Of a stretch of 63,459 bases of DNA, positions 1-63,459 are shown piece after piece; positions within the stretch are counted from its first letter, which is position 1, and each line of letters opens with the position of its first letter. Both the position numbers and the translations under genes were made by a program. The notes below the pieces were generated by a model. The model was not told where the DNA came from. It worked only from the letters and a program-made list of their open reading frames with translations, and did not search any database. Source of the stretch: Octopus bimaculoides (taxonomy: Eukaryota); NCBI RefSeq assembly GCF_001194135.2, contig NC_068988.1, positions 81,080,219 to 81,143,677 of the forward strand, written 5' to 3'.

Positions 1-37
<37 letters not shown>

Positions 38-130
38 GTATATATATGCATATGTATATATTTATGTATATATATGTATGTATATGTATGTTTGTGTATA
101 TGTATGCATATATATATATGTATGTATGTG
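1..130. repeat. (TA)n/(TATG)n compound microsatellite
   Basis: Visible low-complexity TA/TATG run; it explains the spurious ORF 8..256. Confidence 0.95.
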
Positions 131-859
131 TATATATATAACCAATGGCTTGTAATGAGACACAGTTTAGGGCAGCTATGTCAAATTCTCTTATACACCA
201 GATGTGCCATCAAAACTCTTGATTGGACCATGTCAGGTGGGGGAGAAGAGCCATGAGGAACGTGAAAATCACGGTGATGCACCAGCATGACCGCAGCCAC
301 CTGGCTGAAACACATAAATAAATAAATATATGTATATACATGTATATGTATATATCTGTATGGGTGTTTTTTCAAAACATTGTCTGGTTGAAAAAGCCAC
401 ATCAGACGCCATGAAAGGGCTAAGGTGTAGGTGCAGGAGGTGGTCAAACTCTGTGTAAGGAGTAGACAACCACCACCATGTATATATATGTATGTATATA
501 TAGATGTATATGTATGTAAGCATATTGAAGGAAGCAAGAGTTAATTGTGTCATGCATGTATAGACACAGATACAATAGCTTTTTTTGCCGCTAATTAATG
601 AACAGTAATCAAGCATTCCAGTGCTAATAGTGGTTACTAGGTGAAACTGATTTCCATTTCATTGAAAGTTTTGAAGTGAATACTTCCAAAAAATGGGAAA
701 TAGAGGTGGTAGGCATAATTGTTGCAGTTATATGAAGTTGATGTTTTACAATATCAAAATGTTCCAAATGGTTTTTATGAAGCTGTATATATTAACTATA
801 TATGCACATGATCTATGGTGTATGTATAAATTACACGTGATTTCTATTGAGTTAGTCTG

Positions 860-1250
860 ACCAAATCCTTGTGAGTGGATTTCGTAGACAGAAACTAAAA
901 GAAGCACGTTGTGTATATGTGTTTGTATTTGTCCCACACCTCTGCTTGTCAACCAGTGTTTGTTTATGTCTATAACTTAGCAGTTTTGCAGAAACTCGTA
1001 CTTATTCTAAGTACCAGACTTAACAAAAAAGAAGTACTAAAAATTCATCAAGTCACTGCTCCAGCATGGCTGCAGTCTAATGACTGAAAGAAGTAAAAGA
1101 TAAAAAATGTATATCTGACATTTCCCAGCTATATGATTTTGGGTTCAGTCCCACTGCATGACACCTTGGGCAAATGTCTTCTATTAGAGCTTTTGATCAA
1201 CCAAAGCCTTGTGAGTAGATTTGCTTGAGGGAAATTGAAATATTGTGAGT
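860..1250 (+). mobile_element. Two truncated copies of SINE family A
   Basis: Shares blocks CCTTGTGAGTGGATTT..GAAACT..AAGAAGC, GCTCCAGCATGGC.GCAGTC.AATGACTGAAA and GGGTTCAGTCCCACTGC with the full copies at 8189 and 50230. Confidence 0.8.
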
Positions 1251-2475
1251 GTGCATATAGAAGAAAATATATTGATTAAGGCAGGTAAGTTGTAATACTA
1301 AAATGTATTATAATAGAAACTCAATCCGCATGCACAGAACTCTGGAATGATCAGTTGATTCTTGAAAAGAAAATAAATATGCTTTAAATCATCTCTAAGC
1401 AACTACTGAAAAAGAAATCTTTATCTTCCATCACAAACTTTTAAAAAGATTTTTTATCATTATCAATTGTCAGAACCAATCTATTTCATCTTTCCTATAG
1501 GAGTTCTATGGAATTTACCAATTTTATCTTTCTATGACAATATCTGAGCATAGAACTTTAAAAATGCATTGTATCATGAAATAATAGGTTTCACATCCAA
1601 ATCTTCAAATTTGCATTGGTTAGACAAGCCTGCACAACTTTATATTGTCATATGACCCGATACTGTATCTTCTAATCACTGACATCTAATCAGAACTATT
1701 TTGTCCAAAGCCTGTTGTAATCATTTTTCTGCCTTGTTTTACAGCCAACATTTTATACTTAACACAATACAAACATCATATATCTATACTAATTTAACTA
1801 GCTTACATTCATTTACTGACTTAAAATCTGTTAATTACTTTACATCATATTTAGTACCAAATCTATTACACTTAGTATGTTTTATTGTCCATGGTTCACT
1901 GCAGTTTCTACTTGGTAGATTTGTCATCAATAAAAATTGTGGTTTCAAAACTTATTGAAATTATGTTATGTTAAATCATTACTTTTCAGCTTCCTCAAAT
2001 TATTAAAGAACTCTATGCTCTTTAGTTCTTCACAGTTAATTATTCAAAATACAGATGTTATAAATGCTTCCTCAGTGTATATGAAATCCCATTTCTGTTT
2101 CATACATACTCTTTTTACTATATTGAACTGGACCATTTTTATAATGCACCTTACAAAAGATTTATTATGTTCACTTTTAGATCTTTTCTCCATCACCAAA
2201 TTTGGAATTTCTTTTTCAGTTCTTCTGTTTATTATATTAAGATATTTATCTTCAGATATTTGAAATTAATCAAATTGATTAATTTCACAACTGTTCCAAA
2301 TTTCTGTTGAAATCATGTTCCCATTTACTATTTCTGCTTACTTTGTGTGAAAAGCTTTCATGATCTTCTGTATACTCCTGAATACATCCTGTTTAATTTA
2401 TAGATCATTTATCAGTTGAAAAAGACAATTGAAGATGTACGTAGACCAAAATGACCACAACACTAGTTACTTTTA

Positions 2476-3303
2476 TACGAGATGGTATTAAAAAGTCCCT
2501 GGACTAGTTCTGTAGTGTGCACAGTGAGAGCTAGCAGTGACCTTCATGAGGCAGTGTGCTGAGTAACATCACTGTGTTTACTTCACAAGTTGTAAGATTT
2601 GTGATTTTGTAATCACATGTATGCTGTTGGAACAAAGAGCCAATGTGAAATTTTGCATTAAACTTAGAAAGTCTGCTACAGAGACATTGAGCATGCTTTG
2701 GCAAGCTTACAGTGATGAGGCAATGGGTTGTACACACTGTTTTGAGTGGCCTGGGTACTTCCAAAGCAGAAAAATGTCCCTGGAAGACCTGCCACAAGTG
2801 TCAGTCCCGGAAATGTGGAGAAAATTTATTAGCTTGTGTATGAGGATCATCAGAAGGCAATCAACAACATTGCTGATGTTGTTGGTCTGTACAGGCAATT
2901 CTAATGTCCACGAAGAAGTGGATTCTTCACGACAAATGCACCCTCTCATTGAACTCTTCTCACACATGAGTTTCTCGCCCAAAACAACATGGTATTGCTT
3001 CCACACCCACCCTATTCACCAGATTTAGCACCTGCAGACTTCTATCTCTTCTCCAAGATAAAAACACAACTCAAAGATCACCTTTTTTATCACTGTTGTC
3101 AAGATCAAGAGCGAATTACAGCAGTTCCTCGACTCACTTATGGAAAACAACTTTCAGGCCAGATTCCAAAAGTGGCAGGAACACTGCAACTGGTTTATTG
3201 CTGTGCAAAGTAACTATTTTGAAGGAGATGATATTAAAGCTTAGGTAAACAAGTTATTTCTTATTAGACATAACTAATCAGGGAACTCTGATACCACCTT
3301 GTA
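2476..3303 (+). mobile_element. Mariner (DD34D-type) transposon, internally deleted, non-autonomous
   Basis: N-terminal HTH relic NVKFCIKLRKSATETLSML (2621-2790) and HPPYSPDLAPADFYLF (2989-3050). Imperfect TIRs TA-CGAGATGGTATT / ATACCACCTTG-TA with TA flanks. Confidence 0.9.
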
Positions 3304-3613
3304 ACCTCAAAACTGCTGGGTTGAAGGTGCTAAGGTAGCTTTGACCATTCAACAATATCTCTGCAGCTGAACTGCAAATTGAATGAAATAGGGTTTGACA
3401 GGCAGACAGTAATACCTTCTACTACCCATAATGTTAGAATATGTTTTATTGACCAACAGAGACAAAACATCAATATCTTGTGATATATCAATGGATTACT
3501 CAACTAGCTGATAGAAGACTGTCAAAGCCTTTCTTTGTATGCAGAGATATAAGAACGCTTGCTTCTACAAGCTGAAGCTAATATTTTAGCTCTATTTTTC
3601 ATGAGATTTTATA

Positions 3614-3675
<62 letters not shown>

Positions 3676-3690
3676 GCAAGNNNNNNNNNN

Positions 3691-3739
<49 letters not shown>

Positions 3740-4388
3740 GCAAGGATATATTATTGCTTACTTTCATTGTTTAATTTTTCACTCATTTTATTTGTCTCAA
3801 AATCTTTCTAAAATAGGCACACGGTCTGAAATTTTGGGGAGAGTGTTAGTTGATTACATCAACCCCAGTATTTGACTGAATGCTTATTTTGTCAGTATTT
3901 AAACTTAGAGTGTAGAGAGCTAGAAGAAATGCTGCTAAGCATTTTTGTCTGATGCGCTTACAATTCTGCCAGCTCGCCACCTTAATGATAAATCTTTGTA
4001 ATAAGTTGATGCTTAATGTATTATATCTTCCTGTGAAACTCTGCATATATGAAAAATAATCATTCCTTTCATATTAGCGCTTATAAATGTCTTAAAATAT
4101 TCATGTTTGTCTAAGTTGGTAGAAAATGAGAGCATCTCATTCTAATCAAAATATTTCTGTCCCATGTCTGAGAAATTTAAGACAAATTCTCTATTCTTGA
4201 TTTTAATGAGAATTCATTTTTTTCTTTCTCAAATGTACCTGTTCAGTTCGGTATTTATTACAAAATATTTCCTTTTCTTTCTGTTCAGCTTATTTTACTT
4301 TTTTATCAATATTATTGCCTTGCTTCATATTTTCTACAGTTCAGATTTATTTTGGAATTATCAGTTCTATTTTATGAATATGTATAAT

Positions 4389-4497
4389 AAATTTTATTGT
4401 AGTAATTTATATCATGAATTTTATTGTAGGAATTTATATCGTAAATTTTATTGTAGGAATTTATATGACAAATTTTATTATAGGAAATTGTATGATC
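4389..4497. repeat. 27-bp minisatellite, about 4 copies
   Basis: Unit AATTTTATTGTAGGAATTTATATCRTR repeated in tandem; it gives the repeated NLYxKFYCR in ORF 4164..4511. Confidence 0.9.
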
Positions 4498-5760
4498 ACT
4501 TAAAAGTTTAAGATGTCACCATTGTTCATTAATACAGCCTGAAAAGTATATGCTTATTGCTTGCTTCCATGATTTAATTAGTAAACAGTTCTGTGTTCTC
4601 TCCAACTTTGTTATGCAAATATTTGAAGGCTGCTACTTGATTTTAAGTTTAGGGACTGTGACAGCCTATTTTTAAAAAGGTGAGTTGAAGTAAAGTATTT
4701 TGAAATTCGTCAATTTTCAAATTTGATTGCTTTTTATCTGTATATTAGAAAAAAATAAAACATATTTTTTTTAAATGTTGTTTTGTTTTCAAGTTAATTT
4801 GAAAAGATCTCTATAAAGATTAGACAAGGTTTTCATACAATAGTGAAAGGATTAGACACATTGACATTATCCTGGGGACAGTTCACAGTAAATATGTATA
4901 AGCAAATGGTTATATTTATATATATGTAACCATTTGGTTAAAGTAAGAATTCTTGTTCTGATAAACATTCACTGTTTTGGCAGGCCAGAACTAGGTTTTC
5001 ATTGAGTTTCAGAATTAGGCTATAACAATTATTCATACAAAGAAAACCATCTAGACGTTGCATAGTGACTCCAAATGTTAGGTCTCACTGTCACCAAAGA
5101 TCTTTCCCAATGATCAAATCCCAAAGCAGATTTGTACAAAGCTAGGATTGTATTCAAACAACTGGCCCTTTTCTTCAACCCCAGAAGTTATGTCAGCCCC
5201 CAACAGTTACTGATAATCTACAAAGTTTGTGTGAGGGTCACAGTGGAGCATTGCTCCCACATCTGAATTGGTGCTGCTTCCACTGTACATATAGGTTTCC
5301 TCTAGAGAAGGAGCATATGACTAATGGACATTGTCACTGACTGACACATTCCAGTCTTCAGCCCTCAGGTCTGCTGTCTTCTTTCTCTGCTTTTTCTACT
5401 ACTGCTATAATGGCCTCTACACCTTGGAACTTGCAAAGTTCATGCCACTTCACTAAATTATTCCTTACCACTTATAAGTTTTATTAGTTTTGGAGGGCTT
5501 TCAAAGGTACTGCCACTTCCTTCCAGTCCAGCAAGTAAAAATAAACAATAAAATAGATCAAATAGATAAAACAGAACAAAAAGACCTTCCCTATTCTAAT
5601 AGAGGCTGAGCAGAATTGAGTAGTTAATAAGAGATTTTAAGTGTGTAAAGAGACCAGATAAAGAATATGTTGCAATAGTAACATGAACTGTAAAAAATAT
5701 TGGATGTTTGTATATAGTTAGAATAAGTCTTATCTTTTATCTGGATGTTCCTCCTTACAG

Positions 5761-5812
5761 TCAGTATCCTCGAAGCCATTCTGTAAGAAACCTACTGGTT
5801 AACAAATTTAAA
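5761..5812 (+). CDS. Candidate isolated 52-nt internal coding exon (xQYPRSHSVRNLLVNKFK), product unknown
   Basis: Pyrimidine-rich acceptor ...TTCCTCCTTACAG, donor AA/GTATGT, one open frame, non-repetitive context. No partner exons were identified. Confidence 0.35.
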
Positions 5813-6524
5813 GTATGTTTATTGCTATCTCAGCTTTGTTTCAGTTGAACATGCTGTTGTACCAGTTGATTGTTATGGAAGTTGATGACATAGGCACCAT
5901 TTGTTGATGGTTGAGTATCTGGGTCAATAAATAGGCAGTTGTACCAGTTGTCTTATAAACTACAGATAAACTGGTACAAGTTTTGTTAAAAAGTGTCTAA
6001 CAAACAAGACTAAAATTGATTTCATACATTGTTACAAGGTATTGAATCAATATAATGGTGCAGGTGTATCAAGGCTAGTTATGTAACCTGTATTATGGGG
6101 AAAAGATTGAAATAAAATATCCCAACACAATGCAGTTTATTTGTTTACTTGATCTTTAATTGTTGTTGTTTAGCTTCAGATCAGGGTTGATCTGAAACTA
6201 AGCATTCTAATCAGATGTTCTATTATATTTTTTAAAGATTTAGGGTTAGATACAAGGTAGATTTAGCTACTGTTTTCAGCAAGTTGGGTTGCTACATTAC
6301 CTTGAGGTCTGTGTGTGTGTTGTTACAGTGGTATTGAATTATAGATAAATTGTCAAATTCTTAATTTGGTGTCCTATCATCATTAGAATATTCTGCCTCT
6401 GTTGTTTGTTACTCTACTATAAAAATAAACCAGAGGTGATACAAGGATTTGTTAAAGATATAGTATAGTGCTGGATTATAAATTCATACCAATGTATCCT
6501 TTTTGAGGTTGGCAGTTGTTTTAC

Positions 6525-6720
6525 TCCAAGTCATTTCTGATTGAGCAGAATTTTAATCTAAGGCATGCCAGCCATGACGATCTCATCTTTTATCCAGACA
6601 TGGTATATTGAGGACTGTGTAGCCCAATAAATTCTTTACTTTCTTAAGATATAGGGGTTTGATAATAAGAGAGTTAGCTGCTATTTCTAACAGGTCTAGT
6701 AAACTCATAGCAGCGTCTTC
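6525..6720 (+). repeat. Interspersed repeat (related copies at ~6170-6300 and ~26765-26925)
   Basis: Shared blocks TTGAGC...AGGCAT.CCAG..A.GAC/GCC.ATC and GATTT.G.TGCTATT.CTA.CA.G between the copies. Confidence 0.6.
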
Positions 6721-8188
6721 ATTGACCATGTGACTAATAACACAGTGAAGGTAGATGTGGATTGTGTATAAACCTAATTTAGAAATAGATGTTGTTAATT
6801 AGACAATGTAAATGAGAAACAGTCCTGTAATAAATATAGAATACATTAATCAGTTGGCTACTACACAGATGATATGCAAATTTCTTAAAGGTTTTTTTTT
6901 TTTTTTGCTGCAACCTGTATAAGATTCATCATTTGTTTCAACAGTAAATATATGGTGTGCATCTATTCAAACCATGATGGGAACTAAAAATAAAGAATGG
7001 TAAAACATTTGCTACATCGAAACACCATTACCACCTTTCTAACTTCAGCACCACATTAATGGCTTCATAAAATATGAGAGATTTTACTACCACTGTATTT
7101 GTTTATAAAAGTACATATTTTTGTGATGGTCATTTATTGTCTGTCACAATCAGCATTTTAACTTCAATATATAATCAAGTTGAAGAATTGGTAGAGTCAT
7201 TAGAAGATCAGATAGAATTCCTCATGGTATTTGTTCTGATACCTTAGCGCTCTGAGTTCAAATCTTGCTGAGGTCAACTTTTCATTTCATCATTTCTGGG
7301 TTGATGATTAAAGTACTAATCCTGGGTGGAGGATTGGCAGAACCAGAAGAATATTAGATCAGATGCCTTATTGTATTTCTTCTGGCTCTTGTTATTCTGA
7401 TTTCAAATCCCACCATGTTCTAAATGAGTGGTAGACTTATCCTGTCACCCAGTTTAATACCCCTACCTGGCACTTTGAGTGTCTTTAATGAAACCTGCTC
7501 TGTTGTGAGCATTCTGGCCAGGTTTTCAGTTTGAGTATTCCTTCTTTCTACTGGTCTTGGAGACTTTGTAAACGGTCATGGCCAATGCTTTCCCTCCTGA
7601 TTAACAGAATAAAAAAAATCATTTAAATGAACTAGCAACAACCAAAAATCAACTCTGTCTCATAAACTTTGAAATGTAGTTCTTATTCTAAAATCTCTAC
7701 TATCCATGAATAGTCTTGTGAAAAAAGTATCAAAAATACCATTTTGTTTATAAATCTATAGTGTCATTATATTTAATGATATCTCTAATTCAGTGCTAAA
7801 ACCCAAAATTCTAAGCTTGTTTTATGTGGTGCGTTATGTTTAAAATAGTAAGTGCTAGAAAATGGTAACTTGAAGCTGTTTACATTGGTTCTTCATTCTG
7901 AGAGAAGAGAGAATAGTTCTTGTAAATACAAAACCTCAAAAAGCTAGCTTTTTCTGAAGTTGAAATAAAAACAGCTACTGTTGCAGGTAATGACTAATAA
8001 TAGAATGTTTTGCTTAATGAAGCCATGAAAAAAAAAAAAAATGTTGAGTTCCAGACATAACTTCTTTACATTCGAATTAAGAAAAGTTTGTTGAGGTTAA
8101 TAAACCCAAAGATAAGGTTGCCTGTGAGGCTGATAAAAAAAAATACCTGCAACAAAGTGATTGCTAATTAGATATGAAATAGTTTTAA

Positions 8189-8540
8189 GAGTGGCTGTGT
8201 GGTAAATAGCTTGCTTACCAACCACATGGTTCCGGGTTCAGTCCCACTGTGTGGCACCTTGAGCAAATGTCTTCTACTATAGTATCGGGCTACCCAAAGC
8301 CTTGTGAGTGGATTTGGTAGATGGAAACTGAAAGAAGCCTGTTGAGTATGTATATATATTTATGTGTGTATATGTCTGTGTTTGTCCCCCCACTATCCTT
8401 GTAACTCAGCAGTTCAGCAAAAGAGACTGATAGGATAAGTACTAGGCTTACAAAGAATAAGTCCTGGGGTCAGTTTGTTCGACTAAAGATGGTGCTCCAG
8501 CATGGCCACAGTCAAATGACTGAAACACGTAAAAGAGTAA
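8189..8540 (+). mobile_element. Full-length tRNA-type SINE, family A (Octopus-type)
   Basis: A-box-like TGGCTGTGTGG, B-box-like GGTTCAGTCCC, internal (TA/TG)n tract, 3' tail GACTGAAACACGTAAAAGAGTAA; several near-identical copies in the window. Confidence 0.9.
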
Positions 8541-10099
8541 GTAATTTAAGTAAGTATTTATTGATAATGAGTTTTGACAATGGCTGTCTACTTGTCTCTA
8601 CATTGATTGACAGCTCAGCAATCTATTTTTCTTGTCAAACTATTGTGAAAATAATCATTGGTTTAATCTGTAGAGCTCTTTATACAAATCATGAGGAGGC
8701 ACATTTCACCGTTGAATGAAGATGAGGAGGAGATGGTGCAGATTAACATTTTAATTAGCATTTTGTGAGTTTAAATTATTCCATTTGTCATCAGAGAATG
8801 TGTTATGCTAGGCAATAGCTTCTTCTCCAAATCTGTGGTCTTATGCTATAGTTAGACTTTAAAACAACCAGCTCTATCACCACATAGTACTTCAGTACAT
8901 AGCTGGACAGATTGTGGAGGATTTTTTGTAGAACATTATGCAGTATAAATGACTCATAAGACCGAATTCTAACAACCTGTAGACAGATGCCATTCTTTCA
9001 TTTATATATATATATATATATATATATAGTGCCTTTTCCTGTCTCCTCTCATGGCTCATCTACCTAGCGTTCATAATAATTTTTCTATCATCTTGGCTCA
9101 ACAGCCCTCACCGTTTGTTTTTACTGTCTTGTTCTCACTGTTCTGTTTTTGTTAACACTTTCACCCTCCTCAAAAAAACTCAAATTTTATTTAATTTGCT
9201 TTGCGGGAGCCATGCGCGTATTGTCCTTACCTTCGAAATGCGGAGTAGATGAAACAGGGACAACTGACGAAGAGGTATACCCTTTATGTCGCATGTCTCG
9301 TTTCTCTGTTTGTTTTTTTTTCAATGTTCGAAAAAATGTTTTTCATTGTGTTTAACATTTTTTTTTATGTCTTGTACCCATATATGCATATATATATATA
9401 TATATACATATATATGTAGGTATGTACATATACGTATGGATATATGCATATATTTATATATTATTTATATTATTATATATATATATTTAAAATAATAAGG
9501 GTGAAAAATTGAATATTAATTTGATTAATATCAATTTAAAACCAGTAACCCAGTGTATTGAAAAATCTGCAGATTCAGAAAAATTATATNNNNNNNNNNN
9601 NNNNNNNNNNNNNNNNNNNNNNNNNNNNNNNNNNNNNNNNNNNNNNNNNNNNNNNNNNNNNNNNNNNNNNNNNNNNNNNNNNNNNNNNNNNNNNNNNNNN
9701 NNNNNNNNNNNNNNNNNNNNNNNNNNNNNNNNNNNNNNNNNNNNNNNNNNNNNNNNNNNNNNNNNNNNNNNNNNNNNNNNNNNNNNNNNNNNNNNNNNNN
9801 NNNNNNNNNNNNNNNNNNNNNNNNNNNNNNNNNNNNNNNNNNNNNNNNNNNNNNNNNNNNNNNNNNNNNNNNNNNNNNNNNNNNNNNNNNNNNNNNNNNN
9901 NNNNNNNNNNNNNNNNNNNNNNNNNNNNNNNNNNNNNNNNNNNNNNNNNNNNNNNNNNNNNNNNNNNNNNNNNNNNNNNNNNNNNNNNNATATATATATA
10001 TATATAATATGGGTGGCTTATTAGCAATTTAACAACCTAAAGGCAAATTTATAGACATCACTAAAGTGACAGAGGGTACTAAGTAGTATATTTGTGAAT

Positions 10100-10430
10100 G
10101 CACATGGCTCAGTGGTTAGAGCATCAAGCTTACAATCATGAGGTTGTGAGTTTGATTCCTGGACAGGGCTATGTGTTGTTTCCTTGAGCAAGACACTTTA
10201 TTTCACATTGCTCCAGTTCAATCAGCTGTAGAAATGAGTTACGACATTACAGGTGCCAAGCTGTATCAGCCTTTGCCTTTCCCTTGGATTAACATCAGTG
10301 GCACGGAGAGAGAAGGCTGGCATGCATGGGCGACTGCTGGTCTTCCATAAACAACCTTGACTGGACTTGTGCCTTGGAGAATAACTTTCAAGGTGCAATC
10401 CCATGGTCGTTCATGACCGAAGGGGATTTT
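10100..10430 (+). mobile_element. tRNA-type SINE, family B
   Basis: TGGCTCAGTGGTTAGAGC head, GTTTGATTCC B-box, CCTTGAGCAAGACACTTTATTTCACATTGCTCCAG core; second copy at 48368-48685. Confidence 0.85.
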
Positions 10431-11606
10431 CTTTCCCTCCTTCCTATATATATTTACATGCAGTTAAATATATATCTGGTCATAGAATGACCAATGGTTT
10501 TGCATCCATAAAGCAGTTGGCTGTATGGACAACTTGTCAGACTCTAATGGTGGATATGCCTTCCACCATTAGAGACTGACAAATTGTCCATAAAGTTAAG
10601 CGCTTTATGAATGTGAAACCATTGATCATTCTCTGGCTGAACATATATTTAACTGCATGTAAATACATCACTGCTCTATACTTTAGAGTGTGCTTCTTTT
10701 TCTGATATATGATCCACTGGCTTGCTAGTCGTCAATCAAACCGTCCAACCCTTGCCAGCATGGAAAGCAGATGTTAAATGATGATATACAGTAATCTGTG
10801 TTAGTGTGCTGATTAAATTTAGTGTTTGGGTGATAGGATTACTTAACCAGTTGTGGCTGGATGAAGAAGCAGCTTCATCCAAACAAGTACTAAATACAAA
10901 ACTCCAATTTGCAGAAAAATGTTTTAATTTAAGCGATCTGTTACAATAATTCTAGATTTGAAGGAAAACAAATTTCGTCCATAAACAAAGAGAAGGATAA
11001 CATTTAACAACAGCTGCACTGGACATATTAAATAGAACATTGATATGAGGCTTCAATTTAAACATCAAGAAACACAGAGACTGTATTATTTCTGTATATT
11101 CTGTGAAAGAAGTGTTACTGAGATAAACCATGTTCTACAAGTTTAAGGATGATTTTGTTTGTGCTCAACACACACATACCGCACAAAAGTTCAGTGCCAT
11201 TGGTAAAACTTGGTGGTTTAAAATGGCTGGGTATCTGAATTGTTCGTACAAAGTGGTCTGGTAAGATTCCAGTAGTTTTGCATAAGTTTGGTCTATTTTA
11301 TTTACATAGAGGTATGATTGTTGAACTGATTACTGTCCAGTTTAGTGGTTTCTGGGTAAACCCAATGGTTCACTGTTTATCACTGTTATGTCTATTGTGA
11401 CTACAACTATATTGGAAATACTGTGACTGCTGATACCATTGTTTTGCTTTGTAAAGTGGTACACATTGGTACTGTGTCTCTGGGTGGTGTTCACTGGCTT
11501 TATGACTTTGGGCTAGGCTTCTTAATATAACATCAGTCTGACTTGATTGGAAATGTGATGAAGTAAGCACACTAACTTAATAAGTCTTGACAGGGATTAC
11601 ATAGGC

Positions 11607-11790
11607 TCATCTGTTGATGTCAATGTACCATGGTAGATGAACAGGTTGTACCAGTTGATTAGTCTCGAAGGTGATGACAGTACATCTGTTGATGTCAGTG
11701 TATTTAGGTAGATAAACAGGCTGTTGTACAAGTCGATTAGTGCAGGAAGTGATGACATAGGCACATTTGTTGAATATTTGTTTACAAACT
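11607..11790. repeat. ~75-80-bp tandem repeat (2+ units); related unit at 5850-5950
   Basis: CATCTGTTGATGTCA recurs at 11608 and 11683. TTGTACCAGTTGATT and GATGACATAGGCAC are shared with 5855-5905. Confidence 0.75.
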
Positions 11791-12408
11791 GCTAGCATGA
11801 AAGTCTAAGGTTATTGTCATCGAGGTGCCATGAATGCAACAACATGAGGTATTTGCTACAGATTTTTTACATTGGTACAAAACCAGAGACATTAGATGAG
11901 AAATATTATCATCCCAAGTACATATGTGGTATTGATTTAATTGGTCCCAGATGGCTGAAAAATAAAATTGCTGCTGGTGACATTTTAATTCAGAAGAGAT
12001 GGAGATATAATTCAATATTTCCAGACACTGATGGTACCGTTTCTTTTACTCTATCACTTTGTTGTGAATACAATTATCAACCTTCAAGATGTAGTGGTAT
12101 ACTATAGGACAGGTGATTTGGAGCACCAAAACAGTTTTATTTTAAAAGACACTGTGTTTTAAAGAGAGCAGAAATGCAATATAGATAAAGATGTTTGCAG
12201 ATAGTATTATAGAAAACCATCAAGATGAACATAGATCAATAGTTTTTTGTCCACATCATTAATAATTTGCAGTTATTTTCAGATCATTTCCAACTTTGCT
12301 GCTATTTCTCAGCAGGCTTTTTTGTGTGTGTAATTTTGACAGAAAAGCACAAAAAAAATTAACTTTCAACAACTTTATTTCACACCTATATATATATTTG
12401 AATTCTTG

Positions 12409-13643
12409 TACAGGGTGCAGATGGTATTCGTTTGCATGATGACTGTATCAGGAAAAAATTAAACAGTACTTTTATTTTTTGAGATATATTCTTCAAATTT
12501 GGGTCAGTTTGTCTTGATGACATGTTCTATCAATCTCATTCAATGAACCTGCCTTTGGCCCCAATGACAGACTCCAGGTAATCACAGAGCTTGTCACAGA
12601 TCTTCATTACTATCTCCTGAAGACCCTGGTAATCCTGGCCCTCAGCTTATCCTTCATGTTGCAGCTGGATTTGTTGGTCTCTTGTTCCAACACACCCCAC
12701 ACAAAGAAGTTGAGGGGCTGCAGTCAGATGAGTTGAGAGGCTAAATGTCAGGTGCTGTGTGACTGAAAAACTTCTTCAACAGAGAGGCCTGGGTCTTCTG
12801 GCTTGTGTGACAGGGTGAAGATTATTGCTGTCACATGTATGGCCTCCCTGCAGCTATTGAATTGATCCAAGGCTTCACCACCCATTCAAAACACAGATGT
12901 AGCTGTCAGTGTTCAGCCTAAGGTTCTCAGGGAAGAAGTGATATGGCATGATGTCACCTTCACTGCTGGCAACAACGAAGACTATGATTGTAACAGGAAA
13001 TTTTGTCTTTGAGTGAGACAGAGAGCCACTGTTTTTCTCAAAGTTGATCTGGTCTTGGCAGAAATTCTTCTTGTTAGAGAAGAACCACATGTCTAGCTCC
13101 ATCAGGTGTTGATCAGCTTCTTGGTGTGCTTGAGTTACTTTTCTTGCATTACCATGGACAGAAATTATCCCACCGTCATCTTGTAGGAAAAGTAGTGAAT
13201 GTCCTCATACACCACTAACCTGATGAGCCTTTCCATCCACACCTTTCTCATATGCATTGGCATTCTGAGATCATTGTTGATGATCTCTTGAATTTCAGTG
13301 TTCTGATAGTGTCAGATATCAATCATGGGTTTTCAACTCTGTTGTTGCCTTGTAGTCAAATCCTGAATCTTCCAGTTCCTTTTCTACCATTCTTCAGCTG
13401 ATGTTGAAAAAGTCTGATATCTCCTTGTTTGTTCTTCTGGCATGGATTCCAAAGAGGACTCTCTTCCTCTTCCATGAACTGAGGTGGGGTTCAAAATTTT
13501 CCATAGTTAATTCTTAAAAAAAAAAAAAAAAAAAAGGTAAAAATGGTTATTGTTTTTAAGAAGAAAAAGACTGACAATGAAAGTAAAAACATGCGTAAAA
13601 TTAGCAGTTAAAAATTGCAGACAACTATCATCCGCACCCTGTA
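12409..13643 (-). mobile_element. maT (DD37D-type) Tc1/mariner transposon, full length but decayed
   Basis: TIRs TA-CAGGGTGCAGATG / CATCCGCACCCTG-TA. Relics WFFSNKKNFCQDQ, KFPVTIIVFVVASSEGDIMPYHFFPENLRLN and GRPYM*QQ*SSPCHTS, with stops and frameshifts. The subfamily call rests on remembered motif similarity. Confidence 0.85.
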
Positions 13644-14032
13644 ATTTTTCAATTAATCTACTTTGTGTGAGACCTATAATCCAGTACCACCACCAGTAAT
13701 CATGGTAAGTTGAGATACCAGTGGATTAGCTGAGTACTACTTAAAGACTTTGTCAAGTGTATCTAGTACAGTAGGGTTCACACATTTTAAAGCTATATTT
13801 TTGGGAAACATAGAAACCAGCAGTATAAGATTATGAAGTCAGCAAATAAATTGATATTTGCCATGTTAAGTTGAATTAGTTGCTATTAATTACTGCTGGG
13901 GGCGGGGAGCTTGGGTCATAGACACTGTACACATAATTTCTCAGTCTTTTCAGTAGAGAAACAAAATATCTACATGGCAACATGTCATTCTGACCTCACT
14001 CTCACGTGCAAGCACACACACACACACGCACG

Positions 14033-14069
<37 letters not shown>

Positions 14070-14974
14070 CTATTTATATAATTATTCAGCTTGAAAATTT
14101 CAGAAACATATATACTCACGTTATAGTTTACACTAACAAAAGAATAACATTGCATTATGTATAATAAACTCAGCTTGTTACATGTTGTTGAAAGTTTCAT
14201 TTCAAAGATTTGAATACAAAACTGGTTTGTAAAATACTGAGAAATAAATTCCATAGGTATAGGGGAGAGTGAGGGAAGGAAAGAGAAAATGATGGGAGAA
14301 GAGGAATGGAAGAGAAAGAGAGGGAGGGAGAAATTACTTGAGTATTTGTAAACATAAATCAAATTTTCACAAACACAAACTAATATAAAATTCGCTGCAT
14401 ACACTTTGAGGTCAGATATTTATGCAAGAGAGAAAGCGGCGTTATGATGCTGTGATATTCATGACTCTTACAAGAGCATTAGAAATAAGAGTGAAGTAGT
14501 TTCAACACAGAATTGAAAGGAGTTTCTGGATTTTTTTTACTATAGATTTAGTAACACATTGTATTTGCCCCAAACAAAACAAAATATTATGGCTAGTTAA
14601 ACAATGTTAACTTGGTATATGGCTAATTAAATATTCTTGACTTGGTGCATGGTCAAAATATTTGTAAATCAGCAGCATCTCTGGTCCCAAGTACTTTAGA
14701 TTAAGAATTATCAGCTGTGTGTGAATTTACATATCAATCAATCAAGCAAGCAATCTAAGAGAGTGTGACAAACAGAAGAGAGATTCACTGCTAACCTTAG
14801 TCACATCAATAGCATAGTACAATGAGACTGAGAAGAAGAGTGAATGACTGAAAGGCAAACAGTATGAGTGTGGAAGCAAGAGAGATAAAGACATGAGGGA
14901 AACAGACATCGGTGACAGGTGTGGGCTAACAGGTGAGTCATAAGGGTGTGAAATGGAGAGGTGAATAATAATAA

Positions 14975-16207
14975 TAAGGAGAATAGCCTGGGCAAAGTTC
15001 AGAGAGCTCTTACCTCTGCTGGTGACAAAGGGCCTCTCGTCAGAGTAAAAGGCAGACTGTATGACGCATGTGTACGAACAGCCATGTTACATGGCAGTGA
15101 AACATGGGCCGTGACTGCTGAGGACATGCGTAAGCTCACAAGAAATGAAGCCAGTATGCTCCGATGGATGTGTAATGTCAGTGTGCATACTTGACAGAGT
15201 GAAAGTACCTTGAGAGAAAAGTTGGACCTAAGAAGCATCAGTTGTGGTGTGCAAGAGAGACAATTGCGCTGATATGGTCATGTGGCAAGAGTGGATGAGG
15301 ANNNNNNNNNNNNNNNNNNNNNNNNNNNNNNNNNNNNNNNNNNNNNNNNNNNNNNNNNNNNNNNNNNNNNNNNNNNNNNNNNNNNNNNNNNNNNNNNNNN
15401 NNNNNNNNNNNNNNNNNNNNNNNNNNNNNNNNNNNNNNNNNNNNNNNNNNNNNNNNNNNNNNNNNNNNNNNNNNNNNNNNNNNNNNNNNNNNNNNNNNNN
15501 NNNNNNNNNNNNNNNNNGAGAAAACCCAGCAAGCCCAGTGAGACCATAATCCGTGGCCTTTACCAGGGGTGTAGCCAGCCCACTTATGTGTACCTTTCCT
15601 TCTTTGGACAGTAAACTGTGCTTGTGAAGACCTGTTGAGGCAAGTGAAATTGAAATCGAACCAAATTTGATGACTGACACCCATGCCAACCTCTCCTTCA
15701 TTGGACACTAAACTCTGCTTGCGAAGACCTGTTGGGGCAAGTGAGATCGAAATCGTAATTGAACTAAATTCGATGACTGGCACCTGTGCCAATGGAGCGC
15801 TAACAGCACCATCCAAGCGTGATCATTGCCAGAGCAGCTGTCTGGCTTCCGTGCCAGTGGCACGTAAATAGCACCATTTGAGCGTGATCGTTTCCAGTGT
15901 CACCTTACTGGCACAGGAAAAAACATTCGAGTGAGGTCGTTGCCAGTGCTGCTCGACTGGTTTCTGTGCAGGTGGCATGTAAAAAACACCATTTTGAACG
16001 TGGCCATTGCCAGTACCGCCTGACTGGCCCTTGTGCTGGTGGCACGTAAAAGCACCCACTACACTCTCGGAGTGGTTGGCGTTAGGAAGGGCATCCAGCT
16101 GTAGAAACTCTGCTAGATCAGATTGGAGACTGGTGTAGCCATCTGGTTCACCAGTCTTCAGTCAAATCGTCCAACCCATGCTAGCATGGAAAGCGGACGT
16201 TAAACAA

Positions 16208-16240
<33 letters not shown>

Positions 16241-16262
16241 GTAACAACAACAACAACAATAA
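14975..16262 (+). mobile_element. 5'-truncated RTE-clade LINE (ORF2 C-terminus, 3' UTR, (ATA)n tail), gap inside
   Basis: RVKGRLYDACVRTAMLHGSETWAVTAEDMRKL..E.SMLRWMC and LR*YGHVAR are the RTE post-RT region. The 3' end GCATGGAAAGCGGACGTTAAA is followed by a simple-repeat tail. Confidence 0.9.
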
Positions 16263-16477
16263 TGTAAGAGATATGAGAGACTATTAAAGAGGTCAATGAT
16301 AATATATACATGCAGGTGTAGATGTGGCTGTTTAGGTAAAAAGCTTGCTTCCCAACCATTTGGTCTCAAATTCAGTTAGATTGCACAGCACATTGGGCAA
16401 GTGATGTCTACTGTAGCCTCAGGCTGACCAAAACTTTGTGAGTGGATTTTGTTGACAATAACTGAAAGAAGCAGCCT

Positions 16478-16800
16478 TTCATCATTATCATTTAACATCC
16501 ATTTTCTATGCTGGCATGGGTGGGACAGTTTTACAAGAGCTGGCAAGACTGGGAGCTGTACCAGGCTCTATTGTCTGTTTTGACATGGTTTCTACAGCTG
16601 GATGCCCTTCCTAATGCCAACCACTTTACAGAATGTACTGGGTACTTTTTTTTCATGGCACCAATACCAATGCTTTTTATGTGTCACTAGCACCAACAGG
16701 GTAACCAAATAACTTGCAGGACAAAAAAGGCAAAACCCTTCAACTGGCAGGAGTAATATCGAAGTAGGTGGCTTTGTGCCATTTGAGAAATTAAAAGATG
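16478..16800 (-). mobile_element. RTE-type 3' tail fragment
   Basis: Reverse complement of the TGGCGTTAGGAAGGGCATCCAGCTGTAGAAAC...GCATGGAAA..GGA.GTTAAA tail seen at 16075-16205. Confidence 0.8.
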
Positions 16801-17259
16801 GTAAAGATGAGTTGGGACATGCTCTCAAAGGGCTTTGAGTGTGGTGAGAATAGGTGAAACAATACAGAAGTGTGGACTGGGAAAGTGGACAGGATAGAGG
16901 TGACTAGCAAACAGTGAAGAGAAATATAGAAGATGCTCAGAGGTAGGGGTTGGAGTAGATTTGTGAGGGCATTGAAAGTGATAACATATAAGTGAGGTGT
17001 AAATGATGTGGAACAGCTCAAGGGATAGAAGGTGCAAGAAGGGGTGACTGGTGGAGACAATAGGTGGGAGAAGATAATGGGTGAAGAAGAAAGGTAACTG
17101 AGAAAGTTGGGATATGAAGTATGTACCTATTCTGCACTCAGGTGATAGAGAAATGATGGGTGGGGAAGAAAGGTTGATGGAACAGAAAGGATAGGGAGGA
17201 GGTGGCACAGAGCCCTTCACAGATTGTCATAGTGGTTTTAGGATATCAATTCTGTTGCA

Positions 17260-17515
17260 ATGGGTGGGTCTTCTGGAGTATAGCAAGGTGCCAGATATCT
17301 CAGTCCCTTATCTTCTTTGTAAGGCTCAGCATCTTGAGATTGGCCTTTAATACATCATTCCATGTCTTTTGGGGTTTCCCTCTTCCACAAGTTCCAACTA
17401 TTTTAAGTGATCTGCACTTGTTTTTGCATCTGTCCTCATCCATACATATCACATGACCAAACCAGCACAGCCTTCTCTCTTGCGCATTGTATCTAATTCC
17501 TCTTATGCTTAACAA
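17260..17515 (-). mobile_element. RTE LINE ORF2 C-terminal fragment
   Basis: QERRLCWFGHVICMDEDRCKNKCRSLKIVGTCGRGKPQKTWNDV matches the RTE RxxWxGHVxR / RxxGRPxKTW motifs. Confidence 0.85.
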
Positions 17516-17743
17516 AATGGAACACACACACTCAAGGTGTGTGTGTTGTTAGCTTGAGGGTCAGCTGCATTTTGGGCATAAGAGAATATATTCTCAATGT
17601 GCCTGATGTGAAAAACACCTGGAAGTAAGTCATAAGCAAATGAAACAATTCACATCAGGTCCTTTTCCAGAGTGACAGGCATCGATGTTTCATCATTGAT
17701 GAGACCTTTCAATGCCGCATACCAAAAAATGCCTGCTGTAAGC

Positions 17744-18087
17744 TGTATCACAGACTATGACTAAATGCTAAATAGTTTAGAAACCACCTGTTGGCATGTT
17801 CCAACGTTCCATGTCACAGAAAATATTCAGATATGAATTAGAAACAGCTCAAGGTATATAAACAAAATCAAATACCAGGTGCATTGAGAATATGTTCCCT
17901 TACACCTAATATGCAGACGACTCATGAACAAACAACACACACACCTTGTGTACGTGTGTTCAATTTTGTTTATATACCTCGAGCTGCTTCTAATCCATAT
18001 TTGAATATTTTCTGCGGCATGGAATGTTGGAACATACCAGCAGATGGTTTCTAAACCATTTAGCATATAGTCGTAGTCTGCGATGCA
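17744..18087. mobile_element. Fold-back/MITE with ~130-bp inverted arms
   Basis: 17744-17875 is the reverse complement of 17956-18087, with mostly CpG-type transitions; 80-bp spacer. Confidence 0.85.
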
Positions 18088-18537
18088 TTAAAACATGCCA
18101 GGTGCCGAGTGATGAGAAGTTAGAATGTGACAGAGGGACAGAAACAGGTCTCATTGTAGAAGAGACACATGGTTACCCTAGTTAGAAGGAGAGAGTAAGA
18201 AAGAGACAGAAAGAGAGAGAGAGAGAAGGGAGGAAGAGAGCGAGAAAAAGCATGGGTGAGGGAGAGCAAGTGAGAGATGGTGGCAATGTTCCAGAGCATA
18301 CTCTCAAAGTACAGGGATGAGAATGTAAATGATTAGAGCAGTGCCAAGGGGTCGTGAGTGGGGAGTTTACATGCATGCAAAGAGGGTGGGAGAGAATGTA
18401 GTGACTGTTGAAACTTGGGTATACAGAGCAGGGGACAACAGGATAGTACTGATACAGTGAGCAAGGCAGTGAGAGCTGCAGGAGTGGGTAGGGAGAGATA
18501 AGCATAAGCGTAGTGCATGAAAAAGAGGAAATGTGAA

Positions 18538-19870
18538 GAAGAGATGTAGTTTTGTTTATTGTGGTAGGGCATGCAGAAAATTTTAGCATTACATGTGAGT
18601 GGAACATGCAGCACTTCAAGAACCTACTGGGGTGAGCAGGTCTTCTCAAGAACCTCATATCACCAAACATCTCAGTCCATTGTCATCTCATCAGTGAGGT
18701 CCAACATCACTACTTCATCCCATGTTTTCCTCTTCCACAGGTGCCATCCACTTGCAGTAATCAGCACTTCTTTATACTACTGTCTTCATTCATACACATC
18801 ACATGTCCAAACCAACATAGTTTTCTCTCTTGCATTCTGCATCTGATTCCTCTTATGCTCAACTTCTCTCTCAACCCATTTGCACTTCATCGTACATGCA
18901 CCCCAATGTTGCATATCCATCAAAGCACACTAGCTTCACTCTTCTCTTGTCTATGCATTTCTTCTCCAATTCTGCTACAGATTTTGCAATAAGAATGAGG
19001 TCATCAGCACACAGTAGTTCCCACAGGCAGCCAGTTTCGAGTTCCACTGTATTCATGCCAACTCCATCCTACTAACAGTACTGCTGTACATGGCTTGTAC
19101 AGCTGTAACAAGTCACTCATCTACTCTTCACTTCCTTAGAGACCACCTGATAATAGAACAAGTGACTCTGTCAAATGCTTTCTCCTGGTCAATGAAAGCC
19201 AAGTACAATGGTTTATTCTTTGCCGGATACTTCTGCAGCTGTCTGCCTAGGAAGAAGGCATCTGTGGTTCTCTTCTCATGTGATGTGTATGAATGAAGAC
19301 AGTAGTATAAAGAAGTGCTGATTACTGCAAGTGGATGGCACCTGTGGAAGAGGAAAACATGGGATGAAGTAGTGATGTTGAACCTCACTGATGAGATGAC
19401 AGTGGACTGAGATGTTTGGTGATATGAGGTTCTTGAGAAGACCTGCTTACCCCAGTAAGTTCTTGAAGTGCTGCATGTTCCACTCACATGTAATGTTAAA
19501 ATTTTCTGCATGCCCTACCACAATAAACCAAACTACATCTCTTCTCAGGAACAAAACCAAATTGCATCCCATCTAATTTAATTCTCTTAATTAATTGAGC
19601 TATAACCCTTTCTGTAACTTTCATGACCTGGTCTACCACTTTGATACCCTTGTAGTTGTTTCTATCTAAGGTATCGCCTTTACCCTTGTAGTAACTAATA
19701 CTACCACAGCAGTTATTGGGGATGATGTCTACCTGGATAACCTGATTAACTATACAAGTGACTAGGCTGTATCCTACGCTGCCAAATATTTTAAGCATCT
19801 CAGTACTGATTCCTGATGATCCAGGGACTTTCCTTGTCTTCATATCCTTAATTGTCTTATCTATCTATGA
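18538..19870 (-). mobile_element. Decayed RTE LINE ORF2 with an inverted copy of its own 3' end inserted (19279-19537)
   Basis: In order on the minus strand: KVPGSSGISTEMLK..YKGKGD.LDRNNYKGIK..QFGFVPEKR, then the insert, then TTDAFF..RQLQ..YLAFIDQEKAFDRV, WELLCADD, and HVM..TWDEVV. Confidence 0.9.
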
Positions 19871-20352
19871 TACTAATTACACTAAAATTAAGTAATTAGT
19901 TATCCATTTGCTTATCAAACTTTAGTCATAGAACACTATTAGATATGAAAATAACATAATAAAAATATAAAGCATAAAATGAAAAAAAAGAAAATAAATA
20001 AAGTCAATAAATAAAAGAAGAAATAAATAAATGTGGAAGGAAAAGTTAAAAAGAAGGTCAAGAGTGTTTACAATCAAATTATAAAAAAAAAAACGTGACT
20101 TCAGGTAACATGGCTTTTACTATAGTTGCGGATCACTGGGTACACATACACTAAAAGAATAAATATGAAGGGGGTAAAATTTCCCACAAGACTGGTTTTG
20201 AAGTATGAAACGCTCGTACACACACACACTCTTACACATTTATCCATACACACTCATGCATATGCATCATATGTATGCATCCTCAAAAATTCACATACAC
20301 ACGCACTTACATAACAACGAGCACTGTTTAATTCTTTCAAACCCTATTCCGG

Positions 20353-20395
<43 letters not shown>

Positions 20396-20529
20396 CATAT
20401 ATATAAAGTATGATTGGGTTGGGTGAATGCACCTGCAATACTGGATACAATATACATACATGTATGTGGCATCAGGACCTGTGCTTTTAATGTGGCACCA
20501 TCATGAGTGCTTTTTATGTGTCACAAGCA

Positions 20530-22340
20530 CCAGTGCTTTTCGCATGGCTGCAGCACTGGTATTAATTTTGTTGTAGAAGACTTGCCTTCTTGAGTACAGG
20601 AAAGTGCCATATGTCTTAGTCCTTTGTCATCTCCTTCGTAAGACTCAGTGTTTTGAGAGCAACTTTCAGTACTTTGTCCCTTGTCTTCCTGGATCTTTCT
20701 CTTCCCCAAGTTCCATCTATTTTAAGTGACTGAAACTTCTGTATGAACTGTCTACACCCATATGTATCACATGACTAAACCAGTGCAGTCTTTTCTCTTG
20801 CACACTGCATCTAATTTTTCTTAGGCCTAACTTTTCTCTCAATACACTAGTGCTCTGTTGCTCATGTAAACTGACATTGCACATCCAGTGGAGCATACTA
20901 CCTTCACTCCCCTCTAGCCTCTACGTGTCTTCTGCATTCACATTCCATGTCTCACTACCACGTAGCATTGCTGTTCATATACATGAATCATACAATCTTC
21001 TTTTGACTCAGAGAGAGAGTGACACCTTTGGTTGTCAACAGAGGTAAAAGCTCTCTGAAGTTTCTCCATCCTATTCTTATTCTAGTGATTACACTTTCCA
21101 TGCATCTTCCCCCATGGCTAATCAGGTCCCCTAAGTAGCAGAAATTATTCACTACCTCCATAGAGCCTCTGGGTCATTTGAGAAAATCGATTTCCCAAGT
21201 ATCTATAGTTTTTTATGGCTCCTGTGAATCTTCTACATACAAACACTACATTCTCTGTTAACATTCCTATTATTCCACTGCACTTGTTGTGTGTCCATAG
21301 TTTGCACTGGGTACACTGTGTGGAATTCCTGCCTACAACTTTTCTACATTGTTAACTTAAACCTTAGAGTTTGCTAAGTAAACCTTTGATTCCAGGTTCT
21401 GCTTCTTTTCCACTTCTGTTACAGAATCTGCTATAAGAGCAAGATCATCAGCATACACCAGTTCCTAGGGACAGCCAGTCGTGAACTCCTCTTTAATGGC
21501 CTTGAGAATGATGATGAATAGGAGGAGACTGAAAACAGAACCCTAGTGAATACCTACCTGTACATTAAATTCATCACTAAACTCATGGTTAACTCTCACC
21601 TTACAGACAAAACATCTGTACATGGCTTGTATGGCTTTCACAAGCCACTTATCTACCCCTAGCTTCCTCAGAGCTCACCATATCACACAACAGGGTACTC
21701 TGTCAAAGGCTTTCTCTAAGTTAACAAATACCAAGTACAATGGTTTAATCTTGACCCAATAATTCTCCTGTAATTGTCTGACTATAAAGATAAACAACAG
21801 TGGTGTTTCTCCCTAGCATAAAGCCAAACTACATTTCATCTGATCTATTTCTGCTCTTAATTAACTGGGCTATAATTCTTTCTGTAACTTTCGTGACCTG
21901 GTCCAGCATATTGATGCCTCTGTAATTACCCTTGTAGCAACTGACTATAATGTTGCTACATTAGTCATTGGGCGTGACACCTTCCTGAATAACCTGATTA
22001 GCTATATGGGTGACAAGACCATATCCTACTCTGCCAGATATTTTAAGCATTTCAGAGATGACTCTTGATGGGCCAGGAGCTTTCCCTGTCTTTATATCCT
22101 TAATTGCTTTATCTATCATACTTTGAACATGAATAGCCATTCCCTCTGTTGGGTTCACAAAGGGGAGACTCCCTTTCTCCCATTCATTCTCCACATTTAA
22201 TAACCTTTCAAAGTAGCCCTTCCACACCTCTTTCTTTTTGAAGTCACTGATTGCAAACATACCATTATTCATACATAAACCCCTCTCTCCTACCACATCT
22301 CAATTCTCTCTGACTCACTGTCTAGCAATCCTGAACACCT
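20530..22340 (-). mobile_element. Decayed RTE LINE ORF2 (RT domain and C-terminus)
   Basis: KTGKAPGPSRVISEMLK (ORF 21961..22296), LEKAFDRVP, and catalytic ELVYADD (YADD at 21444-21455); many stops. Confidence 0.9.
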
Positions 22341-22360
22341 CAAGCCTTGTATATTTATGG

Positions 22361-22394
<34 letters not shown>

Positions 22395-22396
<2 letters not shown>

Positions 22397-22645
22397 ACAT
22401 GTCCCCTTCTCTTGTCATCATGTGATGGTTGTAAGCAAGTATTACTATCATACAAGCAATGTTGTTTGTTTCTACTATTCCACAAAAACATCTGTTCATA
22501 AGAAGATATTATCTTGCTTGGAAAGAAAGTGAGGGTTGGCAACAGAAAGGGTATCCAGCCATAGGATATCTGCCTCAACAAATTCTGTCTGATTTATGCA
22601 ATCATAGAAAAGTGGATGTTAAATGATGATGATGATGATGATGAC
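22395..22645 (+). mobile_element. Non-autonomous repeat with RTE-like (GAT)n tail; copies at 29845-30100 and 50830-51120
   Basis: Shared CTTGTC..GACATC..GTGAT.GTTGTAAA..AGT.TCAC and ..GTGGA..TTAAA.(TGA)n among three copies. Confidence 0.7.
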
Positions 22646-23406
22646 ATATTTCTACATAATACATGCATATATACATGCAAACAAAAAACCCTGTTGTTGA
22701 TGTTGAAATTCCAATGAAGGAGCCTTGAACCTAGGTTAGAAACCGGCTCTTTCTCTATTGGTAAGAAATCTTGAAATAAAACTGAACAATGACATACATA
22801 CATACATACATACATACATACATAGAGTCAACGGAAGAGATCCAGAGATTCCCAATATAGAAAACTTAGTAGTGCTCAAATGATTTGAACTTATGCTCTG
22901 AAACCTTTACCAAGGACAAAGTCCATGGGATAAAGCGTAACTATAAGAGGAATCTAGGTGAGCTGATATGGAGATAATGATGCAAATAAACAAATAAAAC
23001 TGCTTGGGTTTAATATACAATATATATATATATGTATACATGTAAATAGAGGGAAAGCAAAGACTGAAAAATTTCAGATGATGAATGTTCATGTATAAAT
23101 ATATAGATATTTATATGATGACAGAGCAAACTTACACAGAATATAAAGACACAGACGTATAAGGGAGAGGCATTTTTGCACTTTGTATAAGTAAGTATGC
23201 TTTGTTATCATATAAATATCTATATATTTATACTTGAATATTCATCATCTGAAAATTTCCAATCTTTGCTTTCTTTCTATTTACATGTATATATGTATTT
23301 ATATTTTGTATATCATACCCAAGCTGTTTTATTTATTTGCATCATTGTCCACACGCACGTACACATGCAAGCATGCATGCATGCACACAAGCACACAGAC
23401 ATGCAT

Positions 23407-23467
<61 letters not shown>

Positions 23468-24092
23468 CACACACACCAACCACATGCAATAGGAATAGAT
23501 TTTCATAGAATCAAACAGATCTCATGGCTGTATATGTGTGTGTGAATTTTTGAGGCTGCATATATATATATGATGTGCATGAATACACACATATGTATGT
23601 ATGTATGTATGTATGTATGTTTGTATGTATGTATGCATATATGTGGGTTCCATGCTTCAAAACCAGTCTAGTGGAAAATTTTACACCTCACCCATTATTG
23701 TTCTTTTAGAGCATGTGTACCCTGTAATCCAAAACTACAGCAAACGCCATGTTACCTGGAGTCACGTTTTTTATAATTTGTTTGTAAACACTCTTAACCT
23801 TCTTTTTAACTTTCCTTTCCATATTTCTTACTTATTATTGTATATTTTTTTTATTTATCTTTCATCTTTTACTTGTTTTAGTCACTAGACTGAGGCTATT
23901 CTGGGGTATAGGCTTGAAGAATTTTAGTCAAACAAATCAACCCCAGGGCTTATGTTTTTCAGGCCTGGTTACTTATTTTAACAGTCCCTTTTGCCGAACT
24001 ACAAAGTTATGGGACTTAAACAAACCAACACCAGTTATCAAGAAGTGGGGATGGGGGCAACAAACAGACAAAGACACATGTATGTGTGTATA

Positions 24093-25296
24093 TACAGGGT
24101 GTGTAAAGTATTTGAGGACATATATTTTTTGGGTAAAACTCTGTTTAATCTTTGTTTCAGAAAATAATAATGGCAGACCCTCAGCTTACTTAAGAAATGA
24201 AGAGACATGCTGTTATTGTGGCTATAAAGGCTGAGCATAGCAATTTAGAAATATCTCTATTTTTAAGTTGCCAGATCTTTTGTCTACAAAGTTTTTAAGG
24301 AGTTAGAGACTGAAGATGGAAATGTATCACCAGTATCGAAGCATAAAATGCATTCTAAACACTCTGGAACCATCAGAGCACCTAAATTTATCCAGCAAGT
24401 TTAACAGACCTTTGATTACGTTCTCAGAAAGACCATGAGTTGAATTGCAAAAGATCTCCATGTGTCAGAAGGAACAGTTAGAAATGTTGTCTGCAAAGAC
24501 ATCAGATATAAGGCTTATATAATGCAGAAAGGTCAATTCGTCAGAAAAGGCAAAAGAAAATCACTACATCAGATCTAAAAGGCTCTTAAACAAATGGAAA
24601 AATCCAGCAGAAGAAGATTTAATTCGGTTTTTCTCAAATGAGAAAAGCTTCAACCAAGATCAAAAAGTTAACAAAAATGACAGATGGTTATGTGCAGACC
24701 TTTCTGAAGTTCCAAGTGTTATGTATACAAAATTTCCTGCGGCTGCCATGGTTTTAGGGGTTGTCAGCAATGAAGGACATGTGATGCTTCCTTACTTCTT
24801 TCCACAAGGCAGAGTTAACCCTGCCACCTACATTGAGGTCCTGGAAATAATTGCTAAGCCCTGGATAGACAGTGTATGCAATGGAAGGCCATTTGTGTTT
24901 CAGTAAGGCTCTGTACTGTCACACATGACTCTAGTAACACAAGAATGAATGGCTGAAAATTTTCATGATCACATAACCCCTAACATTTGGACTCTTAATC
25001 TCAATCCGTTGGACTATTACATGTGGAGCATTGTTGAGGGAGAGGTCAATGAATATGCCCATAACATTACTCTGCTATAGTCAGAGTAATGTCCAAAATG
25101 AACCAGGACCACTTGATTCGAGCATATAGATGGTTTAGATCTCATATAGAAGCACTTGTTGAAGCTGAAGCTGGCTTTATTTAATAACATTATAGAAAAG
25201 AAGGCTTATTTTTATCCTCATAGAATTTTTTGTTAAATGAAGTTATTATCTGTTATTACATATCTGTTTTTTTCTAAGCATAAATCTGTCCTCAAA
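24093..25296 (+). mobile_element. maT (DD37D-type) Tc1/mariner transposon, decayed; right TIR runs into the gap
   Basis: Left end TA-CAGGGTGTG..TTTGAGGACA, with matching TGTCCTCAAA just before the gap. TKFPAAAMVLGVVSNEGHVMLPYFFPQG and LNPLDYYMWSIVE relics. Confidence 0.85.
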
Positions 25297-25718
25297 NNNN
25301 NNNNNNNNNNNNNNNNNNNNNNNNNNNNNNNNNNNNNNNNNNNNNNNNNNNNNNNNNNNNNNNNNNNNNNNNNNNNNNNNNNNNNNNNNNNNNNNNNNNN
25401 NNNNNNNNNNNNNNNNNNNNNNNNNNNNNNNNNNNNNNNNNNNNNNNNNNNNNNNNNNNNNNNNNNNNNNNNNNNNNNNNNNNNNNNNNNNNNNNNNNNN
25501 NNNNNNNNNNNNNNNNNNNNNNNNNNNNNNNNNNNNNNNNNNNNNNNNNNNNNNNNNNNNNNNNNNNNNNNNNNNNNNNNNNNNNNNNNNNNNNNNNNNN
25601 NNNNNNNNNNNNNNNNNNNNNNNNNNNNNNNNNNNNNNNNNNNNNNNNNNNNNNNNNNNNNNNNNNNNNNNNNNNNNNNNNNNNNNNNNNNNNNNNNNNN
25701 NNNNNNNNNNNNNNNNNN

Positions 25719-25751
<33 letters not shown>

Positions 25752-26537
25752 CAAACTTCTTTCATTTTCTGTCTACCATATCTACTCAAAAGGCTCAAGG
25801 CTATAGTAGAAGCTATGTGCCAAGGTGCTGCACAGTGGGACTGAAATCAGAACCATGTAGTTGGAAAGCAAATTTCTTGTGGTTGCAAAGTCAATTTTAT
25901 AACGATACTGCCATACCTTTATAAATTAAGGATTTTCATTCTCTCCCAAAGAATCTAAGTTCAACCATGCATGCCTGTCTGACTGTCTGTCTTTTCATTC
26001 TCTTTTTAATTTAGAGTAAATTTTGAACAACCACCAACTTAGTAGCAAAGTTCTGAAGTAAAGTATCTTGATTTAACTGTCATCCTTTAAATCTTAAGAA
26101 GATCTTGCAGATTTTTATAACTCCAATTATCATGTTCATTTATAGTGTGTATGTATGTATGTATGTATGTATGTATGTATGTATGCATGCATGCATGCAT
26201 GTATGTATGTGTGTGTGTGTGCGTGTATGTATGTATGTGCATATGTGTGTATATTGTATGCATGTATGTGTGTGTGTATGTATGTATGTATGTATGTATG
26301 TATGCATGCATTCTTTAAAAGACCTGTCTTTAAATTAATGAATGTCCTGTAAGCTAGCAATTCAACAATTTGAGATCAACAAAATACTGATTTGAAATAA
26401 GTATTGATGCTAATATAATGAACTAAAACATTGAAGATGATGCCCTTGCATGGGGCTCCATCATGAAACTAGTAATAGAATAAAGGAATGTATGTTTGTA
26501 TTGGTATTCTTCACTGATACACATACATAGTGAGAAA

Positions 26538-28242
26538 ACAGATGACATGGTAATTTTGAACTATTTCCATGATGGGTGTAGTTTATTAAATTTACCCCAT
26601 TAAATGTTATCACTCATTCAGCAGACTGTTATTTTAGTTGTATACTCATGAATAATTTTCTCATACCAAATGCTAAATAGAGGGAAAGTTACAAAGATCC
26701 GCTGTGTTTTAGTTCAGTATCTCATAGTTCTGAATAAAACTGAATAGTTCAAACTTAAATGTAGGTTAGTCTTTATTGAGCTGGATTAGGATCATAGGCA
26801 TTCCAGATAAGGCCATCCTATCAGTTTTCAGATGTAGCTTATCCAATGTGTTCTTCCTTTCTAAGGAAGGCATGATTTGAAGGAGATTTGGGTTGCTATT
26901 CCTAGCAAGCAGAGGTTCCTCCAAGAAAATTAATGATAATTACCTCCAACTACACAGACACATAACAAATGAAGTTTATTTTAACCCCATCACCACAGTT
27001 TTTGGGTGATCCTAGATTATGATGTATCACCTTCACTTTGTTGTTAAATTATAGAGTATTTTTAATGGCCATGATAGAAATTTTCTTTCTACTTTTTGAT
27101 GTCAGGCTGCAGCCATATATTGCATTTTATTAAGGATATTTTGTGGGTGTAATAAAGAATTATTTTGTTACTGCTCATTTTTGCTGTTGATTTTTATGTT
27201 CATTTTTGTCATTCCTTTTGTTTCTGTTGATTTTTGTGTGTACATTGTAATTGTTCAAAATCGGAGTGTGTGGTTGTATCAGATCACACTTTGTAAACAA
27301 TTGTGTTGTTGAAGTTTACATCAGTAATTATAGATTTAGTTGTAACTTTTAATAGGTCAAGCAATGGCATTTACTGTTGACAAAACTAAAGAATAACAAA
27401 ATTTTACATCACCAACAATAACAAACAGTACAGTTCAACAACAACAACAACAACAACCACTAAATAGTTCTTTATTAATTATATCCAAACCTAACCTTAC
27501 CCATGACAAACAAGTTGAGTTAAAAAAAAAAAAATGAAGAAATATATTTAAAAAATGGCTCTCTAAAAACAAAAGGCAAGCCTGTGGGGAAAACAGATGA
27601 TACGGTGATTTTGAACTATTTCCATGATGAATGTAATTACTGCAAACTAAGAAAAACTAAACACATGACTTTACCTGTTATAATATTTATTAAATTAACT
27701 TCATTAAATGTTGTCAATCGTTCATCTAACTATTAATTTAATTGTATACTCATGAATAACTTTGGGTGATTCTAAATTATGATGTACACCTTTAATTCGT
27801 TAAATAGTTATGATAGAATCTTTCTTTCTACTTTTCAATACCATGCTGCAGTTGTATTGCATCTTAGAAATATTTTGTGGGTGTAACAAAAAGTTATTTT
27901 GTTGCTGTTTATTATTGTTGTTGATTTTTGTATCTTTCATTGTAATTGCTGCTCAAAATGGGAGCATGTGACTGTATCAGATCACATACTGTATACAATT
28001 ATATACAATTTTGTTGTTGTAGTTTTCATTTAGATAAGTGTGGGTGATTATAGATTTAGCTGCAAGTTTTAATAGGTCAAACAACCACATTTATTTTTGA
28101 AAAAACATAAAAGAATTCAGCAATAACAAAAGTTTGCACCACCACCAACAGCGTCAGTACAATTCAACAACAATTAAATAATTTATTTATCTACTAATCT
28201 AACCTAACCTTTCCTATGAGAAATAAGCCTAGAAAAAAAAAT
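26538..28242. repeat. Old tandem duplication (copy A 26538-27535 with a ~380-bp insertion; copy B 27593-28242)
   Basis: Colinear shared blocks: TTTTGAACTATTTCCATGATG, TTGTATACTCATGAATAA, TTTGGGTGAT.CTA.ATTATGATGTA, TGTATCAGATCACA, TTTTAATAGGTCAA, AACCTAACCTT. Confidence 0.85.
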
Positions 28243-28246
28243 GAAA

Positions 28247-28755
28247 TCACATGATATGGGAATACCAGCACCCATGACAGGTGATTCTCTTCTGCTACTG
28301 TCTATGTGTGTGTTTTTATGCACTAAGCACCTATAAGAGAAGGTCTCTTGAGGCTAATAACTCAGTATTCAGTGTTCTAATGAAGCAGCCATGTTAAGTT
28401 GGATAGAAATATTACCTTTTGATATTAATACTGCTTCCATTGCTACTAATTAATTTTTTATAAACCTCTTGGCTATTTGTCACATCAGAATCTGGAATGA
28501 TGGCTGGTATTTTATATATCATGGCAGCAAAATTTGCCTGGCATGTGATAACTGACACTTCCCACTGATGTGGTTTAGTAGACCAAAATTGCGTGATATG
28601 GGAATTCCGGCACCTGTGGCAGATGATTCTTGTCTCCTACAGTATTTGCTTTTATGCACCAAGTGCCTATATGAGAGGATCTCTCAAGGCTGATAACACA
28701 ATATTGGGTGTTCTAACAAGAGATCCGTGAGAAGTTGGATGTAAACCATTATCTT
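28247..28755. repeat. Two diverged ~170-bp direct repeats (28247-28420, 28589-28755)
   Basis: Shared TGATATGGGAAT.CC.GCACC, TTTTATGCAC.AAG..CCTATA, GGCT.ATAAC.CA.TATT..GTGTTCTAA, AAGTTGGAT. Confidence 0.8.
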
Positions 28756-29355
28756 TATGTGAATATATATAAAGATAATGGTTGGAATTTAAAAGTAAAC
28801 CACTGGACATTTAAAAGTAAACCATTGGCATCTTGTTTATAACTGCTTGACTGTGAATCATTGTAACGTTTGTTATCTCCCTTGTGTTTTTTTTCTCATC
28901 TTTACCAGTGTCTCTTGTTTAGACGTTATCTGCTGAAAAGACAGCTGACAAATGGTCTTGTTTTCAGCTTGATAAACAGCAAAATTATTATTTTGACCAG
29001 GAAACCTTGGATTGCTGTATTTAATAAGATTTGTGGCTTTTTATTATAACATTATCTTTACTTTCTTAGCTGACCATGTGCTTTTCTACTTATTGAAGCA
29101 TTACCATATAATATATATATAAATATCATTTGTAAAAATGATATTTTCCTTCTGATATATTCTTCTGAAAGAAGAAGCACACTCTAAGATGGAAAGCAGT
29201 ACATATTAAAAATGGGAAAGGTTGGTTTATGGGATTACCAGGTTTTGGGGATCTGATGATACACCATAAAGCTAAACCCTTTATGGACTGGAAACATCTA
29301 AGGTAATCCCATAAACCGGCCTTCCCCATTTTTAAAATATGTGTGTGTGTGTAAG

Positions 29356-29408
<53 letters not shown>

Positions 29409-29646
29409 TACATATAATTAATAAAAAAAAAAAAACGAAGAAAAAACAAAAGAAAAATCAACAACACGAGGTTGTGGTACATGCAAAGTATTAAAAGATG
29501 CTCAGGGAAAGAAAGAAAGGTTGTTAAACATTTCAAGCAAAGACAGGAAAGTTCAAGAGAAAAAGAAGACGGAGGAAAAAAATTGGCCAACAATCCACAT
29601 GTAGTTACATATGTATAGAGTGTTTGAAGTGGTGTACAGATATTGC

Positions 29647-29822
29647 ATATTGAGAAAAAGGAGGCAATCAGAATTTTGGATAATTCTTTATTAGCACTTT
29701 CATTCGTTTATCTAACTCATCAAGACAGACCATTTTGATTTTGTCTTGATGAGTTCAATAAATGAACGAAAGCACTAATAAAAAATTATCCAAAATTCTG
29801 ACTGCCTCCTTTTTCACAATAT
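29647..29822. repeat. ~80-bp-arm palindrome, each arm with a hammerhead-like core
   Basis: 29647-29727 is the reverse complement of 29742-29822, with a short spacer. Confidence 0.9.
29739..29783 (+). ncRNA. Minimal type I hammerhead-like motif (variant core CUUGAUGA), probably decayed; mirror copy on the minus strand at 29686-29730
   Basis: TTTTGT-CTTGATGA-GTTC(aataaat)GAAC-GAAA-GCAC-TA-ATAAAA: stem I 6 bp, stem II 4 bp. Stem III AGCACT/AGTGCT in the two arms are both CpG-decay products of the palindrome AGCGCT. Confidence 0.55.
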
Positions 29823-30715
29823 ATATATATATGAGTGTGCGTGTATGTCTGTGTCTCCTTGTCTTAATATTGCATGATTGTTGTAAATAAGTGTCACTGC
29901 CATAGAAACAGTGTCATCCATATCCAATAATCTGCAAAATAATGTCTGCCTATGGCTAAATATTACCTAATTTCAAAACAGGTGAGGTTTGGTAATGGGA
30001 CATATATCCAACCATGGAGAATATGCCTCAGTAAACTCCATCTAACTTATGCAAGCACAAAAAAGTTGACATTAAAATCATGATGATGATTATGATGATA
30101 ATGATATGGAGGAGGAGGAGGAGGAGGAGATGAAACATGGTTTATTATTTGATTTGCTTGGTAGATGAACAAAGTTGTTTGATGAAAATAGGAACAAAAA
30201 TTTGTTCTTCCAAGCCAACAAACTTGTGTCACTTTTTATGATTAAATAAATATATCTTTTTTGTTTTTGTGTAAGAGCAGGAGCGGAGGCAATTCAAGTA
30301 ATTACTGGTACTTATAATCAATTATTCACTATTAATTTGGTCACCTTAGAAAGAACAACTATCAACTACTTTGCTGTTAATGACGTGTTGTTGGTAACAA
30401 AAGCTATCAGCTACCTTTAGTGATCTATCCAAGCATTTAAAAGAATCTATTTTATTTTACAAGAGCACTGAGTATTTATTGCACCAGTGCACTTGGTATT
30501 TAGGAAATCTACCTCCTCTGAAAGTCAGCTACATTGTTTATACTATACATACCAATTTCAATTTCCACTGAATCCTTCTCTCCATAGTGTGCATGATCGT
30601 TTCCTTGATGGTATCTGGCTCCTGTCCTACTTCCTACATTTTGCTTTTGCTAAGTTCACTTCAAGGCACTTCAATTCTAGGTTTTGCTTCCATTTCTGCT
30701 TAGAATCTTCTACAG

Positions 30716-31388
30716 CTGTGTTTCTCAACCATTTTTTTTTTTTTTACCTATGGACCCCTTTGATTCCTATTTGATTTGGATGAACCCTCATAGACATTTG
30801 ATCTTTAAAAAATCCTGTTATATTTTTATAATTAAATATTATTATCAATTGTATCAAAAAAAGATTCTTTTACTCTTTTACTCTTTTACTTGTTTCAGTC
30901 ATTTGACTGCGGCCATGCTGGAGCACCGCCTTTAGTTGAGCAAATCGACCCCAGGACTTATTCTTTGTAAGCCTAGTACTTATTCTATCGGCCTCTTTTT
31001 GCCGAACCGCTAAGTTACGGGGATGTAAACACATCAGCATCGGTTGTCAAGCGATGATGGGGGGACAAACACAGACACACAAACACACACACATACATAT
31101 ATATATACATATATACGACAGGCTTCTTTCAGTTTCCGTCTACCAAATCCACTCACAAGGCTTTGGTCGGCCTGAGGCTATAGTAGAAGACACTTGCCCA
31201 AAGTGCCATGCAGTGGGACTGAACCCGGAACCATGTGGTTGGTAAGCAAGCTACTTACCACATAGCCACTCCTGTGCCTATTATTATTAACATATTTTGT
31301 ATTTGGTAGAGATATAAGCGATTTATTGCAGATAAATTTTAACAATATCTTATATGGATCCCATATGGACACCAGTTGAGAACCACTG
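30716..31388. mobile_element. hAT (Buster/Charlie-type) MITE with nested SINE
   Basis: Ends CTGTGTTTCTCAACC / AGTTGAGAACCACTG; flanks TTCTACAG and ATATACAC with central TA. It interrupts an RTE fragment at 30540-30715. Confidence 0.65.
30866..31278 (-). mobile_element. Full-length SINE family A
   Basis: Reverse complement of the 8189 element with a (TACTCTT)n tail; CpGs retained, so probably young. Confidence 0.92.
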
Positions 31389-31398
31389 ATATACACTA

Positions 31399-31648
31399 TT
31401 GCAGCATAGAAGATGTTTGTAAGCCATTTACGAACACACAAAAACCATTAGTTTCACTTCAGCAATTAAATTTAATTTGTGTTAAAACATTTTCATCGCT
31501 TTCAAACCATGACTCTGTTTAGTCAGTGAACAGGTCGCAGTTTCAAAGTGATGAAAATATTTTGACACAAATTAAATTTAATTGCTGAAGTGAAACTAAT
31601 GGATTTTGTGTGTTCTTAAATGACTTACAAACATCTTCCATGCAGCAA
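31399..31648. mobile_element. Fold-back/MITE with ~105-bp inverted arms
   Basis: GAAGATGTTTGTAAG.CATTTA.GAACACACAAAA.CCATTAGTTTCACTTCAGCAATTAAATTTAATTTGTGT is mirrored at 31537-31648. Confidence 0.9.
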
Positions 31649-31837
31649 TTGTTTTTGTTTCAGTACACAATCTCAGATCAAGTTACTTGCTATGCAAGTA
31701 CACCTCCGTAACATATATATATAGAGAGAGAGAGAGAAAGAAAGAGAGAGAGAGAGAAAGATAGATAGACAGATAGATATACATACATATACACATACAT
31801 GCAGCCAACTAGTTAGACAGACAGACAGACAGACAGA

Positions 31838-32089
31838 ATGGGCAGCCATACAGTTTCTTATTTCTTTACTGCCCACAAGGGGCTACACACAGAGGGGACA
31901 AACAAGGAAAGACAAACGGATTAAGTCAATTATATCAGCCACAGAGCAAAACTGATACTTATTTCATTGGCCTGGAAAGGAAGAAAGGCAAAGTCGAACT
32001 TGGCAGAATTTGAACTCAGAACATAGCAGCAGACGAAATACCACTAAGTATTTCGCCCAGTGTGCTAATGTTTCTGCCAGCTCACCGCC
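31838..32089 (-). mobile_element. SINE family C (fragments also at ~7250-7330 and ~40785-40920)
   Basis: Head GGCGGTGAGCTGGCAGAA..TTAGCAC, B-box-like GAGTTCAAATTCTGCC, and AGTTCGACTTTGCCTTTC shared with the other fragments. Confidence 0.75.
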
Positions 32090-33248
32090 TTCAGCCACAC
32101 AGTTTCTGTCTACCAAGTTCACTTATACAAGACTTGAGTTGGCCCAAGATTACAGTATAAGACTCTTACCCAAGCTGCCATGCAGTGGGACAAAACCCAA
32201 ATCTATATGGCTGCAAAGCAAGTTTCCTAACTACACAGTCATACCTGCAGCTATTGTTTCTCTTTTTTTTTCTATTTTAACGTGAAAGTGTGTGGTGTAA
32301 TAGTTTGGATTGAAGACCTAATGATGTTTAGGTCATGAGTTTGATTCTTGGACCTTGCATTGTGTCCTTGGGCAAAACATTGTATTTTACATTGCTCTAG
32401 TCCACAAAGCTGACAAAAATGAGATGCATCTGTAATTCAAAGGGCCAGCCTTGCTACATGCTGTGTTCTACTACATGCTAATTTCATGAACAGGTTGGAA
32501 CAATTGCTGTCATGACTGACGGAGTGTATATTACACACACATTTACCACATATTATGAATGAGGTGACAGACACAGTGAGAAGACAGTAGAAATATAGGT
32601 CTAATGTGGAATGAAGGCCAAGGCCATCACATTTAGCAGGCAGTTTAGCCTATTGCCAGCTGGTACTGTGAAAATTGACATTTCAGATCAATTCAAGCAC
32701 AATGCTGGATGGTATCATTGATATTGCTGAGGTGGTTTGTGAGAGGGTAACATGGTGCACTGCATGGTGGCAAAAGGATCTTAACCAGGGTAAAGTGATT
32801 CTTCAAGAAGGAGAGCACCAGGTATGCATCAATGAGGTGCACTCTCTGTCAGTCTGCATATACAAGCAATCTTGTTATTGCTTTCGGGAAGATTGGAGAA
32901 CCAAGAATGTAGACGGTATCCCTTGTTGTCAGCTGATCTAAAGGCAGTGCTCCAGCATGGCCGCAGTCAGATGACTGAAACAAGTAAAAGAAAAACATAA
33001 AGCAATGTTTATTGCCATCTAAGCATGAGTGTCCTATAAGAACAGACAGTACTGTTATTTTAACCCCAGGAGGACGCCTCCTCAAGCTGGTTATTCAGTG
33101 TGCTTTGTACTTGACACATATTGCAAGCAGGGACAGAATTCCCTACCATTCTAGCTCTGAGACCACCAAATCATGGGATTTTTACCTCATTTTGGTCATG
33201 ATTAGTGATGAATATTCGTCTGCTAGACATAACAGATATATATATATA

Positions 33249-33612
33249 GGTGTAGCTGTGAAGTAAGACATTTCCCTCTCAATCACATGGTCCCAGGTTC
33301 AGTACAACCGAATGGCACCAGAGTAAGTCTTGCACTACCTGGCTGGGCCACGCAAAGCCTCGTGACCTTGTGAGTTTATTTGGTAGATGGAAACTGTGGT
33401 GTACCTTTGTGATTGTGTTTGTCCCCCACACAGCTTCTTAACAACCGGTGTTGGTTTGTTTACATCCCCATAACATAGTGGTTCAGAAAAAGGAAGCAAC
33501 AGAACTAGTATCAATCTTTAAAAAATAGCTCTGGGTTTGATTCATTCGACTAGAATCCTTCAAGATGATGCCCCAGAATGGCCACTGTCCAATGACTGAA
33601 ACAAAGTAAAAC
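33249..33612 (+). mobile_element. Degenerate SINE family A
   Basis: CACATGGTCCCAGGTTCAG, TTTGGTAGATGGAAACTG, GTTTGTCCCC, AATGACTGAAAC..GTAAAA. Confidence 0.75.
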
Positions 33613-33623
33613 TACATATATAT

Positions 33624-33874
33624 ATCATTGCTATTATGCAAAAATGTCGTAAGTCCAAAATGTTGCTTTTTTAGAAAACGAAAAAAATAGTTCCACTATT
33701 CCATAACAAAACCGTTGTACTACACCTTGACAATTTTTGATATCTTGGAATCTGAAGCAGCTGGAGATACGATAGTTTGACCAAAAGAACTAGCCATTGC
33801 AAGCAAAAATAGATATTGAAAAAATGCATTTGGTCAAATTTGGGCATACAACAGTTTAACATAATAGCAACGAT
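33624..33874. mobile_element. MITE with 15-bp TIRs (ATCRTTGCTATTATG); second copy at 63190-63431
   Basis: TIR pair at both ends. The interior is the reverse complement of 63200-63431; ORFs 33671..33862 and 63218..63421 translate alike. Confidence 0.85.
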
Positions 33875-34299
33875 TTATGTATGTATGTACATGCATACAT
33901 ACATGCACACACACATATATAGATATATATGTGTGTACACATATATACACATATACATCTATAACATGTATACACACAAATGTATATATAGGGGATGGTG
34001 AAAAATGAGGTGTTTTTACTGCATTTTCAACTTTGAGACGAAATATATTTTTTATAAATGTTCTCTATCTTGCAAAGACTATATCTGCTAAGCAATTTAC
34101 CATCTCTAAATGTATTAAAAACATAACATGATCTGATCATTATTTCAGAAAATTATCGCCTAATTTGAATTCTCTCAACTTGAACGAAAACAATTATGCT
34201 GACTAATTTTTATTTCTAAATATAAAGTAGCAATGGAAAATGATGATGCAATACATGCAATTAATGATTTCAAACATGCAGGGAAAAAACACATATTTT

Positions 34300-34500
34300 T
34301 AACCTCTTCTGCCGTGACGAAGCTGAAAAACATATGGAAAAGCAATTCCATTAGTTTTCCAACACTACTGAGAGTGTACAAGACCCTGGTGATTTTAATA
34401 CTTCTATATGGGTGTGAGAGCTGGATTCTTGCAGCTGACATGGAGCGAAGAATCTAGGCATTTGAGCAATGCTGCATGTGCCAGGCTCTTCTATAACACA
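34300..34500 (+). mobile_element. LINE ORF2 C-terminal fragment (RTE-like)
   Basis: IWKSNSISFPTLLRVYKTLVILILLYGCESW..RRI*AFE. Confidence 0.8.
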
Positions 34501-35086
34501 TCTTATCTACGTTCTTATATGCTGGTGAGACATGAGCTACTATGAAGAGGATAGAACATCGATTAACTACAATGCAAGATGCCATAAAAAGATCCATGCT
34601 AGGAGAATCATTAACAGAGAACATTTGAAATGAGATTATTTGACACGATTACAGAGTATTGAAAGCACAAGTTTCACTGGGTCAGACAACAGATGGACCT
34701 TTGCAGTTTCAGAGTGGTATCCAAGAAATGGGAAATGACCAATTGGAAAGCCTCCATGTCGATGGGAAGGCAATTTAGGTCAAGATGGAAAAGAATGTTG
34801 CAATCAAGATAGAATTGGAAGCACATGGTGACCAGTGGTGTATAACAGCATCTGATGGTCTACTTGATCCTGTGATACTGAGATATATAGTTTAGTGTTC
34901 TGTTATTAGTAGGATCAACAAAAAAAGTACTCCATCCAATAAGCAATAAATATCATTTAAGATACGCAGTATTGAAATATGAGTTACTAATACAAGATGG
35001 TCACTAGAAAAGCAAAAAACTTGACACATGTTGTTTGTCTCATATAGGTATTGTGAAAATATAAATTGGCATTTCACGAATTTTCC

Positions 35087-35470
35087 ACTTCATTTTAAGG
35101 TGTTATTATAATCCATGGTACTCCATCTTGTGGTAAGTAAATAAAGTCACTTTCAGGAGATATATCCATAGGCTGCAGCTTACATCATTGTGTTTGCATT
35201 ATGCTGAGGGAAATAGTGAAGGTAGTATGCTACGTGGTGGGTTTAATGGTATGATCCATGCTACAGGGGTCAGAGGTTAGAGGCTAAACATTATTTAATA
35301 AATATAGCATTATAAAAGGAGTTGGCAGAAATAACTTAAATTGAACTTGTTAAGGGAAAATTAATACATAAATACATTAATGAAAGAAAAACTGAGTAAA
35401 ACCTTAGCGACTTTATTTACTTACCACAAGATGGAATACCATGAATTATAATAACACCTTAAAATGAAGT
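35087..35470. repeat. 64-bp inverted repeat pair with ~255-bp spacer
   Basis: 35087-35150 is the reverse complement of 35407-35470 (ACTTCATTTTAAGGTGTTATTATAAT.CATGGTA.TCCATCTTGTGGTAAGTAAATAAAGTC). Confidence 0.9.
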
Positions 35471-36639
35471 TCTTACTTTTTCTTACCATGTCTATTACAT
35501 TACATTACATTATTTATTATTTTTATTTTTACCTATTTACTCTTATCTTATTTTGCCCTACTCTATTATTCTAACTGAATTTCCCACATGTTAGTTTCCT
35601 AACATTTGTACTCTCTGAAGAAGCCTTGAGGCTCAACCATTATCCAATCTCTGTCCAGTGTTTGTTCATCCCTGTATGTCACTGACGTAATGAGGATGAC
35701 TTGGAAGATTCCGAGGCCTCATGGTAGAAATGGCCGTAAGGGATTTGTATCTGTACACTGGTCTATTATTATTTATTCATCTCCTCCTCCTCCTCATCAT
35801 CATTGTTTAACGTCCGTTTTCCATGCTGGCATATATATGTGTACGCATTTATTGTCTGATCTCATTCGTTTACTTGTACAACTTAAACACATGTTTGTTA
35901 TCATTTGATAAATAGATATTGGAATGTTTACTGGCTGATGTTTGTCAATTTTATATCCTCTCCATTTTCTTATTTGCCTTATATATATATATGTATGTAT
36001 ATATATATAGTAAATTTTAGAGGTAATACTTGATAATTGCAAGCACCTGTATATGCCAGATAGTGGCCGGGGTGAAAGAATAAATTAAAAACGTAAAAAT
36101 AAAAAACAGAACACAAAGGATTCCGCGGTACATGTGTTTCAAGCTTTATAGTTGTTGCATCATTATATTGATATATAATTGATAGACAGGATGGTATAAA
36201 GCTATCTTCAGCCACAAATATTTTCTTTCCCAAGTATTATATCACAAAGAAGAAATCACCAAGAAAAAAGACTATATATATATAGTAAATTTTAGNNNNN
36301 NNNNNNNNNNNNNNNNNNNNNNNNNNNNNNNNNNNNNNNNNNNNNNNNNNNNNNNNNNNNNNNNNNNNNNNNNNNNNNNNNNNNNNNNNNNNNNNNNNNN
36401 NNNNNNNNNNNNNNNNNNTGTATATATATACATGCTAAGCATTTTTCCCAGTATATTAATGATTTTGTCACCTTGTCAACGTCCTATGACTTATTAATGT
36501 TAAACACAGTGTCATTTAATTAATATTCTAATTCATGGTGATATGTGAGTGTGATGAGATGAAACGAGCTTTAATTGCCATGCTGATAGATATGATAAGG
36601 AGCAATTAGTATCTGGTAGAGAAAGTTAAGCTTGTACCA

Positions 36640-37790
36640 AATACTCCGACAATTAGTGAGATAAAATTTCCACTTGTGTGAAGATTGGACGGCATGTTTT
36701 ACTCGTGTACCCTCACAGTTCCACAGGCATTAGTCCTCCTTGTCTGCAGCTGCAGGAAGAGGTCTAGACAGGAAAACCAGTTGTCTATGTAAATATTGTA
36801 GCCTTTGTCAAACAAGTTTACATTCAGTGACAACAAGACATCAGTTGATGCTAGAGTAGATGCTGGCAGATCCAATATGTCCTGAACAGTGTAAATTTTG
36901 TAATTCCACATGTACCTACTGGCTCTGTCAGTTGACTGGCATACTTTATAAACCTTGAATCCAAAGCAGGCATGTTTGGTTGGGTTGTATTGTTTGAATC
37001 AGAGCCTTCCCTTGAATTTCCACAAACTCTCGTCCATACAAACATCCTGCGTGGGGACATACATTGTTCTGAAATTTTCAGCCATTTCATGAACGAAAGG
37101 ACATATTTTGTGCAGTCTGCCATTCTGGTTCTCACCTGAACTGAAATGTAGATTTCGAAGAAGCATCAAAAATCGATTACGTGGCATTGTTTCCTGAAAG
37201 AAAGGTGTCGATGTGGCTGGATCCTGATTCCAGTATGATGCCAAGGTCGGTTTCTTCATGATTCCCATCAGTATCAGTAAAACTTAGATTTTGTCCCCTG
37301 TAGTTGGAAACCAGCTACTGCCATGCCCAGGTCTGACATGCTGGGGATGATTTTCAGCATAGTCATTCATTTTGTCCGCTATATATTGGAATATTTCATC
37401 TGACAAAAACTCGTGCAAGATTTCCAGTGGTAAACTTCCATCTTCAAGGTTTGCCTTTATGCCAGGCATACCAGTACCATGCTGTCGGACAAAATTGTCT
37501 CTTGCTCGTCACATGACATTTTGTTATCCGGGGCCATTCACTGCTGCCCGCTTGTATCTTTGATTCACTGGAATATCATTATCGCTATTTGGAATCATCT
37601 GATTCTGAACTAGGAAAATACTTACACTCCGAGTCATTTTCCGAACCAGAAGAAACAACTGGTGAGGTGGTGGCGCTTAGCTGGCATGACGACTGTAAAT
37701 TTGCTAAAACAGGACGCAACAATGAAGTTGACAGAGCCGGGGTGGCAAGACAGCCTTTTAGGTTGTAAATATTTACATGAAACATCTAAT
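36640..37790 (-). mobile_element. piggyBac transposase relic (PGBD4-like), with stops and frameshifts
   Basis: Acidic N-terminus; MGIMKKPTLASYW; MPRNRFLMLLRNLHF; VCMDESLWKFKGRL; GYNIYIDNWFS..LF..L...TNACGTVR are DDE_Tnp_1_7 motifs. Termini were not found. Confidence 0.92.
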
Positions 37791-37975
37791 CAGCCTATCA
37801 GTTACCAGGTGGACTGGTACTAACTCAGGCGACAAGTTCTAAGTCAGGCAGCGTATAATTACGTTGACTGATTTAACGCATATACATTGCATGTGTAAAT
37901 TTATGTCAACCATCTTAAAAGGTGTAATATGAAACAAATAGTAGCCTTGATATGCAAATAAGGTTGGCGTAGCTA

Positions 37976-38322
37976 GGCACAGGCATGGCTGTGTAATAAG
38001 AAGCTTGCTTCCCAACCACATGGTTCTGAGTTCAGTCCCACTGCATGGCATCTTTGGCAAATGTCCTCTACTAGAGTCTTGGACCAACTAAAAGCCTTGT
38101 GAGTGGACTTGGTAGATGGAAACTAAATTAAGCCTATCACACACACACACACACACACACAAACACATTTCTGTGTGTGTGTCTTTGTGTCTGTTTTTGA
38201 TCCCTCCACTATTGATTGACAACCGATGTTGGTGTGTTTATGTCTCTGTAACTTAGTGGTTTGGCAATGAAAGACTGATAGAATAAGTACTAGGCTTACA
38301 AAGAATAAGCCTTGGGGTCGAA
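37976..38322 (+). mobile_element. SINE family A
   Basis: GGCACAGGCATGGCTGTG..AAG.AGCTTGCTTCCCAACCACATGGTTC.GAGTTCAGTCCCACTGC...GATAGAATAAGTACTAGGCTTACAAAGAATAAG. Confidence 0.9.
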
Positions 38323-38336
38323 GATATATGTGTGTG

Positions 38337-38384
<48 letters not shown>

Positions 38385-38431
38385 NNNNNNNNNNNNNNNN
38401 NNNNNNNNNNNNNNNNNNNNNNNNNNNNNNN

Positions 38432-38476
<45 letters not shown>

Positions 38477-38477
<1 letters not shown>

Positions 38478-39074
38478 TAGCAGCTAAGCCCGGTTTCACC
38501 TGGTCGGTTTGGATGATGTAGCTGTAAAACCTGCTCTGTGTAAGCATTTAACTTGTTTGGGCATGCTTACATTAAAAAAGCAATTTTAGAATGACTTTTT
38601 CCTGTCAAAACGCTAAAGATAACTGACCAACAAAAAAAGAAACCAACCAAGATTCAACCAAATCAAAGAATAAACCCAAATACTAAGCGAACAAAGATGA
38701 ACCATCCCACTTCCATTGTGTGCGCACACACACACACATTCACATTCACATACCCCCTTTTACATAGACACACATATATTCACACAGAGTTGAAATGCTG
38801 TTTGATTTATTTTTTTCAGTGTACAATTTTCATCATCCCAAGTATGACATCACCCATTCCTTCCTTATTCATCTATCTCCCTTTCCTTTCTCATTCGTAA
38901 ACACAAGAGTATTATTATTATAGTAGATTATCTCGGTAACCATGGGAGCTATAAAAAATACAAAGCCCAGCATCACCACCGGATCATTCTACACATCTGT
39001 GTAATTTTTCGCACTATTCCACCCAGACGTTTGACTGTAAATCCCAAGTTAAGAAAGAATCGCCCATGTCAAAT

Positions 39075-39125
<51 letters not shown>
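38477..39125 (-). mobile_element. Non-autonomous Helitron-like element
   Basis: Minus-strand 3' end: hairpin CCAGG-tgaaa-CCGGG, 8 nt, then CTAG followed by T. Minus-strand 5' end: TC-TATATATA. No TSD. Confidence 0.6.
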
Positions 39126-39126
<1 letters not shown>

Positions 39127-39592
39127 TAACGAAAAGGGAGGAATTTTGATTATTCCCACATGGTGAGTTGTAATGCAAATATATATATATAAAATAAATG
39201 AAGGAAAATGCACACACTTTACATAGTTTTAATATATTTTACATTGTGTTTGTTGACTGGTTTTGCTTTCACTAATCATGACATTGGAATTATTGTAATT
39301 TTGTATTTTCTTAAAAAGATTTTAGTGCATGTTATGTGTGGAGAAGTTTGTGAATGAATGAATGAATGAAGAATGTAAGGAGAGGTAATTGATGATCGTT
39401 ATTATTTGGGACAGGGGAGGTAATTGCTCATCTTTTGGGGGTGGGGCTGAATAAATATATATACACAAAAACTCAAAACCTAAAGTAGTGAGATGAAATA
39501 TGTACAGTGATGGGTATGTGATCATGAATTAAAATATGTACTGAGATCAAAGTTGGTTATGCATTCATATTTAGATGTGTTCTGTATTCTTT

Positions 39593-39628
<36 letters not shown>

Positions 39629-39970
39629 ACTCACATTATATGGCTGATATTTTCAACCAAGACATTACAACTGTATTTGATTTTTCAAGTGCTTCAATTC
39701 TGTGTATGTACATATATTCACTCAACTGTCGACATATATCAGTGGTTTCTCTCATTGTTTTGATAATGCCATTTTATATCATTAATAAAATGTCATCATT
39801 TTTGGCAACACAGTATATATATATATATATATATATATATNNNNNNNNNNNNNNNNNNNNNNNNNNNNNNNNNNNNNNNNNNNNNNNNNNNNNNNNNNNN
39901 NNNNNNNNNNNNNNNNNNNNNNNNNNNNNNNNNNNNNNNNTATATATATATATATAAATATATTAGTAAT

Positions 39971-40510
39971 AAAACATTGATCAGAGAAAAAACATCAAAT
40001 TCGAGTCAATGACTCTATATATAACACCACGCCTCCAAACATTTGATCATATATAAATATTACCATGGCTGAGATGCACTTTAAATCATAATCGAACAGT
40101 GTCAATAAACTCCTGAAATGGCCATAGATGTGTTTGACTTGATTTTGTGGAAATCTTTTTGCTCCTAGACTCCAACCTACCATGGTTTTTATGATATGAA
40201 CTCCTCTGATATACTTTTTCGTTTGAGGGGAGTAAGAAAATAATTTTTATAGTCAATTGATATTTTATTTTACTTAGATTTTTAGTCGCATGACATGCTT
40301 TAGAATTTTTAGTCGATTGTACAAACCTTCTTGATAGGCCGTTCTGTATATCTGTATTTTTATTCGCATATATATTTTTTACCTTCTGTGTATACTTTAT
40401 ATGTTGAAAGGCCATGGTAATATTTATATATGATCAAATATTTGGAGGCGTGGTGTTATATATATAAAGTCGTTGACTCGAATTTGATGTTTGTTCTCTG
40501 ATCAATGTTT
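39971..40510. mobile_element. Non-autonomous DNA element with ~100-bp TIRs (Mutator/fold-back-like)
   Basis: 39971-40069 is the reverse complement of 40411-40510 with few mismatches; no clear TSD. Confidence 0.85.
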
Positions 40511-40683
40511 TTTTTTTTTTTATATCTGTCTCAATTACATTTGAGCTCTTTTTTTTTTTGCAGTTTTATAAACCCTTTCATTACCATAAAAAGAGGCAAA
40601 ATTATTTCTTGTCATATATATATAAATATATATGTGTGTGTGTGTGTGTATCTATATATATGCATGTATATATATATATATGC

Positions 40684-40727
<44 letters not shown>

Positions 40728-40939
40728 AACGGTTGTTAGAATGTCGGAAAATATGCTTTGCGGTATTTTTTCTATTTTGACAGTTTGAGTTCAAATCTCA
40801 CAGAATCAAGTTTGCTTTTCTTCCTTCTAGGGTCGATAAAGTAAACTACCAGTCATTGCACTGAGGCTGATAAAATTGATCAACTTCCCCCCGTCAAAAT
40901 TGCTTACCTTGTAGTCAAATTAGAGGTATACCTACACAA

Positions 40940-41560
40940 TTGTGCCTCACCCAAACTGGATATTTTTCAATGAAATGTTTTAGAAATAAATTTCAGATGA
41001 TGCAGATTCTGAGTATATTGCAATTTGTTATAAAAGTATTTTTACAAGGTCAGGGAGATGAGTTTCTGAAAATTTGTAAATGTTGGCTTGCTTTCTCATA
41101 ACTTTCAGAAAAGTAGTTATTTTCCAATTAAATGTTTACAAATAACTCTCAGATGGTGTAGATTACGATTATATCAGAATTTAACATGAGAAAAGGAAAA
41201 AAAAAAAAAAATTAGTGTGTTGGCACACGCCAATTTTTGGGGAAATTTCAGGTTTCATTTTGTGATGTGAATCAGTGTGTATGTGTGCATGCCCACCAGG
41301 TTTTTTTTTTTTAAAATATTAAATTCAGATATAATCATAATATACACCATCTGAAAGGTAATTACAGAAAATTTCATTAAAAATTATCCATTTTTTGGAA
41401 CGTTATGAAGAAACAAAGTCAACTCGTGTGAATTTTCCGAAACTCTTCTCCCCATCCTCGGAAAAAACACTTTTTCACATTGAGTTCCAATATAATCTGA
41501 ATCTATCCCACCTGAAGCATATTTGTAGAAAATTTCATTAAGCAATATCCATTTTTCTGT
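40940..41560. repeat. Nested imperfect palindrome built from ~100-bp subrepeats
   Basis: 40950-41020 mirrors 41487-41550 and 41110-41190 mirrors 41320-41400. The unit ATTT..TGAAAT.TTT...TAA.T.TCAGATG.TG.AGATT occurs four times. Confidence 0.7.
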
Positions 41561-41945
41561 AAGTCACGAGGAAACATTTAATTACGAGCACACACATGTC
41601 AGATTAGAAGTTATTTGCTATTTATATCAGAGGTGTTTTCCACAGCTGGTTATTTGAAAGTGATGGTATTCCCCCAAAGCTATTTATTCTGTATATCAGA
41701 GGTAATTCCTGAACTCAAGGTATTTCTTTTAAATCAGTGACAACAAATCATTATTATACCTGTTTCGTGTAGGGCCGGCCTGCTTTCAGGTGAATTTTGT
41801 AAGTGCTTTTTTCTATTGATAATTTAATTTCTACCTTCTTACTAATACTAACTACATTATATAAACAATTATAATTGCTGGAGGTGGTAAGCAAAGAATA
41901 TAAATTTTCATGAGTAAAAAGCTTTTAAGAATATATATATATATA

Positions 41946-42022
<77 letters not shown>

Positions 42023-42416
42023 TATTAAACCTTGGGAGAGGCATTATGCCAGTAATAAACACACACACTGGTTCGGTCCTTTATTTAGTTATAAACAGTA
42101 TTTAGTTTTTTTTTTGTTTTTTGTTAAATCATTTCATTGCAATCTCTTCAGTAACCCGTCTCTCCATTTCCATTTATTTTGAATGTATGATTCAGCGTTG
42201 TTTTGAAATTGTCCGGTATGAGCATGTGAGTGTGTGCACACTCGCATGTGTGCATGCTTATATGTAAGCATGTGCGTCCATATGTGTGTTTGTTAAATTT
42301 CATTCATATCAGATAAGATAGAGACTTTGGACTTGGTTTTGGTTTTCTCTGTTATTTTCTGTTTTCTTCGTAAATGCATCCTTTCATTTTCACATTCAAT
42401 GTTCTGTAATTTATGT

Positions 42417-44121
42417 GTGAACAAAATTATCTACGTGTAATTTGCTATTCAAAATTGGTCGTGTTTCAGTTATGAGGACCGACTCTTGTATTTGCTGTAA
42501 CGATGTGTCATTGGGGTGTCTAGACAGGATTTCTATGCTAATCTGGTCCAGTACACCACCATGTTGTTCTTTGGCATGCTGGTAGAGCACTGAGGTTTGT
42601 TCGTGGTTCTTGTAGTCCCTCCAATGTTCATTTACACACTCAAAATTCTCGCCGTCTTTCCGTTTTTACAATCACCATCCATACAGCTTATTCTGTAAAC
42701 CACATTTCTGGTTTTGCAGTTGATACCAGGACTATATTTGCACACAATGCAATTCTCTTCTACACACCTTGTCCTTCTGAAGGGGTATGTTTTGCATATT
42801 ATCGATCTAATGGATCTCCTTGGTTTTTCTATGACATTTATCTTCAACTTAGTACTTTTGAGGATTTTTCTGAATCTACGGGCCAGTTGTCCGTGTGGTG
42901 TGGCATCTATAAACATTACTCCTTGGAACCTGTTGGTATTGTACCACGTGTTCTTTCTGTTTGTTTTGTCACTAATTCTTTGTAGTCGATTCCACTGTTT
43001 ATTACGGTACCTAGGTTGTGTTCCATCTGTATCTTTGACAACAATCTCTTCAAATTTCTTGCTAGCTCCTTTGTACACTCGGATCCTATCTTTCTGGCTG
43101 TATCCCGAAAACTGCATGCGATGCATGAAGTCTTGTGTATGTCTTTGTCTCTCCCAGGGACTGCACAGGGGTGGGGGGATATGTTTCTCATTATTCTGAC
43201 TAAATCGGCTATTAATATATTAATTTTCACACTGTGTGATAGAGCTGAATTATTATGAATAACATACTTTGAAGATATAGGTTTCATATAATATGAGTGG
43301 AGGATTTGAACTTTGTCATTAATTGTTTCTAGCCAAAGTTCTGTGTCAAGTACCGGGAGTCTCTTGTTTAGGTGTCTTGTTGGGTAATCTATTGTTACCT
43401 TGATGCTCTGGTGTATTGCATTAGCTATATTCTGGATGTTTTCCATCACGATCTTCTCATTCTCTTCAGTCTGAATGTTTGATGGTGTTTTGACTCCGAT
43501 GTTAATGTCATCCACATATCTCCCGTACAGTTTGATTGTTATTGAGTGCTCCTCGAGAGTTTCTCTCAGCTTTTTGTCCCACCAGGTCATGAATAGGCTC
43601 GCTACGTCCCTGGATACACTGACACCAATAGCCGCTCCTTGGACCTGCATGTATGGATTTTCATTGAATTTAATTATATGGTTCTGCAGGGTGGTCTTCA
43701 GACTTGCACCTACAGCATGTGCAACCATTTTTCGTGTTTGGATATTATCCTCTGGGTCGTGGGTGGGTGTATTCCATCCATTCCAATGCTCTGCGGTGGT
43801 TTTTCTAGCAGCTGATGTGATCGTAGGTGGTCTACCCCGTCCTGACCTAGTGGGGCAGAATCTAGTTAGGTCGTGGTGATCTAAGTATTCATTATTATAA
43901 ACAAGCTTTAGGAGGAGGCCTAGTTCCCTTGTGTTCACTTCACGGAAGGTTACTTCACTTTCCAAAATAATTTCCACACATCTCTCTACGGCAAAGTCAA
44001 TGTCAATGGATGGATAGAGAGATACTACATCCATACTGCCTATAATACAACCTGTCAGGTCATGGGAGCAGTTACATTCATTGACTCTGCTGAGGAAGTC
44101 CTCTGTGTTTTCATGTATCAT
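42417..44121 (-). mobile_element. Penelope-like retroelement: RT, Cys-rich linker and GIY-YIG endonuclease; 5'-truncated, two frameshifts
   Basis: RT motifs IIGSMDVVSLYPSID, QVQGAAIG, RYVDDI, LPVLD; thumb YMKP..S..VIH..SAL; RMQFSGY; CVEENCIVC..C..NVVYRISC; EH..S.L.QH..EQH; QIQESVLI...P.LNSK. Confidence 0.93.
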
Positions 44122-44491
44122 CTTACTGTTTCTTTAGTCTCTTTGTTGATTGTATGTTTTTAATTATTTTTAAAAATGTTATATTAATATATTTGCATGT
44201 GTTTACTTTATGCATATTTCAGTATGATGTATACCTGTCATGTATTTGTGTACATCATTAATATATAAGTGCATGTGGATGTATATATTCATATATAAGT
44301 TTATATGTACATTTATGCATTCATGTGACTCATCCAAAGTTGAGTAATGTTTTCATGCTTGGATTTGTAAACCTTGATAAGAATAGCTGGTCAACAAAGA
44401 ACTTGTCTCAAAAGCACAGAAAAATATGCAATATGCTAACACACAGAAAAATTAAAAGAAAATACGTGGGTGAAAAAATCTCGTGGTGTGA

Positions 44492-44955
44492 AGAATCATC
44501 ATCATCATCGTTTAACGTCCGCTTTCCATGCTGGCATGGGTTGGATGATTTGACTGAGGACTGGCAAGCCAGAAGGCTGCACCAGGCTCCAATATGATCT
44601 GGCAGAGTTTCTACAGCTGGATGCCCTTCCTAACGCCAACCACTCCGAGAGTGTAGTGGGTGCAACGTACCACCAGCACAAGTGCTGGAAGGCGACGCTC
44701 ATAATGATTACACTCAAATGGTGCTATTTACGGGCCACTAGCACGGAAGCCAGACAGCTGCTCTGGCAATGAACACTCATGGACAGTGCTGTTAGTGCTC
44801 TACTGGCACAGGTGCCAGTCATCGGATATGGTTCAATTTCGATTTCGATTTCACTTGCCCCGACATGACTTCGCAAGCAGAGTTTAGTGTCCAAAGAAGG
44901 AGAGGTTGGCATGGGTGCCAGTTGTCGGATTCGGTTCAATTTTGATTGCGGCACA
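44492..44955 (-). mobile_element. RTE LINE 3' UTR copy
   Basis: Near-identical reverse complement of 15680-16205 (ORFs 44724..44963 and 15683..15871 translate alike), with a (GAT)n tail. Confidence 0.92.
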
Positions 44956-45408
44956 GACAACACTGGTTGTCATGGTAACAAGCTGCTAATGCCACACTAT
45001 CAGTTGATTGGATAAAATTACCCAAATTTCCCAACTTTAATTCCAAATAACATCAGATTTATAAGGGAAAGGAAAGGTTCATGATACCGGTAGAGTATCA
45101 CCTTCTCCCATTTTTTGTCTTACGGATCTGGATGGTGAAAGAAGAAACTCACGAGTGGATGGAATTCAATAATTGTTTATTGTGATTCCCGATCTTGTGT
45201 CCCGTTCTAGGTGTCCATCTTCATGGCAGCGCATGGCTTGTGGCATCTCCACTCACGGGAGGTACATTACCTCTGGAGAATATCATATGTGGTTAGAGTC
45301 CACTGTAGCTGCCTGCTTCGTAGTATCCCTCAGCGTAAGCCAGCTGGAGAAGACTAAGAGGTTGAACACCTTTCGTACCTGCTTAAATAGCTGTTGTCAA
45401 GGAGAGCC

Positions 45409-47720
45409 TCATTGTGGTGTAGCTATCCTTGGCCATTTAATAAAATTATGAAGAATATTAACGGTGTCGAAGAATGTAGCTAACTCCAGAATCCACTTTA
45501 TTGTGTTAACCATGACAAGGTGCAACTGATGATTAAGACAATGAACATATGGTTTATGTTTTTTAAGTCGATTCTGAATTTTTCTTTGAATGCCATCTAT
45601 TTTGCCAGATATCATAGGAGCACCATCGTAGCATTGTGACAGCATATGCTTAGGAACAATGCCAAGGTAGGTTCATCCCTCAATTAACAAGTCAGCCAAT
45701 GTTACAGTATCATAATGTTGAGCAGTTGGCATTACAACTAAGTTTTCCAGAAACCTGCCATTTTTTCAAGTACTTAAAAACAATCACAATATTTTCAATA
45801 TTACTCAAGTCATGCGTTTCATCACATTTCAGCGTAAAGTAAAGAACATCGGAACATTTTATTTCATCGACAACAAGGCTGACATTGTATCTCCTCAGTG
45901 ATTTCATTTTGCATTGCTGCTGAAGTATAGGTCGTTTGTTTGTTTTTTTAATCATGCTGTAGCATTCCATTAGCTTTGAATCTTTCTCTAATGTTTATTG
46001 GAATAATTTCATAAAACAACTACAAAGCTGTGTCTCACCTTCCGAATAAAGATCTTCAAAAGCTTCATTTTCGTTTCCTCAACAAGGCAATTCATTTGCA
46101 CAAAGAAATGCACAATATCAACAATTGAATTGATATAGTAATGGTTTTTACTCAATTGATCATTTTAAAAAATTGAAGATACGAATGTTACGGATAAATG
46201 CTTGTTGTGTACACTCGAGTGAAATTCCCTTTTCCCCTTTATTTTATATATGTGCATTCGAATGTAGCTGGTAACAGTTAGCCTTTGGCCACTATTTAAA
46301 TACCATTGTGTCCACTACTCTGATTGGTTGGTATTGGCACAATTTGCCTCTTACTCAATTGTGCCAACTGCCGAGTATAACCAATCAGAGAGCCTAAATA
46401 CGATCACGTGAGACAGCCTGTTCTCAACCCAGTTTTTGAGCCTACAGCTCCTTATAATAACTCATCTACTCCTAGTTTCAAGGTCTTTTGGTTCCAGACC
46501 TTTTAAGGTCTAGCCACTGACCACACAAGACACAGCCAGTTACAGCTACAACACCACAGCAGCCATGTTGAGATTCACCAACTTCGTCCAACAGCATTAC
46601 AGCAACCTCTGTCTTCATTGCCTCCATCATATCATGTTCTCAACGTTGTCAACATCATCTCTCTTTGTACACAGCTCAGCTAGCATTTCACCCAGGTTCC
46701 AACACTTCGCTGTTCATGAATTACTTCATGGATCAACAGCGAATATACAACCTGCATGAACTCCTGTATCAAGTGACCCAGGTAGCAGTATCATAGCTAT
46801 GACTTCATGTTTGACATGTACCTGCAACCAGCTCAGCATCATGGCCGCAACTTCTTGATACTGTATTTCAACTACTGTGTACTAATGACTATGAACTGGT
46901 ATAATTTATCTTACTTGTGTCTATGAACTTACCTCTCATTTTGATGGCTATAAACACTTTCACTGTCTCCTTCTGCATTGCCATCCTTATATGTACTTAA
47001 CACATATGCATACATCTATGCTCACATGCACATATACATCTATGTTCTCATGACGGTCTGTCTATTATTCTGTATACATGACACACACACAGACACACGT
47101 TTACATGTCAATAAATCTTCTCTTAATCATTCTACGTGGTTGTGTCTCCTTTTTCTCTCTGGCACTTATAAGTACCATTCAATTTATATATTTATTGCAA
47201 GGGCCAATTCTCATCTAGCATCACACGGTCCCTTACACGCTGTTGGCGTTCCTTCCATTTTACTATAGCTTGGATATGGGCTGCAGAGTTTGCATGATTA
47301 TTCAAACCTTTTGCATGATGCCATTTAAAATACCCATCTTTAATAAAGCAAGTATCTGCTTGAGCAGAAGTGCTAAAGTGCTGACAAGGAAAACAAAACA
47401 AGAATTTCTTTGGAAGTGAATACTCTAACCATGGACGACCGGAATACCAGCTTGATGAGAAGTCACGTTTCTGATTTCCATAAATCTTTGGATCAAAGTT
47501 TGCTAGAACTGGCTGCACTGGTTGGCAGTTGACCTGTCCTAGATCATACAATGAGGGTGTCAAAGACTCTGCAAAACTAATACTACCTTCCTTGCGCTGC
47601 GAAACTTCTTTGTTTGCAATTCTCTTCTGTTTAGCTTTTGATGAATCAGATTCGAAATTCAGCGATGATTGCTTCAGTTCTCTTCTTCAGCATCAGTTCA
47701 TTATTATACCAACACTCCGT
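45409..47720 (-). mobile_element. hAT transposase relic (TTF-type zinc finger plus DUF4371; ZMYM1-like), split by an insertion
   Basis: RDFSSSWYSGRPWLEYS....FCFPC..F..KW..L..H..S.AH..A..W (ZnF_TTF); FLCANELP.GNE; KCDETHDLSNIE; QCYDGAPMISG..G.Q; YVHCLNHQLHL. Confidence 0.9.
46186..47237 (+). mobile_element. Probable solo LTR inserted in the hAT ORF
   Basis: 1052 bp, TGTTACGG...CCCTTACA ends, TATTTAAA, paired CCAAT boxes, CACGTG, and AATAAA ~125 bp before the end. The hAT reading continues on both sides. The TSD is poor (CGAA vs CGCT). Confidence 0.55.
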
Positions 47721-48328
47721 AGTACACTGACCTAAAGGTATTCTTCGTTGAGGCAGCCTACACTAATGTCAGTTGAGTAAAAATGATTTAATCAACACTT
47801 TATACTGATTTATATATATGTAATGACAGGGCGAATCATTTGTGACGTAAGAAACCAAGTTTTATAAATTTATAAATTTTAGAGTCAGTACTCTGGTTCT
47901 ATATTCGGGTCCGTCACCAAACTTTGATGCTTAGGGTGGCTTCAAAACAATCTGTTATAATTTATTGATAATAATAATAATATCTTTTATTGTGTCTGGG
48001 GAGAGTTATTCACTTTTAGTGCCTTATTACTTAACACACTCACCAGTTTGACTTCCACTCATTTATTTATTTTTTCTAAAATTTTTGTTGCGTCTTGTAA
48101 CCTTTTCAGTAGTCGTTGACTATTAGTGACTATTGAAAAGGTTGCAAGATGCAACGAAAAGTTGAGAAAAAAATAAATAAATGAATGGAAATCGAACTGG
48201 TGTGTGTGTGTTAAGTAATGAGATACTAAAAGAGAATGACTCTCCCCAGACATAATAAAATATGCTTCAACACATGAATTCACATAAAGAATCTTGCAAA
48301 CCAAATATAAAAACGAAATAATATGTTT

Positions 48329-48364
<36 letters not shown>

Positions 48365-48367
48365 AAA

Positions 48368-48685
48368 CATGGCTCAGTGGTTAGAGCACAATCATGAGGT
48401 AGTGAGTTCAAGTCCTGGACTGGGCTGCGTGTTGAGTTCTTGAGCAAGACATTTTATTTCACATTGCTCCAGTTCACTCAGCTGTAGAAATGAGTCGCGA
48501 TGTCATTGGTGCCAAGCCATATCAGCCTTTGCCTTTCCCTTGGATAACATTGGTGGTGTGGAGAGGAGAGACCGGTATTCACGGGCAACTGTTGGTCTTC
48601 CATAAACAACCTTGCCTGGACTGGTGCCTCGGAGGGTAACTTTCTAGGTGCAATCCCATGGTCAGTCATGACTGAAGGGAGTCTC
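48368..48685 (+). mobile_element. SINE family B
   Basis: Colinear with 10100-10430. Confidence 0.85.
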
Positions 48686-48724
48686 AGCATATATATATAT
48701 ATATACACACACATATATATACAT

Positions 48725-48765
<41 letters not shown>

Positions 48766-49226
48766 CATAAATATATAGGGGTCAGCATGAGTTGCTTCAC
48801 CAACNNNNNNNNNNNNNNNNNNNNNNNNNNNNNNNNNNNNNNNNNNNNNNNNNNNNNNNNNNNNNNNNNNNNNNNNNNNNNNNNNNNNNNNNNNNNNNNN
48901 NNNNNNNNNNNNNNNNNNNNNNNNNNNNNNNNNNNNNNNNNNNNNNNNNNNNNNNNNNNNNNNNNNNNNNNNNNNNNNNNNNNNNNNNNNNNNNNNNNNN
49001 NNNNNNNNNNNNNNNNNNNNNNNNNNNNNNNNNNNNNNNNNNNNNNNNNNNNNNNNNNNNNNNNNNNNNNNNNNNNNNNNNNNNNNNNNNNNNNNNNNNN
49101 NNNNNNNNNNNNNNNNNNNNNNNNNNNNNNNNNNNNNNNNNNNNNNNNNNNNNNNNNNNNNNNNNNNNNNNNNNNNNNNNNNNNNNNNNNNNNNNNNNNN
49201 NNNNNNNNNNNNNNNNNNNNNNNNNN

Positions 49227-49272
<46 letters not shown>

Positions 49273-50229
49273 GAATTAGAAGCAGCTCTAATAATGTAAA
49301 CATTACTAATATCACAAACTGAAACACTTATTGGCTGTGGAATTTCATCCTGGGAAATGTCCCTTTAAAATGTTGAGTGTCAAAAAGCACTGAATACCTC
49401 AAACCAGGTAAATGGATTATCCTGTAGATGAACAAAGATGGTGGATATCAATATTTCGCTGTTGTATTATCTATCTAACAGTTGTGAACTCCATGTTTAA
49501 TAGCCTTTCATAATACCACTTGTATGCCTCTTTCTTTTCAGAAGCACTAAATAAAAATATACTATTATCCATCTGTACACACTTCTCACACACAACATCT
49601 TAATTTTCTTTAATACACTGTCTTATAATCTGCAATACATCACACCTCTGATCCCCATATTGTAGAATAGTGGCTAATCTCCTTCTGCCTCCCATTTTAT
49701 TATTTAAATCTGTCGCCTAACTTCACTTCTAGCTACCTGGTATATTTCACTGCTACCCCCATTCTTCCAATCCTTCCAAACCTGTCTTTTCACTTTTATA
49801 GCCTTCTCTATTTCACTGATTCCACCACCATGTCGCTTTTAGTCTGGCTGGCACTTTGCATCAGCCACAGATTTGTTTTGTAACTTACGGTAGGTTTTGT
49901 CTCTTGGAATTTCCATATCTCTCTTTTCAGACTGGTTTGTTTCTCAGTCCTGTCCTTCTAGCTCTAAGTTTGAAACCACTGAGCAGTAAACTATACTGGA
50001 TTGTACCTTTTTTATCTGGGAAAGACTTTGCATTTATAAGTATCTGTTTGTCCCCTTTTCTAGTGAGAATGTAAGGAATCTGACTCGTATGCTCACCTGA
50101 CTTGTAATTGATCAGGTGGTTAGCAAGTTTCCTGAAGTTTCATTTACATTCTTCCTAACTAGAGAAAAGCTATTTCCACTAGGCATACCCTTACATCCAT
50201 TGGCGTGCTGTTGAACATCTGTGTATATA

Positions 50230-50645
50230 TACTCTTTTACTTGTTTCAGTCATTTAACTGTGGCCATGCTGGAGCACCGCCTTTTAGTTGAATAAATCAA
50301 CCCCAGGACTTATTCTTTGGAAGCCTAGCACGTATTCTATCAGTCTCTTTTTCCGAACTGCTAAGTTACGGGGACGTAAACACACCAGCATCGGTTGTCA
50401 AGCGATGTTGGGGGGGGGGAGGGGGCAAATACAGACACACAAAACATATACACACACATACATATATATATATACATATATACGACGGGCTTCTTTCAGT
50501 TTCCGTCTACCAAATCCACTCACAAGGCTTTGGTTGGCCCGAGGCTATAGTAGAAGACACTTGCCCAAGGTGCCACACAGTGGGACTGAACCCGGAACCA
50601 TGTGGTTGGTAAGCAAGCTACTTACCACACAGCCACTCCTATGCC
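50230..50645 (-). mobile_element. Full-length SINE family A
   Basis: Near-identical to 30866-31278. Confidence 0.92.
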
Positions 50646-51140
50646 TGTATTTATATATGTGTATTTAAATCATAAGTTACTGTCTAATTGTCTGTGGTGA
50701 TGAAGACAGGAATTCTATCACTAGCCATGATAAATAGGTGATTGTCATTCATCATTGAGGTCATCTGTACATGTATGTGAGTATATATCAGTGTATGTGT
50801 GTGTATATGTATGTGTGTGTCTGCATGTTTGTGTGCGTGTGTGTGTGTCCTTGTCTTGACATCATGTGATGGTTGTAAAGAAGTATCACCATCACACAAG
50901 CAATGTTGTTCTTTTCCTGTCTTTTGTAAAAAAAAGAAACATGTCTGGTTATGGGGAAATTTTACCTGGCTTGATAACAAAGGAAGGCTGGTGATAGGGA
51001 AGGCATTCTATATCTGCCTGTGAAAAATCTGCCTCAGCAAACTGTGTGTGTGTGTGTTTGTGTAACTGATGCAGAAGTAGAAAAGTAGGCATTAAAATGA
51101 TGATGACAACAATAACGGTGATGACGAAGATAATATATAT

Positions 51141-51284
51141 CAGTGGTTTGCAACCTTCTCACTACCAAAGACACCTTTTATTTAAATGAATTTTCTTATG
51201 GACCCTAGGATATTGAAAGGTCTGTTAGCTTAACTACCTTTGTGGACCATCAGAGGTCTGCAGACCACAGGTTGGGAACAACTG
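51141..51284. mobile_element. 144-bp hAT (Buster/Charlie-type) MITE
   Basis: TIRs CAGTGGTTTGCAACC / GGTTGGGAACAACTG; 8-bp TSD ATATATAT / ATATATGT. Confidence 0.85.
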
Positions 51285-51955
51285 ATATATGTCATCATCG
51301 ATAATTAACATCCATGTTCCATGCTGGCATAGATTGGACAGTTTGACAAAGAAGCAATGGATCAAAGGACTGCATCATGCTCCAGTATCTACTTTGGCAT
51401 GTTTTCTGTGGCTAGATGCATGCATGCATGTACACACACACACATGTACATGCGCGTGCACACACACACACACACACAAACAAACAAAAGTCAGGAGTTA
51501 TGAGAAGTGAATATATGTATTTAATCATTTGACATCCTTGAATTGTTGGTATAACTATGATGTTCTGGTGAGCTGTTGAGCTAGCTTTCTTTATTTGTAT
51601 TGATTTGTGAATATACAGTTGTACCGTATAATGGTGAGCATACATTTTAATGCAAACATATACACATAATTTCTTCCATACTGAAATTATTATTACATGT
51701 AGAATGCTGCAAAATGGTTGTAATCCTAAAGATGTCAAGTAGTAAAAGAAATATATTCACCTCTCATACCTCCTGACTATTTATGTCTTATATACTTCTC
51801 AGGAAATAGTTTCATCAATCAGATCTTCTGGATTTCAACTGTATAGTCCCTCTGCAACAAACTTCTCTGTATTGGACTATTATTACAGTTAGCCAAGTCC
51901 ATAAGAGGAACTTTCTGTGATAGCCATACAATTCCTTGAATCCATATCTTAAACT

Positions 51956-51990
<35 letters not shown>

Positions 51991-52078
51991 TAGAAAAGAC
52001 AACAAAAGAAAGAAAGAGACCTCGATATTATGTAAATAGAGGAATTTATCTGTAAAAATATGTGACACTTATTTGGTA

Positions 52079-52148
52079 GCCATGATAAAACTCTGAGTTT
52101 CAGATGCCGGGGCGGAAACCTATGCTGCCATCTCTTCAGTTATCTGGC
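52079..52148 (-). ncRNA. Type I hammerhead ribozyme motif within a repeat (~51985-52300)
   Basis: Minus strand: GCCA-GATAA-CTGAAGA-GATG...CATC-T-GAAA-CTC-a-GAG-TT-TTATC-a-TGGC. All three stems pair; conserved core CUGAAGA/GAAA; GUU cleavage triplet; one extra U before GAAA. Confidence 0.75.
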
Positions 52149-52419
52149 CATTGAAAATTCCCGTGAAAATGACCGTTAAACAAAGGGAAATTACTGTGTG
52201 GTTGACCGTTATTAAGACAAAAGAGCTATAGACTGCTAAGTAAGGGGAGGGAGTAAAGGTAAGGGAGTAATACTATGAACTTTTTTACTCCCTTTACCTA
52301 TTATCAATTGAGCTCTTAATTACTGCAAATTTATTCTTTTGATATTTATACATCGATTCTCTGTAAGGATGTATAGATGTGTATATTAATTACATTTTTC
52401 TTTTTTATCTTGTAGGAAA

Positions 52420-52680
52420 ATGCAGATTTTTATAATGACATGGGAAAGCAGGACTATTACTATAGAAGTTCATACTTCAGATACTATTGGAAATGTAAAA
52501 TCTAAAATTCAGAATCACCAAGGTATTCCAACAGATCACCAACATTTGCTCTATAATGGAAAAGAATTAGAAGATGACAAAACACTTTTTGCCTATGAAA
52601 TTGAAAACAAGACAACACTTTTCTTAGTTTATCGACTGCCAGGTGGTATGAAGATTTCTCAGAAAACTCTAATGAGTTAA
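52420..52680 (+). CDS. Divergent ubiquitin-like protein (76-aa Ub fold ending RLPGG plus a 10-aa tail)
   Basis: Ungapped hand alignment to ubiquitin gives 43/76 identities. A strong splice acceptor (TTTTTCTTTTTTATCTTGTAG) lies 4 nt before the ATG, and AATAAA is at 52862-52867. Confidence 0.85.
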   Translation: MQIFIMTWESRTITIEVHTSDTIGNVKSKIQNHQGIPTDHQHLLYNGKELEDDKTLFAYEIENKTTLFLVYRLPGGMKISQKTLMS

Positions 52681-52800
52681 ATGTTGAAATATCAAACAAT
52701 CTAAAAGTAAACATTAAATACAAAGAATACATTCTATTATATGAACAGCATTTGATCAATTAAACAATCAAATGAAGAAGTTAGTACTTCTCTGATGTCA
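52648..52800 (+). pseudogene. Decayed second ubiquitin-like unit directly after GG
   Basis: MKISQKTL resembles MQIFVKTL. After a frameshift, NVEISNNLKVNIKYKEYILLYEQHLI resembles [29 protein letters not shown], followed by stops. Confidence 0.7.
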
Positions 52801-53854
52801 TATCAATACATTGTTAATCATATAAATTCGATGTGTATAATTAACTGTAGTAAATTAACCAAAATAAACATGTTTATAATTAAGTACATAAATCACAATT
52901 TGCGTTTCATTCTGGGCACAAATTTTACCTCCTGAATTTCTTGTGATAATCTTTTTGAATCTGTACTTTGTAGTTTGTCAATCTCAAGTAGTTTTTTGTC
53001 AAGAAGCCCTTTCCTCAACAGTCTGCTCCTAATTGACTTACACTAAATATTTCATGTAGTGCATCATGTTGGATTCAAAAAAGTTAACTTGTTAGTAGTG
53101 TATCAGCTTGACTATAAAATAGCAGTTGTTAATGATATATTTCTCCAACATGTTCCACTATAAGGCCTTGTCTTTGTATATACCAGATGCTATGTAATTT
53201 ATTGGCTGTCTATAGTTAATATGGAAAATACCTATATGCTAGCTTGTACACTGAGGTAGTTTGACAATAATATTACAGTAGATCCAAGAAGCTAATTGGT
53301 TAGCTTTTTGAATAATTTCACCAGAAATTTCAAACAACATAAGTGATTTGAAAAGTATTTTCTATGTTAGATTTCTGAAAAATTTTCAGATGCAAACAGT
53401 TAAAATTCAATTTAAAATGAAAAATAGTAATAAATTAAAGGCTTCTGTGCAAGGATTTATAGAAATTTTCTTCAAACCATAGTGAAGTGTCCTATTATTT
53501 AGAAAATGAATGGCTAATTTGGTTGAAGCGTCTTATATTTACTTAATGTCCAAGAGGACACTCAACACCATATTAGTTCTATGCTACATAAATGATGGCA
53601 GGCAGATTTTACTGCATTATGAATTCTATATTTCCAATAAGTTTATTTTCAACATATTTTCGATAAGTTATTACTTTATTGAGAGGTGTTAAAAGTTGAT
53701 CCAGTTTAGCAAATTGTGCGTTTATTTGACCTCCTTAGGAGAATGGTATTTATTGGGGAATTTTCCGTAACATTTTCTGAAGTTTAACAACCATTTATAC
53801 CCCCTGACTTGTTTGTTGAGTTACACTTTGCAACCATTGTGGAAAGGTTTAGAC

Positions 53855-55790
53855 CAGTATTTCCCAACCTATTTTTCCCCAGGCTCCACTACAACTTTCC
53901 AGAAAAATGTATGCCCCACTGGTGGTTGGAAAAAAATATTTGTATTTTAAATATTTTATCACAATTATTTAATACAAAAGAATCAACTGTAACTCTTTTA
54001 TTAAGTACTGAGTACAAAAGTACATTATTGACTAAGAAAAAAAAAAATAAGTGAATGACTTTAATGAGAATCTTGTGCCTGGTGACTACAACAGATTTCC
54101 TTGATTCAAGGAGACAATTTTGTAATTTTAAACCTACTTCTCTTGGTTCAAAGCAAATCATCCACAGCACTAAAGCCACACTCGACCAAATAAGACATGG
54201 GGAACTGAATCAAAAGTCCTTTTGCTGAAATGGCAGTGTTAGGATATTTCCTTTCAACTCCATCACATTGCTACATCTTGGTGCCTTTCATTTTGAACAA
54301 AGTGTTCACTGACTCATCATGTTGCAATTCTGATAGCTCTTCTTGGAACTGCATTGGAATGTTGGAGATATCTACTAGCAATGAGTTAACCAAGAGGGGA
54401 AACTCATTTTCTTAAAATCATCAAATGTGTCATTGAACTCTTTTATCAACATTTTCAAATGTTCAACACTTACGTCTGTGGCAGTATTACTTATCTCACA
54501 CTGATTCAACCAGTGAAATTGACTGAAATTTCTTGTAGAAATATTCCTTAGGCATAATTGTAGTGAATCTGAAAATCTTTGTTTTTGCATCAACAAGAGT
54601 TATATTTGCTCCTTGAAGTTGTTTGTTCAAGTTGCTTATTTCTCCAAGATGTTTTTCAAATACCTGACATATGCCTTGCTATCTGTTGTTGACAGAAACT
54701 TCCTTTTAGGTTTGTGTTCAAAACCTTATTGAGCTCATTAAATAACTCCATGAATCTCTTCAAGCAATTTCCTTTTGACAATTTCCGTATGAAGTAATAA
54801 TCAAACATGTACTGCACTTTGATTCACACAGAACTGCTTAAAAAGACATTCAAATGTAGCACTTAATTTGATGGTGTTAACACACTTGATTACAGATTGC
54901 AGAATCTTGTTAAGAACAGGGGAAATTTTCTTGGCAATCAAATTTTTTCAGTGAATAACACAATGTACAATCAACATGTTTGGATATTCATCCTTCATCG
55001 ATTTTAAGCATCCTGTTTTTTTGCCCCATCTGCAGCATGTGATATAATGTTTCCTTTTGGCATTTTGTTTGAATCCAAATAGTTTCTTTAGTTTGCTGTA
55101 GATATCAGCTGCAGTAACAGTCATTTCTACTGATTCACAAAACAACATCTCTTCCTGAAACTCCTCTTGATCAATATACTTCACATATGCCAATTACAGA
55201 GCATTACTATTCTTAAAAGTAGCTTCTTCCATTTGTATTGAAAATTTCAATGATTTCAGTTTCTCAATTTGCTCTTCTTCAACATCTTTCCCCATATCAT
55301 CAATTCTTTTGCAGACAGTATTATTACTCAGCAGTATGGCCATGAGATCTTTATCATCCTTTTGTAGTAGTTTTTAAAAATACTGAGATATCTGGTTTAA
55401 TCAGTTCCTCTCCAATATGTGATTCTTTGCTGAGTAGAAGGATTCCATAGCTAGCTTCAAGAGTATGATTGTGGGTTGCATTTTGTACAGAGAATAATGT
55501 AGAGATTTTTTATCAATCTTCAAATTTTTCTTTTAGTGACTTAAAATATTCCGAATTTGAATTGGCATGATTGGGATGCTTTACTCTCAATCAGCCTCCT
55601 TTCATTGGCTCATTAGTCAATGTCTCATGACACAATAAGCAGAATGGTGTGTGTTCATCATGCACAGTGGGAATAAACCCAAACTTCAAAATTTCCACTG
55701 AATACTGATGAATCTTCACTTTACTTAATTTTCTCATTTTAAAAAGGGTGATAGAAATCTCTAAAAACGAAAAAATGCAATTATTTATGC
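53855..55790 (-). mobile_element. hAT Buster/Charlie transposase relic (ZBED5/ZBED8/SCAND3-like)
   Basis: QYSVEILKFGF....D...PFCLLC..L.NE.MK (BED-like), EELIKP, FSIQMEEAT, AYVKYIDQEEFQEEMLFC, VHCVIH. TIR CAGTATTTCCCAACC is preceded by the GTTTAGAC target-like 8-mer. The other end was not found. Confidence 0.9.
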
Positions 55791-56729
55791 AAGTAAAGAA
55801 TGTAAAAGACCCTGGAGTGACAGAAGTGTATGTGGCCTCTAATTTAGGCTACAACAGCATGGCTAATCATAAATGTTTCTTATAAGAAAATTATAATGAA
55901 GCAAGAGAGCAGGGCCTAGATTAGGCACAAGGTCAATGCTTATGACCACTCTGTGGTTAGGTTTCTTTAAATTCTACTTTAAGTTCACTTCTAGGTCAAT
56001 CTATGCTTAATAAATTTCCTTTTTTCATTACATTTCACACCTTTTTTGACTGTTAAGGAAAAGTATCCAGCATATGAAAACTTATCAATGCTAAATAGAT
56101 GCTCATCATAGTTTTTACATTAGGTACACACAGAGTAGAATTCCAACCTATTCCTTTTCTGAATATTGAATGTGGCAACTTTCTAGAAGGTGTTTACTTT
56201 TCTCACCTCTTAAAACTTTAGACTTTGCTAGATTTACTAGACCTCTTGATTCTATGATTAAAAATTCTTCTCTAAATATCTGACAGATTCAGCTATGAAA
56301 ACTAGATTGCCAACATAAAGGCATTCAGCCAGACTCGAACTTCTCTTGGGATAGCTTGGAGAACCATAATATCTATGAGGGGCAGAAACCCAAGCAGTAA
56401 TGGATATCTCTCTACATGCTAAATTTCTCACTGAACTTGTAACCAACTCTCACTTCGTTTGCTTAGCCCCCATCTATTTTTATTAACAGCTATTTATTAT
56501 AGAGTGTGGTATCCTGTCAAAGACTGCTAGATATAGTAGTCAGCCCTCAGCAAAGAACTTCTGTAGCTGTACTGTTAAAAAGAAGGCATCAGTTGTACAT
56601 TCTCTTGGCACAATTCAGCCTATATTTCATCTAAACATTCATGATATGGTCCAGCAATTTGATGTCCATTATTACTTCTTTTTTAAAGCAATTTCTTTGT
56701 CCTTGTACCAGTTGATGATAATACTGTTA

Positions 56730-57790
56730 CATCATCATCATCATAGTTTAACATCTGCTTTCCATGCTGGCATAGGTTGGACAGTTTGACCGAGGACTGG
56801 CAAGCCAGGAGGCTGCACCAGGCTCCAATCTGATCTGGCAAGGTTTCTGCAGCTGGATGTCCTTNNNNNNNNNNTGATCTGGCAAGGTTTCTGCAGCTGG
56901 ATGTCCTTCCTAATGCCAACCACTCTGAAAGTGTAGTGGGTGCTTTTTACATGCCTCTGACACAGGGGCCAGTCAGGCGGTACTGGCATTGACCATGCTC
57001 GAATGGTGCTTTTTACATACTATTAGCACGGGTGCCAGTCAGGCATCAGCCATGTCAATGATTTCACTTGACTCACAAGTCTTCTCAAGCACAGTATATT
57101 GCCCAATGATTGAAGAGTACTCTTAAATGAGCCAGTTATGTAACACTGGCATAGGCCACAGTTATGGTTCACTTGGCTTGCTGGGTCTTCTCAAGCACAG
57201 CATATTTCCAAAAGTGTTGGTCATTTGTCATTGCCACCGTGAGGCCCAATGTTCAAAGGTCGTGCTTCACCACCTCATCCCAAGTCTTCATGGGTCTACC
57301 TCTTCCATAGGTTTCCTCCACTGTTAGGGTGTGACACTTTTTGAGACAGCTGTCCTCATCCATACGCAACAAATGACCATAGCAGCACAGTTGTCTCTGT
57401 TGCACATCATACCTGATGCTTCTTATGTCCAACTTTTCTCTCAGAGTGCTTACACTCTGTCATGTACGCACACTGACATTACACATCCAGCAGAGCATAC
57501 CAGCTTCATTTCTTGCAAGCTTACACATGTCCTCAGCAGTTACAGCCTATGTTATACTGCAGTGTAGCATGGCAGTTCGCACACATGCCTCATACAGTCT
57601 ACCTTTGACTCCCTACTTTATCTGCTTGATCATACAAGTGACTGGTACATATCCTACTTTGCCACAGATTTTCAGTATCTTGACAACTAATGTTGATGGT
57701 CCTGCTGCTTTCCTTGACTTCATCTCCTTCATAACCACTTTCAACCATCTGTCAGCCTTTATAGCAGGTTTCACAGGTGGGTTTACTAAG
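56730..57790 (-). mobile_element. RTE LINE C-terminus and 3' UTR
   Basis: LYEACVRTAMLHCS..AVTAEDMCKLARNEAGMLCWM (antisense of ORF 57416..57817), and the same 3' tail as 16075-16205. Confidence 0.9.
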
Positions 57791-58299
57791 TTGGGTTTAC
57801 CCCTCTCTCACCCATGACACAGAGTGACATTTTCATGTCAGTCTTCTTGGCTCAGTGAAGCTGAGCATTCTGCAATCATTCTGTATACATTGTTCACTAT
57901 TTTCTGATCCACACTGATTTTGCCATGTGGCATGTTTCTGATCCTCACAGCATAGAACATGGGTAAATCTCTTACATTCAGGTTATCTCCTTGCTAGACA
58001 CATTTCTACCATATGATTTCACTGTCATCTCACTTTCTGCATTGTTGAAAACACGGTCCATCCACAGATCTGATTCATGACTCCTGCAGAAATTTCCAGT
58101 TGTTTTCCATGTCATGAGGCTGCCCCCCACTCAATAGAGGTGTATGTGTATGCACATGTGTGTGGTGGTGGTGGGTGTGTGTGTGTGTGTGGGGGGGGGG
58201 CTCACCTGGTACTGCTTTAAACCAACATATTACTGAGAGACCTAGCAGCCTCCTAATCTTTCTTTTCCAACCAGTCACAAAACATATACCACCATTTTA

Positions 58300-61200
58300 C
58301 AAAACACAATATATATAAAATTTACATTTATTATATAAGAATATATATTTATATATTAATATATTAATAATACAACATGAATATACACTTACACAATGTG
58401 AAGAATTTGCGCTATCGATCAATTCAGTGTATTTCTAATATAGAGAATAACTAGATGACAAATATTATTCATTATGAACCAGAAGAACAAATATAAATGG
58501 AAGAAAACAAAGTGGATTGAAGAATTTGTTTTATTAAGAAAAGTAAAGAAGACAAACAGACTAAAAGTCAGATATAAGTTAAATTAAAAAAAAAAAAGTC
58601 CGATACAGCAATAGTGAACAATAATTGTGACAGCCCTCTCATGCATTGCACCACAGTGAAGACTCTGTCCTCATGTAATTGATAAAGGACAACACAATTT
58701 GATGGAGCCAATTCCAATCTAGATAGAACTTATTGAGCAATATAAACACCTGTTAATTATAACAGTGCTCCTGCTGCTTACTGGTCCTCTTCACTGCCTA
58801 TGGTGCCTATTTACATAGCCATGTCACAGTGAAGTGGGTTACTTATGGATACAATTCAGTTGGTGATGAAGATGTATAAATTGTCAACTGCCCAGCTGTG
58901 ACTCATACACAACAAATACAAAAAAAAAATTAAACAAATAATTGAAGACAATTTGAAACACTTCAATTATACAAAAAGATTTAAAGTTTTTAAATCACAT
59001 TTTCTAAATTGTTTTTTTTTTTCAACATAATTTCGAAATTTATTTACAATCCATTGATACTACACTTTATGTCTTCAATAAAGTACAGTATTTACAATCC
59101 AGTTTCTTTTAATATTAAGATATACATCTATTTTTGTGTTTAATTTTTTTCAACTGGTTTCAACAATTATATATCTCTGGGGGTTTTCTTTTTACATTAA
59201 CCACTTAGAAGTATGACATAAAACAATTGTGGTTGGTTGTCTTGCAGCTAGCATATAACTATGCCAACACATTCTCTTATATATCACAGTGAGTACAAGA
59301 ACTTTTCAATATTGGCACATCATCAATACATCTGAGAAGCAAATTGCAAAATATAGCAAGTAAAATGTAGCAATTAATTAAGGAGTTTTAAAATGTAGCT
59401 CTATCATGAGGTATCACAGGACAATATCACAATCGGTTCTCAAATCTGTTTACTAGAGGCTTGTTTGTACCTCATACAATGAAAGAGTCCATGGATATGT
59501 GAAATTATGCTGACATTCAATGAAAGCAATTCAATTCAGTGACAAAATAAATGCATTTTTTTTTCATACAAACACTTTGGTCTACTGGAAACCAGTTCTG
59601 CATTTCAAAGGCTATACAAAAGCCTATGACAAAAACAAAAAATAAGCTCTACAAATGGTAGAACCATAATTGCATAAAAAGGAAAGACTTATCAGCTTTA
59701 ATAAAACACATTGAGGCAATAAAAGATGTTAATCTGTTGAGAGAAATGAAATAACTTTTTGCTGAAATTATGATTTTACTAAAGTACCAAATTCAGTAAC
59801 AACATTATGAATGAACAGTTTAACAAAATTAAAAAAAACAAAACAAAAAAAACCCAGTTTATTTTAGATAAGAGATTAAAATATGAATCCCATCCACTTC
59901 GACAATTTCAAACCAATAATAATAATACTGTAAGCTGGTAAACATGAGTTGCCTAGATAGAAAATATTACTGAAGCTGACACTATCATTACTAATATCAT
60001 GATGTTTTTACCAATCAACTTAGCTAACTAATTATTGATCAGTCCGTACAAGAAGTTACAGATTGTTTTGTCACTACACTCACAACCATTGTACTCTTTG
60101 TAACTCAAGTAAATTTTGTTAATGTTTCTTTTTATCAATTTGAGTATACCAAGAGTACTCTCTGATGCAGAGTAAACTCAAATGGATTGGCCATCCCTTT
60201 AGGGAAAGTCATCAAGAGTATCTATTGACCCACAATCTCACTGGGTCTGCCAAACAACAGATCACCTAACTCTGAAAGTCAGGCATATTCTAACAGGAAG
60301 ATTCTTTAAGGTGAAATTCTACATTGTTACCCTTGGAATTAAAAGGAATGAAGTTCATGTAGACAAAGATCGGTTTCACTAACACACCTACTCTTCATAA
60401 AACAAGACAGAAGAATAACACTGGATTATTAAACAGCTGATAGTAAAAATGTGTGTGTGTGTGAAATTATTGAGGATGTTTTTAGTGATCTATGTGCTCA
60501 TCAGTTTGTGCATCGATAGTGTGTTTTCTCAGAACAATATTAGAAACAGACAACAGCATCCAAACTATTTGGTGTCAATAAATTTGCTTTTATTATCTTA
60601 AAAAAAAGATTAATGAATCACATGATCATTCCACAAATATCTTATGTTACTGAAGTGAACAATCTATAATAGTTCTTTTTGATCAAACCAAATTTGAAGA
60701 TGTCAATCAAACAGGTTTTGTTCTACAGGTATTACTGATGCTTCAAAAATACTGAGCTAAACATAGCTTATTTAAGAAAATTCACAGTTACACTTCACAC
60801 TGTTAAGAAATTTTACCTAGTATTCAAAGTAAAACATATTGACCTAGAGAAAAGTTAAGTCCTTAAAACACTTCAAGAAAGTATGTTGTTCCCCTCAACA
60901 ATGAAATGGAAAATAATAGACCATTACTCACTTGTGTTCAAAAAATAATTGACTTATGTAGTGAAGGGGTTGGATGACTGATCTTGGCACTTTTGTAGAG
61001 AATATTTAGTCTCTACTTAAATGGAATTAGTGAGTCACACAGAAGTTTGTTTAACTTTTGTTCCCTCTGTATTGGAAGATGTCTGCTCAATACTAGCTGG
61101 AATAGAGACAAGTATCTTCTCACTTATTTGGTGGAACATAAATGTTCACAGGCAAATGCAGTGTGAAAGTTTAATTTATTCAAATAACTTATCTCACTAG

Positions 61201-61951
61201 AAACATAAGGAGATGTCCAATGTCTGTGGAATAGTGTGGCCAAGATGCATTCAGATCATAATTATTCAGCTAGTAAATGTCCCTCCATTTATCTTACAAT
61301 CAGTGAATACTTGTGAAACACTATGCACAAGATTGGCAAACTGATGTAGAGCTTGCTTATTGGTTAACTAGAGCAACCCCTGACTATAAATGATTTTTAT
61401 TGTAGGTTGTAATTATCTTGATAGTTATTAGCATTGCTATCCATAGTGTTTGATCTCATCAATCACATTAAGACTGAACATTATTGGAAATATAATCCCA
61501 GATACTTGTGGATATGGAATTACCAATTCCAAGGTTTTGAGTAGATCTACTTTCACAATTTATTTTATATAAGGGAAACAAACAAACAGGTAAGGCTACC
61601 ATTAATATAAGGCAAATAGTAATGACCCTTTGTAACACGAAATCACTGCTGGGTTGTGTTATTGTATCCTTTGACTAATAATACATCCAGCATAACACCA
61701 TGATGATTGTCTACAACAATTTAAGGTTAAAACAAAAAACAAACCAAGAGTTAGTTAATTCTGGATTAATTGTTAATATGAGACAGTGGACAAATGTTAT
61801 TAAAATTGCATCTTGCAATTTCAAACATCTGCATATAATAAAGATTGTGGCTGGATCTAATTAGACAAGAAGCAGGTGTTGATGGGAAAATGAAACTTGA
61901 CTAAATTAAGAACAAGGAAAAGGCTTGGCTTTGATCAACAAGGTGAGCTGG
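58300..61951 (-). other. Putative long 3' UTR of the minus-strand gene
   Basis: ~3.6 kb free of recognisable SINE/LINE/transposon in an otherwise repeat-dense window; U-rich on the minus strand; follows the stop at 61952. Confidence 0.5.
58327..58332 (-). terminator. Candidate polyadenylation signal AATAAA
   Basis: AATAAA on the minus strand, with a U/GU-rich stretch (TTTTATATATATTGTGTTTTGT) downstream, at the edge of the repeat-free block. Confidence 0.45.
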
Positions 61952-62010
61952 CTAGATGTATGTGACTGCACAAGACAGCCATATAAGGAATGAAAAACTG
62001 AAGTTTACAC
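61952..62010 (-). CDS. Candidate terminal coding exon (GVNFSFSFLIWLSCAVTYI*), hydrophobic C-terminal tail
   Basis: Strong acceptor TTTCACACTTTCCTCAG; phase 1 matches the upstream candidate exon; 18 mostly hydrophobic codons then TAG. Confidence 0.5.
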
Positions 62011-62504
62011 CTGAGGAAAGTGTGAAACTGTCACTTAATAAAATGTAATTGAAAACTGTGTTATTTGTTTGTGTACAGGAAAACAAATTCAATAGATTAT
62101 TCTTGAAAATTAAAATAAAATAGTAAATTAAAAATTTATCTAGAAAAATTACATTATTTTTAAGAAATATAATTTATATTCATTTAAAATATTCAGCAAA
62201 CAATTATTTTTACCTGAATGGTTTTAGGAGTTAAATCCTAGTTAGTGATCCTTTAATTATAACAGTTTGGTGTCACTACATTTACAGTAGTATGAACACA
62301 AAACATCTTTGTTTCTATGGCAAGCAACTGGACTGATCAAATACTAGGTTTTTTTATAATTCTTCAAACAACATAGGGGCATTAAATCTTGGAAATCTGG
62401 TTTTTTTTAAAACATATAAGACATCAGTAAGTGGAAAGACATGAAACATGTGACAACATATTTAGTTAAATGTCATAATATGCTCAACTTTGCATACAAT
62501 AAAA

Positions 62505-62555
<51 letters not shown>

Positions 62556-63114
62556 AACATATATGGTAAGTAAACAATACCTCTTAACTTTAATCCCATT
62601 TTATTTTTCTTTGATTTAAGGAACACCAGATAAGACTACCAATGTTTCTCTTTTTATCAAAATAGAAAAGTTCTAGATATAATTTATTTTTCATTTCATA
62701 ATTGAAATTATTACAGTTGTTAGTAAAGCATTGGTTAATGATTCTTTACTTAAATGTTTGATAAGGTAACATAGTTTATAGGAGTTCATCTAGGAACTAA
62801 TGTAAAACTGATTTTAAAATAAAAATATTTCTCTATTTATTGTCCTTCCCAACTTTAATAGGAAGGCTCAAAATACTTGAAACAATTAAAGCTGCTTTTT
62901 TTTTCTATTTTTTAAATGTAAAATGATTTTGCATTATAATGATAGTAAATGAGTATTTTATTATGAAGCAGAATAAGAATAATTTGGCAGTTGAAAATGT
63001 AAAATTTGCTGTTAATTGAAAACTGAGTGATATTTCACTTTGTTGAGTTCAGAAGGAGAGAAAGAGAGAGAAACGGGGTAGGTTATTAAAGGGAGATAAA
63101 GATCTGTGACTTAC

Positions 63115-63173
63115 CTCCCTTCAAATTGCATACCCTAACAGATTTTATTGGTAGGTAATCTTCATCTAGAGTA
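63115..63173 (-). CDS. Candidate penultimate exon (TLDEDYLPIKSVRVCNLKG)
   Basis: Consensus donor GAG/GTAAGT and one open frame. The acceptor is weak and its position uncertain (63165, 63173 or inside the adjacent MITE). Confidence 0.45.
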
Positions 63174-63459
63174 CTGTATATGTGTGTACATATGTATGTT
63201 AACCTGTATGTGAAAATTTGGCCAAATGTGTTTTTTTCAACATTTATTTATGCTTGCAGTACCTGGTTCTTTTGCTCAAACTATCATATCTCCAGCTGCT
63301 TCAAATGCCAAGATATCAAAAATTGCCAAAGAGTAGTATAATGGTTTTGCTATGGAAAGGTGAAACTATTTTTTCGTTTTCTGAAAAAGCAGCATTTTGG
63401 ACTTGCAGCACTTCTGCATAATAGTAACGATATATATATATTTATATACATATATATAT

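What the first reader, a model, noticed from the sequence alone, without database searches (positions are those of the whole stretch)
52420..52680. Divergent ubiquitin-like modifier candidate with a remodelled surface
It is exactly 76 aa to a di-Gly, with no indels relative to ubiquitin, yet only 43/76 identical; true ubiquitin is almost invariant. K27, K29, K48, R72 and G75-G76 are kept. K6, K11, K33 and K63 are lost. The L8/I44/H68/V70 patch becomes W/L/F/V, and R42H, L71Y and R74P change the E1/DUB-contact tail. An intact frame despite 33 substitutions, while the next unit decayed, suggests selection. It could be a lineage-specific UBL, a non-conjugatable decoy, or a UBL domain exon of a larger protein (the acceptor is in frame and G/GTATGA at the GG could be a donor).
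Basis: partly seen in the sequence, partly recalled or inferred. Interest (0 to 1): 0.7.

Follow-up and report, generated by a model that had tools for sequence, protein, structure and literature searches.

The report
Divergent ubiquitin copy in octopus
An 86-codon reading frame left over from a duplicated polyubiquitin gene encodes a ubiquitin-fold protein only 57% identical to ubiquitin; two Octopus species share it intact, and selection clearly shaped it in the past, but recently it has changed as fast as the DNA around it, so whether it still works is open.

Summary
Window 52420-52680 (+) is an 86-codon ORF: a 76-residue unit aligned to ubiquitin without gaps (43/76 identical), ending in Gly-Gly, then 10 codons of a second repeat and a stop. 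A decayed second repeat follows (z about 4.4).

It is the surviving first repeat of an old duplicate of a polyubiquitin gene. Octopus vulgaris has the syntenic orthologue, with the same frame and the same stop.

Past selection is well supported. Neutral simulations from a ubiquitin coding sequence keep the frame in only 1-3% of runs. About 62 substitutions would be needed, which predicts about 8 indels. None of 2,110 surviving simulations reaches the candidate's ubiquitin-family profile score. Only 2 of 14 core residues changed, both conservatively. AlphaFold2 gives pLDDT 92, and the model matches ubiquitin at TM 0.91-0.96.

Present-day selection is not shown. Between the two species dN/dS is 0.77, and the ORF diverges 5.7% against 6.7% for its immediate flanks.

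The idea of a ubiquitin-like exon in a larger protein is not supported. Expression is untested.

Verdict: a lineage-restricted ubiquitin paralogue, already catalogued but uncharacterised, which is either a fast-evolving gene or a recently relaxed one. Interest is moderate.

The parts
52395..52415 (+). Polypyrimidine tract plus AG (TTTTTCTTTTTTATCTTGTAG), a 3' splice acceptor-like site 4 nt upstream of the ATG. It is probably the end of the 5'-UTR intron inherited from the parent polyubiquitin gene.
   Evidence: Read directly from the sequence. It is identical in O. vulgaris over the last 27 nt before the ATG. The O. vulgaris gene model splices into it. Human UBC has a 5'-UTR intron (PMC3680475). 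That the site was inherited is an inference.
52420..52647 (+). Ubiquitin-like unit of 76 codons, from M1 to G75-G76 (tail LVYRLPGG).
   Evidence: It is 43/76 identical to ubiquitin with no gaps. PF00240 scores 78.3 bits. AlphaFold2 gives pLDDT 92 and pTM 0.81. The best Foldseek matches are ubiquitin chains at TM 0.91-0.96. The O. vulgaris orthologue is 88% identical in protein.
52648..52680 (+). Ten-codon C-terminal extension (MKISQKTLMS), which is the start of ubiquitin repeat 2, followed by a TAA stop.
   Evidence: O. vulgaris reads MQICQKTLMS with a stop at the same position.
52648..52803 (+). Decayed second ubiquitin repeat, covering about residues 1-59, with frameshifts, a deletion and stops.
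   Evidence: The frameshift-aware alignment scores 43, against 26.6 +/- 3.7 for shuffles. Between the species the part after the stop (52681-52803) shows 13.8% mismatches and an indel.
52863..52868 (+). AATAAA hexamer 183 nt after the stop, a possible polyadenylation signal.
   Evidence: It is conserved in O. vulgaris in the alignment. Its function was not tested, and such hexamers are common in this AT-rich DNA.
37929..37955 (+). Homologue of the 20-nt first coding exon of the O. vulgaris gene model. In the window it is disrupted.
   Evidence: O. vulgaris reads ATGAAACAAAATTTGCCTTG|GTATGC (L001 10001-10020). The window reads ATGAAACAAATAGTAGCCTTGATATGC, with a 1-nt insertion and the donor GT changed to AT.

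Best explanation
The locus is what remains of an old, DNA-level duplicate of a polyubiquitin gene. It keeps the acceptor of the 5'-UTR intron, repeat 1, and the wreck of repeat 2.

Repeat 1 was kept as a small protein-coding gene, a lineage-restricted ubiquitin paralogue. Selection held the reading frame, the start codon, the hydrophobic core and the C-terminal Gly-Gly. Half of the surface was replaced, including the L8/I44/H68 patch and two of the three arginines (R42, R74) that guide ubiquitin's tail into the E1 enzyme.

The predicted product is an 86-residue precursor with a ubiquitin fold and a 10-residue tail after Gly-Gly. Because R42, I44, L71 and R74 are changed, the cell is unlikely to handle it as ubiquitin. 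If it acts at all, it most likely does so through its new surface, either as a free ubiquitin-like binder or decoy, or as an inefficient or specialised modifier.

Constraint on the amino-acid sequence is weak overall and may have been relaxed recently, especially on the window's lineage.

Shown here: origin, fold, orthology and past selection. Inferred: translation, processing and mode of action.
For: Origin:
- Ubiquitin is the nearest relative at every level.
- A second, decayed repeat follows head-to-tail.
- An intron acceptor directly precedes the ATG. A processed retrocopy would not carry one.

Orthology:
- The flanks are colinear with O. vulgaris chromosome OX597821.1 at about 87-93% identity.
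- The ORF has the same length and stop there.
- There is a single copy in each 41-63 kb locus.
- No paralogue sharing 5-residue words was found among 5.8 billion protein clusters.

Past selection:
- Under three neutral mutation models, only 1.2-2.8% of simulated ubiquitin coding sequences reach 33 replacements with start and frame intact. Only 19-30% of those survivors keep GG.
- About 62 nucleotide substitutions are needed. At 0.14 gap openings per mismatch, that predicts about 8 indels where none is seen.
- The candidate's score against a profile of 593 diverse ubiquitin-like repeats is 106.8, against 74-78 +/- 7 in 2,110 simulated survivors (maximum 98.2).
- Only 2 of 14 core positions changed (V5I, L15I), against 5.6 expected (P = 0.02-0.035).

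Fold: pLDDT 92, with ubiquitin as the top structural match.

Intactness since the species split: with 15 substitutions, the chance of no stop is about 0.43 (about 5% per substitution) and the chance of no indel is 0.19. Jointly that is about 0.08 under neutrality. None of the 9 replacements in the 76-residue unit hits the core.

Handling by ubiquitin enzymes:
- R42, R72 and R74 contact the UBA1 crossover loop, and the I44 patch binds the adenylation domain (PMC12355090).
- R42, I44, K48 and G75-G76 are the mutation-sensitive positions in yeast (PMC4862753).
- Here R42H, I44L and R74P are changed, while K48, R72 and GG are kept.
Against: - Between the two species the ORF is no better conserved than its surroundings: 5.7% against 6.7% mismatches (Fisher P = 0.66).
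- dN/dS is 0.77 and indistinguishable from 1 (P = 0.72).
- Strong constraint (dN/dS of 0.2 or less) would predict about 2 replacements where 9 are seen (Poisson P < 0.001, my arithmetic).
- All five window-lineage replacements (E24G, A28S, P38T, Q40H, D58A) move away from the ubiquitin state. They lower the profile score from about 117 to 106.8, as neutral drift predicts (simulated mean 107.6).
- No expression evidence could be obtained. The O. vulgaris model comes from a pipeline that mixes transcripts, protein alignments (including the O. bimaculoides proteome) and ab initio calls (PMC10700109), so it does not prove transcription.
- The model's upstream exon is not conserved.
- The DNA immediately upstream is rearranged between the species.
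- Only two species could be compared.
Confidence: 0.5

Rival explanations
1. It is a recently dead gene, a unitary pseudogene in the making. The ubiquitin paralogue was functional for most of its history, but constraint was lost around or after the split of the two Octopus lineages. The frame is still open only because too little time has passed.
For: - dN/dS is 0.77, and the ORF's divergence equals the flanks'.
- The window lineage's score loss matches neutral drift.
- The upstream exon of the O. vulgaris model is broken in the window.
- There is an upstream inversion, and each species carries its own insertions within 130 bp of the ATG.
- Only two databases carry the protein, each as an uncharacterised prediction.
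- An open frame in both species has a probability of about 0.08 under neutrality, which is not negligible.
Against: - The frame, start, GG and all 14 core positions are untouched in both lineages. That is about 68 My of summed branch length, given a split about 34 Mya (PMC10700109).
- The adjacent repeat-2 remnant collected 13.8% mismatches and an indel over the same time.
- The long-term regime also looks like 'fast surface, fixed core', so a dN/dS near 0.8 need not mean death.
Confidence: 0.35
2. It is a ubiquitin-like domain exon of a larger multi-exon protein. An upstream coding exon would be spliced in through the acceptor, or the exon would be spliced out at G|GTATGA to downstream exons.
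For: - An acceptor-like site lies in frame 4 nt before the ATG, and GT follows the first G of the GG codons.
- The O. vulgaris model adds 8 residues from an upstream exon.
Against: - The upstream exon is only 20 nt. In the window it is frame-shifted and has lost its donor.
- The O. vulgaris model terminates at the same TAA.
- No other gene is called within the 41-kb O. vulgaris locus.
- GGT-GGT-ATG is the normal junction between ubiquitin repeats, and what follows is recognisably repeat 2.
- No further ubiquitin-like or other Pfam-recognisable coding ORF was found among those tested nearby.
Confidence: 0.05
3. It has been a neutrally decaying polyubiquitin pseudogene since the duplication, and its open frame is luck.
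For: - Ubiquitin pseudogenes are abundant in many genomes (PMC7066184).
- The recent evolutionary rate is neutral-like.
Against: - Frame survival in the simulations is 1-3%, and lower still (about 0.3%) when GG retention is also required. The chance of no indel is about 2e-4, taken as exp(-8.6).
- The profile score lies beyond all 2,110 neutral survivors.
- The core is spared.
- The neighbouring repeat did decay.
- There is no mosaic of ubiquitin-identical stretches that would point to gene conversion: identity is 61% in the N-terminal half and 53% in the C-terminal half.
Confidence: 0.03

Closest known systems
Canonical ubiquitin and polyubiquitin genes (UBB/UBC type)
   Same: - The unit has the same length (76 residues), no indels, the same predicted fold and a C-terminal Gly-Gly.
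- K27, K29, K48 and R72 are retained.
- The repeats are arranged head-to-tail.
- An intron acceptor lies just before the ATG, as with the 5'-UTR intron of UBC (PMC3680475).

   Different: - Identity is only 57%, whereas ubiquitin differs at 3 positions between yeast and human (PMC4862753).
- K6, K11, K33 and K63 are lost.
- The L8/I44/H68 patch, R42, L71 and R74 are changed.
- Only one repeat is intact. The second is truncated by a stop after 10 codons and has decayed.
Ubiquitin variants encoded by 'pseudogenes' (human UBBP4, Ub-KEKS; PMC7066184)
   Same: Both are duplicates of a polyubiquitin gene that encode a non-canonical ubiquitin with an intact Gly-Gly. In both cases it is an open question whether an annotated or overlooked copy yields a working variant.
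   Different: Ub-KEKS differs from ubiquitin at 4 positions and has been shown to be expressed and conjugated. This unit differs at 33 positions, including E1-contact residues, and neither expression nor conjugation has been shown.
NEDD8, as a yardstick for a separate modifier
   Same: Its distance from ubiquitin is about the same: NEDD8 is 44/76 identical to ubiquitin and this unit is 43/76. Both are 76 residues long and end in GG.
   Different: - It is not NEDD8: identity is 26/76, and position 72 is Arg rather than the Ala that specifies the NEDD8 E1 (PMC12355090).
- NEDD8 is ancient and conserved. This protein is known only from Octopus and evolves fast.
Engineered ubiquitin variants (UbVs) that act as inhibitors or binders
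   Same: Both have a ubiquitin scaffold with a conserved core and a rewritten binding surface. Such variants appear among the structural matches (3mtn, 4i6l). This is the model for the 'decoy or binder' reading.
   Different: UbVs are laboratory products selected against a known target. Here the target is unknown, and so is whether one exists.
Tandem di-UBL modifiers (ISG15, FAT10)
   Same: They have two ubiquitin-like units in tandem, fast sequence evolution and a C-terminal GG. The two-unit ancestor of this locus had that layout.
   Different: Here the second unit is destroyed, and the GG of unit 1 is followed by a 10-residue remnant rather than by a folded domain. No sequence affinity to ISG15 or FAT10 was seen: ubiquitin chains fill the listed top matches.

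Membership tests
Ubiquitin family (Pfam PF00240, beta-grasp fold) | Match to the family profile above the curated cut-off | tested here: met
   78.3 bits against a cut-off of 25.4, covering residues 3-73
Ubiquitin family (Pfam PF00240, beta-grasp fold) | Beta-grasp fold | tested here: met
   AlphaFold2 gives pLDDT 92 and pTM 0.81, with strands at 2-7, 12-16, 41-45 and 66-71 and a helix at 23-34. Foldseek's top hits are ubiquitin chains at TM 0.91-0.96. This is a prediction only.
Canonical ubiquitin | Near-invariant sequence (3 differences between yeast and human) | tested here: not met
   33 of 76 positions differ. Yardstick from PMC4862753.
Canonical ubiquitin | Residues needed for UBA1 charging and essential function: R42, I44, K48, R72, G75 and G76, with R74 as a further crossover-loop contact | tested here: not met
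   K48, R72 and G75-G76 are kept. R42H, I44L and R74P are changed. Residue roles are from PMC4862753 and PMC12355090.
Polyubiquitin gene | Uninterrupted head-to-tail ubiquitin repeats in one ORF | tested here: not met
   There is one intact repeat. The second stops after 10 codons and carries frameshifts. No further repeats occur in the window or in the O. vulgaris locus.
Conjugatable (type I) ubiquitin-like modifier | C-terminal Gly-Gly, exposed by processing of a precursor | tested here: inconclusive
   The sequence has ...RLPGG followed by a 10-residue tail. Whether a protease removes the tail is unknown.
Conjugatable (type I) ubiquitin-like modifier | Activation by an E1 and attachment to substrates | not testable with these tools
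   This needs biochemistry or proteomics.
NEDD8 | Ala72 and NEDD8-type sequence | tested here: not met
   Identity is 26/76, and position 72 is Arg (PMC12355090).
Processed (retro-copied) pseudogene | No intron-derived sequence at the 5' edge, and a poly(A) tract at the 3' edge | tested here: not met
   A polypyrimidine-AG acceptor abuts the coding sequence. No A-run is seen in the 700 nt after the stop.
Non-processed pseudogene | Frame-disrupting lesions | tested here: not met
   There are none in repeat 1 in either species. They are present only in repeat 2.
Non-processed pseudogene | Neutral evolution (dN/dS about 1, rate equal to the flanks) | tested here: inconclusive
   dN/dS is 0.77, with 9 non-synonymous against 3 synonymous changes. 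The ORF diverges 5.7% against 6.7% for the flanks. This is compatible with neutrality, but long-term neutrality is rejected. Only one species pair was available.

The most novel reading that the evidence does not exclude
Octopuses carry a lineage-specific, conjugation-competent ubiquitin-like modifier born from a polyubiquitin duplicate. It would have a rewritten recognition surface and an LPGG tail, and would be charged by a non-canonical route (for example a UBA6-like or other E1). That would mark a set of substrates invisible to ubiquitin readers, and would leave an LPGG rather than a GG remnant after trypsin.
Probability: 0.1. Interest if true: 0.7.

Novelty: new member of a known kind. 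Interest (0 to 1): 0.35.

Why it matters
Ubiquitin is one of the most conserved proteins known, so a copy that has replaced 43% of its residues while keeping fold, frame and Gly-Gly is a natural experiment in how far the scaffold can be repurposed.

If it is expressed, it would be a cephalopod-restricted addition to the ubiquitin-like repertoire. It would also be a naturally evolved counterpart of engineered ubiquitin variants. In proteomic studies its tryptic remnant (LPGG, because R74 is Pro) would be distinguishable from ubiquitin's.

If it is not expressed, it is a well-dated example of a gene caught between long-term selection and decay. It would also be a caution that the two database entries for it are predictions only.

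Tried and rejected
1. Exhaustive HMMER search of 1.84 billion representatives. The best 150 were all multi-repeat polyubiquitin-like proteins, with at most 58% identity. Single-unit relatives were buried, so no further orthologues were found.
2. Word-indexed search of 5.8 billion clusters. It returned only the window's own product, the O. vulgaris orthologue and an unrelated 75-aa metagenomic ubiquitin-like fragment. The candidate shares no 5-residue word with canonical ubiquitin; the longest identical run is 4.
3. Exact look-ups. No contig is on record for the window's protein. The unspliced 86-aa O. vulgaris version is not in the collection. No transcript-derived copy was found, so nothing can be said about expression.
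4. DNA-level alignment of repeat 1 against the downstream DNA. It was not significant (score 57 against 48.7 +/- 6.8). Only the protein-level, frameshift-aware alignment detects repeat 2.
5. Gene conversion as the cause of the intact frame. Rejected, because there are no long ubiquitin-identical stretches and identity is similar in the two halves.
6. Capture inside a transposable element. No support: the ORF lies in single-copy DNA colinear between the species from 52296 to the end of the window.
7. Pfam scan of seven long neighbouring ORFs. This gave one sub-threshold zinc-finger hit only. The neighbourhood looks repeat-rich and gene-poor.
8. Dating the duplication from repeat 2. Its aligned codons are about 40% identical, which would imply an age many times the 34-My species split. 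I judged this too unreliable to use, because the alignment is optimised and the ancestral state is unknown.
9. Literature search for an octopus polyubiquitin or ubiquitin-like gene of this kind. Nothing relevant came up.

Full report
**1. What is there**

Window 52420-52680 (+) is an ATG-to-TAA ORF of 86 codons. Its first 76 residues align to canonical ubiquitin without a gap. They are 43/76 identical and 56/76 similar, tblastn E = 9e-26.

- K27, K29, K48, R72 and G75-G76 are kept.
- K6M, K11R, K33H and K63N are lost.
- L8W, I44L and H68F are changed, and V70 is kept.
- R42H, L71Y and R74P are present.

After Gly-Gly come ten codons (MKISQKTLMS) and a stop. A polypyrimidine-AG tract ends 4 nt before the ATG (52395-52415).

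Pfam PF00240 matches at 78.3 bits, against a cut-off of 25.4. Among solved structures, ubiquitin itself is the closest sequence. AlphaFold2 gives pLDDT 92, and the model superposes on ubiquitin chains at TM 0.91-0.96.

The unit is as far from ubiquitin as NEDD8 is (43 against 44 of 76 identical). It is not NEDD8, to which it is only 26/76 identical.

**2. The neighbouring 'decayed unit' is real**

A frameshift-tolerant protein-to-DNA alignment of ubiquitin to 52648-52803 scores 43. Shuffles give 26.6 +/- 3.7, with a maximum of 38. The alignment has 20 of 50 identical codons, at least 3 frameshifts, a 3-residue deletion and in-frame stops. A plain DNA alignment of unit 1 to the downstream DNA is not significant.

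No other ubiquitin-like unit exists in the window. The locus is therefore acceptor + repeat 1 + wreck of repeat 2.

An intron acceptor abutting the ATG is what a DNA-level copy of a polyubiquitin gene with a 5'-UTR intron would carry. Such an intron is documented for human UBC (PMC3680475). A processed retrocopy would not carry it, and no poly(A) tract follows the ORF. That the octopus parent gene has this intron is an inference, which I could not check.

**3. Orthologue**

The word-indexed protein search returned only three entries:
- the window's own product, which is already in UniRef;
- a 94-aa Octopus vulgaris protein (CAI9726747.1, named 'family'), 87% identical;
- an unrelated metagenomic fragment.

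The O. vulgaris gene lies on chromosome OX597821.1. The window is colinear with that locus at about 87-93% identity over tens of kilobases. The window therefore comes from another Octopus species; the level of divergence suits O. bimaculoides, but I cannot confirm that.

The orthologous ORF (L001 30769-31029) has the same length, frame and stop. The O. vulgaris model adds 8 residues from a 20-nt exon 21 kb upstream. In the window that exon has a 1-nt insertion, and its donor GT is AT. So the extension is not conserved, and the protein starts at the ubiquitin M1.

The O. vulgaris annotation merged transcripts, protein alignments (including the O. bimaculoides proteome) and ab initio predictions (PMC10700109). 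It is therefore not evidence of expression. No other gene is called in the 41-kb O. vulgaris locus.

**4. Long-term evolution: selection acted**

I simulated neutral nucleotide substitution from a ubiquitin coding sequence until 33 residues had changed. The transition/transversion ratio (2.03) came from the flanks, and base composition came from the window. I also ran an unbiased model and a model with random ancestral codons. Results:
- Start and frame survive in 1.2-2.8% of runs.
- Only 19-30% of the survivors keep Gly-Gly.
- About 62 substitutions are needed. The flanks show 0.14 gap openings per mismatch, so about 8 indels would be expected and none is seen.

I then scored the sequences against a profile built from 593 distinct ubiquitin-like repeats taken from diverse representatives. 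The candidate scores 106.8. The 2,110 simulated survivors average 74-78 with SD about 7, and their maximum is 98.2.

I took 14 residues as the hydrophobic core, from my own knowledge of the ubiquitin structure: I3, V5, I13, L15, V17, I23, V26, I30, L43, L50, L56, I61, L67 and L69. Only V5I and L15I changed, against 5.6 expected (P = 0.02-0.035).

There is no mosaic pattern suggesting gene conversion. A purely neutral history since the duplication is therefore very unlikely. For most of its history, repeat 1 was a selected, folded, Gly-Gly-ended protein with a freely changing surface.

**5. Recent evolution: no constraint detectable**

Between the two species the ORF has 15 differences in 261 nt, which is 5.7%. 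For comparison:
- the immediate flanks show 6.7% (Fisher P = 0.66);
- about 9.8 kb of colinear flank shows 5.6%.

In the 76-codon unit, Nei-Gojobori counts are 9 non-synonymous and 3 synonymous changes. That gives dN 0.051, dS 0.067 and dN/dS 0.77, with P = 0.72 against 1. Strong constraint (dN/dS of 0.2 or less) would predict about 2 replacements (Poisson P < 0.001, my arithmetic).

Polarised with ubiquitin as the outgroup, the window lineage made five replacements away from the ubiquitin state: E24G, A28S, P38T, Q40H and D58A. Its profile score fell from about 117 in the inferred ancestor to 106.8. Neutral drift predicts 107.6 +/- 4.1. The O. vulgaris copy scores 115.1.

On the other side, three things speak for continued constraint:
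- The probability that neither lineage acquired a stop is about 0.43, at about 5% per substitution. The probability of no indel is 0.19. Jointly that is about 0.08.
- None of the 9 replacements in the unit touches the core; by chance that outcome has P of about 0.16.
- The repeat-2 remnant next door accumulated 13.8% mismatches and an indel over the same time.

So the recent data neither demonstrate nor exclude continuing selection for 'frame plus core'. They do exclude ordinary strong purifying selection on the whole sequence.

**6. How it would work**

This section is inference. If translated, the product is an 86-residue precursor with a ubiquitin fold.

Ubiquitin's tail is guided into UBA1 by R42, R72 and R74, and the I44 patch binds the adenylation domain (PMC12355090). 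In yeast, R42, I44, K48 and G75-G76 are the positions most sensitive to mutation (PMC4862753). Here R72, K48 and Gly-Gly remain, but R42H, I44L, L71Y and R74P do not.

I therefore expect poor charging by the canonical E1, and possibly poor trimming of the 10-residue tail. That favours a free ubiquitin-like binder or decoy acting through a new surface (W8/L44/F68/V70) over a bona fide ubiquitin substitute. A specialised modifier with its own route is the less likely but more interesting alternative.

**7. Comparison with known things**

- The closest concept is the ubiquitin variants encoded by polyubiquitin 'pseudogenes', such as UBBP4 (Ub-KEKS), which has four substitutions and is expressed and conjugated (PMC7066184). 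The octopus unit is eight times more diverged and is untested.
- It belongs to the ubiquitin family by profile and by predicted fold.
- It is not canonical ubiquitin, not a polyubiquitin, not NEDD8 and not a processed pseudogene.
- It is catalogued in UniRef and NCBI only as an unnamed prediction.

**8. Verdict**

Past selection and orthology hold. Current function is undecided. The larger-protein option is not supported.
- My best estimates are 0.5 for a still-maintained fast-evolving ubiquitin paralogue, 0.35 for a recently relaxed or dying gene, and small probabilities for the rest.
- Novelty: a new member of a known kind.
- Interest is moderate (0.35). It would rise sharply if transcripts, peptides or LPGG-modified lysines were found.

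Noticed in passing
window 51233-51987 (with 51988-52295); L001 29303-30644: The roughly 0.75-kb segment just upstream of the ubiquitin-like ORF matches O. vulgaris in reverse orientation at 92.8% identity, so there is a small inversion between the species. Between it and the ORF each species has its own insert: an (AT)n tract plus a short inverted repeat in the window, and a long palindrome in O. vulgaris. Only 124 bp upstream of the ATG is shared and colinear.
   Followed up: partly
window 42632-44121 (-): A 401-aa ORF containing a ...YGRYVDD... motif, which resembles reverse-transcriptase motif C, overlaps a 164-aa ORF. Neither has a Pfam hit. This is probably a retroelement remnant inside what is an intron of the O. 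vulgaris gene model.
   Followed up: partly
window 47192-47563 (-): A 123-aa ORF gives a sub-threshold match to zf-C17orf113 (25.4 bits against a cut-off of 29.5). It is possibly a transposase-derived zinc-finger fragment.
   Followed up: no
window 8189-8540, 30866-31293, 37986-38319, 50230-50640: A short interspersed repeat of about 300-400 bp is present in several copies in both the window and the O. vulgaris locus, at 70-86% identity. One copy directly follows the O. vulgaris 'first exon'.
   Followed up: no
window 3681-3690, 9590-9989, 15302-15517, 25297-25718, 36296-36418, 38385-38431, 39841-39940, 48805-49226, 56865-56874: There are nine runs of N (assembly gaps, 1,750 bases in all), several of them bordered by (TA)n microsatellites. 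The ubiquitin-like locus itself is free of gaps.
   Followed up: no
P0003 (JGI metagenome contig, 1.1 kb): This is a 75-aa 'ubiquitin' that is 57% identical to the candidate, with a one-residue deletion and an LRLRR end instead of LRGG. It is an unrelated divergent or decayed ubiquitin copy from an unknown eukaryote.
   Followed up: no
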